DNA from: Acidimicrobiia bacterium | GTDB lineage: Bacteria; Actinomycetota; Acidimicrobiia; Spongiisociales; JAHEDJ01 | Direction: 5' to 3' | Assembly (NCBI GenBank): GCA_035471805.1 | Contig: DATIPS010000019.1 | Coordinates: forward strand, 145 to 64,144 | Length of the DNA: 64,000 nt | In this document: positions 1 to 64,000 of the stretch, in pieces | Layout of the letters: the number at the start of each line of letters is the position of its first letter | Position numbering within the stretch: the first letter of the stretch is position 1 | Position numbers and translations under genes: made by a program | Notes under the pieces: generated by a model | The model's database searches: none | What the model was told of the DNA's origin: nothing | Seen by the model: the letters and a program-made list of their open reading frames with translations, nothing else

Positions 1-215
1 TCAACCAGGATGGACCCCAACGACGAATCAGCCAACTCCACCAGCCCGCCGGATGTCTCGGATTCGGTGGTGGTGGTCGTGGGTGCCTGAGTGGTGGTGG
101 TCGAAGGAGCAGCCGTTGTCGGCGGATTGGTCGTTGCCTGTTCGTCGGCGCCACCGGCCGAGCACGCCGCCGTCACCATGGCCAGGATTGCGAGAGTGGT
201 TCCCAGTCGCCGCAT
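1..215 (-). CDS. putative lipoprotein, N-terminal part only (gene continues past window start)
   Basis: Not in ORF track (runs off edge). Minus-strand frame from ATG at 213-215 reads MRRLGTTLAILAMVTAACSAGGADEQ (signal peptide + lipobox Cys) then Thr-rich linker TTTTQAPTTTTTE typical of actinobacterial solute-binding lipoproteins. AGGAGA Shine-Dalgarno 4-5 nt upstream. G/C-rich third codon positions. The overlapping track ORF 28..228 (other frame) is Arg/His-rich and less protein-like. Confidence 0.5.
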   Translation of the reverse strand, partial: MRRLGTTLAILAMVTAACSAGGADEQATTNPPTTAAPSTTTTQAPTTTTTESETSGGLVELADSSLGSILV

Positions 216-548
216 TGTCTCTCCTCATGTATGGGGTTTCCCGTCAGTACGTAAGCAAGGGTCATTCGGTTCTCGGTGGTGCCGATCCGCTGCCCTCGCG
301 AGAACCAGGAGGCAGGTCTGACGGGTGACTTCATCGCGACTCATAAGACGACCTCGTGTCGGCCGTGCCATCGGGGGCGATTGGCTTGGCTACGAAGGGG
401 TCGGACTGTCGAATCGAACAATTCTGGTGAGAAACCCCTGATGTCGACGACGTTCTAAGCCATTCCTTTGCCCGTTCAGGGACGAGTTCAGGCGACCTGG
501 TCTGCCGAATCTATGCCGGGCCCGAAACCGGCACAATCCGTCACATGA

Positions 549-576
549 AGAAGCCCCTGCAAATGCAAGGGCTTCT
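549..576 (-). terminator. intrinsic-terminator-like hairpin 3' of tRNA-Pro
   Basis: Inverted repeat agaagcccctgca/tgcaagggcttct (GC-rich ~12 bp stem, short loop) beginning 2 nt beyond the tRNA 3' end on the minus strand. Confidence 0.5.
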
Positions 577-577
577 C

Positions 578-654
578 TGGTCGGGCTGGCGGGATTTGAA
601 CCCGCGACCTCTTGACCCCCAGTCAAGCGCGCTGCCAAGCTGCGCCACAGCCCG
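578..654 (-). tRNA. tRNA-Pro (anticodon GGG)
   Basis: Reverse complement cgggctg-tg-gcgc-agcttggca-gcgc-g-cttga-CTGGGGG-tcaag-aggtc-gcggg-ttcaaat-cccgc-cagcccg-a-cca folds as a 77-nt cloverleaf. Acceptor stem is perfect (7 bp). Anticodon loop is CUGGGGG (GGG at 34-36). T-loop is TTCAAAT. CCA is encoded. Confidence 0.85.
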
Positions 655-850
655 TAGATCAGGGATCTTAGCCTTCGTGATGACCGTCGCAGGCGCCGTC
701 GAGGTCGCCGGCGATCACCATGGACAAGTCCCAAGACCGAAGACCCAGTCACCAACGCACCTCACCCCTTCAACGAGGCGTATCGACAGGTAGAGGCCGA
801 CCACGGTCAGTGTGAGGATGTATCCAATTGGTGGGCGCTTGCGGTCGGCC

Positions 851-2170
851 TCAGGTGCCATCTTTGCGACCGCGCCGGCGGGCGACCACTTTGACCGGGG
901 TGCCGATGAAGTCCTCGACACCACGGATGCGGTTCTCGAGGAAACGCAGGTAGTCCTCGCCCAGCACTCCCCCACCCACGAACACGACAATGGTCGGGGG
1001 CTCTACTCCTGCCTGGACGGCATACACGATGTGCGGGCGGCGGCCCTTTCTCACCGGTGGCGGGTGGGCCGCGTGCCACTCTCTGACCAGACGGTTCAGC
1101 CTGGGGGTCTGTATGCGCCGTGACCGATTATGGATAACCAGCTCCAGCGTCTTGTCGAGGCGGTGAAGTCGGGCACCCGTCTTGGCCGAGATGCGGAGAA
1201 CCGGAGCCCACGAGATGAATCCGAGCCGTCTGGCGACCGCGGCTTCCGTCGCTTCCCGCTGTTCGAGGTCGGCGATGTCCCACTTGTTCAACATGACGAT
1301 GAGTCCGGCGCCACCATCGGCGGCTTCTTCCGCGATCCGCTGGTCTTGCTGAGTCACCCCTTCTACCGAGTCGATGAGGAGGAGCGCAACGTCGGCGGCG
1401 GCCAGAGCCTCGCGCGCCCTGAGCACGGAGTAGAACTCGGTGTCCTCCTTGACCTTGGGGGCGCGCCTGATTCCTGCCGTGTCGACGATGTTGTACTGGA
1501 CCCCGCCCAGCGCGACCACTGCATCGATGGGATCCCTGGTCGTGCCGGGCACCGGCGACACGAGGACCCGTTCATCCTTCAACAGCTGGTTCAAGAGTGT
1601 GGACTTGCCGACGTTGGGACGTCCGACGATTGCCAACCTGGGCAGCGGGTCCGTCTCAGGCACCCTGTCCAGGGCGGGAAGCCTCTCGACGAGGCGGTCG
1701 AGTAGATCACCCGTACCGCGACCGTGCAATGCGGAAATGGGAATCGGCTCACCGAGCCCAAGGCTCCACAGTTCGGCGATGTCCAACTCGCGTGCTGCGT
1801 CGTCCACCTTGTTGGCGACGACCACTACCCGATCAGGAGTGGACCGGAGCAACGCCGCCACGCCGAGATCGTCGTCTGCGATCGAAGTCGAAGCATCGAG
1901 CACGAAGAGGACGACATCGGCACTTGCGAGCGCCGCCTCCGCCTGCCCGGAGATATCCGTCGCCAGTTCATCACCCGCCACCTGCCATCCCCCGGTGTCT
2001 ATCAAAAGGAACCGACGTCCGCTCCAGTCGGCTACGAACTCGCGCCTATCTCGCGTTACACCGGGGCGTTCCTCGACGACTGCAGAACGACGGCCGATGA
2101 TCCGGTTGATGAGAGTCGATTTGCCGACATTGGGGCGCCCGACGACGGCGACAATTGGAAGACGGGACAT
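851..2170 (-). CDS. der: ribosome-associated GTPase Der (EngA), two GTPase domains + KH-like C-terminus
   Basis: Two G-domains with G1 motifs VAVVGRPNVGKSTL and LAIVGRPNVGKSTLLN. ATG at 2168-2170 gives canonical N-terminus MSRLPIVAVVGRPNVGKS. The 47 codons upstream in the track ORF (to 2311) are a likely spurious extension. Confidence 0.9.
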   Translation of the reverse strand: MSRLPIVAVVGRPNVGKSTLINRIIGRRSAVVEERPGVTRDRREFVADWSGRRFLLIDTGGWQVAGDELATDISGQAEAALASADVVLFVLDASTSIADDDLGVAALLRSTPDRVVVVANKVDDAARELDIAELWSLGLGEPIPISALHGRGTGDLLDRLVERLPALDRVPETDPLPRLAIVGRPNVGKSTLLNQLLKDERVLVSPVPGTTRDPIDAVVALGGVQYNIVDTAGIRRAPKVKEDTEFYSVLRAREALAAADVALLLIDSVEGVTQQDQRIAEEAADGGAGLIVMLNKWDIADLEQREATEAAVARRLGFISWAPVLRISAKTGARLHRLDKTLELVIHNRSRRIQTPRLNRLVREWHAAHPPPVRKGRRPHIVYAVQAGVEPPTIVVFVGGGVLGEDYLRFLENRIRGVEDFIGTPVKVVARRRGRKDGT

Positions 2171-2344
2171 AAGTGAGGTAGATGGTACTCCGACCGAACC
2201 CGCCCGCGGCTGCCCGGCCTCCCGGCGCGGCGACCCCGTCGGACGCATTTCGGCGAGGGACAGAACACACAGCTTCCGCGCATCGCCATGCCGCCTCTCG
2301 AGCCGTGCCACAGCTATAGACCGGAATCACCTAGCCTTTGCCCC

Positions 2345-3394
2345 ATGCCCCCATCGATAGTGCTCCTTGCCGAACCGCGTGGCTTCTGTGCCGGTGTCGA
2401 GATGGCCATCAAAGCGCTCACCTGGATGGTGCGCGTGTTCGAAGCACCGGTCTATTGCTTCCACGAGATCGTGCACAATCGATGGGTGGTGAAAGCCTTC
2501 GAAGACGTCGGCGTTGTCTTCGTTGATGACATCGATGAGGTTCCCATCGGATCACCTGTCATGCTGTCGGCCCACGGTTCGGCCCCGGAGGTCGTTTCCG
2601 GGGCCGAGTCCCGAGCCGGCATAGTGGTCGATGCGGTCTGTCCCCTGGTCACCAAAGTCCATCACGAAGTCCGACGGATGGCAGAGCGCGGATTCGAAAT
2701 CATCTACGTTGGCCACGAGGGCCACGACGAAGCGGTCGGAACCGTCGCCGAGGCCCCTGAAGCGATCACACTCGTGGAACCGGAGACCGGGTTGAGCACT
2801 TTCGATCCGGCAGATCCGGCGAAGGTTGCCCTGCTCGCGCAGACCACGCTCGGCGTTCACGAATGGCAAGCGGTACTCGATGATGCCCGCCGCAAGTTCC
2901 CTTCGATCTCAACAGCCAGGAAGAGCGACCTCTGCTACGCCACGACGAACAGACAGGATGCAGTGCGTTCGCTCACCGATGAGGCCGACCTCATTCTCGT
3001 CGTCGGGTCGGCGTCATCGTCCAACACTCGCGCGCTCGTGCGTGTCGCTCGGGAGGCCGGTGTGAATGCACACCGTATCGATGACGCCTCGGCGATCGAT
3101 CCCGCCTGGCTGGACGCAGCGCAGGTCGTGGGAGTGACGGCCGGTGCGTCTGCTCCGGACCACCTCGTTCAAGAAGTGATAGACAGAGTCAACCCCAGCG
3201 AAGGGGTGCGTTTGCTTCAGATCACGGAGGAGGGTGAGTATTTTCCTCTTCCACCCCAGCTTCGAACTCTCCTACGGGTGCTTCAGCTCACTGTTGAAGC
3301 CGGATTCGGCGCTCAACGGCAGGCCGAGCCGGGACCGCTGGATCGAGACCCGGAATGGGATGCGACGGAGGCGCTCGCAGCTATAAGCCGCTGA
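2345..3394 (+). CDS. ispH: 4-hydroxy-3-methylbut-2-enyl diphosphate reductase IspH (LytB)
   Basis: MPPSIVLLAEPRGFCAGVEMAI start matches LytB N-terminus (first Fe-S Cys in RGFCAGV). Conserved HNxxV (CFHEIVHN), LLAQTT and SSNT motifs. ATG verified at 2345. ~50-aa C-terminal extension beyond the usual LytB length. Confidence 0.9.
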   Translation: MPPSIVLLAEPRGFCAGVEMAIKALTWMVRVFEAPVYCFHEIVHNRWVVKAFEDVGVVFVDDIDEVPIGSPVMLSAHGSAPEVVSGAESRAGIVVDAVCPLVTKVHHEVRRMAERGFEIIYVGHEGHDEAVGTVAEAPEAITLVEPETGLSTFDPADPAKVALLAQTTLGVHEWQAVLDDARRKFPSISTARKSDLCYATTNRQDAVRSLTDEADLILVVGSASSSNTRALVRVAREAGVNAHRIDDASAIDPAWLDAAQVVGVTAGASAPDHLVQEVIDRVNPSEGVRLLQITEEGEYFPLPPQLRTLLRVLQLTVEAGFGAQRQAEPGPLDRDPEWDATEALAAISR

Positions 3395-3402
3395 ACTGCG
3401 GT

Positions 3403-5349
3403 TCAACCCGTCTGCCGCTCTCTGGCGGTCACCACGATGCGGTCGACTACTTCTTCGATCGTCAGATCGGAGGTGTCGAGTATCACTGCGTCCGGTGCGG
3501 CGGTCAGCGGCGAATCCGCCCGCGTCGAGTCGATCGTGTCCCGACGGTGAAGATCGCTTGCGACCCGCTCCACATCCTCGTGACCCTGCTCAGAGGCGCG
3601 TCTGGTGGCTCGTACCTCCGGTCGTGCCGTCAGGAAGACCTTCAAGCCCGCTTCCGGGAAGACGACCGTTCCGATGTCCCGGCCTTCGACAACCGCACTG
3701 CCCCCCTGCCCGGCAACCCACTCATGCTGCTGTGCGACCATAAGTCGGCGGACCTCAGGGATGGCGGATACCGGGCTCGATGCTCTTGTCACGGCCTCCG
3801 TGCGAATCTCCGACCCCACATCACGCCCGTCGATCAGCATCCTGCCGCCCGCATACCCGAACCTGTGCCGGGAGACTTCTGCGATCACCGCAGATGTGTC
3901 GTCGAGATCAAGCGATGCTTCCAAGGCTACGAGTGTCGCCGCCCGATAGAAGGCACCGGTGTCGAGGTGTGGCAACTCGAGCCTCTCCCCCACTGCACGA
4001 CTCACGGTCGTCTTGCCCGACCCGCCGGGTCCGTCGATCGCGACAATGATTCCCATATCGGGGCGGACCATAGCCGCCGGAACTGTGACCGATTCGAGTG
4101 CGTTGAAGAATCCCGGCCACGTCTTCGCAACACATTCCGGATCCACGATCCCGACGCCCGGGGTGGCCACGCCGGCGACTGCGAATGCCATGGCGATGCG
4201 GTGGTCGTCGTACGTGGCTATTTCCCCCCCATGTGGTGAACCCCCCTCCACCACGATCGAATCAGCCGTTGTGTGTGCTGTGATGCCGATCACCGCCAGT
4301 TGCTCCCGGAGGGCCGTCAACCGGTCGGATTCCTTGATGCGGAGGTTGCCGATGTTCGAAACCGTCGACACCCCGGCGGCAAACGCACAGACAACCGCCA
4401 GCATGAGGGCGGCGTCCGGGGCGGAGTTCATGTCTCGCGACACCGCAGCCAACCGCCCAGGTCCCGAGACACGCACCCCCGTTTTAGTCCACTCGACCGA
4501 ACAACCCATATCGGCCAGGACCTCGAAGAACAACAGATCCGGTTGTCTAGAGCGAACGTCGACCCCCACGATCTCGATCGTTCCATTGCTCACTGCGGCT
4601 GCCGCGGCGGGATAAACCGCAGCCGAGACGTCCGGTTCGATCGAATAGCCCGTCCCTCGATAACCGGTAGATCCGCGAACGTGAATCATCGGTCCCGGCC
4701 GCATCTCGGCTGCGGCCCCGAATGCGGCCATGACGTCGAGCGTCATCTCAACATATGGTCGGGAGACGAGGACGTCGTTGAGGAAACGAATCTCCGTGTC
4801 GCCGTCGAGGAGAGGAGCGATCATGGCCACCGCTGAGACGTACTGACTCGACCTCGTGGCGTCGATCGTGATCGACCGTCCCACCGGGTTCTTGGCGCCG
4901 ACGGCCAGGGGCGGACCTTCGCCATCACCGAGCATCTCGACTTGCGCTCCGAGGGCGCGCAGAGCAGCTACGAGATCGGTGATCGGCCGGAGGCGCATGC
5001 GGGCACTGCCGTCTATCACGACCCGACCGGGTACGAGCGTGCTCACTGCTGTGATGAATCGAGCCGTCGTGCCGGAGTTTCCGACTTCCAGAGGTGCGCC
5101 GGGAACCGAAAGGAGACCGGCCGAGCCTTCCACTATCCACGCCTCCGGGTCATCGTCCGCGATAGCTACCCCGAGGGCCCGCAGGCAGGAGCGCATAGCC
5201 TCCGTGTCCTCGGCCTCCAGCGGGTGCAGCAGCGAACTGGGTCCACTAGCCAGGGCGGCGATCACCAGTGCGCGGTTTGTGATACTGCGCGAGCCCGGTA
5301 TCTCCAGGGATCCGGTCACCCGTCCGTGACGAACTTCGTAGGCGGTCAC
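3403..5349 (-). CDS. aroA-cmk: bifunctional fusion: 3-phosphoshikimate 1-carboxyvinyltransferase (AroA, N-terminal) + cytidylate kinase (Cmk, C-terminal)
   Basis: Single uninterrupted frame. AroA part has LEIPGSRSITNRALVIAALA, SAQYVSA, ends KTWPGFFNALESV. Continues through linker TVPAAMVRPD into MGIIVAIDGPGGSGKTTVSRA (P-loop Cmk; Met codon = cat at 4054-4056) to stop at 3403. Preferred start is GTG at 5349, overlapping rluB stop as GTGA and giving a normal-length AroA N-terminus. Track ORF extends to a start at 5403 (58-nt overlap with rluB). Confidence 0.85.
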   Translation of the reverse strand: MTAYEVRHGRVTGSLEIPGSRSITNRALVIAALASGPSSLLHPLEAEDTEAMRSCLRALGVAIADDDPEAWIVEGSAGLLSVPGAPLEVGNSGTTARFITAVSTLVPGRVVIDGSARMRLRPITDLVAALRALGAQVEMLGDGEGPPLAVGAKNPVGRSITIDATRSSQYVSAVAMIAPLLDGDTEIRFLNDVLVSRPYVEMTLDVMAAFGAAAEMRPGPMIHVRGSTGYRGTGYSIEPDVSAAVYPAAAAAVSNGTIEIVGVDVRSRQPDLLFFEVLADMGCSVEWTKTGVRVSGPGRLAAVSRDMNSAPDAALMLAVVCAFAAGVSTVSNIGNLRIKESDRLTALREQLAVIGITAHTTADSIVVEGGSPHGGEIATYDDHRIAMAFAVAGVATPGVGIVDPECVAKTWPGFFNALESVTVPAAMVRPDMGIIVAIDGPGGSGKTTVSRAVGERLELPHLDTGAFYRAATLVALEASLDLDDTSAVIAEVSRHRFGYAGGRMLIDGRDVGSEIRTEAVTRASSPVSAIPEVRRLMVAQQHEWVAGQGGSAVVEGRDIGTVVFPEAGLKVFLTARPEVRATRRASEQGHEDVERVASDLHRRDTIDSTRADSPLTAAPDAVILDTSDLTIEEVVDRIVVTARERQTG

Positions 5350-6062
5350 GGCGCGGTCGATCCGTACAGGGAACGAACTTCGTCGATCGTCAACGGACGC
5401 CACTCCCCGCTCTTCAGGTTCCCATCACGCAACGGGCCGATTGCGGAACGAAAGAGAGTGATGACGGGCGAACCGATCGCGCTGCACATGCGCCGAACTT
5501 CACGCTTGCGCCCTTCGCCCATCACGATTTCCAGCATCGTGTTCTCACCCTGTGCGTCCACGATCCTGGCGGACACGGCACGAGCCGGGCCGTCGTCGAG
5601 TTCGACACCGTCGGTCAACCTGCGGACGTCTGCCGGCTTGGGAGTCCCGTGAACGAGGGCGGTGTAGGTCTTGGTGACGCGGTTGCTGGGATGCGTTATG
5701 TGTTGTGCAAGGTCACCGTCGTTGGTCAACAGGATGAGACCTTCGGAGTCCAGGTCCAGACGTCCAACCGGAAACACCCTCGAGCCCTCCGGAACCAGGT
5801 CGACGACCGTCTTGCGACCGTGTGTGTCCTCGGCGGTGCTGACCACGCCCGCCGGTTTGTTCAACAGGTAGTACACGAGACCGGGGGCAACCGGGAGCGC
5901 TACTTCATCGACTTCCACACGCTCGACTTCGGGATCGATCTTCTGCCCCAGGTGGGCGACCGACCCGTCGACCTTGATGCGGCCGGCCCTGATCAGCTCC
6001 TCGGCAGCGCGCCGGGAGCACAGTCCGGACCGGGCTACCACCTTCTGCAACCGTTCGTTCAA
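5346..6062 (-). CDS. rluB: 23S rRNA pseudouridine synthase, RsuA/RluB family
   Basis: N-terminal S4 domain (RLQKVVARSGLCSRRAAEELIRAGRIKVDG) and catalytic motif VGRLDLDSEGLILLTNDG. Position between cmk and scpB matches mycobacterial Rv1711. Confidence 0.85.
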   Translation of the reverse strand: MNERLQKVVARSGLCSRRAAEELIRAGRIKVDGSVAHLGQKIDPEVERVEVDEVALPVAPGLVYYLLNKPAGVVSTAEDTHGRKTVVDLVPEGSRVFPVGRLDLDSEGLILLTNDGDLAQHITHPSNRVTKTYTALVHGTPKPADVRRLTDGVELDDGPARAVSARIVDAQGENTMLEIVMGEGRKREVRRMCSAIGSPVITLFRSAIGPLRDGNLKSGEWRPLTIDEVRSLYGSTAP

Positions 6063-6616
6063 GGCTTGAAGGTTTCTTCGAGCGACTCGACCACCGAAGC
6101 CGCCGGCACATGGTCGGCAAGGGGAGGCAGCTCAGAGAGTGATCGGAGTCCCATCTTCTCGAGGAAGAGGTCGGTGGTTCCGTAGACCGCCGGAGTACCC
6201 GGCAGCGCCAGGCGGCCGGTCTCTACTATCAGGCCGCGCCGTTCCAGCGTCCGCAGCGCCGAATCCGAATCGACACCGCGTATCTCGGACACTTGCGACC
6301 TGGAGACCGGCTGCTGGTAGGCGACAACTGCCAATGTCTCGAGCGCAGCTTGCGACAACCGGGTCGCGGTGGCCGTGGTCGCAAAGCGGTCCAGGTACGG
6401 GAAGGCGTCGGGCGCGGTATACAGCCTCCAGCCACCCCCCACGTTGCGGAGCTCCAGTCCCCGCCCGGACAAACGATCGGCCAGAGCATCGAGTGCGGAC
6501 CGCACGTCGTCTGCCGGCAACTCCAGAACCTCCGAAAGTTCCTCGAGCGGAACGGGCGTCTCGGCCACGAACAGGATCGCTTCGATGATCGACGGGTTGT
6601 CCATCATCTGCTCCAT
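6059..6616 (-). CDS. scpB: segregation and condensation protein B (ScpB)
   Basis: Winged-helix ScpB signature IEAILFVAETPVPLEEL, QPVSRSQVSEIRGV. 4-nt overlap with rluB and directly downstream of scpA. Confidence 0.85.
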   Translation of the reverse strand: MEQMMDNPSIIEAILFVAETPVPLEELSEVLELPADDVRSALDALADRLSGRGLELRNVGGGWRLYTAPDAFPYLDRFATTATATRLSQAALETLAVVAYQQPVSRSQVSEIRGVDSDSALRTLERRGLIVETGRLALPGTPAVYGTTDLFLEKMGLRSLSELPPLADHVPAASVVESLEETFKP

Positions 6617-7362
6617 TCACTGACGAGAACGTTTCCGTCACCGGTGTGGCGAATCTCAATCGGAGCGAGCCAGTGATCTTGAGCGACGTTGACCAAACCC
6701 CACCTGGCGAGTTCGAGGAGAGCCAGGAAGTACGCGACCACCTCTACTTTGCGGGTGCAGTGTTCAACGACCTCGTCGAACGTAGACTCGGCCAGCGAAG
6801 CGAACCTGACCCGCAGCTCGTCGATGGCCTGCTCGACGGAGGGAAGGTCGAGATCCAGATGATCCAGGTCGGGCTCTCCTGAGCGCTCCGTGAAGACACG
6901 GTGTGCAAGGGCGGCGAAGCCGTCGAGGTCGAGCGGGATTCGGACTTCGGGCGGCGTCTTTACGACCATCGGGTCCAGACCGGCTCTCCGCTCCATATAG
7001 CGGTTGTTCGCCTGGAACCGGTGTCCGAGCACCGCAGCCACATCCTTGAAAGTCACGCACTGCAGCAACCGGGTGATCAACCGGTCGCGCTCTTCCATTA
7101 GGGCCAGTTCTTCGTCGAGATCGATATCGATGTCGTCCGGGAGCAGGTGGCGAGCTTTCAACTGGATGAGGGTGGCGGCGATCAACAGGAACTCGCTGGT
7201 CAGGTCGAGGTCCAGTCGCCGGATCTCATCGATGTAGGAGACATATTCGGAAACGATGTCGATGAGGCTCAACCCGGCGATATCGACCTGATGGCGCGAG
7301 ACCAGTTGGAGGAGCAAGTCGAGTGGTCCCTCGAACACGGCTGTCTTGACTTCATAGGTCAT
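6604..7362 (-). CDS. scpA: segregation and condensation protein A (ScpA, kleisin)
   Basis: FEGPLDLLLQLV N-terminus and LLELARWGLV C-terminal winged helix typical of ScpA. Overlaps scpB start. Confidence 0.85.
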   Translation of the reverse strand: MTYEVKTAVFEGPLDLLLQLVSRHQVDIAGLSLIDIVSEYVSYIDEIRRLDLDLTSEFLLIAATLIQLKARHLLPDDIDIDLDEELALMEERDRLITRLLQCVTFKDVAAVLGHRFQANNRYMERRAGLDPMVVKTPPEVRIPLDLDGFAALAHRVFTERSGEPDLDHLDLDLPSVEQAIDELRVRFASLAESTFDEVVEHCTRKVEVVAYFLALLELARWGLVNVAQDHWLAPIEIRHTGDGNVLVSEWSR

Positions 7363-7371
7363 GGTCGATCC

Positions 7372-7902
7372 TCATCGTATTGCAGGCGGCTGAGGGTGCG
7401 GTGGCTTTCCCGGGTGATCGGCCATCTCGAGCAGACGCCAATCCCCGACGCTGATCTCGTTCGGGCGGCCGTCGTGATGATGGCGTGCAAACTCGACCAC
7501 CACCCGCTCGCAACCCAGCGCTTCGAGTTCCCCGGCGCCCAGGCGGCCGTGATCGACGTAGGCGGCGCTCTTGCCCCGCAGCGGCAGGCCGAGTTTCATC
7601 ATGGCGCTGGCGATCGAACGTCTGAATATCCCCAGGCCGGAGTGCCGCTTGCCGACATCATGGAAGAGCGCCGCCCTGATCAGATCGAGGCGGTCCGGGG
7701 CGAGACCGTGAATCCGGCCGGCCGCTCTGTAGGCATGTCGTTGATCGGCGATCGGCTGTTCGCAGAAGAGGGCTCTTTCCTCGGTTGACCTCAGCCACGA
7801 AGCAACCTGTGCCCCCTCTGAATCGTCGAGAGGTCCGGCGGTTGCCACCTCGAAGAACCTGCGGGCTAGGTGCCACCACGAACCGATAGCGCGGCCCCGC
7901 AT
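7372..7902 (-). CDS. HD-domain phosphohydrolase
   Basis: H..HD metal-binding motif (ALFHDVGK) and second His cluster (FARHHHDG). ATG verified at 7900-7902 (MRGRAIGSWW). Track ORF's upstream 43 codons overlap the TraR-like gene and are rejected. Confidence 0.6.
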   Translation of the reverse strand: MRGRAIGSWWHLARRFFEVATAGPLDDSEGAQVASWLRSTEERALFCEQPIADQRHAYRAAGRIHGLAPDRLDLIRAALFHDVGKRHSGLGIFRRSIASAMMKLGLPLRGKSAAYVDHGRLGAGELEALGCERVVVEFARHHHDGRPNEISVGDWRLLEMADHPGKPPHPQPPAIR

Positions 7903-7918
7903 CCGAATCGCCCCGCTC

Positions 7919-8155
7919 TCAGGAACGGCGGGACTTGCAGTCCATGCAGAGAACGGAGGTCGGGCGAGCTTCCATCCTTGCCGCGCCGATCTCCTTGTCG
8001 CATTTCGCGCACCGGCCGTACGTACCGGCATCGAGTTTGGCCAGAGCGGCGTCCACCGAGTCGAGTTGCCGCTTCAGGCTCTCGACGAGGCCCAGGACTT
8101 CGGTACGCTCCGCGGTCGCTGCTCCGGCATCCGCGAAGCCGTCGCCGAACTGCAC
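7919..8155 (-). CDS. DksA/TraR-family C4 zinc-finger protein
   Basis: 78 aa with C-terminal CAKCDKEI...CMDC four-Cys zinc ribbon preceded by a coiled-coil-like segment. Confidence 0.6.
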   Translation of the reverse strand: MQFGDGFADAGAATAERTEVLGLVESLKRQLDSVDAALAKLDAGTYGRCAKCDKEIGAARMEARPTSVLCMDCKSRRS

Positions 8156-8214
8156 GTCGGAGCGCAGATCACCCGTCTCGGTAGCGCCGAGTTCCTCGAG
8201 TTGATGGACGAGCT

Positions 8215-9144
8215 TCAGACGCTCTTCGTTGAGCAGGGTCTTGGCGGCGTCGTAGTTGATGACAATCGGCTCCGTGGGTGAGACTCGACGTACACCTCGA
8301 TCAGATGACGAGGCGACACTTTCGTATAGATCTGGGTTGTGGAGATACTAGCGTGGCCGAGCATCTCCTGGACCGACCGCAGGTCTGCGCCTCCCTGGAC
8401 CATGTGCGTCGCCGCCGAATGACGCAAGACATGAGGCGAAACAGCCGCCTGTGACATCCCGGCCCTGGCCGCTGCTTTCCGGACGATTCCCCACACACCC
8501 TGCCGGGTCAGGCGCCCTCCCCTGGCGTTGAGGAAGACCGCGCCGGGGTCGGGCCTTCCGCCCAACGCGGCCCGACGATCAGGCAGGTAGTACTCGATGG
8601 CCAGGACGGCATGAGCTCCGATCGGTACCAAACGCTGCTTTCCGCCTTTGCCCGTGACGAGTGCCGTCCTGTCCTCGAGATCCAGGTCGATCACATCGAG
8701 ACCGACGGCTTCTGCGACTCTGGAGCCGGAGGCGTACATGAATTCGAGAATGGCCCGGTCGCGCCGTCCCAAGGAAGTCCGCACGTCGGGAGCCGTGATC
8801 AGTTGCTCGACTTCGTCGATCTCTAGTGCCTTGGGTAGTCGCAGGCCGGGTTGTGGTGCCTGGACCATGGTCGTCGGGTCCGCGCTTTCGGTTCCCTCGA
8901 TCACCAGGAACCGGTGTAATCCGCGTAGTGCCGCGACCTTGCGAGAGATCGTCGTCGCGCGCAGACCCCGTCTGTTCAAGGAGGCCACGAAGTCATCGAC
9001 CAGCCCGGCCGATGGCGTTCGACCATCGAGAAACCCTAGATAGTCGGTGAGATCTCGACGGTAGGCCTTGATGGTGGCCGGAGCCAGGCCGCGCTCGACG
9101 GTCAGCGACGCGAGGTACTCGGCTATTCCGTTCTCCAGGCTCAC
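8215..9144 (-). CDS. xerD: site-specific tyrosine recombinase XerD
   Basis: Core-binding N-domain plus catalytic tetrad region RVAEAVGL...HVLRHSAATHMVQGGADLRSVQEMLGHASISTTQIYT (R, H-x-x-R-H, nucleophile Tyr). Synteny (nudix-pyrG neighbour) as mycobacterial Rv1701. Confidence 0.85.
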   Translation of the reverse strand: MSLENGIAEYLASLTVERGLAPATIKAYRRDLTDYLGFLDGRTPSAGLVDDFVASLNRRGLRATTISRKVAALRGLHRFLVIEGTESADPTTMVQAPQPGLRLPKALEIDEVEQLITAPDVRTSLGRRDRAILEFMYASGSRVAEAVGLDVIDLDLEDRTALVTGKGGKQRLVPIGAHAVLAIEYYLPDRRAALGGRPDPGAVFLNARGGRLTRQGVWGIVRKAAARAGMSQAAVSPHVLRHSAATHMVQGGADLRSVQEMLGHASISTTQIYTKVSPRHLIEVYVESHPRSRLSSTTTPPRPCSTKSV

Positions 9145-9163
9145 GCCGGCCGCCTCGCCGCGC

Positions 9164-9712
9164 TCATTCGACGTTGTACCGAGCCAGCACGTCGTTCAAA
9201 GCGAGCAATGTCTTCGCGTCGGTGATCGATCCGGCGGCCATCGCCGATCGGAGCTCGGCAAACGTCATGTGGATTATCTCGGCGTGCTGTTCCTCGGCTC
9301 CCTGCGGCCGGGCTCCGACCTCGACCAGTTCGGTCGCCAGAAACAACTCGATCCGCTCGTCGGTGAAACCCGGGGTCGTGTGGATCGTGCGTAGGTATTC
9401 GATCCTGCCCGGCCGGTAGCCCGTTTCTTCCTCACATTCCCGAGCAGCCGCCCGGCTCGGGGGTTCGCCGTCGACGTCCAGCTTGCCGGCCGGGATTTCC
9501 AAGACCATGGTGCGCAGCGGTGCTCGAAACTGGCGCATCAGGACGACACCATCATCGAGTACGGGAACCACCGCGACGGCACCGGGGTGCCGAATCACTA
9601 TCCGTTCGAACTCGTCACCCTCGTCGAAACGGTAGGTCTCGACCTCAACAGACAGGAACCCGAACCGCGCCGCCTTTCGGCTCCCGACAAGAGCCGCCGG
9701 GATCGACTGCAC
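9164..9712 (-). CDS. NUDIX hydrolase (ADP-ribose pyrophosphatase-like)
   Basis: Nudix box GKLDVDGEPPSRAAARECEEETG. Neighbour of pyrG as Rv1700. Confidence 0.8.
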   Translation of the reverse strand: MQSIPAALVGSRKAARFGFLSVEVETYRFDEGDEFERIVIRHPGAVAVVPVLDDGVVLMRQFRAPLRTMVLEIPAGKLDVDGEPPSRAAARECEEETGYRPGRIEYLRTIHTTPGFTDERIELFLATELVEVGARPQGAEEQHAEIIHMTFAELRSAMAAGSITDAKTLLALNDVLARYNVE

Positions 9713-9713
9713 C

Positions 9714-13035
<3,322 letters not shown>

Positions 13036-13039
<4 letters not shown>

Positions 13040-13860
13040 TCGAGCTTCAGCTTCTCGGTGAGTAGACGTGGATACGACCGGCGTGAGAAATCGATGAATC
13101 GAACCTTCCTCTCGGCCCGGTGAATGATTATCTGCTCGCCTTGGGCGGCGCTACCCAACTCGTGTCCGTCGACGTTGACGCCCACCGGCCATTCTCTCGC
13201 GACGGTGCAACGCAGCTCGACATCCGCAGGCAGCACGATGGCACTCGAGAAGAGCGAATGGTTGGCAACCGGGGTGAGGATGATCGATTCGACGTCGGGG
13301 TGAACGAGTGGACCTCCCGCTGAGAGGTTGTAGGCGGTCGAGCCGAGCGGTGTCGAGAACACGAGGCCGTCGGCGTGGAAGGTGAGGAACGGATCTCCAT
13401 CGATGGCGACATCGATCGAGACGAGCCTTTGGTTCAGGACCTTCTCGACGACGACATCGTTCACTCCTACCAGTGATCCCACTCCCGGGATCGAAGCCTC
13501 GAGTGTCATCCGTTGCACTTCCGTCCAGGTCCCGGCCGCCAGCTGCTCTATGACGTGGCCCACCTGAGCCGGCTCCACGTCCGCCAGGAAACCTATGCGA
13601 CCCAGGTTGATCCCGAAGACGGGAACGTCGTTCGACAGGGCATGCTGGACGGCCCGCAATACCGTTCCATCGCCACCGATGGCGGCCACCACATCGAACG
13701 GCCCTCCGGATTCGAGGTTCACCGTTTCAACTCCGAGAAGATCGGCAATCCCCTCGTCGGCTACCACTTGAAGGCCGGCGGCGCGCGCGTGCCCGGTGAG
13801 CATTCGAGCCACTTCGTCGGCTCGTTCCAGCTTGTTGTGCACAACTAAGGCGATCTTCAC
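13036..13860 (-). CDS. nadK: NAD kinase
   Basis: GGDGT motif (AIGGDGTVLRA), NE/D short motif and conserved C-terminal fold. 4-nt overlaps with recN and tlyA. Confidence 0.9.
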
Positions 13861-14624
13861 GGTTTCGTCGTCTCCACGATGTCCTGTTCCTCAACGAGTA
13901 CCGGTCCATGCCGGAGGTGAGCGAAGAACTCCCGGTTTCCCTTTGCTCCACGGATCGGCGATTGGATGACACCGCACGTTCCGAGTCCCTGGGCCGCCAG
14001 GCAACCCACCACCTGCCGTATTGCCCGGCTGTGGCCTTCAGCCTCGCGCACGATACCTCCCTTGCCAACCTCTCCCTTTCCCAGTTCGAACTGCGGCTTG
14101 ATGAGAAGCAGCAAATCGGCGGCCGGGGCGGACAGCCTCGCCAGCACCTCACCCACGGTACACAGCGAAATGAACGACAGGTCGGCGACGATGAGATCGA
14201 ACGGGCCGCCGAGGTCTGCCGGCGAGCTGTGCCGGATATTGGTTCGATCCCTCACGTCGACACGCGGGTCCTGGCGGATCGACCAGTTCAGTTGACCGTA
14301 ACCGACATCGACGGCGCAAACGCTCGCGGCTCCGTGTTGGAGCAGACAATCGGTGAATCCTCCGGTCGATGCACCCGCATCGAGACAGCGTTTACCCGCC
14401 GGGTCGACTGCGAAAGCGTCCAGCGCTGCTTCGAGCTTCAGACCACCCCGTGAGACGAACCGGCTCGAGCCTCCCGGATCCAGTTCTATGGGAACATCCG
14501 CTCCGACCAGGGAAGACGCCTTCGGTATAGCCACACCGCCGACCGACACTCGACCCTCCTCGATCGCCGATTGCGCTTCGGATCTGCTCGCGACCAGACC
14601 GCGCCGCAGCATCTCTTGATCCAA
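13857..14624 (-). CDS. tlyA: TlyA-family rRNA 2'-O-methyltransferase (hemolysin A-like)
   Basis: N-terminal S4 domain (LVASRSEAQSAIEEGRVSV) and FtsJ-like SAM motif LDAGASTGGFTDCLL. Synteny with nadK/recN as Rv1694. Confidence 0.85.
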   Translation of the reverse strand: MDQEMLRRGLVASRSEAQSAIEEGRVSVGGVAIPKASSLVGADVPIELDPGGSSRFVSRGGLKLEAALDAFAVDPAGKRCLDAGASTGGFTDCLLQHGAASVCAVDVGYGQLNWSIRQDPRVDVRDRTNIRHSSPADLGGPFDLIVADLSFISLCTVGEVLARLSAPAADLLLLIKPQFELGKGEVGKGGIVREAEGHSRAIRQVVGCLAAQGLGTCGVIQSPIRGAKGNREFFAHLRHGPVLVEEQDIVETTKP

Positions 14625-14635
14625 CCGGCGACGCG

Positions 14636-14770
14636 TCAGTCCGAGGCCTCCCGGTCGGGATCCAGAATCCGGGCAAGTGCCTCGGCGAGTTCATCGGCCA
14701 AATCTGGCGCTTCGGCAGGCTCCGAATTCTCCAGGTCCTCGATGCGTTTCGAAATCAACGTAAGATCCAT
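14636..14770 (-). CDS. small acidic hypothetical protein (44 aa, uncertain)
   Basis: Shortest in-frame start (MDLTLISKRIEDLENSEPAEAPDLADELAEALARILDPDREASD) that avoids overlap with the rhomboid gene. Longer forms of track ORF 14636..14938 would overlap it by 35-119 nt. Sits where mycobacteria have a small conserved gene next to tlyA. Confidence 0.2.
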   Translation of the reverse strand: MDLTLISKRIEDLENSEPAEAPDLADELAEALARILDPDREASD

Positions 14771-14819
14771 GCATCCATTATCGCCGTCCGGAACACGGAT
14801 CTCACGCCTTTCAAAGACA

Positions 14820-15581
14820 ATGATTCCACTACGCGACACGAACCCAACGGTCATCAGACCTTTCGTCAACTGGATGATCATCGCGGCCGGGTTGGCCGTC
14901 TTCTTCCTGCTGCAGCCACAGACCAACCCCGAGAGCACAGTGTTCGTCTACGAGTGGGCTGCCATACCGTGCGAGTTGACGACGATGGACGCTCTCGACA
15001 TTCGAGAACTCGAGACCGGGTTGTGCATCCGATCGGACGCAGGCGGTTCCCACTTGTTCCCGGACAAGTCCATCTGGCTGAGCGTGGTCGTCTCGATGTT
15101 CCTGCACGGTGGGATAGGTCATCTCCTCGGCAACATGTGGATTCTGTGGATCTTCGGGAACAACGCCGAGGAAGCGTTCGGGTCGGGCGGGTTCCTGCTC
15201 TTCTACCTCGCGTCCGGGGCTTTGGCGACCGCCGGCTACGTTTTCCTCAATCCCGACAGCACGATTCCGCTCGTCGGCGCCTCGGGAGCCATAGCCGGCG
15301 TCATGGGCGCCTACCTGGTGCTCTTTCCGAGAGCACGCGTAACCTCGATCGTTCCGTTTCTGTTCTTCATGCCGTTCGACGTGCCCGCCTGGATCTACCT
15401 GATCCTGTGGTTCTGGGGCCAGTTTGCCCTCGTCGGTCAGGCCGGCCAGATCGCCTGGGAGGCCCACGTCGCCGGATTCGTGTTCGGGTTGGTGGTCGCG
15501 GTGGCTCTCCGCAGTCGCCTGCTCCGGCGTGTCACCGCACTGCACCGTCGAGCCCTGCCCCGCCGGCTCAGAAGGCGCTGA
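14820..15581 (+). CDS. rhomboid-family intramembrane serine protease
   Basis: Six TM segments with catalytic GxSG (GASGAIAGVMGAY) and His (WEAHVAGFVFG). Also HLLGNMW motif. ATG verified at 14820 (MIPLRDTNP). Upstream 83 codons of track ORF rejected. Confidence 0.8.
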   Translation: MIPLRDTNPTVIRPFVNWMIIAAGLAVFFLLQPQTNPESTVFVYEWAAIPCELTTMDALDIRELETGLCIRSDAGGSHLFPDKSIWLSVVVSMFLHGGIGHLLGNMWILWIFGNNAEEAFGSGGFLLFYLASGALATAGYVFLNPDSTIPLVGASGAIAGVMGAYLVLFPRARVTSIVPFLFFMPFDVPAWIYLILWFWGQFALVGQAGQIAWEAHVAGFVFGLVVAVALRSRLLRRVTALHRRALPRRLRRR

Positions 15582-16335
15582 GTGCGTCCGGGAGGTCGGC
15601 GAGCGATGCAACGACGATGTCGGCTTCGTGACCGTCTGCAGCCCAGGGAGGGGTGATCCCCGACAGCGTCAGCACGGTGGACCATCCCGCCGAACGGCCC
15701 AGTTCGAGGTCGGTCTCGGGTCGATCTCCCACCACCCACACAGGACCGGGCGCCAGACGGGTGGAGATGAGTTTCTGCATGGGACCGAACGGCTTGCCGG
15801 CCGCCTCTGCCTTTCTCCCGGAAGCGGCTTCGAGCGCGGCGACGATGGATCCGGCACCCGGCCAGATGTCATTCTCCGCGGCGGGGAAAGTCGTGTCGAG
15901 ATTGCTGGCGATGAACCGCGCCCCGGCACGCAACGCGCTGGTCGCTTCTCTCAGCTTGTCGTAGCTGAGGTCCAGGTCGAATCCGACTGCTACGGCGCTG
16001 GCGTCCCTACCCGACGCGACCAGTTCGTGACCGGAGTCGGTCATGGCAACCCGCAGCCCCTCGCCCCCCACCACGTACACCCGTTCGCCTGCGCCGTCGA
16101 GGAGCACGGCGGCCGCCCTGGCCGAAGTGACGATCTGGTCGGTGCTCGCCGGATATCCGGACAGACGTGTGATCTTCGCCGCCACCTGTTCGTCGGTCTT
16201 GGATGAGTTGTTGGTCGCGAAGATGATTCGGTATCCCCGGGCATCGAGGGCGGCCAGTGCCTCCCCGCCTCCGGGGATCTCATTGTCGCCCCGGTATACG
16301 ACACCGTCGAGGTCGCATACGACGTTTCCCGGCAC
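15568..16335 (-). CDS. HAD-superfamily hydrolase, subfamily IIA (NagD-like phosphatase)
   Basis: Motif I DLDGVVY at N-terminus, IFATNNS, GKP (motif III Lys) and VGDRPETD (motif IV). Corresponds positionally to Rv1692. Confidence 0.8.
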   Translation of the reverse strand: MPGNVVCDLDGVVYRGDNEIPGGGEALAALDARGYRIIFATNNSSKTDEQVAAKITRLSGYPASTDQIVTSARAAAVLLDGAGERVYVVGGEGLRVAMTDSGHELVASGRDASAVAVGFDLDLSYDKLREATSALRAGARFIASNLDTTFPAAENDIWPGAGSIVAALEAASGRKAEAAGKPFGPMQKLISTRLAPGPVWVVGDRPETDLELGRSAGWSTVLTLSGITPPWAADGHEADIVVASLADLPDALSAF

Positions 16336-16337
16336 CT

Positions 16338-17675
16338 CTAGCCGATCCCCTCAAAGAAGTTCTCAACAGTCCGGTCGAGCAGTTGATAGGTGCGGTGAAG
16401 AGACTCGACGCTCACCCTCTCGTTCCTTCCGTGGAACATGGCGAGGAACTCGGGAAACTCGATGCGATCGTCGTACCAGCCGACCCCGTAGCCAACGACA
16501 CCTCTATCGCGGAAGAACCGGAGGTCGGTGGTGACGGGGGTCAGGGTCGGCACGACGCGCCGGGACCCGGCCAACGACTCGAACGAGGCAACGATCGCAT
16601 CCCAGAGCGGCCCCTGCGCCGGACTCGATGATGCCTGGTGATCCATGACGGGGTCTATCCGGATTCTGTCGCGATCCGTTCCGAGAACCTTGGCGAGATG
16701 ATTATCGACCGTTGAGCCATCCTGCCCGGGCAGGGCGCGAAAATCCACCTCTGCTCTTGCGGTCTCCGGAACGACGTTCGACTTGATCCCGGCGTTCATG
16801 ACGTTGGGGCTGACGGTCAGGTGAGTACAGGCGTGAACGTAGCGGGCGAGTCCCATGGATTCGGCAGCGAGATCCTCGATGACCTGATCGATCTGGTCCG
16901 GGTCCAACAAACCGGCGGCGGTCTCCTCCGGCAGCCGGAGGCCGTCAACGAAGGCCCGCCATTCATCCGAGATGACCACCGGTGATGGTGCCTCCGCCAG
17001 GCTCGCCATGGCTCTGGCCAGAGGGACGAGAGCGTTGTCCGTCCCGTACGGCTGACTTCCGTGACCGGGCGTGCCCGACGATTCGAGCGTGCGCCAAAAC
17101 GGCCCTTTCTCCCCGACGTTGACGGGGTACGCCGGTGTGTCGGACAGAGGAAGCACCGGATATGCGACCTCATTGAGGACGTAGTCACAGGCGAGCTCTT
17201 CCCAGTGATTCTCAGTCAGGTAGTGCGCCCCGAGTTTCGCACCTGCCTCTTCATCGGCGACCCCGAGGAAGAGCAGATCCCCGGGCGGCTGGGGTGCCTC
17301 CCCGGTCAGATATCGCTTGAAGACCGCGGCCATCGCGGTGGTGACGTTGAGCATGTCAACGGCACCGCGTCCCCACACGAAGCCGTCGTGAATCTCGCCC
17401 GAGAAGGGATCGTGGGCCCAGCCGGACGCGTCCGCAGGAACCACATCGAGATGTCCCATCAGCATCAACCTCGGCGCGGACCGATCCCGGCCGGCCACCC
17501 GGTAGAGCACGCTGCGGCGGCCGGGATGCGGTTCGAAGATCCTTCCCGGTCCGCCCAGAAACCGGGCGAGGGTGTCGACGGATCGATGTTCGTGGCCACC
17601 GTCCGGTGTTCCGTCGTTGACGCACTCATTCCGGATCAGAGTTCCCAGCAAGTCGGCCAGAGCGTCAGCCTGCAT
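16338..17675 (-). CDS. M20-family metallopeptidase (dipeptidase / ArgE-DapE-like)
   Basis: Metal-binding motifs LMLMGHLDVVP, GRGAVDM, GVADEEAG and dimerisation domain. 445 aa. Confidence 0.75.
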   Translation of the reverse strand: MQADALADLLGTLIRNECVNDGTPDGGHEHRSVDTLARFLGGPGRIFEPHPGRRSVLYRVAGRDRSAPRLMLMGHLDVVPADASGWAHDPFSGEIHDGFVWGRGAVDMLNVTTAMAAVFKRYLTGEAPQPPGDLLFLGVADEEAGAKLGAHYLTENHWEELACDYVLNEVAYPVLPLSDTPAYPVNVGEKGPFWRTLESSGTPGHGSQPYGTDNALVPLARAMASLAEAPSPVVISDEWRAFVDGLRLPEETAAGLLDPDQIDQVIEDLAAESMGLARYVHACTHLTVSPNVMNAGIKSNVVPETARAEVDFRALPGQDGSTVDNHLAKVLGTDRDRIRIDPVMDHQASSSPAQGPLWDAIVASFESLAGSRRVVPTLTPVTTDLRFFRDRGVVGYGVGWYDDRIEFPEFLAMFHGRNERVSVESLHRTYQLLDRTVENFFEGIG

Positions 17676-18085
17676 CAGACCGGCTCCGCAGGACGGCGAT
17701 CAACTCGAGCATGGACGATGTGACGGGCAACGCTTCGATCTGCTGCAGAGGGACCCAGGCGACGGCGGCGGCGTCGTCACCTGCCGAGAGTTCCCCGGCC
17801 ACGACGCTGGCTTCGAAATCGAGCAGAACGAAGTGCCAGTCGGGTCCGACGGTCTGGCCACTCCACAGCAGGTCGCCAACTTCAACGATCAGACCTGTCT
17901 CTTCGAGGACCTCCCTGGCGACGGCATCTTCAAGCTGTTCACCCCAGCGCACCTTGCCGCCGGGGATTGCCCACTCGCCGGCCCTCGGTGGGCGCCCTCG
18001 TTCGACCATCAGCAAAGCTCCGTCGCGGACGATGACGGCGCCGACCCCCACCCGGGGAACCCGGTCCGGCCATTCGTCGATCAAC
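17665..18085 (-). CDS. NUDIX hydrolase
   Basis: Nudix box GGKVRWGEQLEDAVAREVLEETG. Start taken as TTG overlapping the GNAT stop (TTGA); alternative GTG at 18051. The track ORF's 100-codon Arg-rich N-extension overlaps the GNAT gene and is rejected. Confidence 0.7.
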
Positions 18086-18551
18086 GCTTTCTCCGGTGCA
18101 TGGTTATCGAACGGGCGGAGAATCCGGCCCGTTCGAAGAAGTTTTTCGCGAGGCGATGGCCGGGCAACACCGGCGCGTCGAATCGCTCCGCGCCCGCCCG
18201 CGCGAGGTCCGCCAGGGCGACGTCGAGCAGTGCCTCTGCGATCCCGACCTCTCTCGCTTCCGGTTCGGTGAACAAGAGGTCGATCACTCCGACTCGCTCT
18301 CCTTGAGCCTGCTCGAGAAGCGACCGGAGGTGTGCAAACAGGAATCCGAGGGGTACCGAGTCGATGGTTGCAACATAAACGAACCACTCGCCTGATTCGA
18401 TTCTGGCGCCGATCGACAGATCAATTGGTTCGTCGATACCGTCCGCTAGTGGCCACATCTCGTGGAGGTCGACCATTTCCCGCTCCAGGCGGCGATACAT
18501 GCGGATGATCTCGGGGAGATCAGCCGGCCCGGCCGTTCGTACTTCTATCAC
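18081..18551 (-). CDS. GNAT-family N-acetyltransferase
   Basis: Acetyl-CoA binding region VGIAEALLDVALADLARAGAERF and C-terminal NFFERAGF. GTG start at 18549-18551 (VIEVRTAG) overlapping ppm1 stop. Track ORF's upstream 112 codons rejected. Confidence 0.65.
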   Translation of the reverse strand: MIEVRTAGPADLPEIIRMYRRLEREMVDLHEMWPLADGIDEPIDLSIGARIESGEWFVYVATIDSVPLGFLFAHLRSLLEQAQGERVGVIDLLFTEPEAREVGIAEALLDVALADLARAGAERFDAPVLPGHRLAKNFFERAGFSARSITMHRRKR

Positions 18552-19279
18552 CTGTGCGAGCGTAGTCGACCGAAGCGGCGTTGCAGACCCCAGCGCGTCA
18601 CCAGCCACATCGCCTCGAGGACGATGCCACCGCTCATCTTCGAAGTGCCCGCCATGCGGTCCTTGAAGCTGATCGGTACTTCCACGATCGAACACCCGGT
18701 GTCGACGGCTCGAAGCGCCATCTCCACCTGGAATCCGTAGCCCGACGCGCCACAGGTATCTGCGTCGAGCTGCCTCAGACAGTTCGCGCGGTAGGCACGG
18801 AACCCGCCCGTGGCGTCGTGAATCGAGATTCCCAACGCGACGCGGGCGTAGAGGTTGCCTCCCCTCGAGAGGAGGCGACGATGCCACGGCCAGTCCGGGG
18901 TGGATCCACCCGGTACGTATCTGCTTCCGAGAGCCAGGTCGGCTCCCCCATCGAGCGCTTCGATCAATCTGGGCAGGTCGGTCGGATCATGAGAGAAGTC
19001 GGCATCCATCTCACAAACGACGTCGGCTCCCGATGCGAGCGCGACGCGGAAACCGTGCGCGTATGCAGGTCCGAGGCCCTGTTTCTCCGCTCGATGGACG
19101 ACCTCCAGACGCGGTTCGGATGCTGCAAGACGGTCTGCAAGGGCACCCGTACCGTCGGGAGAGGAATCATCGACTATGAGAAGCCGGTATCCGTGATCGA
19201 GTACCGCCGGAACGAGGCTGGGAAGGTTCGCGATCTCGTTGAAAGTTGGAACTACGACCGTGACGGTGTCAGGACGCAC
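18548..19279 (-). CDS. ppm1: polyprenol-phosphate mannosyltransferase (Ppm1 / Dpm1-like GT2)
   Basis: GT2 fold: VVVPTFNE, IVDDSSPDGT (DxD-like), EMDADFSHDP, GSRY. 243 aa catalytic-domain-only form. Confidence 0.8.
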   Translation of the reverse strand: MRPDTVTVVVPTFNEIANLPSLVPAVLDHGYRLLIVDDSSPDGTGALADRLAASEPRLEVVHRAEKQGLGPAYAHGFRVALASGADVVCEMDADFSHDPTDLPRLIEALDGGADLALGSRYVPGGSTPDWPWHRRLLSRGGNLYARVALGISIHDATGGFRAYRANCLRQLDADTCGASGYGFQVEMALRAVDTGCSIVEVPISFKDRMAGTSKMSGGIVLEAMWLVTRWGLQRRFGRLRSHR

Positions 19280-19706
19280 AGTCCGTGCAGATCATCTTGC
19301 GCCGGTTCGCCAGCTGGCTCGTTCGCTTCACGAGGAAGCAGGAAGAGCATACGAACTCATCCCTCTGCGCCTGCTGGGCGTCGAGGTTCATGGTCAACTC
19401 CTCGCGCTGGATGGCACGCAGCTCGGCTACCTCATCCACCAGCAGGGCCTCGGCGGCTTCCTCGTCGAGAAGCTCGAGTTCCTCTGCTTCTAGTTCTTCG
19501 AGGGCTTCCGTCTCGGTCTCCGAGTCGATGTCGTCATCTTCCTCTTCGTCATCGGATACGTCGTCCACATCGTCGATCTCCGCGACGAGGTCGTCGTCGA
19601 GGTCGTCGTCGAGGTCGTCGTCCAGGATGTCGTCGTCGAGTTCCGCCTCGAGTTCTTCGTCATCGAGGACGTCATCCGGGTCTGTCAGAACGTCATCTGA
19701 AGGCAT
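19269..19706 (-). CDS. DUF4193-like protein: hyper-acidic N-terminus + C-terminal four-Cys zinc ribbon
   Basis: C-terminus FVCSSCFLVKRTSQLANRRKMICTDCA (CxxC...CxxC) as in actinobacterial DUF4193. N-terminal ~100 aa are mostly D/E with DNA-level tandem repeats (DDDL x3). Confidence 0.65.
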   Translation of the reverse strand: MPSDDVLTDPDDVLDDEELEAELDDDILDDDLDDDLDDDLVAEIDDVDDVSDDEEEDDDIDSETETEALEELEAEELELLDEEAAEALLVDEVAELRAIQREELTMNLDAQQAQRDEFVCSSCFLVKRTSQLANRRKMICTDCAS

Positions 19707-19812
19707 GTTCTTCTCCGTCGAGCGGCAGGAGTATAGGTCTCCGACTCGGTTGTCCGGTTTCTATCGCAAAAGCCTATCCCCACGGGGCGAGGACTTCATC
19801 GGCGCTTGCATA

Positions 19813-20697
19813 CTAGATCTTGAAATCGATGCCGTTTGGGATGATGCGCGCCTTCAGAGGAGTCACTCCGAGAGGCTCACCGTCGGCCTCAACAGGCCAG
19901 GGAAGCTCGCACTCGACGGACACTTCTTCGGCTGCCATGCGATGCACGCCCGGGTGGCTGCCGTGCATTCCGACCTTGATCTTCTGAAAGACGGGAACAG
20001 CATTTCGCCTCCGGATGTTGAATGCCTGCACATCGAGTTTGCCGTCGCGCAACGATGCTTTCGGGGCGATGTTGAGACCGCCACCGAAGAACTGGCCGTT
20101 GGCGGCAACCACGGCGAGAGCGGCACCTTCATAAGAACGCCGCCCCGCTTGCACTCTCACCTGTGCGGCGGCGAACCTCGGCAGGGTTGCCCAAAAGGCA
20201 ATCTGATACTTGGCGGCCCCGATGCGGCGCGGCAACCGTTCCGAAATCCCGGCGGTGGCGGCCCCGAGGCCGGCCTGCACCTCGTTCACGAACGCCCGCG
20301 TTCCCCAGGATCCCTCCGCGATACCCACGTCTACCGGGTATGTACGCTCACCGACGAGATGGGCGGAGGCCTCCTCCAGACGTTGCGGCAGCGCGAAGGT
20401 CCTGGCGAAATCGGACCCTGTCCCCGACGGAAGCAGGGCGACGACCGGCGGGCTGCTCCACTCCTTCTTCATCAGTGCGTCGACGACGACGTTGAGGGTG
20501 CCGTCTCCGCCCACGACTGCGAAGTGGGTCCAGCCGTCCCCGGCTGCATTCAGCGTGCGGTCTTGCATCGCTCCCGCGCCGTCCGGCGACTCTATGTCGC
20601 AGTCGATTCCGAACGCCGTCAAGGCGTCACGAGTCCGGTCTTCGAGTCGGTGCCGGTCACCGGCTCGAGGGTTGACCAGCACCTTCCAGGTGGTCAC
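19813..20697 (-). CDS. diacylglycerol/lipid kinase catalytic-domain protein (DagK/YegS family)
   Basis: DAGK_cat signature VVGGDGTLNVVVDAL and VALLPSGTGSDFAR. Confidence 0.75.
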   Translation of the reverse strand: MTTWKVLVNPRAGDRHRLEDRTRDALTAFGIDCDIESPDGAGAMQDRTLNAAGDGWTHFAVVGGDGTLNVVVDALMKKEWSSPPVVALLPSGTGSDFARTFALPQRLEEASAHLVGERTYPVDVGIAEGSWGTRAFVNEVQAGLGAATAGISERLPRRIGAAKYQIAFWATLPRFAAAQVRVQAGRRSYEGAALAVVAANGQFFGGGLNIAPKASLRDGKLDVQAFNIRRRNAVPVFQKIKVGMHGSHPGVHRMAAEEVSVECELPWPVEADGEPLGVTPLKARIIPNGIDFKI

Positions 20698-23231
20698 TCC
20701 TGTCCTCCTGCCGCCACGACTCCCCGATCCGTGTCCCGAATCGCCAGGCGCGCGAGATCCGCCAGGGCGGGAAACCCGTCGCGAATCTGTCGCAGCAAGT
20801 CGAGCACCTGCCTGAGATTACGCACAAAATCACCGGCTGCAACGCCCTCGTCCTCGAGAACCTCTTCGAGTGTGGAACCCGACGCCCACAGGAACACCGT
20901 TTCGGCATATCCAGCTTCGGGTTGCCGGGTGGGCTTCAGGCCTCTCGCGTGTTCCTCTTCGACGAGAAGACGCCACTTGGCTTCGATGAACTTCCAGCGT
21001 TCCTCGAAGGAACGCGTCGGAGAGATGAACCCCTCACCCGAGCCGCGCGGGTCGTACACGAAGATCGAGGCGAGAGCGGCGAGTTCTGCGGCCGAAACGC
21101 CTACGAACGCTCCGCCGCGAATCGATTCGGCGACCAGCAGGTCGAGTTCGTTGTAGACGAGCCGCAACTGCTCACCCTCTTCGGTCAGGTTCCAGCCGTC
21201 CACGTAGCCCAATACGCCGAGCAGATCCAGGATGGCGTCGAACTCCTCGACCAGGTCCGACTCGTCGCCGCCGACGTTTCGGCGACGGCGAGCTATGTCC
21301 TTCTCGAGTCGAAGTGCTTTCTGGGCTGTCCGAACGTGATCGGTCACGTCGGGACAGCTACCGACGGGGTGTCCACCGGATCTCTCAGATATCGTCCAAC
21401 CCAGAATCTCCTCGGTCTCCGGCTCGAAAGCCTTCAGCAAGCGTCCTACCCGGTGATGAAACCGTTGGTCTTTGGGACGATAGGGCTGAGGAAGCTCGAC
21501 TCTGCCGAGGCGAGTTGACCCGGGGGCGAGCTCACGAACCCTGATTCGACGCACTTTCCCCGTCGGCCCCACTACGACGAGTCGCGGGTCGGACGATCGC
21601 CACCGGTCGCGTTGCAACACCACCATTCGATCACCTTCGCGTCCACCGCCCGGTTCGATCACATCGCCCGATTCGAGTTCGAGGACCCCGCGTCCCGAAC
21701 GGGCAACGTCCGCACCCGACATCTCGAGAAACGCGAATACGTCCCCGCGCTCACATACGGCCGATGCCCGCAGCCTGGAAAGCTCCTTCTCGAGATTCAC
21801 GATTGCGTCCAGCGCCGCCTGCGCCGCGCTCCGGCGCTGGAACTGAGCAAACGAGGACTCGAGGAGGCGTTGGGCCTCCTCCTGCTCGTAGTTGGCAACC
21901 AGGTTGGCGGCCATGTTGTAGGTGGGCCGGAAGCTGGATCGAAGGGGATGAGCTCCGGCCGCGGCAATCGAAGCGACACGATCGAAACCAACGAACGGCG
22001 AGTACAAGGCGACGCCGAAGCCGTGATCGTCGATACCGCGCCTTCCCGCCCTCCCGGTCAGCTGTGTGTAGTCACCGGGCGCGAGGAGTTCGTGAGTCTC
22101 GCCGTTGAACTTCGTCATGCTCTCCAGCACCACCGTCCGGGCAGGCATGTTTATCCCCAGCGCCAGTGTTTCGGTCGCGAAGACAACCTTCACGAGGCCG
22201 GCCGTGAACGCCTCTTCAACGGCTTCCTTGAACGCCGGAACCATCCCGGCATGGTGGGCGGCAACACCGGATTCGAGTTGACCGAGCCACCGGTCGAAAC
22301 CGAGGGCGCGCATGTCCCGGGTGGCGAGATGAGCCGTTCGCCGATCGACGATCTCCCTCAACCTCTCGCGATCGTCCCGATCGACCAGCCCGAGCCCGGC
22401 TGAAGCCAGCGTGGCCGCCGCCCCGTCGCACCCCGCCCGGCTGAAGATGAAGTAGATGGCGGGAAGCATCTCCGCCCGCGCCAGGTGCTCGACTACGTCT
22501 AGCCGGCGTGGCGTGACGAATCTTCTGCGCCGGCCCTTCTGCTGACTCAGAAGGCGGTCAACTGCCGGGTTCGGGCGCGGTCTCTTCTCACCGACAAACG
22601 TAGGGAACAGCTTGAGCGGGTCTTCGGCCCACAGATCCTTCACGGAATAGAGGCTCTCGAGCGGCACCGGCCGCTTCGTTTCCACGACCAGAGATGTGGA
22701 ACCTCTTCTCTCCCGCACCCAGTCGGCCAGTTCGCCGGCGTTGGCGATGGTCGCCGACAGACAGACGAGACGTATGTGGTCCGGCGCATGAATGATGATT
22801 TCTTCCCAGACGGGCCCCCTCACCGGATCCTGCAGGTAATGGACCTCGTCGAGAACGACCGTCTCGACGGAAGACAGAGCGTCGGACTGAAGATAGATCA
22901 TGTTTCTCAGAACTTCGGTGGTCATGACGACAACCGGCGCCTCACCGTTGATCGAGTTGTCCCCGGTCAGCAATCCGACCCGTTCCTGCCCGTATACGAG
23001 AGACAAATCCGCGAACTTCTGGTTGCTGAGCGCCTTGATCGGGGTCGTGTAGAAGGCTCGGCCGCCGCCCTCGACGGATCTGTGAACCGCTGCCTCGGCG
23101 ATGAGGGTCTTTCCCGCTCCCGTCGGAGCGGATACCACAATTGACTCGTTCCGCTCCAGAATCTCGAATGCCCGTCTCTGGAACTCATCCGGCTCGAATG
23201 CGAGTTGCGAGACGTACCGGTCGAGGCTCAT
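20694..23231 (-). CDS. helY: Ski2-like DEAD/DEAH-box RNA helicase (HelY)
   Basis: Walker A APTGAGKT, DEVH box (VLDEVHYL), SAT, helicase C motifs, C-terminal DSHCT-like region. ATG verified at 23229-23231 (MSLDRYVSQLAFEPDEFQ). 146 upstream codons of track ORF rejected. Adjacent to tatC as Rv2092c. Confidence 0.85.
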   Translation of the reverse strand: MSLDRYVSQLAFEPDEFQRRAFEILERNESIVVSAPTGAGKTLIAEAAVHRSVEGGGRAFYTTPIKALSNQKFADLSLVYGQERVGLLTGDNSINGEAPVVVMTTEVLRNMIYLQSDALSSVETVVLDEVHYLQDPVRGPVWEEIIIHAPDHIRLVCLSATIANAGELADWVRERRGSTSLVVETKRPVPLESLYSVKDLWAEDPLKLFPTFVGEKRPRPNPAVDRLLSQQKGRRRRFVTPRRLDVVEHLARAEMLPAIYFIFSRAGCDGAAATLASAGLGLVDRDDRERLREIVDRRTAHLATRDMRALGFDRWLGQLESGVAAHHAGMVPAFKEAVEEAFTAGLVKVVFATETLALGINMPARTVVLESMTKFNGETHELLAPGDYTQLTGRAGRRGIDDHGFGVALYSPFVGFDRVASIAAAGAHPLRSSFRPTYNMAANLVANYEQEEAQRLLESSFAQFQRRSAAQAALDAIVNLEKELSRLRASAVCERGDVFAFLEMSGADVARSGRGVLELESGDVIEPGGGREGDRMVVLQRDRWRSSDPRLVVVGPTGKVRRIRVRELAPGSTRLGRVELPQPYRPKDQRFHHRVGRLLKAFEPETEEILGWTISERSGGHPVGSCPDVTDHVRTAQKALRLEKDIARRRRNVGGDESDLVEEFDAILDLLGVLGYVDGWNLTEEGEQLRLVYNELDLLVAESIRGGAFVGVSAAELAALASIFVYDPRGSGEGFISPTRSFEERWKFIEAKWRLLVEEEHARGLKPTRQPEAGYAETVFLWASGSTLEEVLEDEGVAAGDFVRNLRQVLDLLRQIRDGFPALADLARLAIRDTDRGVVAAGGQE

Positions 23232-23938
23232 TTCCTCAGGGTCCACCTGATCAGCCAGATGGTTATCTCGTAGAGGAGGTAGAGCGGACCGCTCAACAAG
23301 AGCAGCGTATAGGGATCCCCCGTCGGCGTGACCACGGCTGCGACGACCACGATGATCGTCACAGCCCATCGGCGGTTGTCGGCCAGCTTCTTGGACGAAA
23401 CCAAGCCGGCTGCCGCCGTCGCGAACAGGAAGACCGGGAACTCGAACGAGAGACCGAATACGAGGAGAAAGAGAGTTACGAACTTCAGGTACTCGGTTAT
23501 CTGCAGCCGGAACTCCACGTCCAGCACAGAAGCGAAGAACTCCAGACCGCGCGGCAGGACCGAGTAGGCGAAGACGACACCGCCCGCGAACAAGACGACG
23601 AGGGCCGCCACGATCGGGATGGTCCACTTGCGTTCTCTCTTGCTCAGCGCCGGATTTATGAAGGCCCACAACTGGTACAAGAGAACGGGGCTGGCGAGGA
23701 GCAAACCTCCGAAGAAGGCCAACCGCATGGCCGATCCGAAGGCCTCGGTCGGCTTGAGTGCGATCAGCTCGTTGTCGCCGCCTATGTCACGGTAGGGCTG
23801 AACCAGGATGTCGAGAATCCAGTCGCGAAACACGAACGCGACAATCGACGTGACCACCAGGGCCAATGAGGACTTGACGACGCGCCAGCGGAACTCCTCG
23901 AGATGCTGGAGAATGGTCTGGCGACGCTCGTCGTTCAA
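23228..23938 (-). CDS. tatC: Sec-independent translocase TatC
   Basis: Six-TM TatC with conserved HLEEFRWR, FINPAL and GDP motifs. 4-nt overlap with helY. Confidence 0.9.
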   Translation of the reverse strand: MNDERRQTILQHLEEFRWRVVKSSLALVVTSIVAFVFRDWILDILVQPYRDIGGDNELIALKPTEAFGSAMRLAFFGGLLLASPVLLYQLWAFINPALSKRERKWTIPIVAALVVLFAGGVVFAYSVLPRGLEFFASVLDVEFRLQITEYLKFVTLFLLVFGLSFEFPVFLFATAAAGLVSSKKLADNRRWAVTIIVVVAAVVTPTGDPYTLLLLSGPLYLLYEITIWLIRWTLRK

Positions 23939-24372
23939 TCGGGATCCCCATCGAGCAGGTCCTCACCGGCATCTATCCGGTTGAGGTCTTCAAGAGCCTC
24001 TTCCGGGGTCGGGCCGGTCGGGGCCACCGGACCAACCCACTCAGCTTTAGCGTCCCGGCCGAGATTCTTGACGTCACCCTCGATATCCGCGAGCGGCTTT
24101 TTGAAATCCTTCTTCAGGTCATCGAGAGGGCCCTTGAGGTCCTTCTTGATCTGCTCGACCGGGCCGGTCAGTTCCTTCTTGATCTCCTGAATGGGCTCGT
24201 TGATGACGGCGACTTCCCGCTCGATCCCCCGCCGGAAGTCGCGCGAGATCGTTCGCAACTCGCGCGCCCACTGGCCCGCCTTGCGGCTGATCTCGGGCAG
24301 CCTGTGCGGGCCGAAGACGATCAGAACGACGAGACCGATGATCGCGAACTCAGTGAGAGAAACATCTGGCAT
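23935..24372 (-). CDS. tatA: Sec-independent translocase TatA/E family
   Basis: N-terminal TM + hinge FGPHRLPEISRKAG (FG..KLP motif). Unusually long (145 aa) with Lys-rich tandem repeats (PIQEIKKELTG / PVEQIKKDLKG / PLDDLKKDFKK) and acidic tail. Confidence 0.85.
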   Translation of the reverse strand: MPDVSLTEFAIIGLVVLIVFGPHRLPEISRKAGQWARELRTISRDFRRGIEREVAVINEPIQEIKKELTGPVEQIKKDLKGPLDDLKKDFKKPLADIEGDVKNLGRDAKAEWVGPVAPTGPTPEEALEDLNRIDAGEDLLDGDPD

Positions 24373-24500
24373 GTGCTCGACATGCTAGGAGGATTCGCAG
24401 GGTTGTCGCCTCAGGAGTCCGGCCGGCGAGTCTGAATGCGTAACGGCCGTCGCCGGCACCGCCCTTGGAGGGTCACCAAACGCCCGAAAGCGGTCGTCGA

Positions 24501-24824
24501 TCAGGTGGCGATGAGGCGAACGAGATCTTCTTCACCCTGCATAGCCAGCGCAAAGGCGGCGATCTCGTCTTCTGTTATCGGGTCCGTCGGGAGCACGTCG
24601 TATGCAACGCCGGTGGCGAGCAGCACACTCACAACACGGGCATTGGCCGGTCGACGCTGGATGTGGTCGCATTCAGGGCAAGTGAATCGGTAGTTGCCTG
24701 CGTCCTTCATCGGGTCGAGTTCGAGTCGCAAGTCCTTGGGGTGCAACTCGATGTCTCCGCACATCCGACAGGTGGTTTTGATGGTGGTCATCTTCTCGGT
24801 TCTCCGCGACCGTCTACTTGTCAC
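24501..24824 (-). CDS. zinc-ribbon hypothetical protein (possibly DUF3039-like)
   Basis: CRMCG...CPECDH four-Cys ribbon in N-terminal half, 107 aa, between tatA and pafC. Confidence 0.45.
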   Translation of the reverse strand: MTSRRSRRTEKMTTIKTTCRMCGDIELHPKDLRLELDPMKDAGNYRFTCPECDHIQRRPANARVVSVLLATGVAYDVLPTDPITEDEIAAFALAMQGEEDLVRLIAT

Positions 24825-24888
24825 AGGTATCGGTGGCGCGAGGCGCGAACTGAAGAGGTTTCGCGACGGCAGGGGCAGATTCGTGGTG

Positions 24889-25821
24889 CTAGTCCCCGGA
24901 CCCGTACCGCGTCAGGATCCTGGCACGAAGGTCGGAGAGCGCTTCGGCAACGCCCGGGCCTTCGACGAGCTCCGCTTCGTTGCCGAGCCTCAGCAGAAGG
25001 CGAGCTATCACCGCGACGTCGCCGGCAGAGAACCTGATGACCAGACCGGTCGTGTCGTCTTCCACGATCTCGATCGGGTAATACTCGGCGACCCACCTCG
25101 CCCGGTTGGTCAGCCGGATCGTGGCCCGTACGTCATCTTCGCCCGGCAGATACCTGACCTCGACCGCCGGCGGATGCTCGGGTTTGGCGAAGGCCTCGTC
25201 GGTGAAGTTCGCCTCTCTGATGCGATCCACCCGGAAGATTCGCTCACCTCCTGCGGATCGGCAATAGGCCGACAAATACCAGTTGCCGAGGGCGGACGCG
25301 ACACTCCAAGGCTCGACCGATCGCTCTTTTGTCTCGCCTTTGCCGAGCGACGCGTAGACGATGTCTACGACGTGACCCTCGGCTGCAGCCTTGCGGAGCA
25401 GGCCCACGAGCTGCGGTTCACCTGCCAGGTCCACGGTGAGTACCTCTGCGCCGTCCGGCGTCAGTGCCGCACTGAGCTTCTCAACCGCACGCTCGAGAGA
25501 AGGAGGTGCTTGACCGCTGCTGATAACCGCCAGGCCGGAAGCCAGCAGACCCAGACCCTCGGCAGGTGTGAGCCGCAACGGTCTGGCGAAATAGTCGGCC
25601 ATGTCGACGACGACCTCATCGTCTTCCACATAGGCGACCATCAGATCACCGGGACCGTAGCCGGGGAGCCCGCAGACGAAGACGAGATCGAGATCCGCTA
25701 TCAACTCTTTGCCGGAATAGCCGAAGCGCTCGCACACCTCGTCCACGGTCGCTCCCGGGTTGGCTATTACCCACGGCAACATCGACAGGATCCGATTCAA
25801 GCGTTGGGCGGTCCGGTTCAT
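24889..25821 (-). CDS. pafC: proteasome accessory factor PafC (HTH + WYL domain)
   Basis: N-terminal wHTH (RLNRILSMLPWVIANPGATVDEV), WYL-like region (HVVDIVYAS...SVEPWSVASALGNWYLSAYCR). Immediately downstream of pafB. Confidence 0.8.
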   Translation of the reverse strand: MNRTAQRLNRILSMLPWVIANPGATVDEVCERFGYSGKELIADLDLVFVCGLPGYGPGDLMVAYVEDDEVVVDMADYFARPLRLTPAEGLGLLASGLAVISSGQAPPSLERAVEKLSAALTPDGAEVLTVDLAGEPQLVGLLRKAAAEGHVVDIVYASLGKGETKERSVEPWSVASALGNWYLSAYCRSAGGERIFRVDRIREANFTDEAFAKPEHPPAVEVRYLPGEDDVRATIRLTNRARWVAEYYPIEIVEDDTTGLVIRFSAGDVAVIARLLLRLGNEAELVEGPGVAEALSDLRARILTRYGSGD

Positions 25822-26741
25822 GCGACCCCTCCGACGCGTTGCACGAGACGGGTCCGCAGCGCCGCCGGAGCCAGTACCTCCGCCTTGTCCTCGAAGACCA
25901 GCAACCAGCCGATGAATGCGTCTTCGTTGGCGACATCCATCTGTGCCGTGATCGATCCGTCAGCGTGGTGTTCTCTCACTGCGTTGGACGGGAGTTGCCG
26001 CTCGGCCCACCATGAAACTTCCGCATCGAAACGAACCTCCGCCCGGACATCCTCCTCACCGGCCTCCCACGGTGCGCGTGGGATGGCATCCGAAGCCTTG
26101 AAGCCGGGAGGACGGTCGAATGCGCGGGGCTCGGAGGTCACGATCATGTGCGACGTCTTGTCGACCCGGAATGCCCTGACGCCTTGCCCCGGCGCATGTC
26201 CGACCAAGTACCAGTGGCCGCGCTGGTGAACCAGGCCATACGGGTGCAAGCGACGGCCGCTGCCTCGGTAGGTGAACTCGAGGACGGAACGATCTGCGAC
26301 CGCTTGAAATGCCGTCGCCAGCCCGGCGGAGCCGAGGCCCAGTTCGGCTGCGAGAGGCTCGCCGCCTCCTGAGAACGGAATCCCACCCAGCTTCAGGAGA
26401 GCATCGGGACCCTGAGGTTGCCCGCCGAGCCGAACGATCTGCGCGGCGAGCCAGAGTGCTGTGCGTTCTTCATCGGTCAGGCCCGGATCGTCGAGCTGAT
26501 ACTCGTCCGGAGGGAGGAAGTAGCCGAACTCCACCTCCCAGATGTCCGTCGGCCGGAGTTCCAGCGGGATGCCCATCTCGCGCAGGAGATCCTTGTCCCG
26601 CTCGAACATGCGATGGAACGCCTCGTCGCTCTTGTCCTCGTAGCCGGCAACGGTGTGCCGAATCTCATCGGCGGTGACCGGCCGTCCCGCCGTGAGTAGA
26701 CAGGCGAGAAGGTTCAACAGGCGTTCTAGAACGTTCTTCAT
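25818..26741 (-). CDS. pafB: proteasome accessory factor PafB (HTH + WYL domain)
   Basis: wHTH N-terminus (VLERLLNLLACLLTAGRPVTADEI), WYL region (LHPYGLVHQRGHWYLVGHA). 4-nt overlap with pafC. Confidence 0.8.
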   Translation of the reverse strand: MKNVLERLLNLLACLLTAGRPVTADEIRHTVAGYEDKSDEAFHRMFERDKDLLREMGIPLELRPTDIWEVEFGYFLPPDEYQLDDPGLTDEERTALWLAAQIVRLGGQPQGPDALLKLGGIPFSGGGEPLAAELGLGSAGLATAFQAVADRSVLEFTYRGSGRRLHPYGLVHQRGHWYLVGHAPGQGVRAFRVDKTSHMIVTSEPRAFDRPPGFKASDAIPRAPWEAGEEDVRAEVRFDAEVSWWAERQLPSNAVREHHADGSITAQMDVANEDAFIGWLLVFEDKAEVLAPAALRTRLVQRVGGVA

Positions 26742-26855
26742 TCCCGCGACAGGGTACGTCCCGTCGGCCGCAGGGGGAAGGACCTCGGCCGCCGGATCGG
26801 GATCGATTGAAGGGCCGGCGGTGCCTCCCCTCGCGTTGCCGGCACCCGGCGGCGA

Positions 26856-28211
26856 CTAGAGGCTCGAAATGAGCTTGTCGACGCGTTCATCCTGCGATTT
26901 GAACGGGTCTTTGCACAATACGGTTCGCTGTGCCTGGTCGTTCAGCTTGAGGTGCACCCAGTCCACCGTGTAATCCCGCTGCTTCTGCTTGGCGGCGCGA
27001 ATGAAATCACCCCGCAGGCGGGCCCGGGTGGTCTGCGGCGCCCTCTCGATCGCATCTTCGATCGCACGGTCGGTGACCACCCGATCAACGAACCCCTTCC
27101 GATCCAGCATGTAGAAGAGGCTGCGCCTGCGGGTCACGTCGTGATAGCTGAGGTCGATCATGGCGAGCCGGGCACTCGACATGGACAACCGGTGGCGTTC
27201 GCGATAGCGCTCGATGAGGTGGTATTTCATCACCCAGTCGACCTCACGATCGAGCCGGAGCGGATCTTTCTCGAGGTTGGTCAGGAGGTGTTCCCACATC
27301 TCGACGGCACGCTGAACCGGCGCCGGGAATCCGACCGTGCGGGAGTAGCGGAGGGCCCGGTCGAAGTACTCCCATTGAATGTCGAGGGCATTCAGTTCTC
27401 TCCCGTTCTGGAGCTTGATGGGCCGCCGGCAAGTGATGTCGTGGCTGATCTCCCTGATCGCTCGGATCGGATTCTCGAGAGCCAGGTCCCGGAACACGAC
27501 GTCGTCTTCGAGCATCTGCAGGATCGCCGCCACCGTTCCAACCTTCACAAACGTGGCGTACTCGGACATGTTGGAATCGCCTGCGATGACGTGCAGCCTT
27601 CGATAACGCTCTGCGTCGGCGTGAGGCTCGTCCCTGGTGTTGATGATCGGGCGACTCCTGGTGGTTGCGGACGACACCCCCTCCCAGATGTGTTCGGCGC
27701 GCTGAGCGATGCTGAAGGTCGTCCCGCGGGCGGTCTGGAGCAGCTTGCCGGCGCCTGTGAATATCTGCCGGGACACGAGAAACGGAAGCAAGGTGTCGAC
27801 GGTTCGCTGGAAGTCGCTGTGACGGCTGAGCAGGTAGTTCTCATGGCATCCGTAGGAGTTGCCTGCAGAATCCGTGTTGTTCTTGAAGAGATAGATCTCA
27901 CCCTTGATCCCCTCCTCTTCCAGCTGCTCCTCGGCTGCGCTCACCAGGTCTTCGAGTATCCGCTCGCCCGCCTTGTCGTGGGCGACGAGGTCGTAGAGGC
28001 TGTCGCATTCAGGGGTGGCGTATTCAGGATGAGATCCCACGTCCAGATACAGGCGTGAACCGTTCTCGAGGAAGACGTTCGAAGAGCGTCCCCAACTCAC
28101 GACCCGGCGAAAGAGATAGCGAGCCACCTCATCGGGGCTGAGACGTCGCTGCCCGCGCAAGGTGCAGGTGACCCCGTATTCGTTTTCGAGCCCGAAGATG
28201 CGACGCTCCAT
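26856..28211 (-). CDS. pafA: Pup--protein ligase PafA
   Basis: [11 protein letters not shown]-terminus and carboxylate-amine ligase fold shared with Dop. 451 aa as mycobacterial PafA. Confidence 0.9.
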
Positions 28212-28305
28212 GAAGCCAGCGTACTGCTACGGCTGCGAAAGAGGACCGCGCCGCCCTGACGATGGGCCGGACCGCTGCCGCTTCAATCCCGTTCCAGGAA
28301 CCCGC

Positions 28306-28968
28306 TCAGCCGGCCAGTTCGGCCTCCGAGAGGCGACGGAATGTCCGCCGGCCGCGGGTCCGGTCCAAGACGGCACCTTCCCATCCTTCGATACCAGGAT
28401 CGCTGTTCAGCGACCGGAACGCTTCCTTGGCGATCTCCAGTGCTCGTTCGTAGGACTGACCTGTTTCGAAGTGACTGCGGAGATACGCGACCAGTTCCTC
28501 TGCCTGACCCCCGATTGCCCCCACTTCGTGCTCGTCGGACAGGGTGCCGTCGTAGAGAATCTTGAACATGTCCGAGCCGGTCTCGGATATGCCGACCACG
28601 AGGATCTCGACCTCATACGGCTTGACCTCATGCGTGAAGATGTTTCCCAGGGTCTGTGCGAATGCATTCGCCAGCCCTTTCACGTCGACATCGGGGCGGC
28701 CGTACATGTATCCCTTGATGTCTGCGTGTCGGATGCCGGCCACCCTGAGGCTCTCGAACTCGTTGTAACGGCCGACGCCGGCAAAGGCGATCCGGTCGTA
28801 GATCTCGGAGAGCTTGTGCAGCGTCCGGCTGGGGTTCTCGGCCAGCAGAAGCGCGCCCTGGTCGAACTCGACGGCTGCGATGCTCCTGCCGCGGGCAATG
28901 CCCTTCCTCGCATATTCGGCGCGATCTTTGATGAGTTGTTCCGGTGGAACGTAGAAAGGCATGCTCAT
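28306..28968 (-). CDS. prcA: 20S proteasome alpha subunit
   Basis: Alpha-type (no propeptide/Thr1). MSMPFYVPPEQLIKDRAEYARKGIARGRS as actinobacterial PrcA. 4-nt overlap with prcB. Confidence 0.9.
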   Translation of the reverse strand: MSMPFYVPPEQLIKDRAEYARKGIARGRSIAAVEFDQGALLLAENPSRTLHKLSEIYDRIAFAGVGRYNEFESLRVAGIRHADIKGYMYGRPDVDVKGLANAFAQTLGNIFTHEVKPYEVEILVVGISETGSDMFKILYDGTLSDEHEVGAIGGQAEELVAYLRSHFETGQSYERALEIAKEAFRSLNSDPGIEGWEGAVLDRTRGRRTFRRLSEAELAG

Positions 28969-29756
28969 CGCACGGCCTCCAACGCGGCAATCGCAACAGG
29001 TTGTATCCGAGCCTCGTCCAGTTCGTCGTACCCGGACGATCCGACGGTCACAACGGTCGGAAAGATACCGCGGCGCGGGTCGGGCCCGGCCGTGGCCACA
29101 TCCTGCTCGGCGGCTGCAACCAGGGCCTCCATGGCCAGAGAGAGGGCTTCGGGCTCCTCCAGATCGGGGCGGTAGCGATTACGCAGGTAGGACCGGGCCT
29201 CACGAGATCCGGAACCCGTCGCACCAAAGTCTTCTTCTTCGTAGCGTCCGCCGATCACATCGAAGGTGAACAGGCGCCCAACTTCCTCGAGTTCGTCGTA
29301 TCCGGCAAAGAGAGGAACGACCACGAGGCCCTGAAATACCATCGGCAGCTGTTGGCGGACCATACGGGCCAGGTGGGTCGCCTTGCCCTCGAGGCTCAAC
29401 CGGGAGCCCTCGAGCTTCTCGTAGTGCTCTAGTTCGGTTTGAAACAATCTGACCATGTCCACCGCCAGGCCGGCTGTGCCGGAGATCGCCACGACGCTGA
29501 ACTGGTCGGTGGGGAAGACCTTCTGCATGCGCCGGTGGGCTACCGAGTAGCCCTCGGTGGCCTGCCGGTCGCCGATCATTACGACTCCGTCCCTGTAGCG
29601 AGCCGCCAGTACCGTCGTCGCTTCGGGAGTTTCCAGGGAGCCCAGGTTGGCGGCGTTCACCGGCCAGGTTGGCTCGAGCTGCAGAGATCTGAGCAGCTGT
29701 GTGAAACCGGGTCCGTCGGAGAAATCGAGGCCCTTGGGCATGAGTCGATGGATCAC
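28965..29756 (-). CDS. prcB: 20S proteasome beta subunit (with propeptide)
   Basis: Propeptide followed by processing site ...PEATTVLAARYRDGVVM (catalytic Thr). Beta-type fold. Confidence 0.9.
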   Translation of the reverse strand: MIHRLMPKGLDFSDGPGFTQLLRSLQLEPTWPVNAANLGSLETPEATTVLAARYRDGVVMIGDRQATEGYSVAHRRMQKVFPTDQFSVVAISGTAGLAVDMVRLFQTELEHYEKLEGSRLSLEGKATHLARMVRQQLPMVFQGLVVVPLFAGYDELEEVGRLFTFDVIGGRYEEEDFGATGSGSREARSYLRNRYRPDLEEPEALSLAMEALVAAAEQDVATAGPDPRRGIFPTVVTVGSSGYDELDEARIQPVAIAALEAVR

Positions 29757-29956
29757 TCGCCGCCTTTCTGAACGTAGTTCTTGACGAACTCCTCGGCGTT
29801 TTCCTCGAGCACCGAGTCGATTTCGTCGAGAAGTTCGTCGATCTTCTCGGTAGCCTCCGACACCTTCGTGTCGACGGCGATCTCTTCGGATTCAGACGTC
29901 TTCGCGGCCGGTGTCTGTTGCTTCTTCTGTTCCTGCTCGGCCATCACTACCTCCAA
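29753..29956 (-). CDS. pup: prokaryotic ubiquitin-like protein Pup (C-terminal Glu variant)
   Basis: Acidic, disordered-like 63-67 aa protein ending ...EEFVKNYVQKGGE (GGE not GGQ). Start ATG at 29956 or 29944 (MAEQEQKK). Overlaps dop 3' end by 53-65 nt. 4-nt overlap with prcB. Confidence 0.85.
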   Translation of the reverse strand: MEVVMAEQEQKKQQTPAAKTSESEEIAVDTKVSEATEKIDELLDEIDSVLEENAEEFVKNYVQKGGE

Positions 29957-31415
29957 GCGCTGCGAGGAGGCCGGCTGCGTTTGGTGAGCCGTCGAGCAAC
30001 TCTTCCACGCGTTCCCTGCCTCCTCTCAAGGGTTCCATCATAGGCACCCGCTTGAGTGAACTTTCGCCGGTGTCGAACACCAGGGAGTCCCAGTTGGCGG
30101 CAACGAGCGCCTCGGGATACCGGGACACGCATTCGCCGCGAAAATAGGCTCTCGTCCCTTCGGGCGGCCGGCGCGTTGCCGTATCTACCTCTTCATCTGT
30201 GAATAGCCGTCTCAGAGCACCCCGCCGGACGAGGCGGTGGTAGATACCTCGATCCGGATCGATGTCGTGGAACTGGAGGTCGAGTGCCCGGAGTTTGGCG
30301 TCGCTCCAGTTGAGGCCGTCGCGTTCCCGCATCGCGTCGAGCACGCGGTACTTGGCCGACCAGTCGAGACGATCTGCCGTGGAGAGCGGGTCGCGTTCCA
30401 GGTCGTCCAGGATGCCACCCCACTCCGCCAGCAGGCGGTCGTGCTCTGTGCCGGACTGTTCGGCGTATTTGGTGAGCCATTCGCTGTACTGCCGCTGCAA
30501 CTCGAGCGCCGTCGCCGTGGTGCCGTCGGCCAGTTTCAACGGGAGCCGCATCTCCAGGTCGTGACTGACCTGCCAGCAGGCGTCGACGGGATCCTGCAGA
30601 GTGATGAAGTCCGGCAGCGCTCCATCCTCGACTGCTGCCAGGAACAAGGCCGTTGTGCCGACCTTGAGGAAGGTCTGCACTTCCGACATCGTCGCATCGC
30701 CGATGATCACGTGCAGGCGCCGGTACTTCGAGGGTGTTCCGTGCGGTTCGTCGCGCGTGTTGATGATGGGCCGCTTCAGGGTCGTTTCGAGGCCGACCTC
30801 CTCTTCGAAGAAGTCGGCCCTCTGCGTGACCTGGAAATCTGTGTGCGGCCGGCCGTTCTCGGATCCCAGTTTGCCGGAGCCGGTGAAGACCTGGCGGGTC
30901 ACCAGAAAGGTGGTCAGATGTTTGATCACCTCGCCGAACGGCAGTTGCCTGGCAAGGAGGTAGTTCTCGTGCGCTCCGTAGGAGTTGCCTTTGCCGTCAG
31001 AGTTGTTCTTGTAGAGCGCAACGACCTGTCCGGCGGGAACCAACGCCTGGGCACTGCGCCCGGCTCTCGCCATGACGACCTCACCGGCCTTGTCGTGTAG
31101 CGCAGCCTGGAGCGGGTCGAGGCATTCGGGCGTTGAATACTCGGGGTGGGCATGGTCCACATACAGGCGCGCACCGTTTGTCAGAACCACGTTGGGAATG
31201 CCGGCGTCGAGATCCGCCGGAGCTCGCGACTCGAACCCGAAGCCGCGTGCATCCCGGCCCGGCGACTCTTCCTCGAAAGACCACTTCACCCGTGCGGAAC
31301 GGCCCTGATAGGCGTTTATGACGAGGCCTGATGCGACGGCAGGATTGAAGTTGGGCTGGTTCCTGACCGTTATCCCGAACTCGGTTTCGGTCCCTATGAC
31401 CTTTGGTAACGCCAC
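29892..31415 (-). CDS. dop: Pup deamidase/depupylase Dop
   Basis: ALPKVIGTETEFGI N-terminus, PafA/Dop ligase fold. GTG start at 31413-31415 overlapping mpa TAG stop by 1 nt. Confidence 0.9.
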   Translation of the reverse strand: MALPKVIGTETEFGITVRNQPNFNPAVASGLVINAYQGRSARVKWSFEEESPGRDARGFGFESRAPADLDAGIPNVVLTNGARLYVDHAHPEYSTPECLDPLQAALHDKAGEVVMARAGRSAQALVPAGQVVALYKNNSDGKGNSYGAHENYLLARQLPFGEVIKHLTTFLVTRQVFTGSGKLGSENGRPHTDFQVTQRADFFEEEVGLETTLKRPIINTRDEPHGTPSKYRRLHVIIGDATMSEVQTFLKVGTTALFLAAVEDGALPDFITLQDPVDACWQVSHDLEMRLPLKLADGTTATALELQRQYSEWLTKYAEQSGTEHDRLLAEWGGILDDLERDPLSTADRLDWSAKYRVLDAMRERDGLNWSDAKLRALDLQFHDIDPDRGIYHRLVRRGALRRLFTDEEVDTATRRPPEGTRAYFRGECVSRYPEALVAANWDSLVFDTGESSLKRVPMMEPLRGGRERVEELLDGSPNAAGLLAALGGSDGRAGTEEATDTGREDV

Positions 31416-33145
31416 TACAGATACTGGCCGGTGGTGGTCGTCTCGATCGTCTTCGACTGGGACTCACCTTCGATCAAGGTCCGCACATAGACGATCCGCT
31501 CGCCCTTCTTGCCGGAGATCTTCGCCCAGTCGTCGGGGTTCGTCGTATTCGGGAGATCCTCGTGCTCCCGGAACTCCTGTTTGATCGCAGCCAGCAAATC
31601 GGTGGTTCGAATACCCACCTCGCCGGTCTCGATCTCTCGCTTGATTGCGTCCTTCTTCGCCCGCCTCACGATGTTCTCGATCATTGCGCCGCTGGAGAAG
31701 TCCTTGAAGAAGAGGATCTCACGGTCACCGTTGGCATAGGTGACCTCGAGGAACCGGTTCTCATCACCCTCGCCGTACATGCGCTCAACGGTCTGTTTGA
31801 TCATGTCCCCGATCATCTCCGCCGCTTCATCCTCGTGCGCAATGAGTTCACCGGGATCGAGGGGCAAAGCGGGGGTGAGGTATATCCGGAAGATCTCCCT
31901 GGCTGCCTCTTCGTCTGGTCGATTGATCTTGATCTTCACGTCGAGCCGACCGGGTCGCAGGATGGCCGGATCGATCAAGTCCTCCCGATTCGAGGCTCCG
32001 ATGACTATCACGTTCTTCAGGCTCTCCACACCGTCGAGTTCGGAGAGCAGTTGGGGAACGATCGTGGACTCCACGTCCGACGAGACGCCCGTGCCGCGTG
32101 TTCGAAACAGTGAGTCCATCTCATCGAAGAAGACGATGACGGGTACCCCCTCGTCCGACTTCTCCTTGGCCCGCTGGAAAATCAGCCGGATCTGGCGTTC
32201 GGTCTCGCCGACGTACTTGTTGAGCAGTTCGGGGCCCTTGATGTTCAGGAAGTACGACCTCGCGTCGTCCCGGCCCATCCGTTTCGCAACGGCCTTGGCG
32301 AGGCTGTTGGCCACAGCTTTCGCTATCAGCGTCTTGCCGCAGCCGGGTGGGCCGTAGAGCAGAACGCCTTTCGGCGCCTCGAGATCGTATTTGTCGAAGA
32401 GACTCTTGTGGACGTAGGGAAGCTCGACGGCATCCCGTATCGTCTCGATTTGATCTCTCAGTCCCCCGACCATCTCGTAGGTGATGTCGGGCACTTCTTC
32501 GAGGACGAGCTCCTCGACCTCCGGCCGAGCCAGTTTCTCGTGCACGAGGCCGGCCTTGCCGTCTATGCGCACATGATCGCCCGCACGCAGAAACTGGTCG
32601 CGCATCGGTTCGGCGATCTCCACCACTCTCTCCTCATCGCCATGACCCACGACGATCACCCGGTGCTCGTCGAGCCGCTCCTTGACGGTGGCGATTTCAC
32701 CGGTCGGGTCGAAATGCCTGACGTCGACCACGTTGAACGACTCGTTGAGGAGCACTTCCTGGCCACGCTGAAGTTGCTTGACCTCGATCGCCGGCTGGGC
32801 ATTCACCCGCATCTTGCGTCCGGCGGTCAGCAAGTCAACCGTGCCGTCGTCATTCACATTGAGGACCGTTCCGAAAGGGTTAGGAGGTGTAGTCAGCTTC
32901 TCGACCTCGTCCCGCAACAGCGACAATTGCTCGCGAGCTTCTTCGAGCACGGCGGTGAGGCGTTCGTTCTGTTCGGCAGCTCTGCGGATCTGTGCCTTCT
33001 GCTCGACCAGCCGCTCTTCGAGAATTCGGACGTGCTTGGGAGCATCCAGGAGTCGAGCGCGAAGGGTTCCTATCTCAGCTTCGAGCTCTGCGACTTTGTC
33101 GAGAAGATCTCTGATGTGACCCGGGTCCCGGGGTTCTTGCGTCAT
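31415..33145 (-). CDS. mpa: proteasome-associated AAA ATPase Mpa/ARC
   Basis: Coiled-coil N-terminus, OB region, Walker A GPPGCGKT, Walker [12 protein letters not shown]-terminal GQYL proteasome-docking motif. ATG verified at 33143-33145 with GAGAGGTGG Shine-Dalgarno. 191 upstream codons of track ORF rejected. Confidence 0.9.
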
Positions 33146-33268
33146 CGTCCACCTCTCTTTGCAGTATACGGATGCCCCCACTTTGTAAAAGGGACTGGTT
33201 GGTGTTCCGCTACTGGGGAGCCGTGTTGTAGGATGACGCTTCGCAAAACACCGAACCAGGAGTTCGAC

Positions 33269-33514
33269 ATGAAGGTGTGGATCGATCAGGATCTCTGCAC
33301 AGGAGACGGTCTCTGCGAGGAGATCGCCCCCGATGTATTCGTAATGCTCGATGACGGCCTCGCCTATGTGCGCGAGGGCGAGAAGATTTTTGCTGCCGAA
33401 GCCGGAAACCCGCAAGGAGCCGACGGGCTCGCTGTGGTGCCGGAAGGCCAGGAGGATGTGACCGTTGAGTCCGCCGAGGAGTGCCCCGGCGAATGTATCT
33501 TCATCGAGCCGTAG
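33269..33514 (+). CDS. small ferredoxin (single-cluster, Cys-x5-Cys...CP type)
   Basis: 82 aa: [24 protein letters not shown]...[17 protein letters not shown] Shine-Dalgarno 8 nt upstream of ATG 33269. Divergent from mpa. Confidence 0.75.
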
Positions 33515-34364
33515 GCTCTTGACCTTCTGCCGAGCCTGATACCGAATCGGAGTCCTCGGACTCCGATTCTTCTCGGTTTCTCCCGGGCGCGACCTTTCTC
33601 GCCACACAGATGAAGCCGGTATGCCCGACCATTTGATGGTCCGGGCGAACGGACCTTCCCTGAACGTTCCATGTGCGAAGTAGGGCTTCGAACGCCAGCA
33701 CATCCTCGAAGCAGCCACTCATCCGAAGCGATTCAACCGTCTGCTGGAGCTGCGGGACCGTCGGCACATAGGCGCAGAACACCCCTCCCCCGCCCAGTCC
33801 ACGCGTAGCCGGCTCGACACTGTGCCACGGTTCCGGAACATCCAGCACGATGCGATCCGGTCGAACCTCGAGTATCTGCTCCTCAACCTCCCCGACCCGT
33901 AAGTCCAGGTTGTCTGGGATTCCCCCGAGCCAGCGGCTGATGGTCTTCTTGGCGTGGTCGGCGTGGTCATCACGTCGCTCGACGCTCACGACCCTGCCGG
34001 TCGAGCCAACCGCTCTCAGAAGCCCCAGAGTCAGGGCTCCAGAACCGGTCCCCGCCTCGAGAACGACCGAACCGGGTGCAATGTCCGCATAGACCAGGAT
34101 CGGGCCCAGGTCCTTCGGGTAAACCACCTGGGCGCCCCTTCGCATCTTGAGGACGTAGTCCGACAGTCGCGGCCGAAGCACGACGAACTCCGCGCCGCCG
34201 GTCGACGAGACACGCGATCCGTCTTCGATCCCGATCAGGTCGTTGTGGTCGATGACGCCGTGATGGGTGTGAAAGGCTCCGCCTTCTTGCAGACGCAACA
34301 GAAAGCGGCGCTTCTTACCATCGATCAGGAGACACTGATCGCCGGCCCTGAATAGTTCCGTCAT
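33501..34364 (-). CDS. trmI: tRNA (adenine58-N1)-methyltransferase TrmI
   Basis: SAM-MTase motif [15 protein letters not shown], TrmI/Gcd14 family, as Rv2118c. ATG at 34362-34364 overlaps ttuA stop (ATGA). Confidence 0.8.
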
Positions 34365-35275
34365 TGGCCCTCTCCGGTCGGCCTCGCCGCACGGTCCTGG
34401 AGTTTGCAGAACGCGCACACGTCACCGGTGGTCGGTGATCCGCACACGCTACAGGCTGTGAGCTCCGGCCGTGGGCCTTCATTGAAGATCGGTGAGCCGC
34501 GCTCGAGGAAGCCGAATAGAAACCGCTGTTTGAATCCCGGGGTGTGCTGCTCCATGGCATTCAACTCTTCCTTGATCCGGTTCAGGGTGTTCCCGTGGGC
34601 CATCGGGCACTCGTCTATCTCATAGTCGATGCCGCGAATCACCGCATAGGCGGCCGTCTCCCGTTCGGCGACTCTGATCAGCGGCTTCACTTTGCGAGCC
34701 AGTCCCGAGTCGGTCTCGACCAGCACCGGGTGCTGACGGGCCAGGTAGTCGATGTTCCAAACGGCGACGTTGCTGAAGAGGGTGGCCGCTTCATCGTCCA
34801 GGTTGTGGCCCATGACCAGGACGTTGTATCCGTCCCTGCGTGCGATGGAGTTCAACACGTACCTCTTGGAAAGACCGCAGGCGGAACAAGCCGTGCGACT
34901 GGACGAAGCGGTCGCGGCCGGAATGTCGAAGCCGAACTCCTCTCGAAGATCGATCTCGGCCAGGTTGAGGCCACGCTGATCGGCAAACCTCCTGGAATAG
35001 TTGGCCGATTCGGCGCTGTAGGCCCCGATTCCCAGTTCCAGGTTCACGCCGTCCACCGCGTACCCGAGGTCGGTGAGGATCTCCCACAGCGCCAGGCTGT
35101 CTTTCCCGCCCGATACGCCGAGCAGAAGCCGATCTTCGGCGCCGAACATCTCGAAGTCGTCGATGGTCCGCTGCACCTGGCGGTGCACGTGCTCCACGAA
35201 ATGCTCACCGCAGAACGCTGCATTGTGGCGGCGGACTTCTATCGCTGCCCGACCCCGACAAACTCGGCAGCGCAT
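34361..35275 (-). CDS. ttuA: tRNA 2-thiolation PP-loop ATPase, TtuA/TtcA family (TtuA-like)
   Basis: N-terminal Zn finger CRVC...CGEH, PP-loop SGGKDS, putative Fe-S ligands CSAC at 130/133 and ECPMAHGN Cys at 222 (same numbering as Thermus TtuA), C-terminal CSVC...CAFC Zn finger. Confidence 0.8.
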   Translation of the reverse strand: MRCRVCRGRAAIEVRRHNAAFCGEHFVEHVHRQVQRTIDDFEMFGAEDRLLLGVSGGKDSLALWEILTDLGYAVDGVNLELGIGAYSAESANYSRRFADQRGLNLAEIDLREEFGFDIPAATASSSRTACSACGLSKRYVLNSIARRDGYNVLVMGHNLDDEAATLFSNVAVWNIDYLARQHPVLVETDSGLARKVKPLIRVAERETAAYAVIRGIDYEIDECPMAHGNTLNRIKEELNAMEQHTPGFKQRFLFGFLERGSPIFNEGPRPELTACSVCGSPTTGDVCAFCKLQDRAARPTGEGQ

Positions 35276-35278
35276 GCC

Positions 35279-35473
35279 TCAGCCGCCGGAGATGACGGGC
35301 CGAAGCTCGATCTCATCGGCATCATCGAGACGATCGGTTGACAACAGGAGTTCGCTCTGGCGGATCACCAGAACCGACTCGGGAAGAATGGACAGCTTCT
35401 CGAGCAACTGCCCGACGGTCAGCGGTCCCTGAAGCTCTTCTTCTCGCCGGGGGTGGCGAAGAAGCACCTTCAT
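35279..35473 (-). CDS. ttuB: ThiS/MoaD-like ubiquitin-fold sulfur carrier ending Gly-Gly (TtuB-like)
   Basis: 64 aa ending ...IELRPVISGG. Stop is 3 nt upstream of ttuA ATG. Confidence 0.7.
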   Translation of the reverse strand: MKVLLRHPRREEELQGPLTVGQLLEKLSILPESVLVIRQSELLLSTDRLDDADEIELRPVISGG

Positions 35474-35649
35474 GACAAGACGGAGAGAGCGGCCACCACC
35501 ATTGTGAGAACCATGCCGATCACCACGACGATGACGACTGTTCTGATGAATCGTTGATTTCGCATGGACGGGTGAGTTTAGGTCGTATGCGGTCGTTCGT
35601 CGTCTGCGGATTGCGATTTGGGTCCGGCAGATTGCTAGCTTCAGGATCG

Positions 35650-35877
35650 ATGAACCCGTTCACTTCCTTGAATCCACTGTCTGCAGGATTGACCAGGGCG
35701 TTTCGCGGTCTTCGTACGGGTGACCCGCAACTGATCCTGATGGGCGCCGCTTTGCTGGCGTATGCGTGGCTGCACAACCGGCCAACCGGCAAAGAGTTGA
35801 TCTACAGGCGCAAGCTGAAGGCTGGAGAAGGAGTGCAGGTCAGGTTGAGGCAACCGGATGGAACTCAGACCCGGTAG
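35650..35877 (+). CDS. small hypothetical membrane protein (uncertain)
   Basis: ATG at 35650 (MNPFTSLNPLSAGL...) with one predicted TM (LILMGAALLAYAWL). No recognisable family. Confidence 0.25.
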   Translation: MNPFTSLNPLSAGLTRAFRGLRTGDPQLILMGAALLAYAWLHNRPTGKELIYRRKLKAGEGVQVRLRQPDGTQTR

Positions 35878-36056
35878 ACCTCAACGACGGCCTTGCCTTC
35901 TTTGCCCTTGCGGCGGCCGAATATGAAGGCGAACGCGACGATCGCGACAACGCCGACTGCCAGCCAGACGGCACTCGTCTTGGCGGCTTGCTTGGTCTCC
36001 TGAAGAGCGTCCTCGATCTGTTTCGCTTTCGCTTCGATGTCTGCGCGCGTAACCAT
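35865..36056 (-). CDS. small membrane protein, DUF3618-like partner of holin-X
   Basis: MVTRADIEAKAKQIEDALQETKQAAK... with C-terminal TM. ATG at 36054-36056 overlaps holin stop (ATGA). Confidence 0.45.
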   Translation of the reverse strand: MVTRADIEAKAKQIEDALQETKQAAKTSAVWLAVGVVAIVAFAFIFGRRKGKEGKAVVEVYRV

Positions 36057-36349
36057 CAGCGTGTAGCCCTCCAGATGATCAGACCGGCACTTCCTGCCAG
36101 GAGCAGGGTGGAAATGAAATAGGCGAGCGATTTCCACAGATCGCCCTCGGGCAGGATCATCACGAGCACCAATGCGAGTGCGACGCCGAGAAAGACGGCA
36201 CCGAAGGCAAACAGTATCCCGGCCCCGATGCCCATGCCGGCCACGCGTCCGAGTCGTTTAGCCGGCTCGACGGTCTCCTGCATGATGTACTGCTTGGACA
36301 GATCTGTCAGTTCGGTGACCAGTTGTGGTAGTTCTTTTGCGCTGCTCAT
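36056..36349 (-). CDS. phage-holin-family protein (actinobacterial Holin-X type)
   Basis: 97 aa, two TM helices (GMGIGAGILFAFGAVFLGVALALVLVMIL; FISTLLLAGSAGLIIW), charged N-terminus. Confidence 0.5.
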   Translation of the reverse strand: MSSAKELPQLVTELTDLSKQYIMQETVEPAKRLGRVAGMGIGAGILFAFGAVFLGVALALVLVMILPEGDLWKSLAYFISTLLLAGSAGLIIWRATR

Positions 36350-36466
36350 CTCGAGATCAGGCTACTCCTTCGATCGGGCCTGAGGGGAATCCGCAGAGTC
36401 TCCACGGTTCGGGCGGCGGGAAGGCGCCCACAAGCCGGACCCGGACCGTCTACCCTGCCACCTCGC

Positions 36467-37741
36467 ATGCGCGGAGAGATCTGGCTTCAACGACCTCGCC
36501 CGGGCCGGGGTCGGCATCGGGCCGTTACCGGTCTCGGTGCGCGATTTCACCTGGTGTGGGCAGGTCAGGCGATCTCGCAGCTCGGAGATTACGTCGCCTA
36601 CTTCACCATCCCGGCCTTCGTCAGGTACGTCATCACCGACCAGCCGTCCGACTTCGGACTGATCTATGCGGCCGAGAGCCTGCCGACGTTCCTGGTGGGA
36701 GTATTCGCCGGGGTGCTCCTCGATCGCCTGCGGCTCCGCCCGGTGATGATCGTGGCGGACCTGGTCAGAGCGGGAGCGTTCCTCGTGCTTGCCCGGATCG
36801 CCGCCGGCGCTTCGCCCGGCCTGTCGGCGGTTCTGGCCATCTCGTTTCTGGTCGGCACCTTCGCCGCAACCTTCACGAGTGCCCTGTTCTCCTTTCTCCC
36901 CGTGATCGTCAAGCCGGAACAGCTGGGTATCGCCAATGCCAGGGTCGCGCTGGTTCAGCAAGTCGCTTTCGTCGTGGGTCCGGCAGTCGGCGGCTTGATC
37001 GTCAGTTTCTGGGACTACACGACGGCTTTTGCCCTGAACTCGCTTACCTTCCTCGTCTCTGCCGTTTCGATCCTGGCCGTTGGTCCTGCCGCACGGGAGA
37101 GGAAGGCCGGCCGCGCCGGTTACCTGGCCGAGGCACGGGAAGGCTTCACGTACCTGTGGGAGGAGCGCCGGTTGCGTCTGCTGACGGCTGCGGGCGCGAT
37201 ATCCAACTTCGTGGTCGGTTTTCTCGAGTCCACCATCGTGTTGATCGGTGCAGACATCTTCGGAATCGTCGAGACAGACGAGCTGAGTCTCCTATACGTG
37301 GCCAGCGGTGTCGGAGGGATTCTGGGGGCGGTCTCGGCAGGCAGCGTCGGCAAACTGTTGGGCCTCGGTCGAACGCTCGTCGTCGGAATGATCGTCTTTG
37401 GATCCGGATTCACGCTCTTGACCTTCATGGACGCGCAGTGGCAGGTCCTGACGGTCATGACTGTGACGTTTCTCGGGCTCACGTGGATCAATGTTCCGCT
37501 AATCACCATGCGGCAGCTCTATACCCCCGACCGGCTGCTCGGACGCGTCACCTCAGCCTCTCGAGCGTTGATGTGGAGCACCCTGCCGATCGGCTCGCTC
37601 ATCGGTACCCGGATTGCCGACTTCTTCGGGATCGAGACCATCGCCAGAATCGAACCCCTGTTCATCATCGCTTTCGGCCTCTACCTGATCTGGACGCCGA
37701 TCTGGACCGCCACTGCAGAAAGAGCCGCTGCCGACTCCTGA
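36467..37741 (+). CDS. MFS transporter
   Basis: 12 predicted TM helices. MFS_3-like start LVWAGQAISQLGDYVAYF. True start may be slightly downstream of 36467. Confidence 0.75.
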   Translation: MRGEIWLQRPRPGRGRHRAVTGLGARFHLVWAGQAISQLGDYVAYFTIPAFVRYVITDQPSDFGLIYAAESLPTFLVGVFAGVLLDRLRLRPVMIVADLVRAGAFLVLARIAAGASPGLSAVLAISFLVGTFAATFTSALFSFLPVIVKPEQLGIANARVALVQQVAFVVGPAVGGLIVSFWDYTTAFALNSLTFLVSAVSILAVGPAARERKAGRAGYLAEAREGFTYLWEERRLRLLTAAGAISNFVVGFLESTIVLIGADIFGIVETDELSLLYVASGVGGILGAVSAGSVGKLLGLGRTLVVGMIVFGSGFTLLTFMDAQWQVLTVMTVTFLGLTWINVPLITMRQLYTPDRLLGRVTSASRALMWSTLPIGSLIGTRIADFFGIETIARIEPLFIIAFGLYLIWTPIWTATAERAAADS

Positions 37742-37791
37742 AGGGTTCCGACCCTCGGGTAGCCTGGACCTGGAACTCGAGGAGGCCTGCC

Positions 37792-39405
37792 TTGACCCAC
37801 GAAGTGTTCAATCAACCTCCGCCCCTGGTCGACTACAACCTCTTCCTGAGCGACCGGACCGTCGTCGACCATCTGCACCGATATCCGGTCGGATGGGCTT
37901 CAGAGCTCTTCGCCGAGTTCGGTGGGAGAATCGGATCGTCGGAGGTGCTCACGTGGGGATTCGACTCGAACCGCTATCCGCCGGTGCTGCAGACGCACGA
38001 CCCGAACGGACATCGAATCGACGAAGTCGATTTCCACCCCTCGTATCACTCGTTGATGACTCTCTCCATGCAGTACGGATTGCATTCGTTGCCCTGGGAA
38101 AACGAGGCAGGTGCATACGTGGCCAGGGCGGCGCTCTTCTTCCTGATGGCCCAGGTGGAAGCCGGTCATGGATGCCCGATATCGATGACGACGTCCGTCG
38201 TGCCCAGTCTTCGCAGACAGCCGGACCTCGCGGCCGTCTGGGAGCGGCGGATCACCAGGACGTACGATCCGTCCGTTCGTCCCGCCGAGCTCAAGACCGG
38301 CGTGACGTTCGGAATGGCCCTGACCGAGAAACAGGGCGGCTCCGACGTCAGGTCCAACACCTCGCGCGCCGCCGAGATGTCGGACGGGAGCTACAACGTC
38401 ACCGGCCACAAATGGTTCTGTTCGGCCCCGATGTCGGATGCCTTTCTCGTGCTGGCGCAGGCACCCGGTGGACTCACCTGCTTTCTCATGCCTCGCTGGA
38501 AGCCGGACGGCAGCCGCAACGAGATCGCCATTCAGCGCCTCAAGGACAAACTGGGCAATCGCTCGAACGCCTCCAGTGAAATAGAGTTCCGCGACGCCTT
38601 CGCGCAACGGGTTGGAGACGAAGGCGACGGAGTGAGGGTCATCGTGGAGATGATCAACCACACTCGACTCGATTGTGTGCTCGGGTCTGCGGGCCTCATG
38701 CGCCAGGCAGTGGCCCAGGCGACGCACCACGCCACCCATCGGACCGCGTTCGGAAACGTCCTCGCCGACCAACCCGCCATGCAGAACGTCCTGTCCGATC
38801 TGGCACTCGAATCGGAAGCAGCGACGGCTTTGATGCTGCGCATCGCCCATTCGTTCGATTCGAAGAACGACGCCGGTGAGGAGTTGTTCCGGCGCCTGGC
38901 CACACCCGTCGCCAAATACTGGGTGACCAAACGCACACCGGGTCTCGTCTACGAGGCTCTCGAATGTCTGGGTGGCAACGGCTACGTCGAGGAATCCATG
39001 ATGCCGCGCCTGTTCCGGGAGAGCCCGGTCAACGCCGTCTGGGAAGGTTCGGGCAACGTCATAGCTCTCGATGTCCTGCGAGCGCTGGAAAAGAGCCCGG
39101 AAACGGCCGAGGTGTTTCTCCTCGAGGTGGGCCGGGCACGGGGAGCAGATGCCGGACTCGACCGTGCACTCGACGACCTCGGGACGGCGCTGCGAACCAC
39201 TCCGTCTGAGTCCCGTGCCAGGTACTTGGTGGAGTCGATGGCACTTGCCCTGCAGGCGTCTCTCCTGGCAAGGCACGCTCCCAATGAGGTCGCAGACGCA
39301 TTCATAGGGTCGAGACTGGCCGGTGGACTCAGCGGACTCTACGGCAGTCTTCCGGCCGCCGCCGCTTTCCGGCCCATCATCGACAGGGCCCGCCCGAGCG
39401 TCTGA
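37792..39405 (+). CDS. acyl-CoA dehydrogenase family protein (AidB-like)
   Basis: ACAD N/middle/C domains (GMALTEKQGGSDV, YKWFCSAP, ...GGNGYVEESMMPRLFRESPVNAVWEGSGNV). TTG start at 37792 preceded by GGAGG. Rest of track ORF 36325..39405 is an out-of-frame artefact over the MFS gene. Confidence 0.75.
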   Translation: MTHEVFNQPPPLVDYNLFLSDRTVVDHLHRYPVGWASELFAEFGGRIGSSEVLTWGFDSNRYPPVLQTHDPNGHRIDEVDFHPSYHSLMTLSMQYGLHSLPWENEAGAYVARAALFFLMAQVEAGHGCPISMTTSVVPSLRRQPDLAAVWERRITRTYDPSVRPAELKTGVTFGMALTEKQGGSDVRSNTSRAAEMSDGSYNVTGHKWFCSAPMSDAFLVLAQAPGGLTCFLMPRWKPDGSRNEIAIQRLKDKLGNRSNASSEIEFRDAFAQRVGDEGDGVRVIVEMINHTRLDCVLGSAGLMRQAVAQATHHATHRTAFGNVLADQPAMQNVLSDLALESEAATALMLRIAHSFDSKNDAGEELFRRLATPVAKYWVTKRTPGLVYEALECLGGNGYVEESMMPRLFRESPVNAVWEGSGNVIALDVLRALEKSPETAEVFLLEVGRARGADAGLDRALDDLGTALRTTPSESRARYLVESMALALQASLLARHAPNEVADAFIGSRLAGGLSGLYGSLPAAAAFRPIIDRARPSV

Positions 39406-39406
39406 G

Positions 39407-40432
39407 TCATCTCTTCCGCCGGCCGATGGCGAAGCCCAGCAGCAGCCCGAACGCGCCGGCAAGACCGGAACCGAGCGGCGCCCTGCCCTCACCCGCAGTG
39501 CCGCCCCCCGCGGCGCGAGTCGGCCGGCCTTGGCGTGCCCCTTCGTCGGAGTCGAGAGCGTCGACGTAGACCTTGGTCAACTCGGCGCCGAAGAGATAGA
39601 CCTGCCACATCAGATTGAAGAAGAACAGAAGGACGGCAATGCCTCCCAGGGCGCCGAGCGTTCCCGAGTTCCCAACCCTGCCGAGAAACGTCCCGACCAG
39701 GTACGCCGCCGGTAGGCCGATCACGGCGGTCGCTGCTCCACCGCGCCGCGCCGCTCGCCACGGAATGAGAACCGCAGTCATCGTCTGAAACGTCAGACCG
39801 ACGACGGCCATGAGCAGAATCACCGACGCGACCGGCACGGTCCAGGACAGCAGGACTCGCAACCACGTCTGATCGTCCGGCACCAGCGCTGCGGTGACGT
39901 ACTGGATCGCACCAACGGCAACCACCGGGGTTACGGCCAGGATCGCCAAAGCCAGAGCAGAGACGAAGGCGACACTCCTCTTCCACAGAATCGCCGGTAT
40001 CCCCTTCGTCCGCTCCGTCGGTACATCGAAGATGCGATTGAGAACACCCTGAACCTGGAGGAAGATGCCGGAGGCGGAGAAGATGGTGAGCGCGATACCG
40101 ATTCCGAGTGATGCTCCCGCTTGGCGTTTGGCGATCTCCAGGAGGTCTGCCAGCTGATCCGCCACGATTTCCCCGGCCGCCGCCTCGACCTGGTCGACTA
40201 CCGAGTTCAACCGGTCGACGTCTCCGAACAGGAAGCCGGCAACCGCGACGATCAGGAACATCAGCGGCACGAGCGAGAAGAGCGTGTAGAACGAGAGGGC
40301 GGCGGCGGCAGGGCCGGCCGCGTCGGCAGCATAGGAACGTGCGGCCGCTTTGACGGCAGACGCAGCCTTACTGAGGGCGGCGGACTGGGACCTCATATGA
40401 GAAGCAGCGTACCGCCTCTGCCCCTCCTTCAT
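39407..40432 (-). CDS. YihY/BrkB-family membrane protein
   Basis: Six TM segments, conserved YihY core (FYTLFSLVPLMFLIVAV..., GAELTKVY). Alternative ATG at 40396. Confidence 0.7.
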   Translation of the reverse strand: MKEGQRRYAASHMRSQSAALSKAASAVKAAARSYAADAAGPAAAALSFYTLFSLVPLMFLIVAVAGFLFGDVDRLNSVVDQVEAAAGEIVADQLADLLEIAKRQAGASLGIGIALTIFSASGIFLQVQGVLNRIFDVPTERTKGIPAILWKRSVAFVSALALAILAVTPVVAVGAIQYVTAALVPDDQTWLRVLLSWTVPVASVILLMAVVGLTFQTMTAVLIPWRAARRGGAATAVIGLPAAYLVGTFLGRVGNSGTLGALGGIAVLLFFFNLMWQVYLFGAELTKVYVDALDSDEGARQGRPTRAAGGGTAGEGRAPLGSGLAGAFGLLLGFAIGRRKR

Positions 40433-40593
40433 CTGGGTGGCGCTCCGGCGCGGTCACCCCGCTGCCCGGGAACCTTGCTCTACCGGTCGATGGCCGCCAA
40501 TGGCCCGGACTCTGTGCGGACCTCTCGGAATGGGTCGCGTGATCCTCGCCCTGCCGGTCGTGCCCGGATAATGCCGGGTGCCCTCAGTCCGGT

Positions 40594-41904
40594 TCATGAA
40601 CGACGTGCCCACAGCCGAACCCCGAGAGTCCACGAGCCGACGGTCACGGCGGCTGCAGGCATGAGTGCCACTGCGCCCGCCGTCACGAATCCGTTGAGCG
40701 CAAGCGAGGAGAATCCCCACATCACCGTCGGAAAGCCGACGCCCACCGCGAGCTTGGCCACCGGACGAGACGTACGGTTCTGCTCCTGGCGTCCGAACAG
40801 TGCGATGAGACCGGCGAGCGGAAGCAACAGGACGCCGAACCAGACGGGCCGGGACCACCACCAGCCTCCACTGAGCGGTTCGATTCCCAATCCGACGCCG
40901 CCCAGGAGCAGCCCGAGGCTGATGACGGCCACCATCGCAGTCATGTGCCACAGGTAGATCGTCATGATCCGGCCGTTGCCGAGGATCACGGCGGACCAGA
41001 CGGTCGGGCGCTCGAGCCATCGAGCGACGGCGGAACGCAGCGCCAGGATCAGGCCCATCTGGAACACGGCGAGCATCATGAGGGCAACGGTCGGCGGCAG
41101 GTTGTTGGTCGGTTCCGCTCCGGGTACCCCCACCATGCTCACCGGATAGCGACCGGAGACGGTGAGGGCCAGGAGGGCTGCCAGCCCGACCAGTGCCACA
41201 ACCGAAGCGCCGATACGCCCCCCACCGACGGCACCGCGCTGCCACCTCACTCCGAGTTGATGGATCCCCAGCCACACGAAGAGGAAGTTCACCCAGCCCA
41301 CAACCGGAACGCCCAATCCGTGGTGCAGCCAGTCGACCATGCCGGCCGCTCCGAGCAGGCCGATCGGGATCGCCCACCCGAACCTCCTATCGAGACCGAC
41401 CATGAGCGGAGCGAGCGCAACGACCCCCATATAGACCGCCAGGAACCACAAGGGGCCGGCAACTACCTGTGTTCCGGGGCGCAGGAGTTCGCGATCGATG
41501 CCGGTGCCGTTCAACACGAGCGCTGCTGCCGCCCACACGGCCGCGAACACCGCCGTCGGCCGGAGCAGTCTGGCGGTGCGCGCCTGGAGCCAACTCGAAT
41601 AGGAACTGCCGCGTTCCCTCGATGCGGCCCAGGAGACCGAGTTGGCAAACCCGCCCACTATGAAGAAGATCGGCATGACCTGCAATATCCAGGTCGAGTA
41701 CTGAATGCGGGGTTCTACGACGAGAAGATGGTCGACGACCAGTTCACCGTCGCGAACGACGATCACTGCCATCAGCCAGTGGCCGATGACCACGATCGCG
41801 ATCGAGAACAGGCGGAGGAAGTCGATGTACCGATCTCGCTCCGGAGGCGTCGCCTCGGCCAGGTTTCTGGCTTGCTTCCACATAGTCCGCATCGCGACCT
41901 CCAT
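40594..41904 (-). CDS. acyltransferase family 3 (OafA/OpgC-like) membrane protein
   Basis: 10+ TM segments. Acyl_transf_3-like start FLRLFSIAIVVIGHW. ATG at 41902-41904. Upstream 93 codons of track ORF rejected. Confidence 0.65.
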   Translation of the reverse strand: MEVAMRTMWKQARNLAEATPPERDRYIDFLRLFSIAIVVIGHWLMAVIVVRDGELVVDHLLVVEPRIQYSTWILQVMPIFFIVGGFANSVSWAASRERGSSYSSWLQARTARLLRPTAVFAAVWAAAALVLNGTGIDRELLRPGTQVVAGPLWFLAVYMGVVALAPLMVGLDRRFGWAIPIGLLGAAGMVDWLHHGLGVPVVGWVNFLFVWLGIHQLGVRWQRGAVGGGRIGASVVALVGLAALLALTVSGRYPVSMVGVPGAEPTNNLPPTVALMMLAVFQMGLILALRSAVARWLERPTVWSAVILGNGRIMTIYLWHMTAMVAVISLGLLLGGVGLGIEPLSGGWWWSRPVWFGVLLLPLAGLIALFGRQEQNRTSRPVAKLAVGVGFPTVMWGFSSLALNGFVTAGAVALMPAAAVTVGSWTLGVRLWARRS

Positions 41905-41974
41905 GTCCTCGTGTAGATCAGGAGACCAGACGGAGGGCGGGAGCACATCGGGGGGCCACCCCGGTTGCATGTCC

Positions 41975-42004
41975 GGGGCACCCTCGTGGGGTTCAGGGTG
42001 CCCC
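41975..42004. promoter_or_regulatory. perfect 10-bp-stem hairpin/palindrome in divergent promoter region
   Basis: ggggcaccct-cgtggggttc-agggtgcccc between acyltransferase start (41904, minus) and TPM gene start (42047, plus). Confidence 0.3.
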
Positions 42005-42046
42005 ATCTTGCGGCTAGCGTCAGTATCGAAATACGAAAGGATCCTC

Positions 42047-44362
42047 GTGCGGTTCCGGCTGGCCACTGCGGTTCTATTGATACTCATGTTCTCTCCCGGC
42101 GCGGCATCGGCACAGAGCACCGAATGTCCCGTTTTCGAGGGGATCACCTGCGACGGCGCGGTCACCGATACGACCGGGGTCATCGACGACGATGCGGCTC
42201 TCGAGGAAGCGGTTGGAAGGCTGGTCGCGACCTACGGCCACGAAACGGCCGTAGTGATCATCGAGGGCACGGGAAGTCGATCCGTCGAGGACTTCGCCAT
42301 CGATCTCGGAAACGCCTGGGGCGTGGGTGATCCCGAGCTCAATGACGGCATCATCGTGGCCGTGGACCTCGATTCACGGGTCACGACCGTTCAACATGGT
42401 GAGGGTTTGAACGGGGTGCCGCGGGATTTCGATTCCATCGCAGCAGTGGGAAACAGTTTCTTCGCAAACGGAGACTTCGACGGTGGGCTGCTCGCCATCA
42501 TTGGATCGCTGGACGAAGCCCTCGCCGCGTTTGCATCCGGGGAAACGGGATCCGGACGAACCGTGGACGATGTTATGGACGGCTTCACGCCCGACGATTC
42601 CGGTTCCGGCGATGGCCCGAACCTGGGCATCATCGGCGGAGCCATCGGAGTCGTTTTACTGGGTGGGTTGGGTGTCACCGGCGTTGCCGTCCGCGGCCAG
42701 CGCCGGACCCGAACGCGACGCACTCGGCGGGAGCTGATCGACGGCGAACTGTCGCGGCTCGATGTTGCAGGCCACGAGTTGCCGCTACTGAGGGACTTCC
42801 TGATAGAAAGCAGCGCCGGATCGGCGAGTGCTCCACTCCCGGACGTGCTCAAGGCTCTCGCCGACATCGCCGAGACGAAACGGCCGGACGGCGAAGCAGC
42901 GGTACAGGCCGCTCATCACCATCGCCTCATCAACATCGTCGACCGGTCCCGGATGATGGAGGCCGCCGAGATGCCGCTCGAGCTGCAGGTCACCGGTGAG
43001 AGGGACGTCCTGGAGGGAGGCGTGCAATCGGCCGCCAAGGATGCCCTGGAAGTGGACCTGGACGACGACTTGACCTTCAACGTGCGTCGTGAGGAACTGA
43101 CCCGGCTGGTCGACGGTTTACGTCCCTACCGGGTGGCCGAAGCTCGTGCGCGAGTGGCAGCCTCCGTTGACCAGCGACTCGTCGATACCGGCGCCGGCCA
43201 CGCAATCCTGACCGACCTGGGAGAACGCTTCCTGAAAGCTGCACCGGTTCTCACCGACCACAAGGACGTCGAAACGGCTGTGGAGAAGCTGGAAGCGGCC
43301 TATGCGGTCGCCAGGACGAAGACCGACACCCTCGAGTCTCTGTACGCTCAGCTCCCCTCGTCGTCCGCGCGTCCCGCCGTCGCGGCGGCCCTGGCGGACG
43401 TTGATCCGGATGCCGATCGCGCCTTCACCCGCTACGAGCGTGTGCGTCGAGAACTCGACGAAAAGGCAACAGATCTCAAGCAGGATGGTCTGGACATCGC
43501 CGCCGTGGCGGCGCTCCTCTTGCTGAACCGTGACGAGGAATCGGTTCCCGAGTTCCTGGCCGCCTACAACCGCAATCGCCAGGAGGATCTGACTCCCTCC
43601 GAGGCTGTTGAATACGCACTGGCCGGTCTGTCCAACCCGCGACGCGTGGCAGCAGTCCGTGAGCAATCGAAACGGCTCGGTCTGCCGGTGGCCATCACCG
43701 CCGCCCTACTCGAACGGCGCTTGGACGGAGTCGCCGTATACACAGAACTACTCGACCAACTGGCCGAAACCGGGGTGACCGGCGATGCCCGGCGGACCAT
43801 CGCCGGAATTCTCGCTGTTTCGCTGGAACCGGCGCAGGCACTTCGTCGCTGGACTGAATCGAGAGCCGAACTGGCCGCCCTCGGGTTGGAAGGTTCCTAT
43901 GCCGACATCGCCGCAGCGTTCGGGGCGTCCGATCCGCGCGGTTCCCGGGAGTTCGCGCTCGCCTACGCGGCACAACGCCAGGCCCTCGCCCGATCTTCGA
44001 TCGACGATGCCGACCGATTCGCTCCTGAACTCGCCCATGCCGGCACGTCACGGCAAACGGACACGTGGACGGGAGAACCGATATCCGGTCGCTTCGGATC
44101 ATTCGACCCGTTCACTTTGCTGTTCTACCACTGGGTTATCACCGGCGGCCACTCCGGCAGCTACGGGTGGGAGGCCGTCTACGCGGATTCTTCCTGGTCG
44201 AATGACTCCAACTCGTGGTTCGGCGGATTCTCGGGCGGCGGATTCGGAGGTGGAAGCGGCGGCAGCTCCGGCTGGGGCGGCGGCGGCTGGAGTTCGGGAA
44301 GCTTCGGCGGCTTCAGCGGAGGAGGCTTTTCGGGTGGCGGCGGCGGATCAAGCGGCTGGTAG
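42047..44362 (+). CDS. TPM-domain (TLP18.3/Psb32/MOLO-1) protein, unusually large, with Gly-rich C-terminal tail
   Basis: GTG at 42047 after GAAAGGA. Signal peptide RFRLATAVLLILMFSPGAASA. TPM domain (ETAVVIIEGTGSRSVEDFAIDLGNAWGVGDPELNDGIIVAVDLDSRVTTVQ). TM segment (IIGGAIGVVLLGGLGV). ~450-aa helical cytoplasmic region. Tail GGFSGGGFGGGSGGSSGWGGGGWSSGSFGGFSGGGFSGGGGGSSGW. Confidence 0.7.
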   Translation: MRFRLATAVLLILMFSPGAASAQSTECPVFEGITCDGAVTDTTGVIDDDAALEEAVGRLVATYGHETAVVIIEGTGSRSVEDFAIDLGNAWGVGDPELNDGIIVAVDLDSRVTTVQHGEGLNGVPRDFDSIAAVGNSFFANGDFDGGLLAIIGSLDEALAAFASGETGSGRTVDDVMDGFTPDDSGSGDGPNLGIIGGAIGVVLLGGLGVTGVAVRGQRRTRTRRTRRELIDGELSRLDVAGHELPLLRDFLIESSAGSASAPLPDVLKALADIAETKRPDGEAAVQAAHHHRLINIVDRSRMMEAAEMPLELQVTGERDVLEGGVQSAAKDALEVDLDDDLTFNVRREELTRLVDGLRPYRVAEARARVAASVDQRLVDTGAGHAILTDLGERFLKAAPVLTDHKDVETAVEKLEAAYAVARTKTDTLESLYAQLPSSSARPAVAAALADVDPDADRAFTRYERVRRELDEKATDLKQDGLDIAAVAALLLLNRDEESVPEFLAAYNRNRQEDLTPSEAVEYALAGLSNPRRVAAVREQSKRLGLPVAITAALLERRLDGVAVYTELLDQLAETGVTGDARRTIAGILAVSLEPAQALRRWTESRAELAALGLEGSYADIAAAFGASDPRGSREFALAYAAQRQALARSSIDDADRFAPELAHAGTSRQTDTWTGEPISGRFGSFDPFTLLFYHWVITGGHSGSYGWEAVYADSSWSNDSNSWFGGFSGGGFGGGSGGSSGWGGGGWSSGSFGGFSGGGFSGGGGGSSGW

Positions 44363-44424
44363 CTCGGCATAGGGCCCGATGATTCGATACTCTTGCCACA
44401 TTCGTTCTTGACTGGAGGTAGGCA

Positions 44425-44856
44425 ATGGCGACCATTGGCGATGTTGTAGCCGAGAAGGGCGCGGTGGTGAATCAGATCGCGCCGGGCGATACCGTGTTCG
44501 ACGCAGTGCGCACCATGGTCGAGGCCAACTGTGGATCCCTCCTCGTCATCAAAGACGGCGAAATCGTCGGGATCATCACCGAGCGGGACTACCTGCGCCG
44601 CATCGCGATCGAGGGTAGGACCTCGAAGGACACGCTCGTCCAGGAGATCATGACGGCGCCGGTGATCTACGTCGAACCCTACTGCGAAGTCGAGGAAGCC
44701 CTGGCCCTCATGACGGACCGGCACATCCGCCACCTTCCCGTGGTTTCCGGAGGCAAATTGCTGGGACTGATCTCCATCGGCGATCTCGTCTGGTATCAGA
44801 CGAAAGAGCAGAGCTTCCAGATCCGCTACCTCGAGGAATACATCTCGGGTCGTTAG
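44425..44856 (+). CDS. CBS-domain pair protein
   Basis: Two CBS motifs (GSLLVIKDGEIVGIITERD; HLPVVSGGKLLGLISIGDL). 143 aa. Confidence 0.8.
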   Translation: MATIGDVVAEKGAVVNQIAPGDTVFDAVRTMVEANCGSLLVIKDGEIVGIITERDYLRRIAIEGRTSKDTLVQEIMTAPVIYVEPYCEVEEALALMTDRHIRHLPVVSGGKLLGLISIGDLVWYQTKEQSFQIRYLEEYISGR

Positions 44857-45258
44857 GCCGTCGATCTCGATGGAAGGTTCCGACGGTTCTCCATCGACAC
44901 GGCGCACTCGATCAATTCAGGACTGCGCAAATCCCGACAACCCCGGCGGGCTTCTGAGCGTTGGCAGTCAACCTCTCGATCTCTCAGGCCCGCAGTGGTG
45001 GCCTCCAGGACACCGGAGGTCCACGGGCGCCCGAATGCGGAAACGACACCGGCGCCATGGCCGCCGGCCGGCACGGCGAAACCCAGAGGAGCAAGCGGAA
45101 CGAGACCGGGTCCTGAGGAGCTGTGCGACACCACCATGGCGACGAGCACCGAAGATTCCGAGGCCACGACCGGTCGCCGCCCGGACCGATCTCGCAGCAG
45201 GGAAGCGACTGCGTTCGGTTGACCCTCACGAGGTATTGTCGGATCGACAGGAGGTTTC

Positions 45259-46902
45259 GTGAAGCTGATCGAGTGCGTTCCGAATTTCAGTGAAGGCCGT
45301 GACCTTCGAATCATCGACGAGATCACATCCGTCATACGGGGCGTCGACGGCGTACGGTTGCTCGGCGTCGACCCCGGGGCGGCGACCAACCGGACCGTGG
45401 TGACCTTCGCCGGTTCCCAGGAAGTGGTCGAGGAGGCGGCATTCCGCTCGATCAGCCGCGCCGCACAGCTGATCGACATGAGCCGCCACCGCGGTGAGCA
45501 CCCCCGGATGGGCGCCACCGATGTATGTCCGTTCGTGCCTCTCGCCGGAGCATCCATCGAGGACTGCATCGAGAGCGCCCGCAGAGTCGGCCGGCGGGTC
45601 GGCGATGAACTCGGAGTGCCGGTCTACCTATACGAACATGCCGCCCCGGGAGGCCGGCGCTCTCTCGCAGAGGTGCGACGCGGCGAGTACGAGGGACTGG
45701 CCGGGCGGTCCGACGCCCCCGATTTCGGCCCCGCATACAACCCCTCGGCCGGAGCCACCGCGATCGGCGCCAGGCAGTTTCTGGTTGCTTTCAACGTCAA
45801 TTTGAACACGAAAGACCGGCGCCTGGCTCATCAGATAGCCCAGGCAGTCCGCGAGACCGGCAGGCCCCGTCGCAGCGAAGACGGATCGATCCTCAAGGAT
45901 GCCGACGGCAAGACCATCTTCGAACCCGGTCGATTCAGGGAGGTCAAAGGTGTCGGCTGGTTCATTGACGAGTACCAGCGGGCACAGGTATCGCTGAACC
46001 TCACCGACCACACCGTCGCTTCCGTCCACTCGGTGTTCGATGCCTGCCGGGAGGAAGCCGGAAGGCTGGGCCTGCGGGTGACGGGCAGCGAACTCGTCGG
46101 TCTCGTGCCGCGCGCCGCACTGCTGGCGGCCGGGGACCATTACCTGCAGGCGCAGGGAGCTACGATCGGAGTCCCCGAACGCGAGCGGATTCATGCCGCA
46201 ATTCTTTCGCTTGGTCTCGATGAACTGACTCCCTTCGATCCGGACGCAAAGATCATCGAGTACGCCATCGGCGGTGAAAGCGGGGCCCTGGCCGGCCTGC
46301 CTGTCGTCCGGTTCCTCGATGAGCTCTCCGGCGACCTTCCGGCCCCGGGCGGTGGCAGTGTCGCCGCCCTCGCCGGTTCCCTCGCTGCTGCACTGGCGGC
46401 CATGGTGGCTGCGCTCACCTGGGCCAAGAAAGGGATGGAGGCCGAACGCCCCGAAATGGAATCGGTGGGCGTCCGGGCCCAGGAGTTGAAAGACTGGTTT
46501 GCCGCCGCAATCGATCGCGATACGGCCGCCTTCAACGCGGTGCTGCTGGCCAGGCGGATGCCCCGCGCTACTGCCTCCGAAGTCGAAGCGAGAGAAGCTG
46601 CAATCAGAGCCGCGGATCTAGGCGCAACACTGGTCCCGCTGGAAGTCCTCGAGCGCAGCGTCGAGGCACTCGAAGTCGTCCTGGCCGTCGCAAGACGCGG
46701 AAACCCGACGTCCGTCACAGATGCAGGAGTCGGCGGATGGTGCGGGTTGGCAGCCGCCGAGGGAGCATCTTTCAACGTTCGAATCAACCTCAGGGAACTA
46801 GCCGGTGACAACTCTGAACTCGTGAGGCGTCATGATGAGGCGCTCCGCCGGGCCAGGGAGGTCGCCGCTGAGGTCGGACGTGCAGTCGAGGAGCACCTGT
46901 GA
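45259..46902 (+). CDS. ftcD: bifunctional glutamate formimidoyltransferase / formimidoyl-THF cyclodeaminase (FTCD-like fusion)
   Basis: N-terminus KLIECVPNFSEGRD (formiminotransferase), central linker, C-terminal cyclodeaminase domain (LPAPGGGSVAALAGSLAAALAAMVAALT). GTG start 45259 after AGGAGG. Confidence 0.8.
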   Translation: MKLIECVPNFSEGRDLRIIDEITSVIRGVDGVRLLGVDPGAATNRTVVTFAGSQEVVEEAAFRSISRAAQLIDMSRHRGEHPRMGATDVCPFVPLAGASIEDCIESARRVGRRVGDELGVPVYLYEHAAPGGRRSLAEVRRGEYEGLAGRSDAPDFGPAYNPSAGATAIGARQFLVAFNVNLNTKDRRLAHQIAQAVRETGRPRRSEDGSILKDADGKTIFEPGRFREVKGVGWFIDEYQRAQVSLNLTDHTVASVHSVFDACREEAGRLGLRVTGSELVGLVPRAALLAAGDHYLQAQGATIGVPERERIHAAILSLGLDELTPFDPDAKIIEYAIGGESGALAGLPVVRFLDELSGDLPAPGGGSVAALAGSLAAALAAMVAALTWAKKGMEAERPEMESVGVRAQELKDWFAAAIDRDTAAFNAVLLARRMPRATASEVEAREAAIRAADLGATLVPLEVLERSVEALEVVLAVARRGNPTSVTDAGVGGWCGLAAAEGASFNVRINLRELAGDNSELVRRHDEALRRAREVAAEVGRAVEEHL

Positions 46903-47285
46903 GGGTCCTCGTGCCCGGCCTCGAGGGCTCTCATCGGGCAGTCGTCGACGAAACCGATACCGCCATCGCGATGGGGAGCGGTTCCGTCCCGGTTCTTGCC
47001 ACCCCGCGCCTGGCCGCCTGGTTGGAAGCGGCAGCAGTCGCCGCTCTCGAAGGTCTGGTGCCCGCCGGTTCGACAACGGTGGGCACACGGATCGACATCC
47101 GGCATATTGCCGCCACGCCGGTTGGAAAGACGGTCGAGGCGAAAGCAACCGTGACGGCCGCGGAGGGCCGCACGGTTGAGTTCGACCTGCTCGCAACCGA
47201 AGGTGAGGCCACGATCGCAACCGGTCGACATGTGCGGGTCGTGGTCGATGAGGAGCGGTTCATCTCCTCTCTGGGACCGGCCTAG
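46899..47285 (+). CDS. hotdog-fold thioesterase
   Basis: 128 aa, start overlaps ftcD stop (ATGA). TIATGRHVRVVVD C-terminal strand typical of thioesterase superfamily. Confidence 0.6.
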   Translation: MRVLVPGLEGSHRAVVDETDTAIAMGSGSVPVLATPRLAAWLEAAAVAALEGLVPAGSTTVGTRIDIRHIAATPVGKTVEAKATVTAAEGRTVEFDLLATEGEATIATGRHVRVVVDEERFISSLGPA

Positions 47286-47707
47286 CCGGGCCAGGCGGCG
47301 ACGGGATACACCGAGACCGGAACCACCACTGCCCCTGCCAGTTTGTCGTGCCACGTCTGCTTCTCAGGGTCCCAAAGCATCCACAGAAAACCGAGCAGGC
47401 ACGGAATGGCGGATACGATCTTGCCGATCACCCGGATGAACGCCCCCGCGTATCCGATCGTATATCCGGTCTGTAGGCCGACCACCCTGATCGACATAGC
47501 TCGCTTCCCAACGGTCTGGCCAGACGGACTTCCCTCCAGGTACACGTAGTAGCCGTAGCCGGCGACGAAACCGACCACCGAGCCGAGAAACCCCATCCTT
47601 CCCAGTAGCGCGGTGGCCAGTCCGACAACGATCGAATCGATGACGGCGGCGATGAAACGCTCCCCGAAGCTTGCTCTCGGGCCCGATGGACCTGCAGATG
47701 TCGTCAC
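47282..47707 (-). CDS. RDD-family membrane protein
   Basis: RDD-like core (ERFIAAVIDSIVVGLATALL...VGKRAMSIRVV...FLWMLWDPEKQTWHDKLAGAVVV). GTG at 47705-47707 preceded by GGGGAGGA. Upstream 77 codons of track ORF rejected. Confidence 0.65.
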   Translation of the reverse strand: MTTSAGPSGPRASFGERFIAAVIDSIVVGLATALLGRMGFLGSVVGFVAGYGYYVYLEGSPSGQTVGKRAMSIRVVGLQTGYTIGYAGAFIRVIGKIVSAIPCLLGFLWMLWDPEKQTWHDKLAGAVVVPVSVYPVAAWPG

Positions 47708-47721
47708 GTGATCCTCCCCTT

Positions 47722-48120
47722 TCAGATGATCGCGAATCGATTGAGCTCGAACACCCACATCCCGACCAGCGCTATCGAGGCCAGCGGCATCGAGACGACG
47801 AGCCGATCCGGTCTTCCGACCAGCAAATAGAGTGCGAAGCCGACGGCCACCACACCCATAGGGTTGGCCGCCAAAGAACCTGCGAGATCCAGATGGGCGG
47901 CTGCGACAACGCTCGTAGTCATGCCGCACAGCGGACACGGAACCCCGGTGGCCGCTCGCAATGGGCAGAGAATCCCCGACCCCAAGGGCAGAAAGGGATG
48001 GAGGTAGGCCAGCAGCAGCATGATTCCGCCTGCGATCCGGAGATCAACCGGGTCAATACTGCGGGTTGCCGACCACCCGTTTCTCCCGGAAGGTCGGTGT
48101 TTCTCACAAGCGACGGCCAC
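47722..48120 (-). CDS. DUF2752-like membrane protein with CPLCG motif
   Basis: Conserved GVPCPLCGMTT motif flanked by TM helices. Real start may be Met34 (48021). Confidence 0.55.
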   Translation of the reverse strand: MAVACEKHRPSGRNGWSATRSIDPVDLRIAGGIMLLLAYLHPFLPLGSGILCPLRAATGVPCPLCGMTTSVVAAAHLDLAGSLAANPMGVVAVGFALYLLVGRPDRLVVSMPLASIALVGMWVFELNRFAII

Positions 48121-48165
48121 GGACCGAGCCTACCGATTCGGGACGAACCGGTCTTGGATTTACCT

Positions 48166-49491
48166 TCACAGGCCCGCCAGCCGGATGCCCGCCTCCACCG
48201 CCGCCGCATTGGACTCACCGAACGGGCCCTCGGCCGCCGCCGCACGGAGGGCGTCGACCGGAAAAACCCCGCTGTGCCGGACGGCTGCGGCGAGGGCCAG
48301 GAGACCGAGGTCCGCTTTGGGAACCCGGTCGGGCAGGGAGGCAGGGTCGACGACCCTGACTTCGGCACCGGACTCGATGTCGGCGAACTCGGGAACCGTG
48401 AGGATGATGGAATCGCTCGACAACCCGGCTGCTCTGGACCGGACCTTGCCGAGTCCGTCGGCGGTCAAGATCACGAGCATGTCGGGTCGGTCCGATCCTG
48501 CATAGTCGATCGGCCGGTCGGACAGCAGCAGCTTCGCCAGGCTGTGGCCCGTCTTGACCGTGACCGGGTAATCGTCTCGCTGAGACGCATAGAGTCCGCT
48601 CCTGATGGCGGCCAGCGCGCCTATCCGCGCCGCGGATCGCACCCGGCCGCCGGCTGAACCGGCCAGCTCGATCATGAACGGCCGTTCGAGGCTCGCCGAC
48701 CAGTTCTGCTCCACCGGCACGGGCCCGCCGGGCACCGTGCCCGGGATGCGGGCGGACTCTCGCAGGGCGCGACTGTATTCCGGTCGCCCCTCTCTGTAGA
48801 GGACTCCGGTTTGGAAGCCGAGAGTCTCGAGCGTCGATTCGAGGGCGCGTCGGCTGAACTGATTCGACTTGACGAAGTAGGCGGTGCACAGCTCCCAGAT
48901 ATCCAGCAGAGCGAAGGAGTCGGAGGTCACGGCTTCGCAGATGCGTTGCGTGAGGTCGGCGTCGAAGCTCGTGCCCCGCCAGACGTATCCGGCGCCGTTT
49001 ACCCCGACCGATCCGCAGATGTCGAGCGGGCGTTCCGGATTGCCGCCCGGCGTGGTGGTCGTGAACGCACCTTCCGGAGTGGTTGCCGAATGCTGGCCAC
49101 CAGTCATGCCGTAGTTGAAGTTGTTGAACACCAGCACCGTGACCCCGATGTTGCGTCTGGCGGCGTTGAGGAGGTGAGTCCCCCCGATGCCCGTGCCACC
49201 GTCGCCCATCACCACGATGACGGTCAGATCCGGCTGAGCCAGCTTTATTCCCGTTGCGTAGGTGACCGATCGGCCGTGCAAGCCGTGGAAGGCGCTGGTC
49301 GCGAAATACTGATCAGAGAGCCCGGCGCATCCGATGTCGGTGACTATCACCGTCTTCATCGGGTCGGCTTGAAGTTCGACCAGCGCTTCGTTGAGATGAT
49401 CGAGGATCGACTTGTGCCCGCAGCCGGGACAGAACGGGTACGGACTGTCGTTCCGGTAGCTGCCGAGGGTCGTAACCGTGGTCGGGTTCAT
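48166..49491 (-). CDS. korB: 2-oxoacid:ferredoxin oxidoreductase beta subunit with C-terminal gamma-like domain
   Basis: TPP-binding beta subunit (YPFCPGCGH, TDIGC, GDGG...GG, NNFNYGMTGGQ) followed by ~140-aa C-terminal domain (DYAGSDRPDMLVILTADGL...) resembling the POR/KOR gamma subunit. Confidence 0.8.
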   Translation of the reverse strand: MNPTTVTTLGSYRNDSPYPFCPGCGHKSILDHLNEALVELQADPMKTVIVTDIGCAGLSDQYFATSAFHGLHGRSVTYATGIKLAQPDLTVIVVMGDGGTGIGGTHLLNAARRNIGVTVLVFNNFNYGMTGGQHSATTPEGAFTTTTPGGNPERPLDICGSVGVNGAGYVWRGTSFDADLTQRICEAVTSDSFALLDIWELCTAYFVKSNQFSRRALESTLETLGFQTGVLYREGRPEYSRALRESARIPGTVPGGPVPVEQNWSASLERPFMIELAGSAGGRVRSAARIGALAAIRSGLYASQRDDYPVTVKTGHSLAKLLLSDRPIDYAGSDRPDMLVILTADGLGKVRSRAAGLSSDSIILTVPEFADIESGAEVRVVDPASLPDRVPKADLGLLALAAAVRHSGVFPVDALRAAAAEGPFGESNAAAVEAGIRLAGL

Positions 49492-50606
49492 GACAAAGCC
49501 TCCAGGAAGTCCTGGGGTGTGATCAACGTGCCGTCGGTTCGATGTACGCCTACCACGTCGGTCTTCCTTGCAGCCAGGCGCTCGATTTCGCGCCGGTATT
49601 GACCGTGGTTCAGTTCACCGACGATCACGCGCTCGTGACTCTCGAGCAGACCCAGTATGGCCGGTTCGGGTACCGGCCACAGGCTCTGGATGGTCAGCGC
49701 TGAGACCGGCCGGCCGCCGGCCCGGGCGACACGGACTGCTTCCCGCATCGAACCTGCGGTGATTCCGTAGGACAGCAGAGCAGTGTCTGCTCCGGGGTCG
49801 ATGTCGGCCACCACCATGTCGATCTCGTCCTGATGATTCTCGATCTTCGCAACGAGGTGTTCGTTCAGAGCACCAACCGTCTGAGGATCCTTCGTAATGA
49901 ACGCCCGTTCATCGTGAGTCGACCCGGTGAACCTAACGGGCGTATCGTCTCCGTAGGTGGCGATTGGTCCAACAGCATCCGGAGGTTGATACGAGTAGGG
50001 AGCGCCTGCGGACTCTCCCGGCGCCATACGCGATCGGGGTCGAACCGGGACCTTCTCGTATGCGTCGATATCCACCGTTGTGGCGGTGAGGTTCAACTCC
50101 TTGTCGGTGAGTACGAATACGGGGCAGCGAAACCGTTCGGCCAGATCAAAGGCTTTCATCGTCAGGGTGTAGCACTCAGGAACTGAGGAAGGGGCGAGGG
50201 CAATGATCGGATACCCTCCACCGGTTCCCCAGCGAACGAACTGGACATCGCCCTGTGCTGCAGTGGTGGCGCCGCCGGTGCTGGGGCCGAGTCGCTGCAC
50301 GTCGATGATGACCAGAGGAACCTCACCGATGATTGCCATTCCGATGTTCTCCGAATAGAGGCTGATGCCGGGTCCGCTGGTGGCGGTCATCGCTCTCGCC
50401 CCGGCCATGGTCGCACCGATGCACATTCCTATGGACGAGATCTCGTCTTCACCCTGGATTGCCACTCCACCCACCAGAGGCATTTCACGGCTCATCCCGG
50501 TGAGGATCTGGGACGCCGGTGTTATCGGATAGCCGGCGAAGAAGTCGCAACCGGCGTCGACCGCACCTCGTACGATTGCTGTGGATCCATCTGTGAGTTC
50601 TCGCAC
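49488..50606 (-). CDS. korA: 2-oxoacid:ferredoxin oxidoreductase alpha subunit (short form, no gamma domain)
   Basis: ELTDGSTAIVRGAVDAGCDFFAGYPITPAS N-terminus, GEDEISSIGMCIGATMAGARAMTATSGPG. Start approximate (GTG near 50606). Track ORF N-extension rejected. Stop overlaps korB start. Confidence 0.8.
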   Translation of the reverse strand: MRELTDGSTAIVRGAVDAGCDFFAGYPITPASQILTGMSREMPLVGGVAIQGEDEISSIGMCIGATMAGARAMTATSGPGISLYSENIGMAIIGEVPLVIIDVQRLGPSTGGATTAAQGDVQFVRWGTGGGYPIIALAPSSVPECYTLTMKAFDLAERFRCPVFVLTDKELNLTATTVDIDAYEKVPVRPRSRMAPGESAGAPYSYQPPDAVGPIATYGDDTPVRFTGSTHDERAFITKDPQTVGALNEHLVAKIENHQDEIDMVVADIDPGADTALLSYGITAGSMREAVRVARAGGRPVSALTIQSLWPVPEPAILGLLESHERVIVGELNHGQYRREIERLAARKTDVVGVHRTDGTLITPQDFLEALS

Positions 50607-50662
50607 GATCCCATTGTCGCCGGACGCAGTCGCCCGCGCGTAGGGGCTAAGGGCCCGTCTGA

Positions 50663-51124
50663 CTATCCAGCGGCCAACTGCAGGAGCCGGTCGAGAAAGG
50701 CGTGTTGGGCGGGATTCATCTTCAGGCGGGCGGAGTCGACATCGAACCATTCAGCGCGGTCGACCTCCGGGAACTCCACCATGCGACCCGTGCGGGGCGG
50801 CCACTCAACTCTGACGGTGTTCGAGCGAATCTCGGCCGGGTCGAGATCACCTTCGACCGCCCACGCGTGCACCACCTTGCCGGCTCTCTGCCGGATGCGT
50901 CCGATGCTCTCGGTTCCGTCCGGGTCGAGCCGCGTGCCGGTTTCCTCGGCGAACTCCCGCAAGGCCGCATCGAGAAGAGGCTCTCCTTCGACGACCTCGC
51001 CCTTGGGGATGCTCCAGGCGCCACGGTCCTTCTTGGCCCAGAGCGGACCACCGGGGTGGACCAGCAGCACCTCTATGTCAACTCCCCTGGAGCGATAGAG
51101 CAGCACGCCGGCGCTCTCATTCAC
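50663..51124 (-). CDS. NUDIX hydrolase
   Basis: Nudix box GEVVEGEPLLDAALREFAEETG. 153 aa. Confidence 0.8.
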   Translation of the reverse strand: MNESAGVLLYRSRGVDIEVLLVHPGGPLWAKKDRGAWSIPKGEVVEGEPLLDAALREFAEETGTRLDPDGTESIGRIRQRAGKVVHAWAVEGDLDPAEIRSNTVRVEWPPRTGRMVEFPEVDRAEWFDVDSARLKMNPAQHAFLDRLLQLAAG

Positions 51125-51720
51125 TGGGCCGTCTCTTCCTCCGCCAGCCTGACGGGGGTCTCGTTTCCCGGCTTGACTCCTTGAACTCCCCTGTAGAACG
51201 CCCTCAACAGGTCCATATCAGCAGCTATGTCGCCGCCGGCCCACAGTGGTGGCCCGATGGTTGCCACCCGATCGACCCCGTTGACGGACGCCGGAACGAT
51301 CGGCACATGAGCCGCCAGAGCGATCCGATAGAAACCCGACTTCCACATGGTGCCTTTCGACCGGGTTCCCTCAGGAGCGACGACGAGAATCATCTCGTCG
51401 GCCGCCGCAAACGCCGCAGCCGTCTGTTCGACGAGGCCTTCGGGCCGGTCCCGGCGCACCGGAATACCCCCGAGTTTCCGCATCAACCAGCCGAGCGGTC
51501 CCCAGAACAGGCTGTTCTTGCCGATATATCGCGCTCGTTTGTCGAAATGGCCGAGGACACCGAGAAAGACGATGAAGTCGAAGTTGGAGGTATGGGGGGC
51601 GCCGATTGCCAGAAACTTGGGATCCTCGGGGAAGGCTCCGTCGATCCGCCAACCACGCAGTCGCAAGTAGTGCTTCGCAAGCCAGTACATCAAGGCAATG
51701 ATCGCAGGAAACAACCGCAA
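51121..51720 (-). CDS. plsC: 1-acyl-sn-glycerol-3-phosphate acyltransferase (PlsC family)
   Basis: HxxxxD motif (APHTSNFD), FIGK, and VPIVP motif region. N-terminal TM. Confidence 0.75.
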   Translation of the reverse strand: MRLFPAIIALMYWLAKHYLRLRGWRIDGAFPEDPKFLAIGAPHTSNFDFIVFLGVLGHFDKRARYIGKNSLFWGPLGWLMRKLGGIPVRRDRPEGLVEQTAAAFAAADEMILVVAPEGTRSKGTMWKSGFYRIALAAHVPIVPASVNGVDRVATIGPPLWAGGDIAADMDLLRAFYRGVQGVKPGNETPVRLAEEETAQ

Positions 51721-51725
51721 TTGAC

Positions 51726-51754
51726 GAAGTGCCCCGCGTAGGGCGGGGCACTTC
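51726..51754 (-). terminator. intrinsic terminator hairpin downstream of hup
   Basis: gaagtgccccgc-gtagg-gcggggcacttc: perfect 12-bp GC-rich stem 20 nt past the hup stop, followed on the minus strand by a T-containing tract (gtcaattgcggttgttt). Confidence 0.6.
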
Positions 51755-51774
51755 GGATAGGGGTTGGTTGAGTG

Positions 51775-52068
51775 CTATTCGGCGACGCGGTCCCGAAGGC
51801 CCTTCGCCGGCTTGAATGTCGCGTAGGTCTTGGCTGCGATTGTGATCGTCTCGCCGGTGGCCGGGTTGCGGCCCTGGCGTGCTGAACGCGATTTGGTGCC
51901 GAATGAGCCGAAACCGGCAATGGCAACCTTGCGCCCGGCGTCGAGCTCAACTGCAATAATTCCCTCGCCGGGTTCCGACGAAAAGATCGCGTCGACTACC
52001 TCAGCAGCCTTGGCCTGGGTCAGGTCCGCCTTCTTGGCGAGTTTCTTCGCCATCTCCGTTTTGTTCAT
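51775..52068 (-). CDS. hup: nucleoid-associated protein HU (histone-like, HU/IHF family)
   Basis: MNKTEMAKKLAKKADLTQAKAAEVVDAIF... with beta-arm RNPATGETI and GFGSF motifs. 97 aa. Confidence 0.85.
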   Translation of the reverse strand: MNKTEMAKKLAKKADLTQAKAAEVVDAIFSSEPGEGIIAVELDAGRKVAIAGFGSFGTKSRSARQGRNPATGETITIAAKTYATFKPAKGLRDRVAE

Positions 52069-52150
52069 CCACCCCTCCTAGAGGCTCGAAACTGTCGACG
52101 GTCCATCGCCGTCACGAAGAACGATAACCAAGAACGTCAATGAATTGGGG

Positions 52151-52164
52151 GATATCGCGATATC
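52151..52164. promoter_or_regulatory. perfect 14-bp palindrome GATATCGCGATATC (candidate operator) in hup upstream region
   Basis: Read directly from sequence. ~85 nt upstream of hup start, inside a ~480-nt ORF-free divergent region. Confidence 0.3.
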
Positions 52165-52548
52165 TCCGTGTAGGGACCCGGGCGCCGGAAAGCCTCGTCC
52201 CGGTGCGCGGAGCGAGACCATCCGGCGACGCTGATACTCCGCCGGATGCAACAGTCTGTCGTTGGCCTCTCGGCGGACGCCGAACGGACTCCGCATCGAT
52301 CGCTGATGGCCGGGGGGTGGAGGCCAATTGCACGAGACGTCTTCGGATCCGCCGTCGCCGGAGGGCCCCGCTCCGGGGACCGCGCGGCAGTCGAAGAGTC
52401 CGGTTCTGCACGGCGGATCAGGGGCGGTCGAGGAGACCGCACACCAGGCTCACGGTGGATCCGTGACGGGCCGGAAAGGGAGCCCTTCCGCCTTCTAGGA
52501 TCGGACCGAAAGGACGCTCACATAGCGGAACTTCGAAAGGAGTCGTGC

Positions 52549-52977
52549 ATGAGACGGAACTTGGCGCTCTATCTGGCCAACCGGATGTGGCGTTTGCATC
52601 CCGGCGTGCGGAGCGACGACCAGTTGACTCCGGGAGAGCGCGCCGCAGACCGGCTTCGCAACGGCATGGGCTCGTGGGCATTCGTGTTCGTCGCGCTGGT
52701 GTTCCTGGCGGTCTGGATGGGGTACAACCGCAATACCGGATTCGACCCTTATCCGTTCATTCTTCTCAACCTGGTTCTGTCCTGTATCGCCGCTCTCCAG
52801 GGGGCCGTGCTGCTGATCGCGGCCCGCCGGGCCGATCAGATTTCAGCCGAACTTGCTCTGCACGACTACAAGACCGACAGCGAAGCTCTCGATCTAATCC
52901 GCCAACTCCAGGCAGCCACTGCTGAAATCCAGCAGCAGCTCGCAACAAGCGGGCCTTCCGGCCATCGAAGCCGTTGA
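52549..52977 (+). CDS. DUF1003-family membrane protein
   Basis: ATG 52549 with GAAAGGAG Shine-Dalgarno. Conserved DUF1003 core (GSWAFVFVALVFLAVWMGYN...FILLNLVLSCIAALQGAVLLIAARRADQISAE). Frame differs from Arg-rich track ORF 52545..52925. Confidence 0.65.
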   Translation: MRRNLALYLANRMWRLHPGVRSDDQLTPGERAADRLRNGMGSWAFVFVALVFLAVWMGYNRNTGFDPYPFILLNLVLSCIAALQGAVLLIAARRADQISAELALHDYKTDSEALDLIRQLQAATAEIQQQLATSGPSGHRSR

Positions 52978-53054
52978 AACCCCGGCGCCTACCCGACCCA
53001 TCCGAGCGTGTCTGGCGGTAGCCGACCGTTGTTGATTGCTGCCACAATGAATCC

Positions 53055-54026
53055 ATGATCATCGACTGCGCCGTCTACGACAAGGGGTTGAGAAGGCCGG
53101 GCGACAGACCGACCAAGGGTGCACGGCAAGCGGCCTCGGATCCCGAATCGTTTGTCTGGATCGGTCTCTACGAGCCCACGGCAGAGGAGTTCGCCTCCGT
53201 ACGCGACGAGTTCGATCTTCACGAGCTCGCCGTCGAGGACGCCATGAAGGCGCATCAGCGGCCGAAACTCGAGGTGTACGACAACACCATCTTCGTCGTA
53301 CTCAAAACCGCCAGGTATGTGGACATTGAAGAGGAAATCGAGTTCGGCGAGATTCTCCTCTTCATCGGAGACAACTTCGCGGTCGTCGTTCGGCACGGCG
53401 AAGCCAGCGGATTGACCGAAGCGCGGCATAGTCTCGAGCGTGACCCGGACCTCTTGAGCCTCGGACCGTGCGCAGTCCTTCACCGGGTGATGGACCGGGT
53501 CGTGGACGACTACGTCCCGGTTGTCGACGGACTGGGCAAAGACATACAGGAGGTCGAGAAAGAGGTGTTCTCGACCGAGTGGAGCAATCCCGCAGAACGG
53601 ATCTACTTCCTGAAGCGAGAGGTTCTCGAGTTCCAACAGGCGGTCGCATCGCTCATCGATCCGCTCAATCGGCTCGGCCGTGGTTTCTTCGATGTGATCC
53701 CGGGCGAAATGCGCGAGTACTTCCGTGACATCTACGACCACGTCCTGCGTCTGTCGGATCAGGTGTCGGCATATCGGGATCTTCTCACCAGCGTGCTCGA
53801 AGCGAACCTCACTCAAGTGAGCGTCCGCCAGAACGAAGACATGAGAAAGATCTCCGCCTGGGTGGCCGTTGCGGTAGTTCCGACGTTGATCGCCGGCGTG
53901 TTCGGCATGAACTTTCAGCGGATGCCGGGCGTTGACGCCAACTGGGGGTTTCCTACCGTCGTCGGTTTGATGGTGCTGGTGGCCGCCACGCTCTACGGCC
54001 TCTTTCGCCGCAGCGACTGGTTATAG
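53055..54026 (+). CDS. corA: CorA-family magnesium/cobalt transporter
   Basis: Cytoplasmic funnel domain plus two C-terminal TMs with GMNF motif (VFGMNFQRMPG). Confidence 0.85.
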   Translation: MIIDCAVYDKGLRRPGDRPTKGARQAASDPESFVWIGLYEPTAEEFASVRDEFDLHELAVEDAMKAHQRPKLEVYDNTIFVVLKTARYVDIEEEIEFGEILLFIGDNFAVVVRHGEASGLTEARHSLERDPDLLSLGPCAVLHRVMDRVVDDYVPVVDGLGKDIQEVEKEVFSTEWSNPAERIYFLKREVLEFQQAVASLIDPLNRLGRGFFDVIPGEMREYFRDIYDHVLRLSDQVSAYRDLLTSVLEANLTQVSVRQNEDMRKISAWVAVAVVPTLIAGVFGMNFQRMPGVDANWGFPTVVGLMVLVAATLYGLFRRSDWL

Positions 54027-54039
54027 ACGGCCACCCAGA

Positions 54040-54477
54040 TCATCCGCCGCCAAAGGTCGCTCGAAGCCCACCGACGAACTGCCGGCGTTCAGCCTCCGTG
54101 AGACGCGCCGACGAGTGGACCCATCCGTAGTAGACCGGTGGCATCTCGCCCTCCTCCACCGATTCGACGATGTCATCCGTTTCGTGTTCGCCTCTTCCCC
54201 ATTCCGAGAAGTTGAGCTTGCGGCGTCCTTCGTCGACGTCGCGCTCGACCATCCAGGAAAAGGGAGCGATGTTGGTGTACCAGGGCCACTCTGTCTCGTT
54301 GCTGTGACAGTCGAAGCAGGCGCCGACCGTCAGATCTCGAGTCGCCGCCGTATCCCAGAGGGGCTCGGCGGTCACCGGCGGGTTGGTGTGCGCCCTTCCG
54401 TAAGGGATCAACTGGATGAAGCTCAGCCCCCCGAGCAGGAACACCGAGCCCCACTTCAACCACTTCCGGCGGCTCAT
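54040..54477 (-). CDS. haem-binding-domain protein (Haem_bd family, membrane-anchored)
   Basis: N-terminal TM then CFDCHSNETEWPWY motif (C..CH haem site) and FSEWGRG. Confidence 0.7.
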   Translation of the reverse strand: MSRRKWLKWGSVFLLGGLSFIQLIPYGRAHTNPPVTAEPLWDTAATRDLTVGACFDCHSNETEWPWYTNIAPFSWMVERDVDEGRRKLNFSEWGRGEHETDDIVESVEEGEMPPVYYGWVHSSARLTEAERRQFVGGLRATFGGG

Positions 54478-54642
54478 GATGAAACCCTTCGATATCGCCC
54501 GGCGGCGTGCTCCTCAGACATCACCAAATCTAGGCCGGAACTCACTCGGCAGGAGGCCGGGTGGTGAAGGGTCGGCCGGATAGGGCCTGAGGTTCTCGAC
54601 CCTCCCGGTCACGCTCGGAACAGGGCACATCGGCTCTCCCGG

Positions 54643-55962
54643 CTAGATGATGGCGCTGCCGAACATGAAGACGAGGATCGCGGCGCCGGTGGTGATGATG
54701 ATCAGAGGTGCCACGAGGTAGGCAGATCGCGATCGGTTCATCCACCGGTTGACGGCCCAGAGGAGAAGAGCGGTCGCCCCCAGCAAGTAGCCGACCAGGA
54801 CCGAGTATGCCATCAGCCGGATGCGAGCAAAGGCGGCGTTGTAGAGGACGTCGTCGGTACCGAGGGCGAACAACACGCCGAGGAAGAACGCTATGACCGC
54901 GGCACCCGCAAGTGTGATCTCACTGTAGAAACCGATCCGAGCCACCCGGCCCGGCCCGGAGCCGGAGATGTCCTCAGCGGCGGTCGCCAGCCGCCACCGA
55001 TGGCTGCCAACGGCGATTGCCCCGATCACGAAGGCGGTCACGAGCACCGAAACAAGCGCGAATGAAACAGGGGCGAACAACGGGTTGCGGTACCGGGGCA
55101 GATATGCGTCCATGAGACTGAAGAACTCGTTCTCGAAGTCGTCCAAGCTAAGGCCCACTTTGCTTTCGAAAGCCGCCTCGAAAGTCGCACCCTGGGCGAC
55201 ATCGATCAGTATGCCGGTCATGTCCTCTGGAGACTTGCCCTTTCCGTCTTCGTCCATCAGGTACTCGACCGCAACATGGAACATCGGGTAGTGGAAATGC
55301 TCGCCGGCCTCTGCGCTGGTGATCTGGGAGTAACTCTCGATCGATATCGGGCTGGTGGTTCCGTACTTCGCGGTCAGCCGGGCCAATTGGTCGAGTCCTC
55401 TGATGGGCGTGGTGTCGCCGGCCAGCACCAACGGCAGCCCCTCGATGAACCACGTATCGACGGGCCTGCTTTCGCCGCCCGTGATCATCCACTGGATGAC
55501 ATGAACCAGCTCATGCTTCACTACCGGCGCCAGAGAGTTGTTGCCGGTCTGTCTTTGATCGTGATCCGGGGACCACACGAGCAGACCGCCGAAGTACGCC
55601 CGACCGCCCCAATCCTGAGGGTCGTAGTCGTGGTACGCATAGATATCGATCTTGTTCCGTCCCTCGGGATACCGAAGCAGGCCGGGTTCGATTGACAGTT
55701 CGTCGAGCAGTTCTGCCCACACGTCCTCGGCAACGGTCGCTACCTCACGGCGAGCTTCCAGACTGGCGGCATCGCTGTAAACAACGAAGTTCGTGCTCTC
55801 GATCGGGTTCCCGTCATGAGGCCAGGCGTTTCGCGCATACCATGACCCCTCATCCACCATTGCTCCAGAACCGGCGGCGGCGCCATCGTCTGAAGACGGA
55901 GCGCAACCGGAGGAAACGACGCCGATAAACACAACGAGAGTTGCCTCGAGCAAGATCCGCAT
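54643..55962 (-). CDS. lipoprotein with HExxH zinc-metallopeptidase-like motif and C-terminal polytopic membrane region
   Basis: Lipobox VVSSGC. HELVHVIQW (HExxH). Four predicted C-terminal TM helices. Confidence 0.55.
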   Translation of the reverse strand: MRILLEATLVVFIGVVSSGCAPSSDDGAAAGSGAMVDEGSWYARNAWPHDGNPIESTNFVVYSDAASLEARREVATVAEDVWAELLDELSIEPGLLRYPEGRNKIDIYAYHDYDPQDWGGRAYFGGLLVWSPDHDQRQTGNNSLAPVVKHELVHVIQWMITGGESRPVDTWFIEGLPLVLAGDTTPIRGLDQLARLTAKYGTTSPISIESYSQITSAEAGEHFHYPMFHVAVEYLMDEDGKGKSPEDMTGILIDVAQGATFEAAFESKVGLSLDDFENEFFSLMDAYLPRYRNPLFAPVSFALVSVLVTAFVIGAIAVGSHRWRLATAAEDISGSGPGRVARIGFYSEITLAGAAVIAFFLGVLFALGTDDVLYNAAFARIRLMAYSVLVGYLLGATALLLWAVNRWMNRSRSAYLVAPLIIITTGAAILVFMFGSAII

Positions 55963-56205
55963 GGTTCACCAAAACAGCATCCCCGCCCCAATCGCCAGAG
56001 GCCTTCGGCCCTTTGATCAACCGTTGCCCGGGTACGGACCTGTAACCGCGCCGGAGAACCGGCCCGGCTAACGGGCGGCATCCGTCGCGATGACACTGGG
56101 TCGGCCCGGGTTTCGGCTGTCCCCTCGCGCAGGTTCCGCCCGACCCGTCGCCGGAGGCGGAGCTCCGCCGGAACCCGGCCGGCGAAGCTCCATTCCCGGT
56201 TGTGG

Positions 56206-56868
56206 CTAGGGGACGTATTGCTCGCGGATGAGAACGATGACGCCGTCATCCACAGTGAGCCACACGCCGGGCTGGAAATCGCGGGATGCTCGTTCCGCCA
56301 GCCAATCTGAATAAGGGACCGTCTCCTCGGTTGAGGGATCACCCGGGTTGGGTAGCCAGGTCACAGCAGCACCTTCGGCAACGGCGAGGAACCGCAGCCC
56401 GGGGTTGCCGTTACGAACGTAGTAGTCGTTGGGGGGCGGGGACTCCTTGCCGTCCTCAGCGGCCGCCAGCGCGGCAGCCTGTCCGTTGAACCAGCAGGCA
56501 AGATCAAAGTCGATCCCGCCGGTGGTCGCCTGATCGACGTACCCGAACCACTCGCCGTCCACCAGGGAGTCATCGGTTGCCGGCGTACAGCCCGAACCGG
56601 CGGCCAGCGAGTTGTCGCCCGGGTTATCGACAACGCCGTTATCCGGCTCAAGGGTGATCGGGGTATCGCCCGCTCCGCCGTCCGGTTCAACCGGGATCGG
56701 GGTATCGCCAGCTCCGCCGTCCGGTTCAACCGGGATGGGCTGGCCGACCTGTTGTTGGGTCGTTCCGCCTGTGGAATCGTCTCCGTCGGCGGTCGCCGCG
56801 TATGCAATCGACGAAACCGCCACCACCATCACCGCGACGCCCATCCATCTGATCTGAGCGCGGCTCAT
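56206..56868 (-). CDS. secreted hypothetical protein with 13-aa tandem repeat
   Basis: ATG 56866-56868 (MSRAQIRWMGVAVMVVAVSSIAYAATA signal peptide). Perfect tandem repeat IPVEPDGGAGDTP x2 (39-nt DNA repeat at 56646-56723). Track ORF's N-extension is the duplicated cytochrome c fragment and is rejected. Confidence 0.55.
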   Translation of the reverse strand: MSRAQIRWMGVAVMVVAVSSIAYAATADGDDSTGGTTQQQVGQPIPVEPDGGAGDTPIPVEPDGGAGDTPITLEPDNGVVDNPGDNSLAAGSGCTPATDDSLVDGEWFGYVDQATTGGIDFDLACWFNGQAAALAAAEDGKESPPPNDYYVRNGNPGLRFLAVAEGAAVTWLPNPGDPSTEETVPYSDWLAERASRDFQPGVWLTVDDGVIVLIREQYVP

Positions 56869-57049
56869 GGTCTTCACTTCCGCCATCCTTTCTTTTTCGT
56901 TTCGCCCAATTCGCGGATTAGACGATCGGGCGGCTCGAGAAGTTCCGACGAAGATCGAGAGGGGGAAGCCGGGTGTCAGCATCCAGGTCTGGCAGGGACT
57001 CCGCCCCGGTGACGTCAGCCCACCAGACGGCGGCGCGCCGACAACCATG

Positions 57050-57214
57050 GACCGGTCCGCACACGCTTCGGCATGCAGTTCGCTCCCGGCAGCGATCAAG
57101 GCCGGATCCGAAGGCTGGTTCCCGCCTCCGTCCGCAGCGCCAGACCCCGAGCAGGCGCTCAGAACGACAACAACCAATAGGATCGGCAAACGAAATGCTC
57201 GCAGTCGGCGGCCC
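57050..57214 (-). pseudogene. 5' fragment of cytochrome c lipoprotein gene (duplicate of 59121..59290), lacks haem site
   Basis: ~165 nt ~97% identical to the 5' end of the intact gene at 58880..59290 (encodes RRLRAFRLPILLVVVVLSACSGSGAADGGGNQPSDPALIAAGSELHAEACA). CxxCH is replaced by unrelated sequence. Abuts repeat copy 1. Confidence 0.7.
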
Positions 57215-57460
57215 TGTTCAGATCGTCGCAGGCGGACCGCTTTCCTTCGCGTCCCGACGTTCGCCTTCAACCGTCGGGACGTTTCGGAGGTCGTTGGTGG
57301 AACCCGAGGAGGCAGACAACCTCAGGGTCAAGGATCACGGCAAAGTGTTTGAAACCTGCGATTGACGCGGCTTTAGGTCGAGCTGACTACACAACCCCAG
57401 GTCAGCGCGTTATCTGGGAGGGCAGTCCATCGACCTTCCGAGCTGTCTTTGACGGATGAC
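57215..57460. repeat. ~245-bp interspersed repeat, copy 1 (candidate structured element)
   Basis: ctgttcagatcgtcgcaggcggaccgctttccttcg...ctgtctttgacggatg, ~85% identical to 61925..62170. Contains conserved hairpin gtcccgacg/cgtcgggac. Confidence 0.75.
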
Positions 57461-57521
57461 GGTAGAAGTTCGGTAGGAGCCCCCCTGATTACCCGACCCG
57501 ACGGAACAGACCGACTTGGAA

Positions 57522-57566
57522 ACCCCAGGCCGTTGACCCGGGGTTTCTGAGTGTCGGAGGGGCGTC
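57522..57566. repeat. attL-like direct repeat: copy of tRNA-Leu 3' end + terminator hairpin
   Basis: gaaaccccaggccgttgacccggggtttctgagtgtcggagggg versus 63641-63685 gaaacccccgttgacctgggggtttctcagtgtcggagggg. 13/13 identity over agtgtcggagggg (tRNA acceptor 3' strand + T-stem) plus homologous hairpin. Confidence 0.55.
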
Positions 57567-57668
57567 TGCAGCCTCTAGTACACGCGATCCTTGGGAGACG
57601 TGGTTGGTCGCCGCGTCGCGTGATTGACCCCGAGGATCGCATGGCATCCGAGGAACTTCGAACGCCCG

Positions 57669-58010
57669 TCAGAGTTCGAGCAGAAACCGAAGGACTCGAC
57701 CAACCTCGAAGATCGTAGAAGGACCGACCTGCCCGAGACGAGCGATCATCCGCCGTTCGGAAACGGACTTGAGGTCCTCGCATTTCGCATAGCTCAACGC
57801 CTCCAATCCGGAATCTTCTGGGTCAATCTCTATGTGTGACGGAAGATTCCGATGAGATGTCGTACAAGGAACGACCATGACCACCCCCGCCGGACTGTCA
57901 TTGAGCGCATCCGCCGAAACCACCACGGCGGGACGGCGGCCCGACTGTTCTCGTCCAACCGGCTCGCCGAAGTCAACCAGCCAGATCTCGCCTCGCCGTG
58001 GGGTGATCAC
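57669..58010 (-). CDS. mazF: MazF/PemK-family type II toxin endoribonuclease
   Basis: MITPRRGEIWLVDFGEPVGREQSGRRPAVVVS...PCTTS typical PemK/MazF fold. Overlaps antitoxin gene by 4 nt. Confidence 0.8.
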   Translation of the reverse strand: MITPRRGEIWLVDFGEPVGREQSGRRPAVVVSADALNDSPAGVVMVVPCTTSHRNLPSHIEIDPEDSGLEALSYAKCEDLKSVSERRMIARLGQVGPSTIFEVGRVLRFLLEL

Positions 58011-58243
58011 GAGCGATCGCTGGCCGCGCCATCTTCAAGGCCACGCTCATGCTCGATCTCGGCCCACGCCACTGGATCTGCTCGAAGATCGTCGAATCCA
58101 ACCTTCATCTGGTCGAAGAACAGGCGCCGTTCTAGCGCATCGGCTGCCTCATCCAGTAGCTGCGTCATCGGACGCCCGGTGGAATCGGCCAGTCTGGCAA
58201 ACCGATCTCTGGTGTTCTCGCTGACTCTGATGGTGGTGCTCAT
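58007..58243 (-). CDS. mazE: type II antitoxin (ribbon-helix-helix / MazE-like)
   Basis: 78 aa, N-terminal RHH-like MSTTIRVSENTRDRFARLA, acidic C-terminus. TATACT -10 element ends ~7 nt before the ATG on the minus strand (leaderless-like). Confidence 0.65.
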   Translation of the reverse strand: MSTTIRVSENTRDRFARLADSTGRPMTQLLDEAADALERRLFFDQMKVGFDDLRADPVAWAEIEHERGLEDGAASDRS

Positions 58244-58570
58244 GAATCGAGTATACCAAGTCGTTGACTAATCAGTCTACATCTAGGGGCACCGAGGAAT
58301 ACGTCATGAGCGTATCCGCTGTTCACCGACGGTGCGGAAGCGACCCGTCGCGGTGTACAGGCATCAACCGTAACCATCCAAGAGATGGACCTCACTGGAG
58401 AGTTGTCTTCTCGCGGTGTCGGAGGATCGATTCGGACCCTAATCCCTCGTGGCACTCCGTCCGGCGAGTTCCCGGCAGCCGGGTAGCCCGGATACGCGCG
58501 CTATCCCCATCCCAGTGAACGGATCCACCTTCCCGAACCGCGCTGTCGAGCGGCGACCCGGGCCGACAGA

Positions 58571-58828
58571 TCAGAAGTCGAACGGGACGAGAGCTCCGTC
58601 GTTCTCGATCAACACCACCGGTTGCGCCTCCCAGGTTTCGGCATCGCCGCCCATGCCTGGGGAGTCGGCCGGCATGCCCGGCAGAGCAATCCCGATCGCA
58701 TCGGGGCGTTCATCGAGGAACTGCAGAATGGCCCCGGCCGGCACGTGACCTTCGATCACATAGCCGTCGAGCAACGCGGTGTGGCACGATCCGACGCCAT
58801 CCAGCCGTCGCAACAAAGATGCCGACAA
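58571..58828 (-). CDS. DUF411-domain (CopG-like copper-associated) protein, short or N-terminally truncated
   Basis: LDGYVIEGHVPAGAILQFLDERPDAIGIALPGMPADSPGMGG matches DUF411 core. Only 85 aa, no signal peptide or Cys motif. Bounded upstream by the cytochrome c stop. Confidence 0.5.
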   Translation of the reverse strand: MSASLLRRLDGVGSCHTALLDGYVIEGHVPAGAILQFLDERPDAIGIALPGMPADSPGMGGDAETWEAQPVVLIENDGALVPFDF

Positions 58829-58879
58829 GAACGGCCATCAATCCGGTTCGCATCCGAACAGGGTATGTGAACTGCTCGG

Positions 58880-59290
58880 CTATGGCGGATACGGCTCGAA
58901 CCCCTCCCGGCGTTGCACATCGCGCACGAAAGCGACAATGGCCTCCACCTCTGAGTCTGAGAGATCGTCGATAGGCGGCATCGGCCCGAATGACCAATGG
59001 TGCGGGGTTACCCCGCGGCGCACCGCCAACAAGAATGCCGCATCGCCGTGGTGGCCGGGTTCGTACACCTCGGACAAGTGAGAAGGACCGCGTTCCGTCC
59101 CGCGAAGGCCGGCACCATGACAGGAGGCACACGCTTCGGCATACAGTTCGCTCCCGGCAGCGATCAAGGCCGGATCCGAAGGCTGGTTCCCGCCTCCGTC
59201 CGCAGCGCCAGACCCCGAGCAGGCGCTCAGAACGACAACAACCAAAAGGATCGGCAAACGAAACGCTCGCAGTCGGCGGCCCTTCCACAT
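58880..59290 (-). CDS. class I cytochrome c lipoprotein
   Basis: Lipobox VVVLSAC. Haem motif CASCHG. Met ligand region (WSFGPMPP). Confidence 0.8.
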   Translation of the reverse strand: MWKGRRLRAFRLPILLVVVVLSACSGSGAADGGGNQPSDPALIAAGSELYAEACASCHGAGLRGTERGPSHLSEVYEPGHHGDAAFLLAVRRGVTPHHWSFGPMPPIDDLSDSEVEAIVAFVRDVQRREGFEPYPP

Positions 59291-59441
59291 TCCGCCGAGA
59301 TGCTAGCCCCGGGTGCGGTCCGGATACCCCCTACTCGCGGCAGCGCAGCCTTTAACGAATCTTGATGTTTGGCCCGGAAGTTGCTGAATGTCCATCGGCA
59401 ACACTTTGGGTCATGACATCAAAGCAAGGAGAACAACGGTG

Positions 59442-59642
59442 ATGTGGGGTTACGGAATGTGGTGGAGCAGTCTGATCTGGCTGATCCTGATCGCAGCGAT
59501 CATCTGGACACTGGTCGCCACCAATCGCCCCGGTCGATCCAACCGCGCCGGCGCACTCGAGATCCTCGAAGAGCGTCTGGCCCGCGGAGAAATCGATGCC
59601 GAGACCTACCGGGCTACCCGGACAGAACTAGAGAGGAACTGA
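59442..59642 (+). CDS. SHOCT-domain membrane protein
   Basis: TM helix (WSSLIWLILIAAIIWTLVA) + SHOCT motif LEERLARGEIDAETYRATRTELE. ATG 59442 (track ORF starts at 59388). Confidence 0.65.
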   Translation: MWGYGMWWSSLIWLILIAAIIWTLVATNRPGRSNRAGALEILEERLARGEIDAETYRATRTELERN

Positions 59643-59645
59643 GAA

Positions 59646-59972
59646 ATGAACAACAAGAGGGAACTCATCATCGCAGCTGCGACTGTCGTCGTTCTAGCGA
59701 TACCGACAATGGCCTGGGCCTTCACCGGTCCGCTGTCTGCCGATCCGCCGGCACCGAACGTTGGAGACGAATCGCTTGACGAGGGATCGTACGACTGGAT
59801 GAACGAGATGCACGACTACATGTGGAACGGCGCCACCGGCGACGGATCGTACGACTCGATGAACCAGATGCACGACTACATGTGGAACGGCGGCGAACTC
59901 CCCGAGGACTTCGCCGGCGGGCCGGCCGGATCAAGGCACCCGATGGGAGGCGGAATGTGGGGCGACCGATAG
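59646..59972 (+). CDS. secreted Met/His-rich tandem-repeat protein (putative Cu-binding)
   Basis: Signal peptide (AATVVVLAIPTMAWA). Two 21-aa repeats GSYDWMNEMHDYMWNGATGD / GSYDSMNQMHDYMWNGGELP (63-nt DNA repeat). C-terminal HPMGGGMWGD. Confidence 0.7.
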   Translation: MNNKRELIIAAATVVVLAIPTMAWAFTGPLSADPPAPNVGDESLDEGSYDWMNEMHDYMWNGATGDGSYDSMNQMHDYMWNGGELPEDFAGGPAGSRHPMGGGMWGDR

Positions 59973-60029
59973 CCCAAACGCGAACAACTGCCCTAGTGAG
60001 TCTGAATCGACAACGCCCCCTACCATCAC

Positions 60030-60731
60030 ATGGTGACTTCAAGACGAATCTTGATCGTGGACGACGAGCGGGACCTCCGAACGATGCTCTCCACGTATCT
60101 GACCGCAGATGGTTTCGAGGTCCTGCAAGCCGGCGACGGCGAGCAGGGCCTCGAGCTCGCGCTCACGAGAAAGCCCGATTTCGTCGTTCTCGATGTGGGC
60201 CTACCCGGCATCGATGGTTTCGAGGTGTTGCGGCGACTGCGAGCATCTTCAAGTGTTCCGGTGATCATGCTGACTGCCCGCGCCGAGGAGGTAGACCGAG
60301 TGGTCGGCCTTTCGGTGGGCGCCGACGATTACGTCACGAAGCCGTTCTCGCCACGAGAGCTGGTTGCACGAATCACTGCAGTACTCCGACGTACCGACCG
60401 CGCTCCGGCAGCATCGTCGGCCGAACTGCTCGAGTTTTCCGGACTCACGATCGATGTCGGATCGCGCGAGGTCAGGTGCGATGGTCGAGAGGTCGATCTG
60501 AGCGCTCTCGAGTTCGACCTGCTGGCTGCGCTCGCACTCTCACCGCGCCGGGTCTTCACCCGGCAGCAACTCATGGAAGAGGTGTGGGGCTGGGACTACG
60601 TGGCGGTCGATCGAGTGGTGGACGTCCACATCTCGAACCTTCGCAAGACCCTGGACGACGACACGTTGAACCCACGCTTCATCGCAACCGTCCGGGGCGT
60701 CGGCTACAAGTTCATCGGTGAATCCCGATGA
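60030..60731 (+). CDS. OmpR-family response regulator (CopR/CusR-like)
   Basis: Receiver domain (ILIVDDE...VVLDVGLPGIDGF) + winged-helix DNA-binding domain (RRVFTRQQLMEEVWGWDYV...RGVGYKF). Confidence 0.9.
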   Translation: MVTSRRILIVDDERDLRTMLSTYLTADGFEVLQAGDGEQGLELALTRKPDFVVLDVGLPGIDGFEVLRRLRASSSVPVIMLTARAEEVDRVVGLSVGADDYVTKPFSPRELVARITAVLRRTDRAPAASSAELLEFSGLTIDVGSREVRCDGREVDLSALEFDLLAALALSPRRVFTRQQLMEEVWGWDYVAVDRVVDVHISNLRKTLDDDTLNPRFIATVRGVGYKFIGESR

Positions 60732-61912
60732 AGAGGTTCACCGGCAAACTCTGGACACGCCTACTGGCAGCGCAGCTACTCATCATTGCACTGGGTGCCG
60801 TAACGCTCATCGTTCTCATCGAACTCCTCGCGCCGACGTTCTTCGCCAACGCCCTCCGCACCATGAACTCGATGATGGCCGACCCGAGTCACATGGGCGA
60901 CATGATGACCGGTAGCTCATCGACCGGACAGTTCACACCGACCGTCCAAGCGGATCTCGAAGCGTCGTTCGACAGTTCGTTCCGCCGCGCCCTGGCAATC
61001 TCCCTGGCCGTCGCCGGGATTGCCGCCATTGGGACAACGGCCTACGCAACGCAGCGGATACTTCGGCCGCTTCAGGCCGTGAGGTCCGCAGCCCACAAAC
61101 TCGCCGACGGTGCCTACGACCAGCGGATCGATCTCCCGCACGAGCAGGAGCTCGCCGACCTGGCTCGGGATGTAAATGCCTTGGCAGAGACCCTGGCAAC
61201 GACAGAGGCTCGCCGCGTCCGCCTCATTTCCGAAGTCGCTCACGAGCTGCGCACTCCACTAACCACGCTCGAGGGGTATCTCGAAGGCCTCCTCGACGGC
61301 GTGTTCGAGCCGAGCAACGACGTTTTTGCCGCGTCCGGGCGCGAGGTTCGCCGCCTCAAGCGTCTCGCATCCGATTTGTCCGAACTCTCACGCGCCGAGG
61401 AGGGTGCTCAATCCCTTCAACTCAAGTCGTTCGACGTCGGAGCTTTGACTCGCGAAGTCGCGGGGAATCTGAGGACCCAGGCGAATGCCAAGGGAGTCCG
61501 GTTGATGGTGGCCGATGGACCGGGACTGCTGCCCGTGACGGCCGACCGGGATCGAGTTGGGCAGGTGCTCACCAATGTGATCGGCAACGCAATCAGTTAC
61601 ACCGACGAGGGAGGCCAAATCACAGTCGGGATGACGGGCAACGACGATTGGGTGACGATCGCGGTTGCAGACTCCGGGCGCGGATTGAGTGCCGATCAGC
61701 AGTCAGCGGTCTTCGAACGTTTCTACCGGGGCGACCCCACTGGTCCGGGGGGAAGCGGAATCGGCCTCACCATCGCCCGCGCCATTGCCCGCAGGCACGG
61801 CGGCGATATCGAGGCGGACTCACCCGGGCCGGGAAAGGGTTCGACGTTCACGATCCTTCTCCCACGCAGTACAGCCGACGACACGGCACGTGGGAGCTTG
61901 GCCGGCGACTGA
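60728..61912 (+). CDS. sensor histidine kinase (CopS/CusS-like)
   Basis: Two TMs + periplasmic loop containing a Met-rich stretch (MNSMMADPSHMGDMMTG). HAMP. HisKA H-box (EVAHELRTPLTT). HATPase_c N, G1, G2 boxes (GSGIGLTIARAIA). 4-nt overlap with RR. Confidence 0.9.
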   Translation: MKRFTGKLWTRLLAAQLLIIALGAVTLIVLIELLAPTFFANALRTMNSMMADPSHMGDMMTGSSSTGQFTPTVQADLEASFDSSFRRALAISLAVAGIAAIGTTAYATQRILRPLQAVRSAAHKLADGAYDQRIDLPHEQELADLARDVNALAETLATTEARRVRLISEVAHELRTPLTTLEGYLEGLLDGVFEPSNDVFAASGREVRRLKRLASDLSELSRAEEGAQSLQLKSFDVGALTREVAGNLRTQANAKGVRLMVADGPGLLPVTADRDRVGQVLTNVIGNAISYTDEGGQITVGMTGNDDWVTIAVADSGRGLSADQQSAVFERFYRGDPTGPGGSGIGLTIARAIARRHGGDIEADSPGPGKGSTFTILLPRSTADDTARGSLAGD

Positions 61913-61924
61913 GGGCTTCGCGGC

Positions 61925-62170
61925 CTGTTCACATCGTCGCAGGCGGACCGCTTTCCTTCGCGGCCCGACGTTCGCCTTCCACCGTCGGGACGTTGCGGTG
62001 GTCGTTGGTGGAAACCGAGGAGGCAGACAACCTCGGGGTCAAGGAATACGACAGAGTGTCTGAGACCTGCAATCGACGCAGCTTTGAGGTCGAGCTGGCT
62101 ACACAACTCCAGGTCAGCGCGTTATCTGGGAGGGCAGTTGATCAACATTTCGAGCTGTCCTTGACGGATG
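61925..62170. repeat. ~245-bp interspersed repeat, copy 2 (immediately downstream of HK stop)
   Basis: See copy 1. Begins 13 nt after HK TGA. Track ORFs 61648..62235 and 56973..57365 lie in it but differ by non-conservative substitutions. Confidence 0.75.
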
Positions 62171-62276
62171 GTGACGGTTTAGCCCTTATTTGGCCCGGTG
62201 TGTCAACCAGAAAGTGGCTAGGCAACTCTGTCTGACGGGTGTTCAATCGGAATAGAACGCAACCGAGAGGGAGTGA

Positions 62277-62621
62277 GTGTCTCTGATGCTGGAATGGATC
62301 TACGCTCGGATCAAGTTCTTCGTTCTTTGCATGGGTCTGTGGGCAGCGGCCGTATGTGGTTTTGTCCTGACGGCAACTTTGAATCAGATTGCGTCTGAAC
62401 AGGCTGTGATTGTGCCTCTGTGGCCTTTCGGCGATGTGGTCTTTGAACCGCCTCTTCGCTACCTGGCGATTTCTCTCGTGTTTCTGGGGCTTGGCATTGG
62501 TCTCGCGATCCCGTTCAACTCTGAGGTCGGCCTGGAACCGGTGCGGAGACAGTGGGCCAAGATCTTGGCCGCTTCTATGCACGGTTTGAAGCGTATCCTG
62601 ACTGCACCTTTCAATCGATAG
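62277..62621 (+). CDS. hypothetical membrane protein (lower-GC ORFan)
   Basis: 114 aa, three predicted TMs. Noticeably A/T-richer codons than surroundings. Confidence 0.4.
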   Translation: MSLMLEWIYARIKFFVLCMGLWAAAVCGFVLTATLNQIASEQAVIVPLWPFGDVVFEPPLRYLAISLVFLGLGIGLAIPFNSEVGLEPVRRQWAKILAASMHGLKRILTAPFNR

Positions 62622-62815
62622 TGCCGCGCCGTGGGCACGCCAGTCGGCTCATGGACTGAGACTTTGAAAGGCTAGGCGCTCCAGGGATTGGCCCTACGAA
62701 GCCTGGCTCGGCGGGTTGGCTACTCGGGGCCATATGCATCTGGTCGGTCACAAGCCCGAGCGCGATAATCGTAGGTGGAACGGAAAGGGAGCCTCGTTGA
62801 AAGAGGCGACTGATC

Positions 62816-63340
62816 GTGAAACGTACCCCACTGATCGCCCTCCTGGCGACTGTTCTGGTCTTTGCGTTTGCGGCACCGGCAACTGCCGGGGGAGCAAACG
62901 ACAACGGAAACGGCAATCGGACGCTCTGGGTCGAAACGTACTCGTCTGTGGGAGTCTCCTATTCGGTGCCTATCTGCGAAGGCGGCATCGTCGTCGATCA
63001 TGTCGAGGCTCAGGGACCATACGAATGGACTAGAACCTTCTTCGGCAAGCCCGACTTCACCAGAGCCGGTTTGAGTCATGTCTCGGTATGGGCGTCTGAC
63101 GATGGCGCCTACCGGCACGTATATCGCGAGAAGCAAACCGTCAACAGTATTGACTTCGGAGGAACCGGCCAACCGAATGTCTACAACATGCATGGCAAAT
63201 GGACTTGGTCTGACCCTGACGGCGTCTATCTAGAACGCAGCACTCTCAATCAAAACCGCTGGGATCAAGACGGCGTGTCGCAGCCGACCAAGTACATCGA
63301 CACGGGCTGGGTGTGCCTGCGAGACACCGTGCTCCCGTAG
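62816..63340 (+). CDS. secreted hypothetical protein (lower-GC ORFan)
   Basis: Signal peptide MKRTPLIALLATVLVFAFAAPATA. Asn/Gly-rich linker. No recognisable domain. Confidence 0.45.
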   Translation: MKRTPLIALLATVLVFAFAAPATAGGANDNGNGNRTLWVETYSSVGVSYSVPICEGGIVVDHVEAQGPYEWTRTFFGKPDFTRAGLSHVSVWASDDGAYRHVYREKQTVNSIDFGGTGQPNVYNMHGKWTWSDPDGVYLERSTLNQNRWDQDGVSQPTKYIDTGWVCLRDTVLP

Positions 63341-63642
63341 CCACGCCGCTGCCGGTTGGATAGTGCGATTCTGGATGGGTCAGGAATTGAAACTCCCCGA
63401 CTCAACTGGACCCCCCGACTTCGGTTGCGGGGTTCCAACATTTCTGCTTTCCGATCCTGGCCCCACACCTTCAGGCAAGATTCTTTCGATAACCCCTGGT
63501 CAGAAAGCCGTTCTATGGGTTTCCGAAGCGTGTCCTGCACCCGACATTCAGGAGATTGGGAGGACTGTCTCCAAGGTGAATGTCACCAAAATGCCACCAA
63601 GAGCAGATTCGTTGGATTGTGGGCGGTTGGCCCGGACAGCAA

Positions 63643-63668
63643 GAAACCCCCGTTGACCTGGGGGTTTC
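63643..63668 (-). terminator. intrinsic terminator hairpin 3' of tRNA-Leu
   Basis: gaaaccccc-gttgacct-gggggtttc (9-bp stem), 4 nt beyond tRNA 3' end. Followed on minus strand by ttcttgctgt. Confidence 0.55.
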
Positions 63669-63672
63669 TCAG

Positions 63673-63757
<85 letters not shown>

Positions 63758-63785
63758 GTGGTCGGCGCAGTATACCCTCAGCCGG

Positions 63786-64000
63786 TCAGCCGCCGATTCG
63801 GTGCCAGAGTGCAGCGTTCCATGTTGCGGGAAAGGCTGCGACATGGTCAAGCCCCTCAAACGCGGTCGACCAGGCGGCCGCCGCATTGGGCGCTGCGAAT
63901 AGGGGCAGAAGGACCATGTCTTCTGCCAGGAGGGCGTCGATCGCCGTGAGCTCTGCCCTCAACACCTCCAGATCGAGAATGCCGTCCAGACCGGCGATTC
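63786..64000 (-). CDS. C-terminal end of an unidentified protein (gene starts beyond window end)
   Basis: Not in ORF track (incomplete). Minus-strand frame reads ...IAGLDGILDLEVLRAELTAIDALLAEDMVLLPLFAAPNAAAAWSTAFEGLDHVAAFPATWNAALWHRIGG, stop at 63786-63788. Protein-like composition, no family assigned. Confidence 0.35.
   Translation of the reverse strand, partial: IAGLDGILDLEVLRAELTAIDALLAEDMVLLPLFAAPNAAAAWSTAFEGLDHVAAFPATWNAALWHRIGG

Follow-up and report, generated by a model that had tools for sequence, protein, structure and literature searches.

Does the aroA-cmk reading frame of this Acidimicrobiia contig encode one working protein with two enzymes, and if it does, where did the fusion come from and is it the cell's only source of Cmk? 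We conclude that it is very probably a genuine bifunctional Acidimicrobiia gene: The aroA stop has been lost, and the frame continues by way of a short tether into cmk to give one 67.7-kDa protein. The window (the whole stretch of DNA analysed, 64 kb) contains the following features that bear on this reading, and it holds no second copy of aroA or cmk.

5346..6062, minus strand: rluB, with S4 and pseudouridine synthase domains, the upstream gene in a scpA-scpB-rluB-aroA-cmk string
5346..5349, minus strand: GTGA overlap of the aroA-cmk GTG (5349..5347) with the rluB stop TGA (5348..5346); an ATGA/GTGA overlap is likewise present in the loci L081-L086
3403..5349, minus strand: the fused aroA-cmk ORF, 648 aa, 67.7 kDa, GTG start, TGA stop at 3405..3403
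4096..5325, minus strand: EPSP synthase (AroA) domain, residues 9-418 (Pfam, alignment to 1g6s, column counts, AF2 pLDDT >90)
4057..4086, minus strand: inter-domain linker TVPAAMVRPD, residues 422-431, predicted flexible (AF2)
4067..4072, minus strand: −10-like hexamer TATGGT (TANNNT type) in the linker; in relatives this position reads TAGGGT or TAACGT
4054..4056, minus strand: in-frame ATG (M432), exactly 10 nt past the hexamer and at the cmk start position of unfused relatives
3424..4044, minus strand: cytidylate kinase (Cmk) domain, residues 436-642 (Pfam, alignments to solved Cmk structures, column counts)
4032..4009, minus strand: P-loop GPGGSGKT of Cmk

In its longest listed form the ORF spans 3403..5403 and has 666 aa, counted from the first GTG. 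We rejected GTG 5403 as the start, which would overlap rluB by 58 nt. Position 5349 is favored because aroA of close relatives begins in the same ATGA/GTGA overlap on rluB, with proteins called at 642-652 aa; the start proposed in the earlier note on this DNA is thus the one that the relatives use. The GTGA has the layout expected for translational coupling to rluB. No intrinsic terminator was found in 3200-6200, and an Rfam search of window positions 1-10000 returned nothing relevant except a tRNA. The strand was absent from the earlier note; the ORF is on the minus strand. Pfam and NCBIfam agree with that note that the single ORF comprises a complete EPSP synthase, a 10-aa linker, and a complete cytidylate kinase, and we likewise see no stop and no change of frame between the domains. 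Its linker is real, although it sits at 4086..4057, slightly upstream of the 4040-4070 given there for the junction.

The linker is the least confidently modeled part of the protein (mean pLDDT of 69 for the block 421-430 vs. about 95 in the flanking blocks), and its length in fused relatives varies between about 6 and 24 aa. Junction peptides of a translated fusion would span FFNALESVTVPAAMVRPDMGIIVAIDG. At the nucleotide level, TATGGT-N10-ATG lies at 4072..4054. A TANNNT hexamer close upstream of a start codon is a signature of leaderless genes in Actinobacteria (PMC3160421, PMC6448022). It is conceivable, if rather doubtful, that the fused ORF has kept the promoter and start of cmk and yields a free 23-kDa Cmk beside, or mainly instead of, the 68-kDa fusion. 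TATGGT (4072..4067) would then drive an internal transcript, either leaderless or with a leader of 2-4 nt, translated from M432 (4056..4054), and read-through from aroA would be a tolerated by-product. The product from M432 would have 217 aa and 23.2 kDa, with the N-terminus MGIIVAIDG and the N-terminal peptide MGIIVAIDGPGGSGK.

Conservation of the module speaks for such an internal start. CTA-NN-GT followed by exactly 10 nt and ATG is present in 14 of the 15 members of the window's clade, even though fourfold sites between the subgroups are only 25%-33% identical, i.e., saturated. The residue at the second codon is not fixed (R, M, or N, from AGG, ATG, or AAC), yet the T-A is always kept, and the codon before it always ends in T. 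TANNNT is rare, with zero to four occurrences per ORF of roughly 1.9 kb. Where unfused lineages have a free-standing cmk with a spacer, TANNCT precedes the start by 8-10 nt in 12 of 14 loci, and the independently fused L020 retains TAGGCT-N8-GTG. Across the window, 17 of 156 TANNNT hexamers precede plausible gene starts by 6-11 nt, those of ispH, der, and scpA among them; over all loci the distance peaks at N = 6, and a shoulder extends to N = 12. Against it, the 10-nt spacing exceeds the canonical 6 nt and implies a 2-4-nt leader of uncertain translatability. There is no −35-like element, and a simple sigma-70 two-hexamer scan of 3200-6200 finds no promoter. Neither M432 nor M427 has a Shine-Dalgarno sequence upstream (−2.7 and −4.4 kcal/mol, background-like), and the clade member L085 carries TGGGGT instead. 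In seven fused lineages the stretch of about 10 codons before the Cmk domain contains no ATG (Met), although L020, which is among them, keeps a GTG after its hexamer; for the remaining six at least, Cmk must therefore come from the fusion protein.

On this balance, the conserved linker module suggests that the fusion protein may not be the sole, or even the main, source of Cmk. Only tentatively would we describe the linker as keeping a cmk −10 element and start codon under nucleotide-level selection, as a putative gene within a gene. We regard as possible, and somewhat unlikely, a putative division in which the scpA-rluB operon transcript supplies the 68-kDa fusion and an internal transcript, leaderless or with a short leader, supplies free 23-kDa Cmk. 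Either the M432 ATG is a leftover of the cmk start, or it still serves as an internal start. Such dual output, if true, would explain the repeated tolerance of aroA stop-codon loss and would be an example of a promoter preserved inside a protein-coding inter-domain linker; if the module is an active promoter, a fused gene can retain independent expression of its downstream domain.

Two other accounts of the linker sequence were rejected. An off-frame TAG/TAA as a conserved relic or functional stop is absent in the window, in L001 (TAT), and in L085 (TGG), and TANNNT explains 14 of the 15 members. Shine-Dalgarno-driven internal initiation does not fit the window, where the anti-SD energies at M427 and M432 resemble background. 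In relatives, the GCTAGGGT motif amounts to a weak SD (−4.6 kcal/mol), and strong SD-like runs occur only in the "group B" fused lineages L005, L006, L010, and L026. Rfam gave no match for the sister-clade spacer element.

We return to the reading of a single bifunctional protein, for which both halves should be intact. The AroA domain covers 413 of 417 positions of Pfam EPSP_synthase (E = 1.6e-106) and scores 416.3 bits with the aroA equivalog TIGR01356 (cutoff 287.25; model positions 1-412 of 415), and it aligns end to end with Escherichia coli EPSPS 1g6s (residues 10-420 of 427). The sites checked, in E. coli numbering, were K22, S23, R27, G96, R124, S169-Q171, S197, Y200, D313, N336, K340, E341, R344, H385, R386, and K411, and all are present except K22. 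Within this set S23, R27, G96, R124, S170, Q171, S197, D313, K340, E341, R344, H385, R386, and K411, together with R100, which is also present, are mostly invariant among 62 Acidimicrobiia sequences. K22 is replaced by Arg (R21), a state seen only in the window's subclade (seven of the 62 sequences). In the alignment to 1g6s and the column counts, position P101, which we take to be a glyphosate-tolerance position, is Phe in the window protein.

The Cmk domain is equally complete. It covers 209 of 211 positions of Pfam Cytidylate_kin (E = 6.6e-64), scores 191.4 bits with the cmk equivalog TIGR00017 (cutoff 135.55; model positions 2-215 of 217), and has the residues expected of that family: the P-loop GxxGxGK(T/S), the CMP-binding arginines and aspartates, and the lid arginines. 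Its alignment with solved Cmk chains runs end to end (residues 7-223 or so of about 228), and the chains u40339, 3r8c, 3r20, 1q3t, and 1kdo agree on the active-site residues. All 20 catalytic or binding columns checked, among them the P-loop, R41, R110, R131, D132, the lid arginines, R181, D185, and R188, are conserved in the 62 Acidimicrobiia sequences, with one T/S exchange and a single Gly-to-Ala. An AF2 model of the fusion has a pLDDT of 93.2 and a pTM of 0.73, with lower confidence only in the tether.

A real fusion with one degenerate or noncatalytic domain, for example, an AroA inactivated by K22R, is very unlikely. The substitution itself, confined to one subclade, is what favors it. 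However, Lys to Arg keeps the charge, all other catalytic residues of both enzymes are conserved, both domains exceed their equivalog cutoffs and are confidently modeled, and the window is without any other aroA or cmk. In Petunia EPSPS, a Lys-to-Arg change at the K22 position reportedly keeps activity. From the residues conserved, we infer that both domains are active.

In-frame fusion without a stop is found at 19 of about 60 Acidimicrobiia species-level loci, and the fused gene is also on six further metagenome contigs. Both Pfam domains occur together, at 616-691 aa and with identities from 99% down to 40%, in about 95 of the 120 top-ranked protein clusters, and AroA-Cmk fusions occur also in Burkholderiales and Verrucomicrobiota. 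The relatives are not uniformly two-gene, an outcome that the earlier note would have counted against the fusion; many of them, independently assembled, are fused, which excludes a local indel artefact. Although in the majority of Acidimicrobiia the aroA and cmk frames differ and overlap by 4 nt, where a single indel could mimic a fusion, it is extremely improbable that a 1-nt assembly or sequencing error near an ATGA-type overlap falsely joined two genes here: A 99%-identical protein of a different assembly (P0001, a cluster of 17 member sequences) has the same frame and linker, as do relatives at 87%, 75%, 74%, 70%, 69%, 68%, and 66% identity (NCBI, ENA, JGI, Logan), the 19 fused species-level genomes came from different assemblers, the fused linkers differ in length by multiples of three, and a simple collapse of the overlap would yield a linker 30 nt shorter than the one in the window.

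The nearest described counterpart is NF008816 (PRK11860), the bifunctional AroA/Cmk of Burkholderiales and other Betaproteobacteria, which has the same order of N-terminal EPSP synthase, short linker, and C-terminal Cmk in about 660-690 aa. The window protein shares this single-polypeptide architecture, and the model runs end to end along it (residues 29-664 of the 666-aa version vs. model positions 15-658 of 662). Its score, however, is 480.9 bits against a cutoff of 943, whereas the true members P0140, P0141, and P0147, used as positive controls, score 1040-1160; these are 36%-39% identical to the window protein over the full length and 33%-36% over AroA. In the AroA tree, the window protein falls among Acidimicrobiia sequences, both fused and unfused, outside the NF008816 clade, and unfused sequences fall between the two groups. 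Judged from sequence, the Acidimicrobiia fusion is independent of that in Burkholderiales, and the two are separate events in different phyla. The searched literature yielded no experimental study of any AroA-Cmk fusion enzyme.

The gene order scpB-rluB-aroA-cmk-ispH-der is conserved across Acidimicrobiia, and the window's unfused sister lineages have the same synteny. Unfused Acidimicrobiia pairs share this neighborhood and have orthologous domains at 37%-52% identity, and they differ at the junction: Their aroA stop overlaps the cmk start by 4 nt (ATGA/GTGA; 29 loci) or is separated from it by a spacer of 65-245 nt, whereas the window has no stop. The linkage group aroA(aroF)>cmk>rpsA is ancient, and lytB/ispH adjoins cmk in Geobacter (PMC1173090). 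The old aroA>cmk adjacency has given rise to the AroA-Cmk architecture on several occasions.

Within Acidimicrobiia, the tree has the fused state in two or more well-separated positions, which suggests that fusion happened at least twice; the trees are neighbor-joining with weak backbone support (15%-47%), so the count of fusions and fissions in the window's super-clade is approximate. A single origin within Acidimicrobiia is unsupported by the same tree, with its weak backbone. In the route that we propose, fusion would have taken place within Acidimicrobiia from an already adjacent, usually translationally coupled aroA>cmk pair. aroA (EPSP synthase, step 6 of the shikimate pathway) would have lost its stop and come to run on via a short tether into cmk (CMP/dCMP kinase), and translation from the rluB-coupled GTG at 5349 would give one 67.7-kDa polypeptide of two independently folding, catalytically intact domains. 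The class offers a clean natural series for the study of gene fusion between closely coupled neighbors, from spacer to 4-nt overlap to in-frame fusion, the last step having been taken more than once.

The fusion had been presented as a notable tie between aromatic amino-acid and pyrimidine metabolism. We see no sign of a metabolic link between the two reactions, and its novelty was overestimated: NF008816 is already a curated NCBIfam family, and among the Pfam domains that accompany EPSPS, Cytidylate_kin is listed for 88 proteins (PMC9394408). The two-enzyme architecture is thus already catalogued and ordinary. Channeling between AroA and Cmk is not expected, because the reactions have no common substrate or product. 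Both partner enzymes are presumed monomeric, and the likeliest effect would be only obligatory coexpression at 1:1 stoichiometry. The fusion is probably near-neutral, its recurrence being the tolerated outcome of indels or loss of the stop where two genes abut so closely. AroA-Cmk is a warning against taking "Rosetta-stone" fusions as proof of a functional link.

Either enzyme is also found with other partners. Cmk is likewise joined to the gene beside it in NF007071 (Cmk/Der GTPase) and NF010004 (PanC/Cmk), der being the next codirectional gene past cmk in the scpB-rluB-aroA-cmk-ispH-der string; these families differ in the other partner, and in NF007071 in the N-terminal place of Cmk, and the window matches both only over the Cmk part. 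EPSP synthase takes N- and C-terminal partners, as here, in fungal AROM, TyrA-AroA (NF011381), and AroA-shikimate kinase, and homologs of the window protein include TyrA-AroA-Cmk (P0185), AroA-SKI (P0142, P0154, P0177), and RluB-AroA (P0132). RluB aside, these other partners belong to aromatic amino-acid biosynthesis, whereas Cmk belongs to an unrelated pathway. Public records for the window's relatives read only "3-phosphoshikimate 1-carboxyvinyltransferase" and so hide the Cmk function; since Cmk is named nowhere in them, cmk may wrongly seem missing from the genomes of these relatives.

We found a single long ORF on the minus strand of the window (3403..5403), corresponding to 666 aa when counted from its first GTG in the ORF listing. 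A GTG at 5349, named in the earlier note as a plausible start, overlaps the stop of the upstream gene rluB as GTGA. Because close relatives also begin aroA-cmk at this type of overlap (ATGA/GTGA), with called lengths of 642-652 aa, we accept 5349 rather than 5403 as the likely start, and the alternative was dropped; the computed product is 648 aa and 67.7 kDa. This protein carries a full EPSP synthase domain followed by a full cytidylate kinase domain (Pfam EPSP_synthase, E 1.6e-106; Cytidylate_kin, E 6.6e-64) and passes the NCBIfam equivalogs aroA (416 vs. a cutoff of 287 bits) and cmk (191 vs. 136 bits). The AroA-Cmk junction in the window has no stop and no frame change between the domains. 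The claim that a complete AroA is joined in frame to a complete Cmk through a linker of ~10 aa is thus borne out. The elements of the junction are as follows:

4086..4057, minus strand: linker TVPAAMVRPD (residues 422-431), between the AroA and Cmk domains
4072..4067, minus strand: TATGGT hexamer, exactly 10 nt upstream of the M432 ATG (whole module 4054-4072)
4056..4054, minus strand: ATG of M432, the in-frame Met at the position of the cmk start in unfused relatives

Residues 10-420 of the 427 in E. coli EPSPS (1g6s) can be aligned with the AroA half. Among the residues checked, which we take to bind S3P and PEP/glyphosate, S23, R27, G96, R124, S169-Q171, S197, Y200, D313, N336, K340, E341, R344, H385, R386, and K411 are present, and most are invariant in column counts over 62 Acidimicrobiia sequences. 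The equivalent of E. coli K22 is Arg (R21; 5287-5289, minus strand) in the window and six relatives (loci L001, L002, L011, L012, L014, and L015) and Lys in the other 55 sequences; plant EPSPS tolerates such a Lys-to-Arg change here. Residues 90-98 (5056-5082, minus strand), the loop that determines glyphosate sensitivity, read GNSGTTARF, with G96 kept and Phe at the equivalent of P101. Taken as a whole, this domain most resembles class I EPSPS (273 bits against that of E. coli vs. 145 bits against that of M. tuberculosis) and the Cmk half is nearest mycobacterial Cmk, so the two halves differ in phylogenetic affinity. The Cmk half aligns at full length to solved Cmk structures, and 20 of 20 checked P-loop, CMP-binding, and lid columns are conserved, with one T/S exchange position and a single Gly-to-Ala change. 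An AlphaFold2 model built from 66 fused homologues (mean pLDDT 93.2, pTM 0.73; sole weaker block residues 421-430, pLDDT 69) is consistent with a pair of well-folded domains joined by a flexible tether, and predicts no fixed interface with confidence.

In a search of 5.8 billion clustered proteins, about 95 of the best 120 clusters contain both domains (616-691 aa; 99% to 40% identity), and the named clusters among them are Acidimicrobiia MAGs. Scanning a single genome for each species yielded 80 loci, of which 19 have AroA and Cmk in one frame without an intervening stop (tblastn and frame analysis); retrieval by exact protein found the same gene and neighbours on six further contigs. The earlier note's proposal to look for the fusion in relatives is answered by all three sets. 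Since the fused sequences stem from differing projects and assemblers, and their linker lengths differ by multiples of three, these comparisons exclude a local indel error for practical purposes. The fusion is real, and was rightly read.

The gene order scpB-rluB-aroA-cmk-ispH-der is kept in about 60 species, with three states of the aroA/cmk junction: a 4-nt overlap of the cmk start and aroA stop (ATGA/GTGA; 29 loci), the classic translational-coupling arrangement; a spacer of 65-245 nt, in one clade; and the fused state (19 loci). The rluB/aroA overlap is also 4 nt (window 5346-5349). In an NJ tree of concatenated AroA and Cmk, the fused locus L020 sits within the spacer clade (100% bootstrap), and all other fused groups fall in a super-clade with inverted ispH; the tree therefore indicates at least two fusions in Acidimicrobiia. 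There were probably more than two, as judged from the same tree: within the super-clade, whose backbone is weakly supported, fused groups are interleaved with overlap-type unfused lineages. The window clusters with L001, L002, and L003 (100%), then with L028 and L011-L015 (80%). The ispH (lytB) inversion (window 2288-3394, plus strand), convergent with cmk, marks the clade holding most fusions; in other Acidimicrobiia ispH is co-directional between cmk and der (L017-L033 and others among the compared loci).

The AroA-Cmk architecture is already catalogued and recurrent. The window protein aligns end to end with NF008816, the bifunctional AroA/Cmk family of Betaproteobacteria, yet scores far below its cutoff (481 vs. 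943 bits). A second tier of full-length matches (34-39% identity; exhaustive representative search) includes three proteins, P0140, P0141, and P0147, that pass NF008816 at 1040-1160 bits; one has an NCBI name beginning "bifunctional", and the sources of related clusters are Betaproteobacteria and Burkholderiaceae. Verrucomicrobiota also have a fused protein. In an AroA-domain tree with outside sequences, AroA-Cmk fusions fall into four or more separate positions, interspersed with unfused sequences, and the window fusion is therefore a new lineage of a known architecture, outside NF008816; the protein is present in public databases but under-annotated. Other architectures found are TyrA-AroA-Cmk, AroA-shikimate kinase, TyrA-AroA, and RluB-AroA. 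Single ORFs of RluB-AroA-Cmk and RluB-AroA in other assemblies (P0038, 885 aa; P0132, 669 aa) represent either additional fusions within this string of genes or errors from indels. Cytidylate_kin is among the Pfam domains associated with EPSPS, in 88 proteins (PMC9394408), and aroA (there aroF) > cmk > rpsA is a linkage group of ancient origin in which lytB sometimes adjoins cmk (PMC1173090). Our literature search turned up no experimental work on an AroA-Cmk enzyme.

EPSP synthase converts S3P and PEP to EPSP and Pi, and Cmk converts CMP and ATP to CDP and ADP. Because these reactions have no metabolite in common, we infer that there is no substrate channelling between the halves, both presumed monomeric. 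The best-supported reading is that the fusion would be a tolerated, near-neutral joining of genes already packed stop-to-start, with obligatory co-expression as its sole effect. This is supported by the readiness with which Cmk fuses with whichever gene neighbours it in NCBIfam families: Der in NF007071 and PanC in NF010004, as AroA in the window.

It is plausible, if on balance doubtful, that cmk is also expressed alone from an internal promoter in the linker, comprising a putative −10 and the start codon. The pattern CTA-NN-GT + N10 + ATG is kept in 14 of 15 sequences of the window clade despite saturation of 4-fold degenerate sites between its subgroups (only 25%-33% identical). The encoded residue varies (R, M, or N; AGG, ATG, or AAC) with T-A preserved every time, the preceding codon always being T-final, and TANNNT is scarce in fused ORFs (0-4 per roughly 1.9 kb). 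The same arrangement (TANNCT-N8-10-start) is found ahead of free-standing cmk at 12 of the 14 spacer-type loci and is retained in the independently fused L020. In published work, TANNNT near a start codon marks leaderless genes of Actinobacteria (PMC3160421), and TANNNT is also the −10 motif that SigA prefers in mycobacteria (PMC6448022); 17 of the 156 TANNNT hexamers in the window precede plausible gene starts by 6-11 nt, those of ispH, der, and scpA among them. Over all loci pooled, which are homologous so that counts are non-independent, the distance to the start peaks at N=6 with a shoulder to N=12. However, N10 spacing implies a leader of 2-4 nt, a −35 element and a Shine-Dalgarno signal are absent (the two-hexamer promoter scan was negative), and in seven fused lineages the stretch immediately before the Cmk domain lacks an ATG, although one of these, L020, has GTG after the hexamer. 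The module is the part most able to repay further work. In another fused group (L005, L006, L010, and L026), a strong SD-like purine run (e.g., GAGGAGGGA) lies 7-8 nt ahead of the linker ATG (−10.7 to −12.1 kcal/mol, top 1%-4% of positions); this ATG is no longer present in its sisters L004, L007, and L009.

Outside the window, a conserved element of about 90 nt that could also reward a look occurs in the aroA-cmk spacer of a sister Acidimicrobiia clade:

L017:7234-7395, spacer
L019:7219-7392, spacer
L022:7240-7398, spacer
L021, L023-L025, L027, L076, and L077, equivalent spacers

The element, GGAGAGGA..CTTCGCCCCCATTGTCCGAA-CCCCCC-AAGTAGGACAACCCCTCCGGGGCCGG, has a GTCC/GGAC hairpin that is invariant and closed by a C-rich loop, an outer stem with seven compensatory pairs, and a TAnnTT of its own some 10 nt upstream. 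It has no match in Rfam and is absent from the window; it resembles a small RNA or cis element not described before.

Elsewhere in the window, a sub-threshold match to the BjrC68 sRNA (505-584, plus strand; 25.8 bits vs. a gathering score of 39) is probably due to chance, and one tRNA gene was found:

581-654, minus strand: tRNA gene, downstream of der

The many starts with TANNNT 6-11 nt upstream (2345, ispH; 2170, der; 7362, scpA; 28211, 26741, 24372, 36467, 48120, and others) suggest that leaderless or very-short-leader mRNAs may be widespread in the window. For ispH and der, the longest-ORF starts (2288 and 2311, respectively) probably lie too far upstream; proteins begun at 2345 for ispH (349 aa) and at 2170 for der (439 aa) agree in length with those of relatives.

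Follow-up and report, generated by a model that had tools for sequence, protein, structure and literature searches.

A translationally coupled ttuB-ttuA-trmI operon with predicted tRNA T-loop modification enzymes in Acidimicrobiia and in Actinomycetota from temperate habitats

Within the window, the 64-kb stretch of Acidimicrobiia DNA analysed here, the minus strand carries a run of tightly packed genes in the order ttuB, ttuA, trmI (Table 1). The ttuB translation ends in ...RPVISGG followed by TGA, a 3-nt spacer (GGC) precedes the ttuA ATG, and the ttuA TGA (34363-34361) shares bases with the trmI ATG (34364-34362) in an ATGA overlap; GGAGAGG lies 4 nt 5' of the trmI ATG. A sequence-only reading of this DNA had described a 64-aa Gly-Gly protein 3 nt 5' of a PP-loop ATPase whose stop codon overlaps the start of trmI, with Pup-proteasome genes nearby, and inspection of the nucleotides bears out each element: the first two genes read 35473..35279 and 35275..34361, the overlap spans 34364-34361, and mpa to pafC follow further along the same strand. 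Absent from that reading is a hydrophobic, conserved 31-aa ORF (MRNQRFIRTVVIVVVIGMVLTMVVAALSVLS) at the 5' end, and once it is counted the coupled unit comprises four ORFs. A promoter and terminator scan of 33000-36400 gave nothing exceeding shuffled background, and an Rfam search of the window returned two tRNAs and no other RNA element.

Table 1. Genes of the coupled unit and of the adjoining Pup-proteasome cluster in the window
Feature	Position	Strand	Evidence or remark
31-aa small ORF	35470..35565	-	one predicted membrane span; TGA overlaps ttuB ATG
ttuB, ubiquitin-like sulfur carrier, 64 aa, C-terminal Gly-Gly	35279..35473	-	Pfam ThiS; Thermus TtuB 5ztb_E best match
ttuA, PP-loop ATPase, predicted [4Fe-4S]-dependent tRNA U54 2-sulfurtransferase, 304 aa	34361..35275	-	Pfam TtuA_LIM_N and ATP_bind_3; 5gha_A
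trmI, predicted tRNA m1A58 methyltransferase, 287 aa	33501..34364	-	Pfam GCD14 and TrmI-like_N; Rv2118c 1i9g
ferredoxin gene, 80 aa, single 4Fe-4S cluster	33272..33514	+	Pfam Fer4_15, 2.1e-16
mpa/arc proteasome ATPase (context, outside tRNA unit)	31415..33145	-	NCBIfam pup_AAA 763.9 bits, cutoff 504.75; start checked
dop depupylase/deamidase (context)	29892..31415	-	NCBIfam depupylase_Dop 595 bits, cutoff 492
pup, C-terminal GGE (context)	29753..29944	-	Pfam Pup 1.7e-19
prcB, prcA, pafA, pafB, pafC (context)	24889..29756	-	Pfam Proteasome x2; WYL/WCX/HTH_PafC
putative pafA	26856..28211	-	ORF tables; in relatives the gene in this place is annotated Pup_ligase

Sequence comparisons support placing the ATPase in the TtuA clade rather than with TtcA, NcsA or a cofactor pathway. 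Over residues 1-298 it is 47% identical to Thermus thermophilus TtuA (5gha_A; E 5.4e-85, 288.6 bits), and it is 38% identical to Pyrococcus horikoshii TtuA (PH0300; E 2.3e-68, 234 bits). Methanogen NcsA (M. maripaludis) scores 87 bits at 23% identity and TilS 22.9 bits, while Escherichia coli TtcA is 21% identical and the TtcA model returns 80.8 bits, well short of its cutoff of 272. The placement follows from these scores together with a neighbour-joining tree, in which the protein sits beside Thermus TtuA and Pyrococcus TtuA, NcsA and TtcA are successively more distant, with TtcA as the outgroup. The naming of this ATPase as TtuA in the sequence-only reading thus survives the phylogenetic check against a TtcA placement. 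Among the NCBIfam matches the sole TtuA equivalog is the archaeal-type NF049949 (Pyrococcus-type TtuA), and no curated equivalog model is passed; its score of 259 bits, below the 450-bit cutoff, is expected for a bacterial sequence and is a limit of the model set, not evidence against membership.

The motifs expected of TtuA, a group II member of the TtcA family, are intact. The PP-loop SGGKDS occupies TtuA residues 55-60 within a match to Pfam ATP_bind_3, an N-terminal zinc finger is formed by Cys3/Cys6/Cys22/His25 (TtuA_LIM_N, 36.1 bits, cutoff 27) and a C-terminal one by Cys275/278/287/290, and TIGR00269 matches TtuA at 68.7 bits (cutoff 62.75). Both zinc fingers had been foreseen. The cluster-binding cysteines had been placed at 130, 133 and 222; the first two stand and align with the Thermus cysteines of the same number, and the third is Cys223, the counterpart of Thermus Cys222. 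Lys137 is also kept; like the residues of the PP-loop, of both zinc fingers and of the cluster site, it is invariant in the alignment.

The Gly-Gly protein is most like TtuB, as had been proposed, and is predicted to be a ThiS-family beta-grasp carrier of the ThiS/MoaD superfamily. Pfam ThiS matches it at 27.8 bits (cutoff 22.5). Among solved structures it matches Thermus TtuB best (5ztb_E, E 5.5e-7) and SAMP2 next, and that comparison gave no ThiS, MoaD or CysO match at E < 10. In many Actinomycetota lineages TtuB carries a C-terminal tail or is fused to TtuA.

Likewise, sequence evidence supports the earlier assignment of the methyltransferase as a TrmI orthologue (GCD14/TRM61 family, class I methyltransferase domain), predicted to methylate A58 at N1. 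It matches Pfam GCD14 (PF08704; 1.5e-28, 100.5 bits) and TrmI-like_N (PF14801; 8.5e-17, 61.3 bits), and its best solved-structure match is Mycobacterium tuberculosis Rv2118c (1i9g, E 2.2e-74 over residues 4-262); Thermus TrmI follows at E about 1e-40. Rv2118c is a proven m1A58 methyltransferase according to a passage of PMC10531406 that cites Varshney 2004. Relative to the M. tuberculosis enzyme, the window TrmI has an extra C-terminal tail of ~25 aa that is acidic and Ser-rich. The published determinants of 54-thiolation are C56 and m1A58 (PMC7912444), and both window tRNA genes carry U54, C56 and A58 (GGTTCAAATCC and GGTTCAAGTCC).

The arrangement recurs well beyond the window. Loci were drawn from a scan of species-representative genomes, and 58 Actinomycetota and 22 other-phylum loci were assessed for TtuB. 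A TtuB homologue lies directly upstream of ttuA, or is fused to it, in all 58 Actinomycetota loci; trmI lies downstream of ttuA in 57/57, mostly with a 4-nt overlap, and mpa lies beyond trmI in 49/49. Across the 68 loci measured, a ttuA/trmI junction of -4 is the commonest arrangement and is found in most. In the other phyla a TtuB homologue adjoins or is fused to ttuA in 17 of the 22 loci, and most of these phyla have ttuB-ttuA without trmI. Because 57/57 informative Actinomycetota loci repeat this gene order with the same start/stop overlaps, the operon arrangement is not due to chance. ttuA is genuinely coupled to trmI, and the link is strongly conserved. Two apparent TtuA-TrmI fusions were left out as evidence that the two proteins interact, since they look like frameshift artefacts: one of 739 aa (L081) has lost the C-terminal zinc finger, and in the other, of 537 aa (P0153), the TrmI C-terminus is scrambled.

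The 31-aa ORF is kept in the closest clade (L007, L009-L013). Its substitutions favour codon position 3 (202/138/246 at positions 1/2/3), and between L010 and L012 they fall at 0/0/6.

Side by side with characterised enzymes, the operon is a new member of a known system. It resembles Thermus thermophilus TtuA/TtuB (which work with TtuC, TtuD and IscS/SufS to make m5s2U54) in the TtuA PP-loop, both zinc fingers, the CxxC...C cysteines and Lys137, and in a TtuB of about 64 aa with a Gly-Gly end. It departs from Thermus in that trmI is translationally joined to the operon, which is preceded by the membrane-peptide ORF, in having no E1 or rhodanese nearby, in lacking the acceptor lysines K226 and K229 of Thermus TtuA, in having relatives from temperate soils and sediments, and in a product that may be s2U54 and not m5s2U54. 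The domain layout and cluster ligands are those of PH0300 as well, although PH0300 belongs to the archaeal branch whose equivalog the window protein does not pass. Archaeal NcsA/SAMP2 and eukaryotic Ncs6/Urm1, which make s2U34, belong to the same superfamily, have a [4Fe-4S] cluster too and likewise take sulfur from a ubiquitin-like thiocarboxylate (PMC7025502, PMC3980101), but their target is the anticodon, not the T-loop. E. coli TtcA (s2C32) is a PP-loop ATPase of the same superfamily that has no partner ubiquitin-like protein. A protein search seeded with an Ilumatobacteraceae TtuA, made for a cultured carrier of the operon, gave only metagenome-derived sequences among its best 120 matches, and a literature search found no paper naming TtuA together with Acidimicrobiia.

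Taken together, the operon of four translationally coupled ORFs (the membrane peptide, then ttuB, ttuA and trmI) very probably serves to modify the tRNA T-loop. Identities, motifs, coupling and conservation of the genes are shown here; from them we infer how the chemistry runs, which base is targeted, how sulfur is passed on and why the genes are coupled, with the mechanism as published for Thermus (PMC3980101, PMC7138817). TrmI would methylate A58 at N1 with SAM. The C-terminal Gly-Gly of TtuB would be adenylated and thiocarboxylated by the products of genes outside the window, an E1-like enzyme and a cysteine desulfurase; the TtuA PP-loop would adenylate C2 of U54 (or m5U54), and the free iron site of the [4Fe-4S] cluster on Cys130, Cys133 and Cys223 would move sulfur from TtuB-COSH to the base, giving s2U54 or m5s2U54. 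With trmI in the same translational unit, the enzyme that makes m1A58 would be co-produced with the thiolase that reads m1A58 as a positive determinant. In Thermus, 54-thiolation depends on m1A58 (PMC7912444, PMC6313347), and the conserved ttuA-trmI junction agrees with those data, as the sequence-only reading had suggested for the gene coupling. A motif search and Pfam scans of ORFs not recognisable by translation found no E1, JAMM, rhodanese, desulfurase or TrmFO in the 64-kb window, and the window holds no U54 methyltransferase; the product may be either m5s2U54 or plain s2U54. Activity or target could differ in temperate lineages, because m5s2U54 is reported only from thermophiles (PMC6313347) while operon-bearing relatives live in temperate soils.

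On its downstream side the unit meets the Pup-proteasome genes across the opposite-strand ferredoxin gene, which is convergent with trmI, sharing 14 nt with the trmI 3' end, and divergent from mpa, and which marks the boundary between the two units. In related loci the ferredoxin gene is always 80-330 nt from the mpa start and -93 to 4183 nt from trmI; genomes differ in how far trmI is from mpa (about 0.1 to 4.8 kb) but keep the ttuA/trmI overlap. The Pup adjacency is a matter of inherited synteny: throughout Actinomycetota trmI precedes mpa, and it is to trmI, rather than to the Pup genes, that ttuB-ttuA are joined. Even in M. tuberculosis, which is not known to have ttuA or ttuB, trmI (Rv2118c) is found close to mpa (Rv2115c), upstream by a few genes and on the same strand.

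Other roles for the TtuB/TtuA pair can be weighed against this background. The enzyme might thiolate another nucleotide, such as the wobble U34 in the manner of NcsA/Ncs6, with the trmI link incidental; TtuA and NcsA do share fold, cluster and ubiquitin-like sulfur donor (PMC7025502), and sequence cannot give the target position with certainty. We nevertheless judge this very unlikely, given the gap between TtuA and NcsA in identity (47% against 23%) and score (288 against 87 bits) and the use of MnmA for s2U34 by bacteria including Actinobacteria (PMC7025502). Fixed coupling to a T-loop enzyme in 57/57 loci would also be hard to explain for an anticodon enzyme. PP-loop ATPases are also known to be paired with ThiS-like carriers in pathways to cofactors and thio-metabolites, which is what would favour a non-tRNA target such as a cofactor or natural product; yet the neighbours here are trmI, the ferredoxin gene, a holin-like membrane protein and an MFS transporter, with no adjacent biosynthetic genes, both tRNA-binding zinc fingers are retained, and the pair is orthologous to a validated tRNA enzyme, so that we find this reading scarcely credible. 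Nor do we give more than slight credence to a TtuB that acts mainly as a protein modifier in functional interaction with the neighbouring Pup-proteasome system, a cross-talk raised by the sequence-only reading. Thermus TtuB is conjugated to lysines of TtuA and TtuC (PMC3980101), and two Gly-Gly proteins do lie within 6 kb in the window. The window, however, holds no conjugation gene of the E1, JAMM or other kind (nor the rhodanese and desulfurase sought with them), two of the three acceptor lysines of Thermus TtuA (K226 and K229) are His and Thr here, and a Nitrospirota locus (L085) has ttuB-ttuA-trmI without mpa within the 6 kb retrieved downstream. The ferredoxin gene between the units and the variable mpa spacing argue the same way. 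The adjacency reflects old trmI synteny and is not to be read as a functional link between two ubiquitin-like systems.

A different question is whether the operon marks a thermophile, a heat-grown organism that uses m5s2U54 to raise tRNA melting temperature as Thermus does. Reviews of 2018-2026 treat m5s2U54 as confined to, or typical of, thermophiles (PMC6313347, PMC13602947), the two window tRNA genes have 65-69% G+C, and the IVYWREL fraction of 0.422 over 28 window proteins corresponds to about 61 C by the Zeldovich formula. We rejected that temperature estimate as evidence. For TtuA, TrmI and Mpa the fraction is 0.445 in the window, mid-range among relatives (0.425-0.479), and it is 0.439 in a Danish genome (L008/L010); Danish soil relatives are equal or higher for the shared proteins, so the estimator runs too high for this lineage or gene set, and the window does not stand out by it. 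Also against the thermophile reading, Danish soils and sediments account for about 20 MFD genomes with this operon, and further carriers come from soil, lake, groundwater and soda-lake samples. In the thermophile-labelled loci retrieved, from Hydrogenobacter (L076) and Thermaerobacter (L046), trmI is unlinked to ttuA. A heat-grown host is therefore unlikely, the operon does not imply thermophily, and the earlier view of m5s2U54 here as a mark of growth at high temperature does not hold up against habitat and protein composition.

With T-loop modification as the preferred role, a broader proposal can be put forward, one we regard as an even call: that U54 2-thiolation is not thermophile-specific, and that a hard-wired ttuB-ttuA-trmI unit would make s2U54 or m5s2U54 together with m1A58 in many mesophilic Actinomycetota of soil, sediment and water, among them Acidimicrobiia and Nitriliruptoria. 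The operon would then encode the Thermus order of m1A58 before s2U54, and the tailed or TtuA-fused forms of TtuB would imply an unrecognised processing step or a carrier acting in cis. The window and about 60 related loci hold intact, conserved TtuA and TtuB genes locked to trmI, including in bacteria of temperate habitats, and the prediction that can be tested is that mesophiles 2-thiolate U54. The ttuA-trmI overlap provides independent genomic support for the circuit from m1A58 to s2U54, which has so far rested on Thermus genetics. If the enzymes are active in temperate bacteria, T-loop thiolation would have a role beyond heat stabilisation.

Between window positions 33501 and 35565, four ORFs on the minus strand follow one another with next to no intergenic space. 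The ORF coordinates, the 3-nt gap and the ATGA overlap bear out the tightly coupled ttuB–ttuA–trmI layout proposed by a sequence-only reading. GGAGAGG lies 4 nt upstream of the trmI ATG; ttuB itself lacks a Shine-Dalgarno sequence, and the 31-aa ORF before it may drive its translational coupling. This ORF is kept in the closest clade (L007 and L009–L013; L numbers denote loci with TtuA relatives from other genomes), where its substitutions fall preferentially at third codon positions. Other Acidimicrobiia clades have a different small basic protein in its place (60–130 aa, with a hydrophobic segment), which ends at or overlaps the ttuB start in L016, L017, L024, L032–L034, L041, L048 and L069.

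Features of the operon and its surroundings (window positions, except for L085)
Feature	Position	Strand	Description
31-aa hydrophobic ORF	35565..35470	-	single-pass; begins MRNQRFIRTV; TGA overlaps ttuB ATG
ttuB	35473..35279	-	64 aa; C-terminus RPVISGG
ttuA	35275..34361	-	304 aa; 3 bases after ttuB
trmI	34364..33501	-	287 aa; ATG overlaps ttuA TGA (ATGA)
TrmI C-terminal tail	33501-33590	-	acidic, Ser-rich, ~25 aa (24 protein letters not shown)
ferredoxin	33272-33514	+	80 aa, single-cluster; between trmI and mpa; 14-nt overlap with trmI 3' end
pup	29753-29944	-	C-terminus GGE
upstream block	35554-37741		syntenic with L007-L009 (65-69% identical relatives)
MFS_3 transporter		+	upstream block
holin-X-like membrane protein		-	upstream block
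63-aa membrane protein		-	upstream block
opposite-strand ORF			upstream block; 75-95 aa
putative EPSP synthase (AroA) fused to cytidylate kinase (Cmk)	3403-5403	-	single 666-aa ORF, judged from translation
ttuB-ttuA-trmI in Nitrospirota L085	5806-7736		gaps 0 and -4 nt

The window TtuA carries the Pfam TtuA_LIM_N and PP-loop domains and passes the TIGR00269 model. Among solved structures, its best match is Thermus thermophilus TtuA (E 5.4e-85, residues 1–298 against 1–297), followed by Pyrococcus horikoshii TtuA (E 2.3e-68), whereas the match to the U34 thiolase NcsA is far weaker (E 1.4e-23) and that to TilS marginal. With 80.8 bits, the protein falls short of the 272-bit cutoff of the E. coli TtcA model. 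In a neighbour-joining tree with E. coli TtcA as the root, the protein lies inside a bacterial TtuA clade with the Thermus enzyme, and Pyrococcus TtuA, then NcsA, lie successively further out (identities: Thermus 47%, Pyrococcus 38%, NcsA 23%, TtcA 21%). Neither tree nor scores group it with TtcA or cofactor carriers, the rival placement, and the assignment as TtuA stands. Across an alignment of the window protein, seven relatives and Thermus TtuA, Cys3/6/22/His25, SGGKDS, Cys130/133, Lys137, the HNLDDE block, Cys223 and Cys275/278/287/290 are invariant. The sequence-only reading needs a single residue number corrected: its cluster cysteines at 130 and 133 are right, but the third is Cys223, not 222, and aligns with Thermus Cys222.

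The remaining assignments also hold. The Gly-Gly protein passes Pfam ThiS, and in the structure database it matches Thermus TtuB best (E 5.5e-7), then SAMP2, with no ThiS, MoaD or CysO structure among the matches. TrmI has TrmI-like N and GCD14 domains and matches M. tuberculosis Rv2118c (E 2.2e-74), a proven m1A58 methyltransferase (PMC10531406). Relatives, at 259–263 aa against 287 aa in the window, lack the C-terminal tail of the window's TrmI.

Most other Actinomycetota TtuB proteins (many of L013–L064) extend 1–4 residues past Gly-Gly, as in ISGGAA. In at least eight loci, mostly independent assemblies (L018, L020, L022, L027, L035, L051, L052 and L074), TtuB and TtuA form one in-frame ORF of 381–413 aa with both parts intact, which implies proteolytic release or a carrier working in cis. 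To expose a C-terminal glycine, tailed or fused TtuB would have to be cut by a protease, a step not known to have been described for TtuB. A TtuB–TtuA–TrmI fusion (L081:5794-8013, 739 aa) and a TtuA–TrmI fusion (protein P0153, 537 aa) are probably assembly frameshifts, given a lost zinc finger or scrambled C-terminus.

Identical copies of TtuA are confined to short metagenome contigs, which have the same gene order. Long contigs of relatives 65–69% identical carry the same block as the window: MFS transporter, holin-like protein, small ORFs, ttuB, ttuA, trmI, ferredoxin, mpa, dop, pup, prcB, prcA, pafA, pafB and pafC. Taking one genome per species gave 80 loci, each compared with the window proteins. 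Of these, 58 were assigned to Actinomycetota, either from the record title or, where a label was lacking, from the presence of Pup genes. In all 58, ttuB lies directly upstream of ttuA; trmI lies directly downstream in 57/57, and mpa beyond trmI in 49/49, of those with enough sequence. Most measured ttuA/trmI junctions are 4-nt overlaps, seldom above a few bases. The other 22 loci (Chloroflexota, Dormibacterota, Acidobacteriota, Rokubacteria, Aquificota, Thermaerobacter and Nitrospirota L085) have ttuB in 17 cases and trmI in only two, L085 and L034; the latter, with Pup genes, is probably a mislabelled actinobacterial contig. The L085 operon reflects either independent assembly or horizontal transfer; mpa was not found in the 6 kb retrieved downstream.

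Is the Pup-proteasome neighbourhood functionally connected, as the suggested cross-talk between ubiquitin-like systems would have it? The genes are indeed adjacent: 355 nt separate the trmI stop from the start of mpa, which is followed by dop, pup, prcBA and pafABC. Pup ends in GGE, not GGQ, so its ligation needs no prior deamidation by Dop. Across loci, however, the ferredoxin is always divergent from mpa, 80–330 nt from its start, while ferredoxin–trmI distance runs from -93 to 4183 nt and trmI–mpa distance from about 0.1 to 4.8 kb. The ferredoxin goes with mpa, and ttuB–ttuA–trmI is a separate unit. The ferredoxin itself is 65–86% identical across loci, better conserved than its neighbours. 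In M. tuberculosis, too, trmI (Rv2118c) lies near mpa (Rv2115c), and this species is not known to have ttuA or ttuB. The 64-kb window yielded no gene for an E1, a JAMM peptidase, a rhodanese or a desulfurase. Of three Thermus TtuA lysines that receive TtuB, K226 and K229 (PMC3980101) are replaced by His and Thr. Given this boundary, synteny, gene content and lysine loss, the adjacency does not look functional, and cross-talk is unsupported.

The operon had also been read as a mark of high-temperature growth. Reviews treat m5s2U54 as specific to thermophiles (PMC6313347, PMC13602947), and for 28 window proteins the IVYWREL fraction corresponds to ~61 °C. Yet about 20 related loci bear MFD identifiers, the label of genomes from Danish soils and sediments (PMC12313526), and further loci derive from soil catalogues, lakes, groundwater and the sediments of soda lakes. 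For TtuA, TrmI and Mpa, the window's IVYWREL of 0.445 is mid-range among relatives (0.425–0.479; a Danish genome, 0.439), so composition does not set the window apart. The operon cannot serve as a thermophily marker.

The window proteins are new members of families already known, and both homology and synteny lend good support to the operon's predicted role in T-loop modification. By analogy with the homologous Thermus system (PMC3980101, PMC7138817), TrmI would make m1A58; an E1 and a desulfurase encoded outside the window would convert TtuB to its thiocarboxylate; and TtuA would adenylate C2 of U54 and pass sulfur via its [4Fe-4S] cluster. The known determinants of thiolation are C56 and m1A58 (PMC7912444), and both window tRNA genes have U54, C56 and A58. 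Translating trmI together with ttuA would deliver the determinant along with the enzyme that reads it, which we infer to be the reason for their coupling. The product would be m5s2U54 or s2U54 depending on a U54 methyltransferase, absent from the 64-kb window. In the literature searched, we found no description of this conserved operon or of its distribution across mesophiles; together, they make for a clear, cheap experimental test.

Follow-up and report, generated by a model that had tools for sequence, protein, structure and literature searches.

In a 64,000-nucleotide stretch from an Acidimicrobiia bacterium (hereafter the window), the 5' end of an intact cytochrome c gene, c1, recurs as a near-identical copy of 157 nt (fragment a), which is fused on one side to a non-coding repeat and on the other to a piece of a second, disrupted cytochrome gene, c2. 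We have very little doubt that this fragment is the dead scar of a rearrangement. A more specific model, in which c2 took up a 1.74-kb patchwork at a single site, has in our estimation an even chance of being correct. The features on which the argument draws are listed below in descending coordinates.

63672..63757, minus strand: tRNA-Leu(GAG), the anchor of the variable region.
61920..62170: R', second copy of the repeat, beginning 8 nt past the stop codon of the histidine kinase.
60728-61912: histidine kinase (HK) gene.
58880..59290, minus strand: c1, an intact cytochrome c gene of 136 aa (PF00034 and PF13442; lipobox LSAC, CASCH).
58798..58838, minus strand: 5' piece of c2, nt 1-41 (residues MAVLVGIFVATAG), separated from c1 by 41 nt and joined on its other side to the DUF411 3' part.
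58571..58797, minus strand: 3' part of a DUF411 (CopG-like) gene (PF04214, E = 1.2e-24), starting GVGSCHT.
58411..58472, minus strand: t2, a probable tRNA-Leu-like remnant (T-arm and acceptor 3' strand), its similarity weaker than that of t.
57669..58243, minus strand: mazEF-type toxin-antitoxin pair.
58007-58243, minus strand: putative antitoxin of 78 aa, taken from the list of open reading frames.
57669-58010, minus strand: PemK/MazF toxin (PF02452, E = 2.6e-25).
57519..57567, minus strand: t, an att-like remnant resembling the last 11-17 nt of tRNA-Leu with its downstream hairpin, 84-89% identical to 63643-63688.
57208..57458: R, first copy of the repeat, non-coding, 89.7% identical to 61920-62170 with 2 gaps (blastn).
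57059..57215, minus strand: fragment a, a copy of c1 codons ~3-55, identical to 59127-59283 at 154 of 157 positions.
56973..57058, minus strand: internal piece of c2, nt 54-140 (codons 19-47), carrying a 1-nt deletion and fused without a gap to fragment a.
56972..56973: deletion junction; homology to the related contigs L020, L021 and L024 ends at 56972.
56206..56877, minus strand: gene for a predicted secreted protein of 223 aa (orthologue P0001, 99% identical, begins MKTMSRAQ).

Sequence reading, a repeat finder, a three-way alignment and blastn all concur on the duplicate. The template of fragment a is 59127-59283, the 5' end of c1, to which it aligns over 157 nt with 3 mismatches and 0 gaps (98.1%, E = 2.7e-74; blastn of 56800-57600 against the window). 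Of the mismatches, at 57075, 57178 and 57196, two are synonymous when read in the c1 frame and one replaces Tyr by His. The copy encompasses the lipoprotein-type signal peptide, the linker and the first Cys of CASCH, so that c1 AEACASCHG is represented by AEACA joined to DRSM and the CxxCH of class I c-type cytochromes is incomplete. At its other end the c1 codons ATG TGG AAG are replaced by TCT GAA CAG, with loss of the in-frame ATG. Fragment a consequently has neither a start codon nor an intact frame for the cytochrome domain, which in c1 is matched by PF00034 over residues 43-125. On account of the missing start codon, the incomplete CxxCH and the frameshift in the fused c2 piece, it is probably non-functional. 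No further copies of fragment a, R or t occur elsewhere in the 64-kb window.

The first-pass annotation had reported this duplicate at much the same place with 97% identity, which we find to be 98%, and was right that it lacks the CxxCH haem site, as the copy ends after the first Cys codon. It had further proposed that the duplicate meets the first repeat copy at the start codon; the two do join about the c1 start, but the ATG itself is not retained. Its reading of the locus as a boundary scar holds insofar as there is a scar, but it overlooked the second fusion partner, c2 (56973-57058). The accompanying idea of a simple partial duplication across an attL boundary is not supported. Also overlooked were the splitting of c2 by 57059-58797 and the deletion of a further ~3 kb with merR and a copper ATPase. 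The 157-nt duplicate moreover originates from a protein-coding 5' end rather than from a tRNA as expected of attL/attR sites, and no integrase ORF was found between the two c1-derived copies.

The nature of the disrupted gene emerged from comparison with related strains, in which the order c1-c2-merR-ATPase is intact. An exact-protein look-up with c1 recovered 23 metagenome contigs with two distinct downstream contexts. In L001 and L003-L009 an intact c2 (156 aa, Cytochrome_CBB3) lies 41 nt beyond c1, and a divergent merR comes next; in L002 and L010 the downstream context is like that of the window. In BLAST comparisons 56973-57058 is 93-94% identical to L003 1043-1129 and to the matching positions in L001 and L004-L009. 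Relative to L003 c2, 5 of 87 positions of this piece differ, two of them at a junction, against ~1% in the flanks. In c2 coordinates, only 13-27 nt separate the two pieces that the window retains. Around the intact c1 the window and L003 share 99.5% identity, which identifies this c1 as the orthologous copy.

Beyond merR the ancestral neighborhood is supplied by L020 (GCA_041553835.1), whose first 510 nt overlap the end of L003 at 99.6% identity, so that the two tile into a single order: SHOCT, c1, c2, merR, ATPase, 223-aa gene, Peptidase_MA, Haem_bd and CorA. L020 is colinear with the window from 56972 down to 52294 (98.9%), and the internal c2 piece ends at the exact point where homology to L020, L021 and L024 (a 93% relative) ceases. 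In L020 and L021 an ATPase of 681 aa, preceded in L020 by a partial ORF, lies immediately upstream of the 223-aa gene; it scores 578 bits against TIGR01511 (copper-translocating; cutoff 397) and is accordingly of the copper or heavy-metal P1B type. The window lacks ~3.07 kb of this arrangement, namely c2 from nt 141 onwards, merR, the ATPase and 138 nt downstream of it, the last including a 15-nt flank common to L020 and L024. In more distant Acidimicrobiia, homologues of c1 with 52-63% identity adjoin copper-type ATPases, and this gene-neighborhood linkage supports a probable copper-related role for the module.

The rearranged region contains four junctions, all with short or imperfect microhomology (3-12 nt). 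At the c2/DUF411 junction, where c2 reads ...GCTGGATGCTCCGTCGG and the window ...GCTGGATGGCGTCGG, the shared motif is GC[T/C]GGA and/or CGTCGG. The end of R abuts fragment a in the sequence ATCTGAACAGGGCCGC, and in the junction alignment ATGTGAACAGGCCGC, with which R' ends, shows a 12/15 microhomology to ATGTGGAAGGGCCGC, at the start of c1. The join of fragment a to c2 is essentially blunt after GTGTGC, with an imperfect similarity, GTC.ATGGT, nearby, which coincides with two of the five differences of the c2 piece from L003. The junction between c2 and the flank of the 223-aa gene, produced by the deletion, has 3-4 nt, CAC(C). The intact order in relatives, the non-homologous breakpoints and the short microhomologies together characterize the region as a rearrangement scar. 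An unequal crossover between c1 and c2 was rejected, since these paralogues are 31% identical and are not joined at aligned positions.

Between the two c2 pieces lies a block of 1,739 nt (58797 down to 57059), which on the minus strand consists of the DUF411 3' part, t2, mazE, mazF, t, R and the 157-nt c1 piece. The DUF411 part lacks the N-terminal region when aligned to homologues with more N-terminal sequence. The remnant t was detected both by blastn (57519-57562 against 63643-63683, 84%) and by the repeat finder (57540-57567 against 63661-63688, 89%), and mazEF is placed between t2 and t. The repeat and both remnants are only 79-91% similar to their counterparts, which suggests that the block is of other origin. 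Likewise, the 90% identity of R to R', as opposed to the 99.5% identity of the c1 region to L003, points to a different history of the R-bearing block. Its source or template was not found in the contigs searched, and a plasmid BLAST with 56900-59400 was uninformative, yielding only 70-75% matches to DUF411 genes of Alphaproteobacteria. The contig L057, which bears a DUF411 relative (P0210; 91% aa, 83% DNA identity), was considered as a guide to the source and set aside as its context is unrelated, the neighbors being cupredoxin, ArsR and cation efflux genes. As a separate observation, a mazEF pair enclosed by remnants resembling the 3' end of tRNA-Leu is reminiscent of a minimal island or cassette from site-specific integration, here without an integrase.

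These observations can be accounted for by illegitimate, microhomology-mediated recombination between tRNA-Leu(GAG) and the conserved 223-aa gene in an uncultured Acidimicrobiia lineage. The ancestral order would have been the HK and response regulator (RR) genes of a two-component system, SHOCT, c1, c2, merR, the copper P1B-type ATPase and the 223-aa gene. The 1.74-kb patchwork would then have been inserted into c2 at ~nt 41-54, and a separate ~3.07-kb deletion would have taken the rest of c2, merR and the ATPase. A single insertion site is favored by the proximity of the c2 breakpoints, by the orthology of the intact c1 region to the sister module and by the other origin of the block. Counting against a single insertion are the block source, which was not found, the imperfect microhomology between fragment a and c2, the 5/87 differences in the c2 piece, and a probability of ~5-10% that independent deletions would bring the c2 breakpoints this close (13-27 nt within 471 nt).

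The c1 piece could have entered the patchwork in one of two ways. In the first, the resident c1 would have been copied in a series of template switches leading from c2 to DUF411 and from the end of R to the start of c1 and thence back to c2; the 98% identity and the microhomologies fit such copying. In the second, the piece and R would have been fused beforehand and would have come together from a decayed copper module of related type, in which the two-component genes between R and c1 had been lost via the 12/15 microhomology. The first-pass annotation had taken the fragment (97%) to be younger than the repeat (~85%). The repeat pair is real, though its identity is 89.7%, and a younger fragment is plausible on raw counts of differences (3/157 in the fragment against 26/252 in R, Fisher p = 0.001). 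This order of events is not forced, however, as the same contrast restricted to the roughly synonymous sites of the fragment (2 of ~40) gives p = 0.39, and purifying selection on c1 before the copying could equally generate 98% against 90%. The contrast in identity is thus compatible with either mode of entry. A recent simple tandem duplication was rejected, being at odds with 90% for R/R' against 98% for the c1 copy and ill fitting to the c2/DUF411 joint. More tentatively, it is conceivable, if rather unlikely, that the four clustered junctions record a single replication-based event with multiple template switches in a wild actinobacterial population. A polymerase departing from c2 would have copied 1.6 kb of a paralogous island end, switched to the c1 start and resumed in c2; the copper-export module would thereby have been swapped for a toxin-antitoxin pair, and the resulting strain would then have spread across many sampled sites.

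The main rival account, which we regard as possible but doubtful, is that the scar represents what remains of a whole second copper module. Tandem islands, each with R, HK, RR, SHOCT, c1, c2 and so on, would have lain downstream of tRNA-Leu, having arisen by successive integrations or by transfer from a sister strain. The distal module would have suffered three deletions, the first between the R end and the c1 start, the second joining c1 nt 157 to c2 nt 54 and the third extending from c2 nt 141 across the ATPase; the proximal one would have lost the stretch between c2 nt 41 and mid-DUF411. In favor of this proposal, 57059-57567 is colinear with 59127-63688, with the fragment, R and the tRNA-end remnant alike in order and orientation, and the three tRNA-Leu-like remnants (t', t2 and t) together with an integrase fragment in L024 show repeated integration at the locus. 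A deletion of the two-component genes could have used the microhomology shared by the end of R' and the start of c1, and GTC.ATGGT at the other end of fragment a is compatible with a deletion inside a contiguous c1-c2. Yet the account needs at least four independent deletions and one acquisition, and it leaves the near-coincident c2 breakpoints unexplained. Moreover, 90% identity of R to R' is hard to square with two modules of the sister type, when the intact copy is 99.5% identical to the sister module. Both this account and the single-insertion model share one caveat: in L001, the one intact-c2 strain that reaches the HK gene, HK breaks off at codon 187 and continues into unrelated DNA, so that in intact-c2 strains the ancestral order is seen only downstream of this break. 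The unrelated sequence in L001 (ERZ23499261 ZHEN15-1 scaffold_7352) occupies its first 87 nt (1-87), the break corresponding to window 61288, and reflects either that this module has been rearranged in yet another way or that the scaffold is chimeric.

The larger setting is a variable region bounded by tRNA-Leu(GAG) and the 223-aa gene. Beyond the tRNA, L025 carries the core genes secG, tpiA and pgk, and in L024 the equivalent of t lies beside a 63-aa integrase fragment, 1 kb from the 210-aa orthologue of the 223-aa protein. The locus, an island-like region downstream of tRNA-Leu(GAG), is a typical tRNA-linked integration hotspot, in line with the islet boundary suggested at first pass. The 1.47 kb between R' and the tRNA-Leu terminator (62171-63642) has a G+C fraction of 0.53-0.60 as compared to ~0.60-0.67 nearby and has no counterpart between t and R. 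Its ORFs 62277-62621 and 62816-63340 gave no Pfam or NCBIfam match, and the segment may have been inserted separately beside the tRNA as a small unit of its own.

It is very improbable that the arrangement is instead a functional element, be it a promoter-leader fusion of R and the c1 leader that drives the 223-aa gene, a small lipoprotein, or a set of recombination sites of a mobile cassette bounded by the 157-nt or 250-nt direct repeats. Some observations do invite such a reading: an open frame connects R, via fragment a, with the 223-aa gene, many samples share the arrangement, and direct repeats flank mazEF-c1 and the two-component genes. However, the c1 ATG is lost, the frame runs across a c2 piece with a frameshift and across the untranslated 5' region native to the 223-aa gene, and orthologues of that gene start at 56877. 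The segments between the repeats encode neither an integrase nor a transposase. The repeat also gave no indication of function: promoter and terminator scans of R found no consensus sites, a two-sequence consensus fold showed no compensatory pairs and no usable covariation, and Rfam had no match at E <= 1 on either strand of 56900-57700, in keeping with a search of the whole window at gathering thresholds that returned two tRNAs only. With just two copies in the 64-kb window and no terminal inverted repeats reported by the repeat finder, R does not resemble a MITE or another transposable element. Nor is it a widespread repeat, since an exact 25-mer from its most conserved part occurs 0 times in GTDB representative genomes and 0 times in JGI metagenomes.

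The distribution of the two repeat copies is instructive. R' lies behind the HK stop in every HK-bearing contig recovered and is 98.4-100% identical among them; no R-like DNA was found downstream of the closest JGI relative of HK (L035, 77% identical). The copy-1 allele of R is invariant and adjoins fragment a in all cases seen, and no contig was found in which it lies beside the HK 3' end or an intact c1.

Several ORFs in the region are misleading as a result of these fusions. As had been surmised at first pass, ORF 56206..57270 is a chimera that reads through the fragment; to judge from the orthologue, the real gene is 56206-56877. The part upstream of 56877 is a read-through artefact in which the native upstream region happens to stay open; long open frames are expected in DNA of ~62% G+C. 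Exact look-ups of 226-aa, 220-aa and 354-aa versions of this flank ORF, and of a 130-aa plus-strand ORF across fragment a, retrieved no record. The 223-aa orthologue P0001 is present in two NCBI MAGs. No Pfam family matched this protein, the orthologues of which are called at 207-223 aa. The contig of its 80% relative P0004 was dropped as a guide to context, as its neighborhood is unrelated. ORF 58571..58828, encoding the 85-aa DUF411 protein, is likewise chimeric, its first codons being c2 sequence read out of frame, and the frames that cross R are artefacts or chimeras.

Mis-assembly, that is, a collapsed or chimeric repeat in a metagenome, had been a natural initial concern, given that the window comes from a MAG-type assembly and that most short-read contigs break in the 157-nt repeat and at a tandem repeat at 59780-59892. 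This concern can largely be set aside, and we consider an artefact very unlikely, to the point of giving it next to no weight. A look-up with MazF recovered many Logan contigs, among them at least eight (L011-L018, from eight different runs) that cross the junction between R and the fragment at 99.75-100% identity. They span the mazEF side, R and then 50-76 nt of fragment a, and carry two of the three fragment-specific variants, 57178 and 57196. Six of the eight (L011-L016) begin inside the intact c1. All end within 57076-57177, a 102-nt stretch identical in both copies, which is the behavior expected of de Bruijn contigs. The whole arrangement, with both junctions of the fragment, is present in L022 (ENA k141_1311677, 60 kb, ERZ27272662, MEGAHIT), which follows window 59872-46206 in the same order. 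The two sequences agree at every base over 56916-59350; elsewhere 15 SNPs and a 39-nt repeat-unit indel separate them, so that L022 represents a slightly different strain, independently assembled. That three variants tell the copies apart also speaks against a simple collapse. At NCBI the HK protein encoded in the window is on record as HSR44451.1, annotated as a MAG (TPA) from an Acidimicrobiia bacterium.

The tandem repeat just mentioned deserves a brief description. Located in ORF 59646..59972, it consists of two copies, 94% identical, of a 60-nt unit encoding GSYD(W/S)MN(E/Q)MHDYMWNG, within a 108-aa protein without a family match that is encoded between SHOCT and the response regulator. 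L001 aligns to 59780-59892 in two overlapping pieces, consistent with an extra copy, and the short-read contigs L002-L005, L009, L010 and L022 end there.

Viewed against known systems, the scar is of an ordinary kind, a clustered illegitimate-recombination scar at a tRNA-linked hotspot, and no new molecular mechanism or family is implied. With illegitimate-recombination scars in general it shares truncated dead gene pieces, microhomologies of 3-12 nt, deletions of neighboring genes and independence from a recombinase. It differs from them in having four junctions clustered within 2 kb, and from a simple deletion scar in a less common feature, namely that the gene of which it holds a near-identical copy is intact 2 kb away. 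FoSTeS and microhomology-mediated break-induced replication (MMBIR) assemble several templated segments into a patchwork at a single site and show microhomology wherever the template changes. The present locus would resemble their products if it is a patchwork inserted at one site, with a return to within ~13-27 nt of the point of departure; three junctions have 5-12 nt of microhomology. Unlike in those systems, however, the join between fragment a and c2 is poor in microhomology, the template of the 1.58-kb DUF411-mazEF-t-R segment was not found, and such a mechanism is suggested by the sequence alone.

Genomic islands can also accrete in tandem at tRNA genes, leaving duplicated att remnants of the tRNA 3' end. 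The intact tRNA-Leu, followed by variable DNA with two further 3'-end-like remnants and mazEF between them, and the integrase fragment beside the equivalent remnant in L024, recall this process. In contrast to such islands, the variable region of the window is without an integrase gene. Nor is the cytochrome fragment an att site, and its 157 nt of duplicated sequence far exceed the tRNA-derived core in length and are unrelated to it. Finally, homology-facilitated illegitimate recombination in natural transformation joins foreign DNA by microhomology beside a stretch of high identity. The locus likewise combines foreign or paralogous DNA, a microhomology at one end and the high-identity c1 piece next to it, but here the identical c1 stretch is not positioned as an anchor, for it is joined to c2 and not to c1.

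The value of these findings lies in annotation and in strain-level population genetics. For annotation, 56206..57270, 58571..58828 and the frames crossing R are to be treated as artefacts or chimeras. At the population level, the lineage of the window has lost c2, the MerR-type metal regulator and the copper P1B-type ATPase at this locus and carries mazEF instead, while sister strains in other samples keep an intact copper module. The scar is thus a clean marker for two co-existing strain types of this Acidimicrobiia population, which may differ in copper tolerance.

Two minor observations concern proteins of the region. Within the 223-aa gene, at 56694-56732, a 39-nt (13-aa) tandem unit, PIPVEPDGGAGDT, is present in one more copy than in L022. 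The DUF411 homologues listed, most of them lacking a source name and the named ones mainly from Acidimicrobiia MAGs, are all called at only 67-112 aa, and in L057 (JGI 3300041018 Ga0437566_2524627, ~1390-1730) the homologue has an in-frame TGA, reading APD*GCCTGWVGYLQDLG...GSCHTA. The called start of 10 aligned homologues falls at or past this point, and the corresponding region is deleted in the window. The TGA falls exactly at the position of the first Cys of the CGCC motif in canonical DUF411 proteins; the gene could encode a selenocysteine form (U-G-C-C) or be split.

Follow-up and report, generated by a model that had tools for sequence, protein, structure and literature searches.

A secreted Met/His/Trp repeat protein encoded with a Met-rich-loop sensor kinase in a putative Cu(I)/Ag(I)-sensing actinobacterial operon

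Four intact, closely packed genes were found on the plus strand at positions 59442–61912 of the window (the whole 64 000-nt stretch of DNA analysed, part of an actinobacterial chromosome). In order, these encode a 66-aa SHOCT-like membrane protein, a 108-aa secreted repeat protein, an OmpR-type response regulator and a HAMP histidine kinase, and all four genes of the set outlined in the initial annotation were recovered as intact reading frames. The first two genes are separated by 3 nt, and the kinase start overlaps the stop codon of the regulator (ATGA). An 84-aa reading frame beginning at 59388 had originally been proposed as the first gene, but this start falls inside a conserved upstream box, described below as a candidate promoter. 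The start at 59442 (66 aa; 59442–59642) was favoured because the gene calls of relatives give a form of 66–67 aa and because of a AAGGAGAA ribosome-binding site.

The secreted repeat protein (59646–59972, plus strand) was recognised from its reading frame and sequence. Its signal peptide ends in AWA and is probably cleaved after residue 25, leaving a mature part of 83 aa with two W/S-M-N-x-M-H-D-Y-M-W cores and a tail, HPMGGGMWGDR. At the nucleotide level the two 20-aa units form a tandem repeat at 59780–59892 (1.9 copies, 94% identical, TRF score 205); two repeats are therefore present as initially described, but the 60-nt period gives a unit of 20 rather than 21 aa. Relative to the genes of the window itself, the mature part was enriched in Met (8/83 against a background of 1.4%, P=2.6e-5) and Trp (4/83, P=0.01). 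His was not enriched overall (3/83, P=0.31) and is placed once in each repeat and once in the tail. The mature part is also lysine-free and very acidic, with 15 Asp and Glu versus two Lys and Arg in 83 residues.

No match to the repeat protein was found in Pfam, NCBIfam or PDB, in agreement with the earlier suggestion that it may form a new family. The family is rare, with seven matches among 5.8 billion proteins and 22 clusters in a profile search of 1.84 billion representatives. Its members have an HPMGGGMWGxR-type tail and one to five copies of W-M-x-x-M-H-D-x-M-W, the repeat number varying over this whole range even between close relatives, and one member (P0017) contains a fused cytochrome c domain. 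In a consensus of 70 repeats anchored on the first Met, the subsequent motif positions were occupied by Met (93%), His (96%), Asp (73%) and Met (77%), with Trp on either side of the core in 77 and 86% of repeats; in 11 of the 70, Val or Ile takes the place of the third Met. On a helical wheel the Met, Met, His and Met of the core fall at 140–240°, the Trp residues at 100 and 280° and the acidic residues at 300–40°. The AlphaFold model had a mean pLDDT of 49.7, with helices only at residues 48–61 and 68–80, corresponding to the two repeats, and the protein is predicted to be disordered by itself. The initial label of metallochaperone is less apt because of this pLDDT of approximately 50 and the lack of a globular fold in the model, and a disordered sponge or buffer would fit better.

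The SHOCT-like protein is a predicted bitopic membrane protein with a short Met/Trp-rich N-terminus (MWGYGMWW), one transmembrane helix, a basic stretch and a C-terminal SHOCT-like domain that is predicted to be cytoplasmic. It shares with SHOCT proteins (PF09851) the arrangement of a single membrane helix and, C-terminal to it, a short helical motif, but differs in scoring just under the Pfam gathering threshold (E=2.2e-5, 24.5 bits against 27) and in belonging to a narrow subfamily, 16 clusters at 71% identity or more among 5.8 billion proteins, that is bound to the repeat-protein operon. Its gene lies directly upstream of the repeat gene in every sufficiently long locus, with the exception of L011. 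Small membrane proteins with SHOCT domains have been noted beside archaeal copper islands and were silver-induced in Haloferax (PMC5498576, PMC10694973). The 66-aa protein would appear to be an obligate partner, and the simplest role for it would be that of an adaptor in the membrane that acts on either the kinase or the repeat protein.

The regulator (233 aa; 60030–60731, plus strand) is of the OmpR/PhoB type, with Response_reg (8.8e-32) and Trans_reg_C (1.9e-28) domains. It reached none of the NCBIfam equivalog cut-offs, the best score being to MtrA (246 bits versus 300), and it also has a sub-threshold match to the HprR model (161 bits versus 353). The kinase (394 aa; 60728–61912, plus strand) comprises a first membrane helix, an outer loop of approximately 51 aa, a second membrane helix and HAMP, HisKA and HATPase_c domains, and the domain assignments first made for both proteins stand. 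Likewise, no equivalog cut-off was reached by the kinase, including those for BaeS (213 versus 500 bits) and cztS_silS_copS (TIGR01386; 162 versus 292.55 bits). The Met-rich extracytoplasmic loop first ascribed to it is present as MNSMMADPSHMGDMMTG (kinase residues 46–62; codons at 60863–60913, plus strand) between two hydrophobic stretches, with six Met in the 51 residues of the loop (P=8.6e-5). A Met-rich loop was seen in every kinase that was read (L001, L005, L007, L008, L011, L015/16 and L017); relatives follow the pattern MN[SED]MM-x-[DNV]P..M.DMMG, their loops differing in length and in precise residues, and the His of the loop is not kept among them. Among annotated proteins, its best relatives are kinases from a Streptomyces mirabilis plasmid (45% identity) and from Corynebacterium (39%). 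The latter, from a C. marinum plasmid, aligns at 38.7% identity over 84% of the length of the window kinase and shares its cluster with genes for a CueP-family protein, a multicopper oxidase and a copper P-type ATPase. The HisKA/HATPase cores share 35–45% identity with many kinases, and the Corynebacterium kinase is a candidate orthologue at most.

The order of SHOCT, repeat protein, regulator and kinase genes is kept in the window and across approximately 20 related contigs (L001/L005/L006, L002, L003, L004, L007, L008, L014–L022 and L024–L029), and the repeat gene is directly upstream of the regulator and kinase genes in all loci, even in the distant L011, which is without the SHOCT gene. 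A conserved tie between the repeat family and the Met-rich-loop two-component system is supported across these contigs. Between the window, L001, L007 and L008, the intergenic sequences have diverged except for one conserved block, a 43-nt box (CCTTTAACGAATCTTGATGTTTGGCCCGGAAGTTGCTGAATGT; 59349–59391, plus strand) with half-sites TTWAC / TTKAYG at 11-nt spacing. A PWM scan located this box a single time in each locus, in every case immediately upstream of the SHOCT gene, and a weak version ahead of the distant member found in L009. Its conservation and position make it a candidate binding site for the regulator and core promoter of the operon.

Divergent to the operon is a 136-aa class I cytochrome c lipoprotein gene (cytc1; 58880–59290, minus strand), identified by PF00034 (3.2e-11), an LSAC lipobox and a CASCH haem motif, which bears out the cytochrome c lipoprotein reported nearby. 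This divergent partner is kept in L001, L002, L006, L008, L019, L020, L027 and L028. Beyond it on the minus strand is a remnant of a second cytochrome c lipoprotein (cytc2; 58800–58853), comprising the first 18 codons (the signal peptide; translation MRTGLMAVLVGIFVATAG) and recognised by homology to L002 and L001 that begins at position 58798; it is cut at the lipobox and continues into out-of-family sequence. An 85-aa reading frame at 58571–58828 (minus strand) matches DUF411/CopG (PF04214, E=1.2e-24) and is a C-terminal remnant, as first suggested, because the N-terminal half with the CxCC motif is missing. A full-length DUF411 gene is divergent to the operon in L007.

The recurrent neighbours in relatives were c-type cytochrome lipoproteins, a copper-type P1B ATPase, a metal-type MerR regulator, cupredoxins, including a CopI-like protein, and DUF411/CopG, a set that points towards the handling of copper or silver. 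The ATPase has a His/Met-rich N-terminus and a CPH motif and passes the ‘copper-translocating’ model TIGR01511 (572 and 579 bits versus 397); it also scores above a cadmium-family subfamily model (383 bits versus 313.5). The MerR proteins of L001 and L027 gave best or near-best scores against CadR/PbrR and MerR models, CadR/PbrR being the best NCBIfam match for L001, below cut-off. Both carry a Cys at what we take to be the position of a Ser in CueR-type Cu(I) sensors. Given this Cys and the sub-cut-off match in L001, a divalent metal may apply to that part of the cluster. In L011, cytochrome c maturation genes are located just upstream. The ATPase, MerR and cupredoxin genes are part of the relatives' clusters and are absent from the window, within which the evidence for copper is thin, namely the DUF411 fragment alone.

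A tRNA search placed a tRNA-Leu(GAG) at 63672–63757 (minus strand), whose last ~12 nt and the 22 nt downstream are repeated at 57530–57562 (a ~34-nt copy, 6.1 kb away). Sequence repeats and homology identified this copy as part of a degraded second copy of the locus (56973–57562, plus strand) from which the operon is exactly absent. The second copy includes a cytc2 fragment (56973–57058), the 5′ end of cytc1 (57059–57215), segment B (57208–57458) and the 3′ end of tRNA-Leu along with the sequence that follows it, and the junction of this copy lies within the microhomology GCGGCC(C)T, also present at 59276–59283 and 61920–61926. The duplicate of segment B is the non-coding segment B′ (61920–62170, plus strand), which follows directly after the kinase stop codon and is 89.7% identical to it over 252 nt; this segment had no match in Rfam, and its folding is not unusual (z=-0.37). 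A MazF toxin gene (57669–58010, minus strand; PemK_toxin, 2.6e-25) and an RHH antitoxin gene (58007–58243, minus strand; weak RHH match) sit between the two copies. The tRNA, the copy of its 3′ end and the duplicated locus are in line with the tRNA-Leu islet on which the operon had been placed, but the islet is only partly supported because no integrase, nor any transposase, was found, and a tRNA was present at 0 of 12 related loci.

We consider with moderate confidence that these genes constitute a self-regulated extracytoplasmic Cu(I)/Ag(I) sensing operon with a disordered Met/His/Trp metal sponge as its main output; Cu(I) is the likeliest metal, and Ag(I) would be a cross-ligand. Weighing against this reading are the kinase and regulator scores below every NCBIfam cut-off, heavy-metal subfamily models included, the lack of overall His enrichment in the repeat protein, the non-conserved loop His, the Val or Ile at the third Met of some repeats, the Cys of the L001 MerR and the thin evidence for copper inside the window. 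The kinase would display its loop of approximately 51 residues between the two membrane helices, with the thioether cluster MN[SED]MM-x-[DN]P..M.DMMG as the conserved feature, and Cu(I) or Ag(I) on the loop Met residues would shift the kinase/phosphatase balance via the HAMP domain. The phosphorylated regulator would then bind the box at 59349–59391 and raise transcription of all four genes. The main effector would be the mature repeat protein, Sec-exported and disordered alone. In helical form, each core would hold three Met and one His inside a 100° arc flanked by two Trp, with Asp, Asn and Glu on the other face, giving Met/His sites with aromatic caps. Together with the HPMGGGMWGxR tail, these sites may hold metal outside the membrane in the manner of the SilE/PcoE ‘sponges’, and the metal could possibly be handed on to the adjacent c-type cytochrome or to CopG-type redox proteins.

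By analogy, the best reading of the repeat protein is an action like that of SilE and PcoE without relationship to them. SilE is disordered, becomes helical upon Ag+ binding and has His/Met motifs at i, i+3/4 spacing (PMC5008109), and PcoE is a Cu(I)/Ag(I) sponge controlled by CusRS (PMC7558416). Like these, the window protein is small, exported and without Cys, is predicted to be disordered with helix-prone repeats and Met/His at i, i+3/4 spacing, and is encoded beside a two-component system, in its case a putative copper/silver one, as PcoE and SilE are controlled by theirs (PMC5008109, PMC7558416). It differs in having no detectable sequence relationship to either, and its core of one His, three Met and two flanking Trp contrasts with the SilE motifs MxxHxxxxxxHxxM and HxxMxxxHxxM. 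Its family also has true tandem repeats that differ in copy number, along with a conserved Gly/Met/Trp tail, the gene layout suggests co-transcription with the sensor genes and the SHOCT protein, and the actinobacterial host has no outer-membrane efflux pump to feed.

In its proposed ligand and logic, the operon would resemble the heavy-metal sensor kinases CusS/CopS/SilS together with CusF: Cu(I)/Ag(I) is detected in the periplasm, and this leads to production of a protein that binds the metal through Met, His and Trp. CusF holds Cu(I) by one His and two Met, with Trp also in ligation (PMC7558416). However, besides its low score against TIGR01386, the window kinase has a loop of approximately 51 aa in place of a folded periplasmic domain of approximately 150 aa, and the repeat protein is without the CusF beta-barrel. 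The copper-excess system CopRS of C. glutamicum, which senses copper outside the cytoplasm, is similar in being actinobacterial and in its make-up: a regulator of the OmpR type is paired with a HAMP kinase whose two membrane helices enclose a short Met/His extracytoplasmic loop. CopS is copper-responsive with a His/Met loop of 31 aa, and the CopRS regulator binds its own upstream intergenic region and drives a divergent cluster starting with a secreted protein (PMC3140484). On gene content, the C. marinum plasmid cluster is probably the counterpart of this locus. The C. marinum loop (~30 aa, HDHMLMTGREDPSLELFH) nevertheless has no similarity to the window Met cluster, and the Corynebacterium targets are CueP, multicopper oxidase, TlpA and Cu-ATPase, with no repeat protein or SHOCT.

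A rather unlikely variant keeps the metal and makes the repeat protein mainly a co-sensor or modulator of the kinase instead of a bulk sponge. In this role it would deliver metal to the Met-rich loop, or fill the loop until metal comes, after the models of CpxP on CpxA or the signalling proposed from SilE to SilS, with the SHOCT protein as the third component of the sensory complex. The study of SilE regards direct signalling to SilS as plausible (PMC5008109), and the invariable position of the repeat gene directly upstream of the regulator and kinase genes, even in L011, would suit such a role, as would a related Streptomyces two-component system with a different secreted Met/His protein of similar tail encoded upstream. 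By eye, the loop motifs MNSMM and HMGDMMTG also resemble WMNEMH and HPMGGGMWG of the repeat protein, but this may just mirror a shared ligand, and the change in copy number from one to five between close relatives suits capacity, as for a sponge, better than a stoichiometric partner.

Met-rich loops are able to sense oxidants as well, and a reading in which the loop Met residues are oxidized by reactive chlorine or oxygen species, with the secreted protein as a sacrificial scavenger, was also considered. In work on E. coli, HprS reportedly senses through its own Met residues. A preprint describes HprSR (YedVW) of this species as sensing HOCl and controlling the msrPQ methionine sulfoxide reductase genes (bioRxiv 10.1101/2021.09.09.459708). 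The sub-threshold HprR match of the regulator and the conservation of Met with a dispensable loop His favour this reading. We judge it improbable, as no Msr, MsrPQ or thiol-repair gene was found in the loci with listed genes or in those screened by BLAST with a small reference set, the recurrent neighbours being instead the copper-type ATPase, MerR, cupredoxins and CopG, and as the fixed M-x-x-M-H-x-x-M-W spacing with flanking Trp points to a coordination site, not a generic Met sink.

A different ligand, for example Hg(II), Cd(II), Zn(II), Ni(II) or Au, is highly improbable. The MerR proteins of L001 and L027, the cadmium-family score of the ATPase and the very acidic mature repeat protein would agree with such a ligand. 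However, Cys-free, thioether-dominated sites are typical for Cu(I)/Ag(I) in oxidizing compartments (PMC7558416), the copper model gives the ATPase a much higher score, the CPH motif and His-rich N-terminus of this ATPase are those of CopB-type pumps, and the cupredoxins and DUF411/CopG are copper proteins. There is very little likelihood that the repeat protein binds haem or partners a cytochrome, with Met and His as axial ligands, in a system answering haem or the state of the respiratory chain. In favour are the c-type cytochrome lipoproteins, the divergent neighbours that recur most constantly, the cytochrome c domain fused into one family member and the maturation genes upstream in L011. 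However, the Met-only kinase loop of variable length is unlike a haem pocket and no haem uptake, degradation or export gene occurs in any locus; cytochrome c biogenesis genes also adjoin the Corynebacterium kinase/regulator pair in its copper-gene cluster, and such a neighbourhood is therefore no argument against copper.

The operon brings together a secreted repeat protein that was not previously described and a sensor kinase with a Met-rich loop.

Four intact ORFs were found on the plus strand within 59388–61912, in agreement with the set of SHOCT protein, repeat protein, OmpR-type regulator and kinase described in the initial annotation. The first gene model was revised, as the 84-aa ORF proposed to begin at 59388 has its start within a conserved non-coding box. 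A 66-aa product starting at the ATG at 59442 is favoured, based on gene calls of 66–67 aa in relatives and on the AAGGAGAA site preceding this ATG. The repeat gene (59646–59972, +, 108 aa, intact) begins 3 nt past the SHOCT stop codon and is separated by a 57-nt spacer from the regulator gene (60030–60731, +; Response_reg and Trans_reg_C), whose stop codon is overlapped by 4 nt by the histidine kinase gene (60728–61912, +; HAMP, HisKA and HATPase_c). All five Pfam domains of this pair scored above their gathering scores and the two genes are encoded together, as in a generic OmpR/PhoB-type two-component system.

The 66-aa protein consists, in order, of MWGYGMWW, a single membrane helix, a basic stretch and a C-terminal SHOCT-like motif (PF09851, E=2.2e-5) that covers model positions 2–27 of 28 and scored 24.5 bits against a gathering threshold of 27 bits. 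Precomputed SHOCT hits in its relatives were weak or faint. With 16 clusters, the subfamily matches the repeat family in rarity, and the search for it returned the same operon. The SHOCT protein is a conserved partner of the operon without an assignable role.

The tandem repeat in the repeat gene has a 60-nt unit in 1.9 copies (94% identical, TRF score 205), so the period is 20 aa and not 21 aa as first given. We infer that the mature protein starts after the AWA that ends at residue 25. Relative to 32 other genes of the window, the mature part was enriched in Met (8/83 vs 1.4% background, P=2.6e-5) and Trp (4/83, P=0.01), and it contains 15 acidic and 2 basic residues, with no Lys and no Cys. 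His was not enriched (3/83, P=0.31). Met/Trp/Asp, with a single His in each repeat, is a more fitting description than the dense Met/His/Trp/Asp pattern proposed earlier.

No Pfam or NCBIfam family matched the repeat protein, no relevant PDB match was found by sequence or by family profile, and a tblastn search of 72,556 plasmids gave no match. Seven relatives were recovered from 5.8 billion proteins, and a profile search of 1.84 billion cluster representatives yielded 22 family members at E≤1e-3, which have no meaningful names and for which no relevant Pfam family was found (E≤1). The suggestion of a possible new small family is consistent with these searches. The family is rare, at about 20 clusters among billions of proteins, with metagenome assemblies supplying nearly all, and its ecological reach looks narrow. 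For one member, P0007 from the related locus L004, one source gives the name 'phage terminase large subunit-like protein', to which its sequence lends no support.

Common features of the family are a signal peptide and a 10-residue core in 1–5 copies, and most members have a Gly/Met/Trp tail, HPMGGGMWGxR or GGCGMWGGR. The consensus from 70 repeats in 26 proteins, anchored on a Met, gave the core W1 M2 x3 x4 M5 H6 D7 x8 M9 W10, with Trp at position 1 (77%), the anchor Met at position 2, Met at position 5 (93%), His at position 6 (96%), Asp at position 7 (73%), Tyr or Ser at position 8, Met at position 9 (77%, otherwise Val or Ile) and Trp at position 10 (86%). An EF-hand or Ca/lanthanide reading of DGSYDSMNQMHD was dropped because its Asp/Gly part varies in the family (e.g. 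PADATWMNDMHDYM) whereas the M..MH..MW part is conserved.

From an 8-sequence family alignment, AlphaFold produced a model of the repeat protein with mean pLDDT 49.7 and pTM 0.18, in which the helices were the signal peptide and two short ones placed exactly on the repeats (residues 48–61 and 68–80). On a helical wheel of the core, M2, M5, H6 and M9 lie at 140–240 degrees, both Trp at 100 and 280 degrees and Asp/Asn/Glu at 300–40 degrees. If helical, the core would present a thioether/imidazole face bordered by indoles, with the rest of the helix acidic. The model contains no beta structure, and neither the window protein (E≤0.1) nor the 22 members (E≤1) matched CusF (PF11604) or CopC (PF04234) in Pfam, in line with the original view that the protein is unlike the CopC or CusF folds.

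The Met-rich loop attributed to the kinase was recovered as 6 Met in residues 36–86, between two hydrophobic stretches (P=8.6e-5 against the same 32-gene background), with the Met string originally quoted corresponding to residues 46–62. Such a loop was present in all kinases read, varying in length and detail and lacking a conserved His, with examples being RTMNSMMADPSHMGDMMGDMATG, QHMNDMMMDPDMMGDTMMGNMMG, QQMNEMMADPDMADMMGGMMG, RSMNEMMMVPDMMMNGMISGRDMPDM, RSMNEMMANPDSMADMMGGGM and QRMNDMMVDPAMGDMMGNMMG. The sensor region as query (residues 1–137) returned four close matches only, giving no wider view of Met-loop kinases. The kinase scored 161.9 bits against TIGR01386 (cztS_silS_copS; curated cut-off 292.55) and the regulator 177.4 bits against TIGR01387 (cztR_silR_copR; curated cut-off 279.2), placing the pair below the cut-offs of both heavy-metal Cop/Cus-type subfamilies; for the regulator, MtrA, PhoB and OmpR models outscored TIGR01387, each below its own cut-off. 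Whereas Cop/Cus kinases have a folded periplasmic domain, the sensor of the window kinase is a 51-aa loop.

Upstream of the SHOCT gene, intergenic regions have diverged between loci except for one 43-nt block (59349–59391), in which half-sites are spaced 11 nt apart, most clearly in the related locus L008 (TTACCAAAGCT / TTACGTTTGGC). A matrix (PWM) scan of the window and loci L001–L013 gave one match per locus and no second site, hence no further regulon targets in this set. Scanning of 58.5–62.4 kb found no sigma-70 promoter-like site and a single terminator-like hairpin, located inside the divergent cytochrome c lipoprotein gene cytc1 and at or below shuffled-sequence level. We read the 43-nt box as a putative regulator site and core promoter, in which case what the system directly puts out would be the products of the operon itself.

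The order SHOCT, repeat protein, regulator, kinase is kept in every contig with enough sequence (L001, with L005/L006 from a related assembly, L002, L003, L004, L007, L008, L014–L022 and L024–L029), except the distant L011, which has the repeat protein, regulator and kinase and lacks SHOCT. One or two divergent cytochrome c lipoproteins accompany the operon in the window, L001, L002, L008, L015/16, L019, L020, L027 and L028. The divergent neighbour cytc1 (58880–59290, −) is a class I c-type cytochrome (PF00034, 3.2e-11) with a CASCH haem motif and an LSAC lipobox, which bears out the nearby cytochrome c lipoprotein of the initial annotation. In family member P0017 (L007, 923–1522), a class I cytochrome c domain is inserted after the repeats and ahead of the GGCGMWGGR tail, a natural fusion that ties the repeat family functionally to its usual divergent cytochrome c lipoproteins.

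Other recurrent neighbours include a metal-type MerR near the operon (L001, L017, L020, L022 and L027), a P1B ATPase with a His/Met-rich N-terminus and a CPH motif that passes a copper-translocating subfamily model (572 and 579 bits vs a cut-off of 397), and a CopI-like cupredoxin scoring below cut-off. The window lacks the part of the ancestral cluster that encodes the copper ATPase, MerR and cupredoxin. The DUF411 ORF of the window has a strong PF04214 domain (1.2e-24) and a start that lies beyond the CxCC region; it is a gene remnant, as had been suggested for this CopG-like gene, and is missing its N-terminal CxCC half. In L007, DUF411/CopG is a full-length lipoprotein divergent to the operon (45–533, −). 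Its gene has an in-frame TGA exactly at the first Cys of the CxCC motif (VHQAPG*GCCTGW), so that the region reads G*GCC; the TGA might stand for selenocysteine, stem from a sequencing error or mark a pseudogene.

Downstream of the kinase, a cluster is conserved in L001 (7567–11203), L005 (2436–6053) and L008 (3765–7614), encoding a small membrane protein, a PCYCGC protein, a CuA-like cupredoxin, a 467-aa Fer4_5 membrane protein and a cupredoxin/cytochrome c protein. In L001, the PCYCGC protein matches the NCBIfam 'CYCXC family (seleno)protein' below cut-off. The window lacks this cluster, possibly a redox module linked to copper.

The window is chromosomal, with ordinary housekeeping genes and a Pup-proteasome system (two Pup-ligase family genes and one proteasomal ATPase) that narrows its origin to Actinomycetota-like. 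It also contains, at 3403–5403 (−), a single 666-aa ORF encoding an EPSP synthase (AroA)–cytidylate kinase (Cmk) fusion. Over 58798–62401 it is 99.4% identical to L002 (GCA_041553835.1), homology to L001 is limited to 58798–61935, and left of 58798 it departs from both. The second cytochrome c lipoprotein gene, cytc2, is cut after its 18-codon signal peptide (58800–58853, −), and the remnant adjoins a DUF411 3' fragment (58571–58797) and a MazF/RHH pair.

A degraded second copy of the locus occupies 56973–57562 (compare 58798–59283, 61920–62170 and 63650–63683) and comprises a cytc2 fragment, the first 157 nt of cytc1 (98% identical), the 250-nt segment following the kinase (90% identical) and a 34-nt tRNA-Leu 3' end with downstream hairpin (91% identical). 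MazF (PemK_toxin, 2.6e-25) and its RHH antitoxin (57669–58243, −) lie between the locus copies, next to the partial tRNA-Leu repeat. At 56206–56886 (−), a secreted protein with no family match carries a short tandem peptide repeat, IPVEPDGGAGDTP, twice, and the longer ORF call there, of 354 aa, is chimeric, taking in the duplicated 5' end of cytc1. The segment following the kinase (61920–62170, copied at 57208–57458) was ruled out as a structured RNA or recognisable element, with no Rfam family and a folding z of −0.37.

The 2.64-kb operon is exactly missing from the second copy, and the junction falls within an 8-nt microhomology, GCGGCC(C)T, found at both operon ends. Gain of the operon by transposon-like or cassette-like insertion was considered from these shared ends; against it, a transposase is absent and no terminal inverted repeats were listed at the operon ends in a repeat scan of 55–64 kb. 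Microhomology deletion in the degraded copy would account more simply for the arrangement. The proposed tRNA-Leu islet held in part. A tRNA-Leu (63672–63757) lies at one border and a direct repeat joins 63650–63683 to 57530–57562 (91% over 34 nt), but no recombinase family (integrase or transposase) was found in any ORF across 56.2–63.5 kb, GC content (0.54–0.68) is like that of the flanks, with no composition shift, and a tRNA adjoins the module in 0/12 related loci. A history of repeated insertion or recombination at tRNA-Leu with subsequent decay would be in keeping with this pattern; given these negative findings, the islet is plausible only.

In oxidising compartments, Cu(I) and Ag(I) are held by Cys-free Met/His sites with Trp capping, and disordered His/Met proteins with i, i+3/4 spacing serve as sponges under two-component control. 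CusF binds Cu(I) via one His and two Met, with Trp also involved (PMC7558416), SilE folds upon Ag+ binding (PMC5008109), and PcoE induction runs through CusRS (PMC7558416). The window repeat protein has no homology to SilE/PcoE detectable by family models or PDB, but is like them in predicted disorder and in helix-prone Met/His at i, i+3/4; the likeness is a resemblance in working, not membership.

For the kinase, a described actinobacterial case is CopS of Corynebacterium glutamicum, with a short 31-aa His/Met loop; its partner CopR binds upstream of its own gene and, in response to copper, activates divergent clusters (PMC3140484). The window kinase is 38.7% identical over 84% of its length to a kinase encoded on a C. 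marinum plasmid, in a cluster that we take to be the CopRS counterpart, although Streptomyces and Deinococcus kinases score similarly or better against the window kinase. The C. marinum kinase loop bears no relation to that of the window kinase. Other genes of its cluster encode CueP, a multicopper oxidase and a copper ATPase; neither CueP nor a multicopper oxidase was found in those related loci for which genes were listed or screened. On plasmid pI of Streptomyces mirabilis P16B-1 (L012, 4325–7032), a kinase 45% identical to that of the window has a Met/His-rich loop (MGMLDEDHGMGMAATM). Upstream of it is an unrelated 162-aa secreted Met/His protein that carries HDNDGCHGGGMHGM close to the N-terminus and ends in MTHPSGTGMGGMGHGMGR, a tail resembling the HPMGGGMWGDR tail of the window repeat protein. 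Placement of a secreted Met/His protein ahead of a Met-loop kinase may extend beyond the repeat family.

The ligand chemistry precedents (CusF, SilE/PcoE and CopS) and the kinase relatives argue for Cu(I)/Ag(I) sensing via the Met loop by a self-regulated operon, with the exported repeat protein as metal buffer, as the probable function. Binding of Cu(I) or Ag(I) to the kinase loop would lead to phosphorylation of the regulator, which would occupy the box and raise transcription of the four genes. The exported repeat protein would then buffer metal at the membrane surface and possibly pass it to cytochrome or CopG-type proteins. In the main alternative, with the metal ligand kept, the repeat protein could act as a co-sensor. 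By direct reading rather than any statistic, the loop motifs MNSMM and HMGDMMTG resemble WMNEMH and HPMGGGMWG of the repeat protein; we regard this role as unlikely.

It is similarly doubtful that the repeat protein, SHOCT protein and Met-loop kinase form one extracytoplasmic sensory and redox unit, in which Cu(I) is both sensed and oxidised via cytochrome c. The disordered repeat protein would capture Cu(I) at the cell surface and present it to the kinase loop, which bears mimics of its two motifs, and also to the adjacent c-type cytochrome, fused to the repeat protein in one lineage, with electrons from Cu(I) oxidation going to the respiratory chain. If true, this would be a cuprous oxidase pathway without a multicopper oxidase and the first function assigned to any SHOCT protein. 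A different metal as ligand is a lesser candidate, suggested by a neighbouring MerR that has Cys where CueR has Ser and that best matches CadR/PbrR, below cut-off. Also lesser are oxidant sensing through Met oxidation, as reportedly proposed for HprS, against which stand the copper neighbours and the lack of Msr genes in loci listed or screened, and haem binding.

Literature searches on SHOCT with copper and on methionine-rich sensor kinases in Actinobacteria gave nothing on such a system. As far as searches show, the repeat family, its fixed pairing with SHOCT and the matching sensor-loop Met motifs are undescribed. The module would act like SilE/PcoE combined with a Cop/Cus-type two-component system while belonging to neither, and appears to place a new protein family and sensor architecture in a familiar job, with a coherent in silico case and the function as expected. 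If Cu(I)/Ag(I) sensing and buffering are confirmed, the box, regulator and kinase would form a compact self-contained cassette usable as a Cu/Ag biosensor part, and the short repeat peptide would serve as a simple model of Cu(I)-Met-Trp chemistry. Such confirmation would further establish a minimal kinase sensor in the form of a thioether-rich loop, the first concrete functional setting of any SHOCT-domain protein and a new family of extracytoplasmic soft-metal binders with a distinct Met/His/Trp helix-face motif.
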